Shown here piece after piece: positions 1-5,838 of a DNA stretch of 5,838 nt. The notes under the pieces are model-generated. The model had not been told where the DNA came from. It saw nothing but the letters and a program-made list of their open reading frames with translations, and did not search any database. Position 1 is the stretch's first letter. Every line of letters starts with the position of its first letter. A program made the position numbers and the translations under genes. Source of the DNA: an uncultured beta proteobacterium (GTDB taxonomy: Bacteria; Pseudomonadota; Gammaproteobacteria; Burkholderiales; Burkholderiaceae); the NCBI GenBank assembly GCA_903858445.1, contig CAIOIX010000327.1:1-5838 (forward strand), given 5' to 3'.

Positions 1-65
1 GAAAACGGGTAAAGACCTGCGATCAAGCAAAGTACTAACAAGATCCAGCATGTGATTAGCTTCAT
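1..65 (-). CDS. N-terminal fragment (21 codons) of a hydrophobic membrane or secreted protein. The gene continues off the left edge.
   Basis: ATG at 65-63 on the minus strand. A strong SD, AAGGAGGAG (80->72), sits 6 nt upstream. Translation is MKLITCWILLVLCLIAGLYPF..., which looks like a signal peptide or TM segment. Too short for the ORF track and open at the window edge. Confidence 0.4.
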   Translation of the reverse strand, partial: MKLITCWILLVLCLIAGLYPF

Positions 66-96
66 TTGAAACTCCTCCTTGGTTGACTACATTTTT

Positions 97-124
97 AGCA
101 TAGATATATTTCTTTGGGGTTCAA
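97..124 (-). promoter_or_regulatory. Candidate sigma70 promoter for the leftward gene: TTGAAC-16 nt-TATGCT.
   Basis: On the minus strand, TTGAAC is at 124->119, the spacer is 16 nt and TATGCT is at 102->97. It lies between the tRNA terminator and the SD at 72-80. Motif reading only. Confidence 0.3.
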
Positions 125-127
125 ATG

Positions 128-151
128 AAAAAACCACCCGAAGGTGGTTTT
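128..151 (-). terminator. Rho-independent terminator of the tRNA-Phe transcript.
   Basis: Stem 130-138 / 143-151 has a CCACC/GGUGG core flanked by A-U pairs. The loop CGAA reads as a UUCG tetraloop on the minus strand. On the minus strand the hairpin runs into a U6 tract (plus-strand A128-A133). It lies 10 nt past the tRNA CCA end. Confidence 0.8.
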
Positions 152-160
152 GATGTTTCT

Positions 161-236
161 TGGTGGCCCGGGGCGGAATCGAACCACCGACACAAGGATT
201 TTCAATCCTCTGCTCTACCGACTGAGCTACCAGGCC
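161..236 (-). tRNA. tRNA-Phe, anticodon GAA, 76 nt, CCA encoded.
   Basis: The reverse complement folds as a cloverleaf. The sequence is GGCCTGG TA GCTC AGTCGGTA GAGC A GAGGA TTGAAAA TCCTT GTGTC GGTGG TTCGATT CCGCC CCGGGCC A CCA. Acceptor stem is 7 bp with one G-U, the D stem is GCTC/GAGC, and the anticodon loop TT-GAA-AA is present. The T loop is TTCGATT and the discriminator is A. It closely resembles canonical proteobacterial tRNA-Phe. Confidence 0.93.
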
Positions 237-246
237 AAGACTTGGA

Positions 247-252
247 ATTATA
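247..252 (-). promoter_or_regulatory. Candidate -10 box (TATAAT) of the tRNA-Phe promoter.
   Basis: Perfect TATAAT on the minus strand (252->247), 10 nt upstream of the mature tRNA 5' end at 236. I found no convincing -35 (TCAGCC at 17-nt spacing). Confidence 0.35.
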
Positions 253-408
253 AATGAAACTGCATTCCAGGCTGAAAAATGAGGAAAACTGGATTTACTC
301 TAGAGAAACGCTGTTGATCCTGTAAGGGTGCGGATGTTTCATCCTGTTTAACGGTGTGCGACTGGCAGAGATATGGGAATCCTCTGTGCTATCCAATTAA
401 ATCGTGGT

Positions 409-1404
409 TTAGAGCTTATACATGCCCTTCCAGTCCTCAGCTTTCCTCATTTTAGAAATGCCAGGCTTAATGCTGTCAGCAATTTGATAGTAGCCATCTT
501 CATAAGAGCTTGCATTAACAACGGTAACTCGAACACCAAGATCCTCAAGCATATTTAATTTGACTCGATCTCTGTCACCAATCTTTTTGCCCACCACTAC
601 ATGATGGTAAGTGGCTCCACCAATGTAGCTAGGATACATTTTTTGTACTGCAAACTTCTCAACCAAAAGCCACCACAAGATTGATTCTGTGTAATCCATT
701 CCCAGGCCAATCATATGAATATGATCTCTTAAAAATAGGTCAACCCAGGAATATGGAGCGCCAGTCTTTTCAAAATCAAAATTTGGAATGTTTCGATATA
801 TGGGTGATTGTAGAATTTTTATTTTGCTGTATTCAACGCCACTATGCAGATAATTCTTTATTTGGGCTTGATATCGAGCATATTGCCTATAGCCCAATGC
901 AATGCTCGTAGGCTGCATAGCTTCGCCATTAATTTTCCATAAAACTTTTTTTCTTGACTGTCTGCCCCTAAATAATGAAAAAGTATTTTCTTTAATTTCA
1001 GTAAATGGTGGTTTGTTGATTTCAAATCCTAAATGATTTGGAAAAAACCCATGAGCCAAAGAGAGTCCATGATCATAATTTGTTGTTAAGGTATGTTTGG
1101 TTAAGCAAGATAAAACATCATTTAAAGGCCTATTTCCTAACGCGCCAACTTCTCTAGCAACAATTGCTTGTAAATCAGTTTTCGTATGGATACGTGAATG
1201 CAATAGAAGCTCATCAAATACAAGCGTCAATGGCTTTTCATCAATATCCCTAACTATGTAATTAAGCTCTTTAGCTAAATTTTCTAAAATTGACTTCCAA
1301 GTAATAGCAAATTCATTGCCCAAAACAGGATTATCTTTTTTTAAGCTACGATTTGGGCCATTGCCAATCAATACTGTATTTTGAATTGCCATAACAAGCC
1401 CCAT
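409..1404 (-). CDS. SIR2_2/AbiH-like (DHS-like Rossmann fold) protein, 331 aa. Candidate NAD-targeting defence effector with a non-canonical active site.
   Basis: Long ORF with ordered motifs typical of prokaryotic SIR2-like domains. These are LIGNGPNRS (G-x-G, aa 13-20), LTTNYD (aa 106-111) and WKINGE followed by SIALGYRQY (aa 156-174). This block is the counterpart of K-L-H-G-S...s-i-v-l-T-e-e-D-Y. A further motif is IGLGMDYTESILWWLL (aa 232-247), the counterpart of f-i-G-y-S-l-x-D. The start is ambiguous: ATG at 1404 has no SD, and ATG at 1392 (MAIQN...) has a weak GGGG 9 nt upstream. GC is about 36% by hand count. Confidence 0.8.
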   Translation of the reverse strand: MGLVMAIQNTVLIGNGPNRSLKKDNPVLGNEFAITWKSILENLAKELNYIVRDIDEKPLTLVFDELLLHSRIHTKTDLQAIVAREVGALGNRPLNDVLSCLTKHTLTTNYDHGLSLAHGFFPNHLGFEINKPPFTEIKENTFSLFRGRQSRKKVLWKINGEAMQPTSIALGYRQYARYQAQIKNYLHSGVEYSKIKILQSPIYRNIPNFDFEKTGAPYSWVDLFLRDHIHMIGLGMDYTESILWWLLVEKFAVQKMYPSYIGGATYHHVVVGKKIGDRDRVKLNMLEDLGVRVTVVNASSYEDGYYQIADSIKPGISKMRKAEDWKGMYKL

Positions 1405-1451
1405 TCAGATTTGGAATTGACTCAGAATACTACTAATTGTTATAGCTTTAT

Positions 1452-1631
1452 TTAGGTAAAAACATTAGGTTTTGAAAGATTGCTTAAAGATATTTGGGCA
1501 GACTTAATCTTCTGCCTAGCTCGTTCAGCCTTAACGGCATCCTGATCTCGTTTAACCCTATCTTTCATTGATTTAAGTCTTGCTTGCTCTGGACTTAAAG
1601 GTTTAATTGGGGCTATTTCATCGAATCTCAT
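1452..1631 (-). CDS. Small hypothetical protein, 59 aa, highly charged and probably helical.
   Basis: Hand translation gives MRFDEIAPIKPLSPEQARLKSMKDRVKRDQDAVKAERARQKIKSAQISLSNLSKPNVFT*. It is one codon below the apparent 60-aa cutoff of the ORF track. Its ATG (1631-1629) lies 2 nt after the stop of the upstream 48-aa ORF (TAA-ct-ATG). It has the same strand as the flanking genes and about 47% GC, like the 146-aa gene. No family recognised. Confidence 0.45.
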   Translation of the reverse strand: MRFDEIAPIKPLSPEQARLKSMKDRVKRDQDAVKAERARQKIKSAQISLSNLSKPNVFT

Positions 1632-1633
1632 AG

Positions 1634-1780
1634 TTACCCGATCTGTAGCGGTTGGTGGGGCACGTTATTAGCGCCAAAGATTGCCTTGAAAAGTGCATAG
1701 GCTTGAGCTTGGTTTTGTGCATAAAGGATGGTTTCCACCCACATTCCTGCTGCATTGACAGTTGCCTTATATCTTTTCAT
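1634..1780 (-). CDS. Small hypothetical protein, 48 aa.
   Basis: Hand translation gives MKRYKATVNAAGMWVETILYAQNQAQAYALFKAIFGANNVPHQPLQIG*. It is non-repetitive and has a globular-looking composition. It is tightly coupled to the next ORF. There is no recognisable SD (upstream aaatacttgc), and the ATG lies 10 nt after the 1791-1818 hairpin, which lowers confidence. Confidence 0.4.
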   Translation of the reverse strand: MKRYKATVNAAGMWVETILYAQNQAQAYALFKAIFGANNVPHQPLQIG

Positions 1781-1790
1781 GCAAGTATTT

Positions 1791-1818
1791 AGCGTCCAGC
1801 GTCTAGTAGCTGGACGCT
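1791..1818. repeat. Perfect 10-bp inverted repeat with an 8-nt loop. It contains copy A of the shared 21-nt motif (1797-1817).
   Basis: AGCGTCCAGC (1791-1800), gtctagta, GCTGGACGCT (1809-1818). It begins 8 nt after the stop of the 146-aa gene. No U tract follows on either strand, so it is not a canonical intrinsic terminator. The 21-mer CAGCGTCTAGTAGCTGGACGC recurs at 3160-3180 with 20/21 identity. Confidence 0.7.
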
Positions 1819-1825
1819 TATGTCA

Positions 1826-2266
1826 CTATCGCTTAAACCCACTCCTTAAACTGGCACTTGCAGTTTCTATTTGAGCATCGAGCTCGCCAGCCTCAACAGC
1901 TGACTTAATAGACTCCAGAGCTTTTACTAGCTCGGGACCACTTGCCACTTCAACGCTGGGTTTACCCTTTGCAAGCTCAATAGTCCAGCTGCCGTATTTC
2001 ACAGACACACAGACTTTGCCTTGCTCTGATTGGAACCACCAGGGCTTTAAACGCTTGGGTATTTCTACCTGCTTACGCAACCCCGTCTCTTTATCTTTAA
2101 TGGTTTTGAACTTTGTTACAACAAAGGGTGTGCCATCCATTTGACTCTTAGCCAACTGGATCTGCTCCCACAGCTTGCTAGAAAGCTTATTCCTACGAAC
2201 CACGATTGCAGGCATATGGGTTGGTTTTTTAACTGCTACTAGTTTTAAGCTACTTAATGCGCTCAT
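1826..2266 (-). CDS. Conserved hypothetical basic protein, 146 aa. It resembles a small protein family I recall from proteobacterial plasmids and genomic islands, possibly catalogued as a DUF (unverified).
   Basis: Strong SD AGGAG (2280->2276) lies 9 nt upstream of the ATG at 2266. The coding-like composition is about 45% GC. About 26 K/R against 14 D/E by my count. The N-terminal SSLKLV..KKP....RRNKL and C-terminal AVEAGELDAQIE..A motifs look familiar, but I cannot name the family with certainty. Confidence 0.8.
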   Translation of the reverse strand: MSALSSLKLVAVKKPTHMPAIVVRRNKLSSKLWEQIQLAKSQMDGTPFVVTKFKTIKDKETGLRKQVEIPKRLKPWWFQSEQGKVCVSVKYGSWTIELAKGKPSVEVASGPELVKALESIKSAVEAGELDAQIETASASLRSGFKR

Positions 2267-2312
2267 TGTTTTCTCCTATTGGTTAATGGGCACAAGTAGT
2301 TTGTTTTCGATC

Positions 2313-2341
2313 TCTTTATTTGGTCGACCTCTTTTTGCCAA
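2313..2341 (-). promoter_or_regulatory. Candidate promoter of the 146-aa gene, with a GGTCGACC palindrome in the spacer.
   Basis: On the minus strand: TTGGCA (2341->2336), a 17-nt spacer, TAAAGA (2318->2313). The spacer reads aaaaga-GGTCGACC-aaa, with the palindrome at 2322-2329. The recombinase promoter (3337-3365) has the same geometry and sequence. Confidence 0.45.
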
Positions 2342-2412
2342 ATCAGTTCTTTTGCCGCATTTTGGACAAGAAATTAGCGGTTTTTCTTTAAGAGAGATAA
2401 ATATTTTTGCGA

Positions 2413-2526
2413 GTTGCTTGGTTACAAAGTGGATGTCGCAAGAAGAAAAAGAAGTCGCAAAGTTGAGTTTGAGTAGTTGCTAGCCAGTTACTCGTAGTGG
2501 CAAATGAGTAACTCTGACCAAGCAAC
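2413..2526 (+). repeat. Nested inverted repeats in the divergent control region. Possible structured 5' leader or ncRNA, or a set of protein-binding sites.
   Basis: Outer perfect 10-bp inverted repeat: GTTGCTTGGT (2413-2422) / ACCAAGCAAC (2517-2526), extendable by 2 pairs. Inner hairpin: AGTTACTC (2486-2493) / GAGTAACT (2506-2513). GTCGCAA is directly repeated at 2435-2441 and 2454-2460, with the inverse TGCGAC at 2554-2559. GCAAC is clustered at 2592-2616. Confidence 0.5.
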
Positions 2527-2649
2527 ACAACTTCGTAACTTCTCTTTGAGATCTGCGACTTTTACTGCAACTGATCCCTTCTGATCTCTCTTGCAACCAA
2601 CAAAGCAACTGGCAACGAGAACTCAATTTAGAACACAAGGAGAATAAAA

Positions 2650-3108
2650 ATGAGAGAAATCGCAATCAGAGGTTTTATCAACGAGAAGTACAACACCCCA
2701 TTTGGCAAAGGATTATTTAGACGAGCCATCTATAACGGCTCAGTGGAGCTTCATAATCCAAATCAAAAGTATCTAGTAGACTTTTATGAATATGAACAAT
2801 TCCAACATACCGCTAAAACAGATGATCAAATCAGAACACTTAAGAAATTAGATGCCTGCGGCATAGGTAGTACGCCAGACTTAGTGATGTCGTGGATTGT
2901 GCATTACGAGCCATTAACCAAATCTAAAGACCCAGTTGATGGCTATTGCATCTACCTACAAACAACAGGTGAAGTGCATATTGAAATTGATGATGCTCTC
3001 AATGGAACAAAAGATGAGTGGGACTTAAAAGCCCATCATTGCAAAGCTGTAGGCGCCAATAAGCCCGTATTTGTTGCAACCAATGTAGATCTAAATACTA
3101 GGCAGTAA
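2650..3108 (+). CDS. Hypothetical protein, 152 aa, no recognisable family.
   Basis: Canonical SD AAGGAG (2637-2642) lies 7 nt upstream of the ATG at 2650. A strong terminator follows the ORF. GC is about 40%. I could identify no motifs. Confidence 0.8.
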   Translation: MREIAIRGFINEKYNTPFGKGLFRRAIYNGSVELHNPNQKYLVDFYEYEQFQHTAKTDDQIRTLKKLDACGIGSTPDLVMSWIVHYEPLTKSKDPVDGYCIYLQTTGEVHIEIDDALNGTKDEWDLKAHHCKAVGANKPVFVATNVDLNTRQ

Positions 3109-3130
3109 TTAAGCAAACCCGTTCAAATTA

Positions 3131-3207
3131 GCCCTACAAGCAATGATCTTCAAGCATCACAGCGTCTAGTTGCTGGACGCCAATCAAACAGCTTGTAGGG
3201 CTTTTTT
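3131..3207 (+). terminator. Rho-independent terminator with an unusually long 49-nt loop.
   Basis: Perfect 11-bp stem GCCCTACAAGC (3131-3141) / GCTTGTAGGGC (3191-3201), followed by T6 (3202-3207). It starts 23 nt after the 152-aa stop. The loop carries copy B of the 21-nt motif. Confidence 0.7.
3160..3180. repeat. Copy B of the 21-nt motif CAGCGTCTAGT(T)GCTGGACGC.
   Basis: 20/21 identical to 1797-1817 and in the same orientation. The similarity extends upstream (CAAGcAT versus CAAGtAT) with a 6-nt indel. The motif is internally quasi-palindromic (GCGTC...GACGC and CAGC...GCTG). Confidence 0.7.
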
Positions 3208-3270
3208 GACCCCAAACCCCAATTTGTCGTCTATTTCCCACGATATTTTGCTAAATACTAGTAACGCAAA

Positions 3271-3302
3271 CCACATAAGAAAATCATACTTTTCTTATGT
3301 GG
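3271..3302. repeat. Perfect 13-6-13 palindrome. Candidate tyrosine-recombinase core site or operator.
   Basis: CCACATAAGAAAA (3271-3283), tcatac, TTTTCTTATGTGG (3290-3302). It is flanked by a further ACGC (3264-3267) / GCGT (3305-3308) pairing. It lies 35 bp upstream of the recombinase -35 and 112 bp from its ATG. There is no adjacent U tract, and no incoming transcript that it would need to terminate. Confidence 0.6.
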
Positions 3303-3336
3303 TGGCGTAAGTCATTGATTCTTGGAAGATCTTGTT

Positions 3337-3365
3337 TTGGAAAATTTCGGTCGACCATTTAGCAA
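3337..3365 (+). promoter_or_regulatory. Candidate promoter of the recombinase gene, with a GGTCGACC palindrome in the spacer.
   Basis: TTGGAA (3337-3342), a 17-nt spacer, TAGCAA (3360-3365). The spacer reads aatttc-GGTCGACC-att, with the palindrome at 3349-3356. GAAAACACACTA follows at 3369-3380 and matches GAAAACAAACTA downstream of the 146-aa promoter. Confidence 0.45.
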
Positions 3366-3413
3366 TAAGAAAACACACTAATAGTGCTTTTTTATTTATG
3401 AAAGGTTTTCCAA

Positions 3414-3980
3414 ATGGCTCAAGCAAAAACCCTTACCCAAGCAGAACTAGATCAAGTGCTGCGTTACGTATCTACCAAAAAATATCCCGAACGCGATAGA
3501 GCGTTACTGATGATTAGCTTTCTTGCAGGACTTCGTGTTGCGGAGATTGCATCATTAACAATGGGTGACGTTTTAAATACAGCTGGCACAGTCAAAGCGG
3601 AAGTTCGCTTATCTGCCGAACAAACCAAAGGCAAATACCCGAGAACAGTTTTCTTATCCACTAAATTACGTGCTGAACTAGAAGAATATTTAAAAACCCG
3701 TCACGCAAAATATCCTGACATTCCACTGTTCCACACCAATACACGCCTAAGATTTACTGCTAATTCACTATGTCAGTGGTTCTATCACACCTATCGGAAT
3801 GCTGGAATTAGTGGCGCCAGCAGCCATAGCGGAAGAAGAAACTTTCTAACTTCGCTTGCCTCAAAGGGCGTAGGAGTGCGTGTACTTGCAGCGCTGGCAG
3901 GACACCGCAATATTGCCGTCACGATGAAATATATTGACGCCTCAGATGATATGAAGCGCAATGCTGTTGAGCTTATCTAA
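3414..3980 (+). CDS. Short tyrosine recombinase, 188 aa, catalytic domain only (FimB/FimE-sized).
   Basis: All catalytic signature residues are present in order. These are R41 (AGLRVAEI), K72/K74 (TKGKYPR), H138-x-x-R141 (HSGRRNF), H164 (LAGHRN) and Y173 (MKYI). The protein starts directly with the LTxxE...R..L...FLAGLR catalytic-domain opening, so there is no N-terminal core-binding or arm-binding domain. A weak SD AAAGG lies 8 nt upstream. Confidence 0.85.
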   Translation: MAQAKTLTQAELDQVLRYVSTKKYPERDRALLMISFLAGLRVAEIASLTMGDVLNTAGTVKAEVRLSAEQTKGKYPRTVFLSTKLRAELEEYLKTRHAKYPDIPLFHTNTRLRFTANSLCQWFYHTYRNAGISGASSHSGRRNFLTSLASKGVGVRVLAALAGHRNIAVTMKYIDASDDMKRNAVELI

Positions 3981-4778
3981 CTAGGTTTTAGCTGGGGGTT
4001 TAATAGATGGAAAAACTCCCAGCTCTGCATTGGCTACCAAATGTTTTGCTTGACCCAAGTAGCGACTAACGGCAATTGTCATTCGCCTTTTCTCCAGCTC
4101 AAAGCTCAAATCTTCTCCTGAAGTATCTCGAGCCAAAATATCTAAATCAATCCCAGCTTTCACACCAAGTTCATAGTTATTCAGCGTGGGATTTTCATTT
4201 CTTATCTGAAGCACCTTCAGAAGCATCTCCACAGTTGCCATCCGAATCTTGCTTTTAGTAATTTGACGCTTTGCGGTGCTTTGTTTCCAAATATCAATTT
4301 CCCGATTTGCATAAGCTTCTTTTAAGTGCCGACCAATTTGCCGCATCACTGTTTGCTTGCGCATTGTTAGCGGGATTTGAATAATCATTCGGTCTTTATC
4401 AAGCGCCAATCCTTCAATTTCATTGCGTCCAATTTGAAGAACCTTTTTTAGCGGCTTGGTTTCGGCAAAAATCTTTCTTCCGTTGCCCAGCCACCAAGCC
4501 GCAAATTCTTTACGAACATCCCCAAAATCACGATACAGCGCCTCAAGCTCTCCCCGTCCGCCGCTCTTGCAGCAAATTAGATATTCATCACTAGCCTGCA
4601 ACGTTCGATACCACCAGTAAGCAGGGGACTTTCTAGCTTCCTTCAATTCACTGCCTGGACTCACGCCACGCCTACTGAGCGAGCCAGGAATCATTTTGAT
4701 GTGCTTGTTGGGTAATTGCTCTTCGTTTTCTTCGGTCATTTTGTTAACAAGAATCTCGTTAATTAGTCGTAAATTCAT
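3981..4778 (-). CDS. Hypothetical protein, 265 aa. Possible DNA-binding or regulatory protein, family not recognised.
   Basis: Long ORF with about 45-50% GC. It has a Trp/Tyr-rich motif SPAYWWYRTLQASDEY and a possible HTH-like stretch, NNYELGVKAGIDLD. The start is uncertain: ATG 4778 (weak aaag upstream) or Met14 at 4739. Its stop codon (3981-3983) directly abuts the recombinase stop (3978-3980). Confidence 0.75.
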   Translation of the reverse strand: MNLRLINEILVNKMTEENEEQLPNKHIKMIPGSLSRRGVSPGSELKEARKSPAYWWYRTLQASDEYLICCKSGGRGELEALYRDFGDVRKEFAAWWLGNGRKIFAETKPLKKVLQIGRNEIEGLALDKDRMIIQIPLTMRKQTVMRQIGRHLKEAYANREIDIWKQSTAKRQITKSKIRMATVEMLLKVLQIRNENPTLNNYELGVKAGIDLDILARDTSGEDLSFELEKRRMTIAVSRYLGQAKHLVANAELGVFPSIKPPAKT

Positions 4779-4801
4779 TTTACTTTAAACATTAAATATC
4801 T

Positions 4802-4831
4802 ATTAAAGCCATATTTTATATGGACTGTTAA
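4802..4831 (-). promoter_or_regulatory. Candidate promoter of the 265-aa gene, with a palindrome in the spacer.
   Basis: On the minus strand: TTAACA (4831->4826), an 18-nt spacer, TTTAAT (4807->4802). The spacer contains the palindrome CCATAT-ttt-ATATGG (4809-4823). Motif reading in AT-rich DNA, so chance matches are likely. Confidence 0.25.
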
Positions 4832-4978
4832 CACGATTATATCTAATAGGCTGTGTAGGCTACTTTCATCAATATAAATGTAATACTGGTTTCCATAGTG
4901 ATTCATATCACCGCTCTTTAACAAACGAAGTGTTCTAAAGCTGTAAAGCGCCACTGGCGCCAAAGCGGTAATCACTAT

Positions 4979-5010
4979 TGCTGCAAGGCATCCCGCAATG
5001 CAGCATTTTT
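4979..5010 (+). terminator. Terminator-like hairpin plus T5 in the leader of the 5032 gene. Possible attenuator.
   Basis: TGCTGCA (4979-4985), a 13-nt loop, TGCAGCA (4999-5005), then TTTTT (5006-5010). It ends 10 nt before the SD TGGAG (5021-5025). There is no upstream plus-strand gene for it to terminate. Confidence 0.3.
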
Positions 5011-5031
5011 AACTTAAAAATGGAGTTTTAT

Positions 5032-5838
5032 ATGACACAAACAACTACAGCAGTAAAAACAGCATTTCAACCAACAATAGAAAACCTCGCTTTTGCAGGT
5101 GGTCTAGTAACGCAGTTGGATGGCTTAGTAAGTAAACGTCAGCAGTGGGAAGCTACTGACTACAAGAAAGCAAACGACGGCTTGTACAGCTTGTTAGCCA
5201 GTTGTTTAGACGTCTTCAACAGCAAGTTTATCAATGCCAGCGATGACGACAAAAAAACCCTGCGTGGCGAACTAAAAAATCGTCTAACAGCGGACGGAGT
5301 TCGAGTACAACGCAATACAACCACCTTAACCATGTTTGTGCGTTTCGTATTTGGATCCGATCGTAAGCGTGCGCACGGTTATACCTATGTGCTCAAAGCT
5401 GCGCTTTCATACAAAGTTACAGCAGCTGGCTTACCAACCTGGATTGTTGAGCAGGGCGGCATTGAAGAAGTAAGGCGTCAGATGATTGTCTCGGAAAAAG
5501 CCTTGGAAAACCGAGCAGCCCTTGCAAATGCAAAAGCACAGGTTATTGCTAAGGTTGAGCAAGCTTCTGTAACACCACTAGCAAAGTTCAGCATGACTGG
5601 GGTTAGCGGGGACTATGCATTACTTCTAGCCAAGCCTGCGCCAGATGGGACTGTATCAATCGTGGGCGTGATCTCTGACATCAACGAAGCCTTCTACAAC
5701 GCTTGTTTGTTAAAGATGGCTCGCGTTAGAGCAGCAGATAACGCTGAATCACTTGCTCTTAGCAAAGAAGGTACGGACTTATTAGCTGGCGGTGGTTCTG
5801 CAGCAGCTAACGATTCTGTAGTTCAAAAAGAACTGCTT
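5032..5838 (+). CDS. Hypothetical protein. The first 269 codons are present and the ORF is open at the right edge.
   Basis: I hand-translated all 269 codons and found no stop. The sequence begins MTQTTTAVKTAFQPTIENLAFAGGLVTQLDGLVSKRQQWEATDYKKANDGLYSLLASCLDVFN. A later stretch reads RVQRNTTTLTMFVRFVFGSDRKRAHGYTYVLKAALSYKV...EQGGIEEVRRQM..., and the window ends in ...VVQKELL. SD TGGAG lies 6 nt upstream. GC is about 48-53%. It is missing from the ORF track, presumably because it has no in-window stop. Family not recognised. Confidence 0.8.
   Translation, partial: MTQTTTAVKTAFQPTIENLAFAGGLVTQLDGLVSKRQQWEATDYKKANDGLYSLLASCLDVFNSKFINASDDDKKTLRGELKNRLTADGVRVQRNTTTLTMFVRFVFGSDRKRAHGYTYVLKAALSYKVTAAGLPTWIVEQGGIEEVRRQMIVSEKALENRAALANAKAQVIAKVEQASVTPLAKFSMTGVSGDYALLLAKPAPDGTVSIVGVISDINEAFYNACLLKMARVRAADNAESLALSKEGTDLLAGGGSAAANDSVVQKELL

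Follow-up and report, generated by a model that had tools for sequence, protein, structure and literature searches.

Can an immune SIR2 protein work without its catalytic histidine? Few immune effectors are as widespread as SIR2 NADases, whose catalytic signature is taken to be an Asn/His pair. The window analysed here, a stretch of 5,838 nucleotides from an uncultured beta proteobacterium, carries beside a tRNA gene a standalone SIR2-like gene with Asn at the position of this His. A preliminary description had read it as a 331-aa protein at 409..1404, either a new defence module with altered chemistry or a degenerate or regulatory paralogue. The longest open reading frame is indeed 409..1404 (-) with 331 aa, but Met5 (MAIQ...) is the start common to all homologues, so the gene probably covers 409..1392 (-) and encodes a SIR2_2/'SIRim'-type protein of 327 aa; residue numbering throughout follows the 331-aa frame. 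A database look-up of the exact protein sequence returned no record, and a promoter scan gave fewer matches than in shuffled sequence and none upstream of the gene. The gene had been called clearly more AT-rich than its neighbours; AT-richer it is, but modestly (36.2% GC versus 42.4% in the rest of the window).

The motifs and codons described for the protein are all in place. The glycine-rich loop G14-N15-G16 (1357..1365 (-)), at the N-terminus of the Rossmann fold, is presumably the NAD phosphate-binding loop, as in other SIR2 proteins, and is nearly invariant (G14 in 170/171 and N15 in 168/171 sequences). It is followed by TTNYD (107-111), KINGE (157-161), SIALGYRQY (167-175) and the IGLGMDYTE block (232-240; 685..711 (-)) with invariant G233 and E240 (E240 in 198/198). 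The AAT codon at 1078..1080 (-) encodes Asn109 of TTNYD, the equivalent of ThsA N112, and the AAT codon at 928..930 (-) encodes Asn159 at the catalytic-His position, BcThsA H152.

Is the protein of the defence-type SIR2 kind at all? Its score against Pfam SIR2_2 (PF13289), 22.3 bits, lies below the gathering score of 24.5, so that the assignment has to be based on homologues, structure and profile. Among the family members, 21/41 match SIR2_2, and all ten sampled members of the broad family pass the gathering score with 29-43 bits; the SIR2_2-matching members are homologues of the window protein, with E values from 1e-17 to 1e-38. A sequence search of the PDB with the single window protein found nothing, the match coming from the family profile only: it reached ThsA at E 3e-5, placing TTN109 on BcThsA N112 and Asn159 on BcThsA H152, and also matched FAM118B at E 5e-4. 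The AF2 model is a single compact fold (pLDDT 89.7, pTM 0.90). In a Foldseek search of the PDB its nine best matches were ThsA, DSR2 or KomC (probability 1.0 each, E 4e-8 to 1e-5), and these nine alone reached E <= 0.001, while the canonical sirtuin human SIRT2 gave E > 0.2. As modelled, the protein has a Zn-less SIR2 Rossmann fold like that of ThsA and DSR2, unlike canonical sirtuins. Profile and structure comparisons had been proposed as the check on the SIR2_2-type assignment; the Pfam score of the window protein itself fell short, while the family profile and the structure search gave significant matches and, with the homologues, support it. The absence of an attached domain was likewise confirmed by the single compact fold and by Pfam, PADLOC, NCBIfam and PHROGs, which give no other domain.

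The family comprises 752 cluster representatives (50% identity clusters; E <= 1e-3), nearly all of 280-340 aa and standalone. Eight distant matches to the SIR2-like protein were observed on IMG/VR contigs. No PADLOC model matches the window protein over its full length, PADLOC lacks the broader standalone family of ~300 aa, and in the literature we found no experimentally tested member of it. The window protein is a His-to-Asn variant within a known, defence-type kind of SIR2.

Is this variant a peculiarity of one gene? The family consensus reads W-x-I-H-G, and in 198 aligned relatives the column of position 159 holds His 166 times, Asn 25 times and Arg once, with six gapped. These counts, with the profile alignment to BcThsA H152, corroborate the claim that Asn occupies the catalytic-His column; Asn109 had been described as retained, and it is invariant (192/192). 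The Asn forms among the 198 relatives are confined to the window's Polynucleobacter-type clade. Judged from the alignment, His is the consensus of the protein's own family, and Asn is a variant that recurs within one clade and not an isolated case. Fitch counting on a neighbour-joining tree gave at least seven changes, comprising at least six switches between His and Asn in the close clade and one from His to Arg outside it. The codons in the His/Asn switches are exclusively CAY and AAY, always one step apart, and the Asn state is kept across lineages only about 50% identical to each other. As read from these patterns, the Asn state is ordered, not random.

Selection has evidently acted on these genes. 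Among the three closest Asn-type genes dN/dS is 0.07, 0.11 and 0.13, and 41 sequences, 12 Asn forms included, share invariant G14, W36, K57, P58, T107, T108, N109, E139, F145, R146, W156, G160, G171, W220, D222, L225, G233, E240, W244, L246 and L286. These dN/dS values and the invariant motifs rule out a pseudogene or decay. Because, in addition, the remaining active-site residues are invariant and the Asn is recurrent and retained, the gene is not the degenerate paralogue offered as one option by the preliminary description. No alignment column gains a His in all Asn forms that could mark a relocated or compensating residue. The Asp of TTNYD (D111) is invariant in the broad family and variable in the close clade, which hints that the chemistry or the ligand of this clade may have shifted.

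Does a gene kept under selection also encode an active enzyme? Removal of the His abolishes activity in every defence or defence-like SIR2 assayed: KomC requires it, H146A being without activity (PMC13454610), and FAM118B H206A is inactive, and its authors point to the importance of this His in ThsA as well (PMC12700824). A structure of KomC H146N with NAD fragments is in the PDB (9xvc), presumably deposited as a slowed or dead enzyme. The Asn forms could accordingly be catalytically dead or strongly attenuated SIR2 proteins that are kept for binding NAD+, ADPR or a nucleotide signal and serve as sensor, regulator, or sponge or decoy (one conceivable opponent being an NAD-related counter-defence of phages). 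Besides the His-to-Ala mutants and the use of H146N for the KomC structure, this reading can draw on the invariance of the ligand-binding residues while the two residues most tied to catalysis (H159 and D111) vary, and purifying selection fits a binding role equally well. We nevertheless consider it unlikely. A single copy per locus was seen, with no adjacent His-type paralogue to regulate. In near-identical islands the same slots hold a His form in one case and an Asn form in another (for example L014 with His, L013 and L015 with Asn), which suggests equivalent function. Moreover, Asn alone replaces His in the close clade, where a binding role would tolerate a smaller or hydrophobic residue.

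A precedent for an amide at this site exists in SirTM, in which Gln137 replaces the catalytic His, Asn118 is kept, NAD+ is still cleaved and MARylation is robust (PMC4518038). The window protein resembles it in pairing an amide residue at the His site with the retained Asn, the amide being Asn instead of Gln. SirTM differs in being a relative of canonical sirtuins, linked to a macrodomain and a GcvH-L operon, rather than an immune SIR2. By analogy, the clade might have given up NAD+ hydrolysis for the transfer of ADP-ribose to protein or nucleic acid, with the amide replacing His and the ribose positioned for an acceptor other than water. The kept Asn109, the amide at 159, the invariant Arg146 in the protein's family and the relaxed C-pocket Asp (D111) in the clade would all suit such a shift, which we nonetheless hold to be quite unlikely. 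His and Asn interchange among close relatives (P0034 has Asn, P0036 and P0038 have His), a pattern that speaks against a clean change in chemistry coupled to this residue. Neither a macrodomain neighbour of the SirTM type nor an obvious target gene is linked in the window or related loci, and the fold is that of ThsA, DSR2 and KomC, SIRT2 staying at E > 0.2 and SirTM being absent among the Foldseek matches listed.

What, then, does the genomic setting say? The integrative island in question targets tRNA genes and has two cargo hotspots, and the SIR2-like gene is interchangeable cargo at both. The island is ordered as integrase (...), AAA, c4, c2, first cargo hotspot, REC, c5, DUF6641, 59-aa gene, second cargo hotspot, and across loci the SIR2-like gene is found in several positions relative to this backbone. 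In the window, a complete tRNA-Phe(GAA) at 161..236 (-), codirectional with the SIR2-like gene, flanks the cargo end, with a terminator-like hairpin (130..151 (-)) just beyond its 3' end. The tRNA-Phe previously noted beside the gene is therefore real, and its adjacency reflects the edge of the integrative island. L030 and L102 carry an identical tRNA-Phe at the corresponding place, and L107 carries it at its integrase end. In L107 the tRNA is accompanied by 3' fragments, the classical att pattern; in the window, by contrast, the tRNA at the cargo end is complete. Upstream of the SIR2-like gene follow the 59-aa backbone gene (1452..1631 (-); c8 family, E 3e-14 to c8), the DUF6641 gene (1826..2266 (-); PF20346, 51 bits), which recurs in related loci, and the 152-aa c5, a backbone gene of no known family (2650..3108 (+)). 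REC, a backbone tyrosine recombinase of 188 aa that consists of the catalytic domain only (3414..3980 (+); Phage_integrase, 91 bits), recurs in 24 loci. It is directly abutted by the 265-aa backbone gene c2 (3981..4778 (-); E 2e-43 to c2 of L001), and divergent from c2 the 5' part of the backbone gene c4 (5032..5838 (+); E 6e-17 to c4 of L022) runs off the window.

Two of these genes were considered as partners of the SIR2-like gene. In about 20 related loci c2 lies directly upstream of it, at 25 nt. A two-gene system of both was rejected, as c2 has more than 150 homologues, always occurs with c4 and REC, and is present in four independent islands without a SIR2-like gene. The 59-aa frame was likewise rejected as partner or antitoxin: it belongs to the backbone family c8 and comes after DUF6641 in related islands whether or not these carry the SIR2-like gene. 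In L105 the backbone lacks the SIR2-like gene, and the 59-aa gene is followed in the window's slot by an Mrr-type (Mrr_cat) restriction enzyme. L108-110 also carry the backbone without the SIR2-like gene, with a 110-aa gene in the other slot. Across the loci examined, about 100, no obligate partner of the SIR2-like gene is conserved.

The cargo of these islands and the surroundings of relatives are rich in defence genes. The island of L011 also bears Dcm methylases and an HNH gene, and that of L104 an EcoRI methylase and GmrSD. As a raw observation, His-type relatives have BREX, type I R-M, RES and deaminase genes in their surroundings; PglX/PglZ flank them in L055 and L080 (BREX), and HsdM, RES, a dCMP-deaminase protein, an ORC/CDC6-like protein and GHKL with SduA_C recur as neighbours. 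Dnd genes lie close to one homologue, which is carried by an ICE. The neighbourhood survey that had been suggested thus returned defence genes (e.g. PglX/PglZ, HsdM and RES), again as raw observations, and the proposal of a single-gene module agrees with a gene that stands alone as cargo on a mobile island, where defence genes abound both in the cargo slots and around its relatives. A phage origin of the gene was considered and rejected: PHROGs gave no match, BFVD nothing significant, and the sole match to a phage record is really a Salmonella ICE.

Such a setting could also mean that the gene serves the island itself, by post-segregational killing and addiction or by competition between elements, rather than phage defence of the host. 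Every close-clade copy belongs to a single island family, the cargo regions also house toxin-antitoxin pairs and restriction genes, and the gene has been lost or truncated in some islands (a remnant persists in L003). No antidote is linked, however, since the upstream 59-aa gene and c2 are backbone and are present without the SIR2-like gene; the broad family lives in unrelated contexts including BREX and R-M loci; and benefits to defence and to the element can coexist. We regard a purely island-serving role as very unlikely.

How does the protein compare with known systems? ThsA (BcThsA 6LHX, EcThsA 8WC0, SeThsA 7UXT) is its closest structural and profile match, with the same Zn-less SIR2 fold and with TTNYD and x-x-H-G in register (N112/H152), and by analogy a shared NADase effector logic may be presumed. 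The window protein differs in its 12-15% identity, in the Asn at the His position and in lacking both the SLOG/Macro sensor domain and the partner ThsB. PADLOC models of ThsA match it weakly, over the N-terminal half (model positions 37-177), and a TIR-domain ThsB is absent from the window, just as no TIR gene recurs as neighbour in about 100 loci. KomC of Kongming (264 aa; 8ZSF, 9XVC) comes close in size and is likewise a short defence SIR2 with essentially one domain (Foldseek E 7e-8, TM about 0.55-0.57), but acts in a filament with KomB and requires KomA and dITP; neither a HAM1-like KomB nor a deaminase KomA was found near any family member in the loci examined. DSR2/DSR1 are likewise single-gene systems whose N-terminal SIR2 domain superposes (8YGC, 8WKT, 8XFF), but they measure ~1000 aa and carry a large C-terminal sensor that binds phage tail tube, a region which the window protein lacks. 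The SIR2 of SPARSA is a weak fold match (Foldseek E 0.07), and the partners of SIR2-HerA and SIR2-pAgo (SPARSA), a HerA ATPase and a short pAgo with APAZ, are absent from the window and related loci.

AbiH of Lactococcus (PF14253) is also a single-gene, SIR2-like protein of ~300-350 aa; it acts in abortive infection, is carried by mobile elements and has I-G-N-G at its N-terminus, and its mechanism is not known (PMC13064643). Membership of the window protein was rejected for want of a PF14253 match at E <= 1. The AbiH model matches 4/41 family members (E <= 0.01) and reaches its cut-off in 1/10 sampled (30.9 bits), and the standalone family scores better on SIR2_2 than on AbiH. The vertebrate SIRim proteins FAM118B/FAM118A, though eukaryotic, are likewise standalone ThsA-like SIR2 proteins of ~350 aa with alignable LTTNFD and HIHG motifs. 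FAM118B requires both His and Asn and is activated by head-to-tail filaments and the pairing of two paralogues, and filament or oligomer activation has also been described for ThsA and Avs5 (PMC12700824) and for KomBC (PMC13454610).

We hold with about even confidence that the gene encodes a functional single-domain SIR2 of the defence type, a putative one-gene effector of abortive infection that targets NAD and in which Asn can stand in for His, carried as exchangeable cargo at the tRNA-proximal end of a Polynucleobacter-type island. The enzyme would be held inactive before infection, binding NAD+ via the GNG loop and T107-T108-N109. No sensor or trigger of the protein is identifiable; we propose that activation would come from a phage-derived cue and/or from self-assembly, as in ThsA, KomBC, Avs5 and FAM118B. 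Nicotinamide would then be removed from NAD+, the NAD+ pool would collapse and the infection would be aborted. The residue predicted to face the nicotinamide-ribose hydroxyls is His or Asn in the close clade; the Asn amide may hold the ribose as Gln137 does in SirTM, so that cleavage would continue, perhaps more slowly, and slower cleavage could lower self-toxicity in an effector without a separate sensor. A further-reaching conjecture, which we think doubtful, is that the alternation of His and Asn is an adaptive toggle: Asn forms would either need no general base to cleave NAD+ or divert the cleavage to ADP-ribosyl transfer, and lineages would switch repeatedly, tuning self-toxicity or escaping phage counter-measures.

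In summary, with at least six switches between His and Asn under strong purifying selection, the clade amounts to a natural experiment. It asks whether His is truly required for NAD+ cleavage or tunes its rate or product, and the matched His and Asn proteins in near-identical settings (P0034 versus P0036, L014 versus L013) make the His requirement directly testable. A SIR2 without a sensor also raises the question of how it is kept off and how it is switched on. The presence of the ~300-aa standalone family inside BREX, R-M and other defence loci makes it a reasonable candidate for a new single-gene system. If the toggle were true, the 'essential' His of immune SIR2 proteins would be dispensable in a natural scaffold, and a new single-gene defence system would reside at cargo hotspots of tRNA-targeting islands and in BREX and R-M loci.

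The SIR2-like gene was called as a 331-aa ORF on the minus strand (409..1404), and every motif that the preliminary description had read in it was recovered at its assigned residues, as were the AAT codons of Asn109 (1080->1078) and Asn159 (930->928). All homologues start at ORF codon five (MAIQ/MTIQ...), the two closest relatives being called at 327 aa each, and a G-rich stretch lies upstream of Met5 and not of Met1. Thus, the gene most likely extends over 409..1392, and codons 1-4 (MGLV; 1393-1404) are probably untranslated; residue numbers refer to the 331-aa ORF. The gene had been described as clearly more AT-rich than its neighbours and its GC content is indeed lower than in the rest of the window (36.2% versus 42.4%), but the difference is undramatic. 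A 16-nt inverted repeat (276-291 and 438-453; 94% complementary, borderline versus chance) has one arm within the coding 3' end and the other in the gap between the gene and tRNA-Phe(GAA), which lies on the same, minus strand (161..236).

Is this protein a SIR2? On its own evidence it is borderline: it scored 22.3 bits with Pfam SIR2_2, below the cut-off of 24.5, the PADLOC ThsA models gave weak, partial matches, and searches of NCBIfam and PHROGs with the window protein gave no match. At the profile level, its SIR2 identity is settled by its homologues. A word-indexed search found 55 relatives, and an exhaustive search found 752 cluster representatives at E <= 1e-3 (342 of them at <= 1e-10), nearly all 280-340 aa long; among the distant members sampled, ten of ten passed the SIR2_2 gathering score and one of ten that of AbiH. 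An AlphaFold2 model calculated with 41 family sequences (pLDDT 89.7, pTM 0.90) consists of a single compact alpha/beta domain, and its nine best matches in the PDB, those with E <= 0.001, were all immune SIR2s (EcThsA, SeThsA, the DSR2 SIR2 domain and KomC; E 4e-8 to 1e-5, probability 1.0, query TM 0.52-0.57), whereas canonical human SIRT2 gave E > 0.2 in the same search. Searching the PDB sequence set with the family profile returned BcThsA and EcThsA at E 3e-5 and human FAM118B at E 5e-4.

The profile alignment places the family L-T-T-N-Y-D over ThsA T110-T111-N112 and W-x-I-H-G over ThsA Y-K-M-H152-G, with FAM118B LTTNFD and HIHG in register with both blocks. By this alignment, Asn109 is the catalytic Asn and Asn159 stands in the place of the catalytic His (ThsA H152), as the preliminary description had correctly proposed. 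What it could not see is that, across the family alignment, Asn is a minority state limited to one clade: this column holds His in 166 of 198 aligned sequences, Asn in 25 and Arg in 1 (6 gapped), and His is the consensus in the protein's own family. A relocated His was sought across the alignment, and no column had gained His in all Asn forms.

All Asn forms fall within the close clade of freshwater Polynucleobacter-like relatives (P0001-P0046, identity at least 37%), about half of whose members carry Asn. When Fitch parsimony was applied to a neighbour-joining tree with its root in the His-type outgroups, His came out as the ancestral state at residue 159, with at least seven changes, comprising at least six H<->N changes in the close clade and one H->R outside. 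Near neighbours differ in state (P0034 with Asn versus P0036/P0038 with His), and P0009 (His) sits within P0005-P0008 (Asn). Only CAT/CAC and AAT/AAC codons were seen at this residue in the recovered loci, so every H/N switch is one transversion. Single base changes can turn a His codon into codons for seven other amino acids; that Asn is the sole replacement in the close clade argues that it is specifically acceptable there.

Both closest relatives of the window gene (95% and 87% amino-acid identity) carry AAT at residue 159; dN/dS is 0.07 and 0.11 between them and the window gene, and 0.13 between one another. Across 41 sequences, including 12 Asn forms, G14, W36, K57, P58, T107, T108, N109, E139, F145, R146, W156, G160, G171, W220, D222, L225, G233, E240, W244, L246 and L286 are invariant. 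Judged by conservation, the active site beyond residue 159 is not relaxed in the Asn forms, save at residue 111. This Asp of TTNYD (1072-1074) is D in 146 of 192 aligned sequences overall and in nearly all members of the broad family; in the close clade, the position holds ten different residues (Y, H, F, C, S, A, G, Q, N and D, the last in the window lineage), which marks it as a second active-site position that is relaxed or diversifying. Decay of the gene, the degenerate-paralogue option of the preliminary description, is not supported, given the dN/dS values of 0.07-0.13, the invariant active-site residues and the repeated H<->N changes. By these comparisons, the Asn state recurs and is kept by selection.

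Does the protein act with a partner? We recovered ~100 loci from genomes, metagenomes and viral contigs, called their ORFs and clustered the neighbours. For the broad His-type family, no recurrent neighbour emerged as a partner in these loci; the close clade is bound to one island backbone. In ~20 loci the gene order is c4(<) c2(>) SIR2(>) REC(<) c5(<) DUF6641(>) small gene(>), with 25 nt from the end of c2 to the SIR2-like gene and 3 nt from its end to REC. The whole backbone is present in the window: c4 (5032->5838), c2 (3981-4778), REC (3414-3980, plus strand, a 188-aa tyrosine recombinase with the catalytic domain only), c5 (2650-3108), DUF6641 (1826-2266) and a 59-aa gene (1452-1631). Here, c2 lies directly against REC, and the SIR2-like gene sits at the other end, between the 59-aa gene and the tRNA, an arrangement common to L030, L034, L101 and L102; further arrangements occur in L011, L025 and L035. 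With c2 as query, we found > 150 homologues and four independent islands that have the same backbone and lack the SIR2-like gene. In L104 and L107 c2 directly adjoins REC, in L108-110 a 110-aa gene fills the c2-REC gap, and in L105 a Mrr_cat/RE_AspBHI_N restriction enzyme follows DUF6641 and the 59-aa gene, in the slot of the window's SIR2-like gene. Thus, c2 and the 59-aa gene belong to the backbone, and the SIR2-like gene is, from gene order, exchangeable single-gene cargo at two hotspots. As partners, c2 is ruled out as a backbone gene of the SIR2-less islands (L104, L105, L107, L108-110), and so is the 59-aa gene, which precedes the Mrr-type enzyme in L105 instead. That the protein stands alone, as first described, agrees with its one-domain model, the lack of a recurrent partner in ~100 loci and the backbone islands without it.

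The backbone (integrase ... AAA ATPase, c4, c2 / REC, c5, DUF6641, 59-aa/AlpA-like gene) with its two cargo hotspots, described from window 1452-5838 and loci L001, L007-L027 and L104-L110, is by our searches previously unannotated; c2, c4 and c5 matched no family in Pfam, PHROG or NCBIfam. Its observed cargo comprises the SIR2-like gene, the Mrr-type enzyme, the 110-aa gene, DUF4747 and toxin-antitoxin pairs. At the far end, L011, L104 and L107 have full-length integrases (365-421 aa), adjoined in L011 and L107 by a tRNA-Phe identical or nearly so to that of the window. The cargo end of L107 contains two tRNA-Phe 3' fragments (~12216 and ~13211), which together with the tRNA present what looks like the classical attL/attR picture and imply tandem insertions. 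A complete tRNA-Phe lies at the cargo end in the window, L030 and L102, and a tRNA-Val in L105. The window and L102 resemble each other down to position 157, just beyond the tRNA-Phe 3' end (window 157-161; L102 1798-1802), so the DNA past the tRNA varies and is an integration hotspot. Thus, the tRNA beside the SIR2-like gene is, on this comparative evidence, the edge of a tRNA-targeting integrative island.

The short REC, of FimB/FimE size, is conserved in 24 loci and is distinct from the full-length integrase at the end of the island. The REC stop codon directly meets whichever gene occupies the c2-REC slot, and REC might therefore be involved in cargo exchange. In Polynucleobacter sp. UK-Gri1-W3 (L003, 8001-8557), a 3' remnant of the SIR2-like gene (residues 147-330, 88% nucleotide identity) lies ~100 nt from a tRNA-Met, where others have tRNA-Phe, evidence of cargo turnover. 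A ~26-nt palindrome, GCGTCCAGC-GTCTAGTA-GCTGGACGC, occurs as two 95% identical direct repeats (1789-1817 and 3160-3183), one directly past the DUF6641 stop and one past the c5 stop, bracketing this divergent pair; the copies could be terminators or binding sites of the short recombinase.

The islands also carry two Dcm-type methylases and an HNH protein (L011), an EcoRI-type methylase, GmrSD/HNH and DUF3800 (L104), or DUF4747 and a Phd/YoeB pair (L107). Neighbours that recur beside His-type members include HsdM, a RES/HEPN_RES_NTD1 protein, a 520-aa dCMP-deaminase protein, an ORC/CDC6-like protein and a GHKL ATPase with a Shedu-like C-terminus; in L055 and L080, the His-type member lies inside BREX loci, directly flanked by a PglX-type methylase and PglZ. 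In Salmonella Infantis SARB27 (L103, 8989-9939), a homologue of 28% identity, which carries the annotation 'hypothetical protein', is cargo among PFGI-1-class ICE transfer genes; it adjoins an 873-aa helicase-like protein, with DGQHR and DndD/DndE genes at a distance of a few kb. This record is filed in a phage collection and is actually a bacterial contig. As raw co-occurrence at the recovered loci, with BREX, HsdM, RES, methylase and nearby Dnd genes, these surroundings are what one would expect around a defence gene.

In its predicted working, the protein is closest to the SIR2 module of ThsA and KomC, and in organisation to AbiH, which is likewise a single gene carried by mobile elements. 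Membership in Thoeris, Kongming, DSR, SIR2-HerA, SPARSA or AbiH is ruled out because the defining partner genes, fused domains or model matches are absent. By its homologues, structural model and family profile, it belongs to the SIR2_2/'SIRim' superfamily (bioRxiv 10.1101/2024.09.18.613514), within a large ~300-aa standalone family for which PADLOC has no model of its own and our literature search found no experimental work. As far as we found, a recurrent natural His->Asn change under purifying selection has no earlier description in the literature.

How could an Asn form work? The catalytic His is normally turned towards the ribose 2'/3'-hydroxyls (PMC12700824). SirTM sirtuins have an amide, Gln137, in its place, retain the Asn and still support NAD+ cleavage (PMC4518038); by this analogy, Asn159 may do the same, possibly at a slower rate. 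Against this analogy, activity is lost on His->Ala in KomC (PMC13454610) and FAM118B (PMC12700824), and a KomC H146N mutant, among the PDB structure matches, was used for a substrate-fragment complex; these observations keep other readings in play, in which the Asn form may have a binding-only role or perform ADP-ribosyl transfer, or the gene may serve the island itself. In the main reading, the protein would bind NAD+ and, once activated during infection, would remove nicotinamide and so deplete NAD+. ThsA, Avs5 and FAM118B (PMC12700824), and likewise KomBC (PMC13454610), need filaments or oligomers to be active. Since the SIR2-like protein has no sensor domain, it is probably controlled through self-assembly or by binding a phage product directly.
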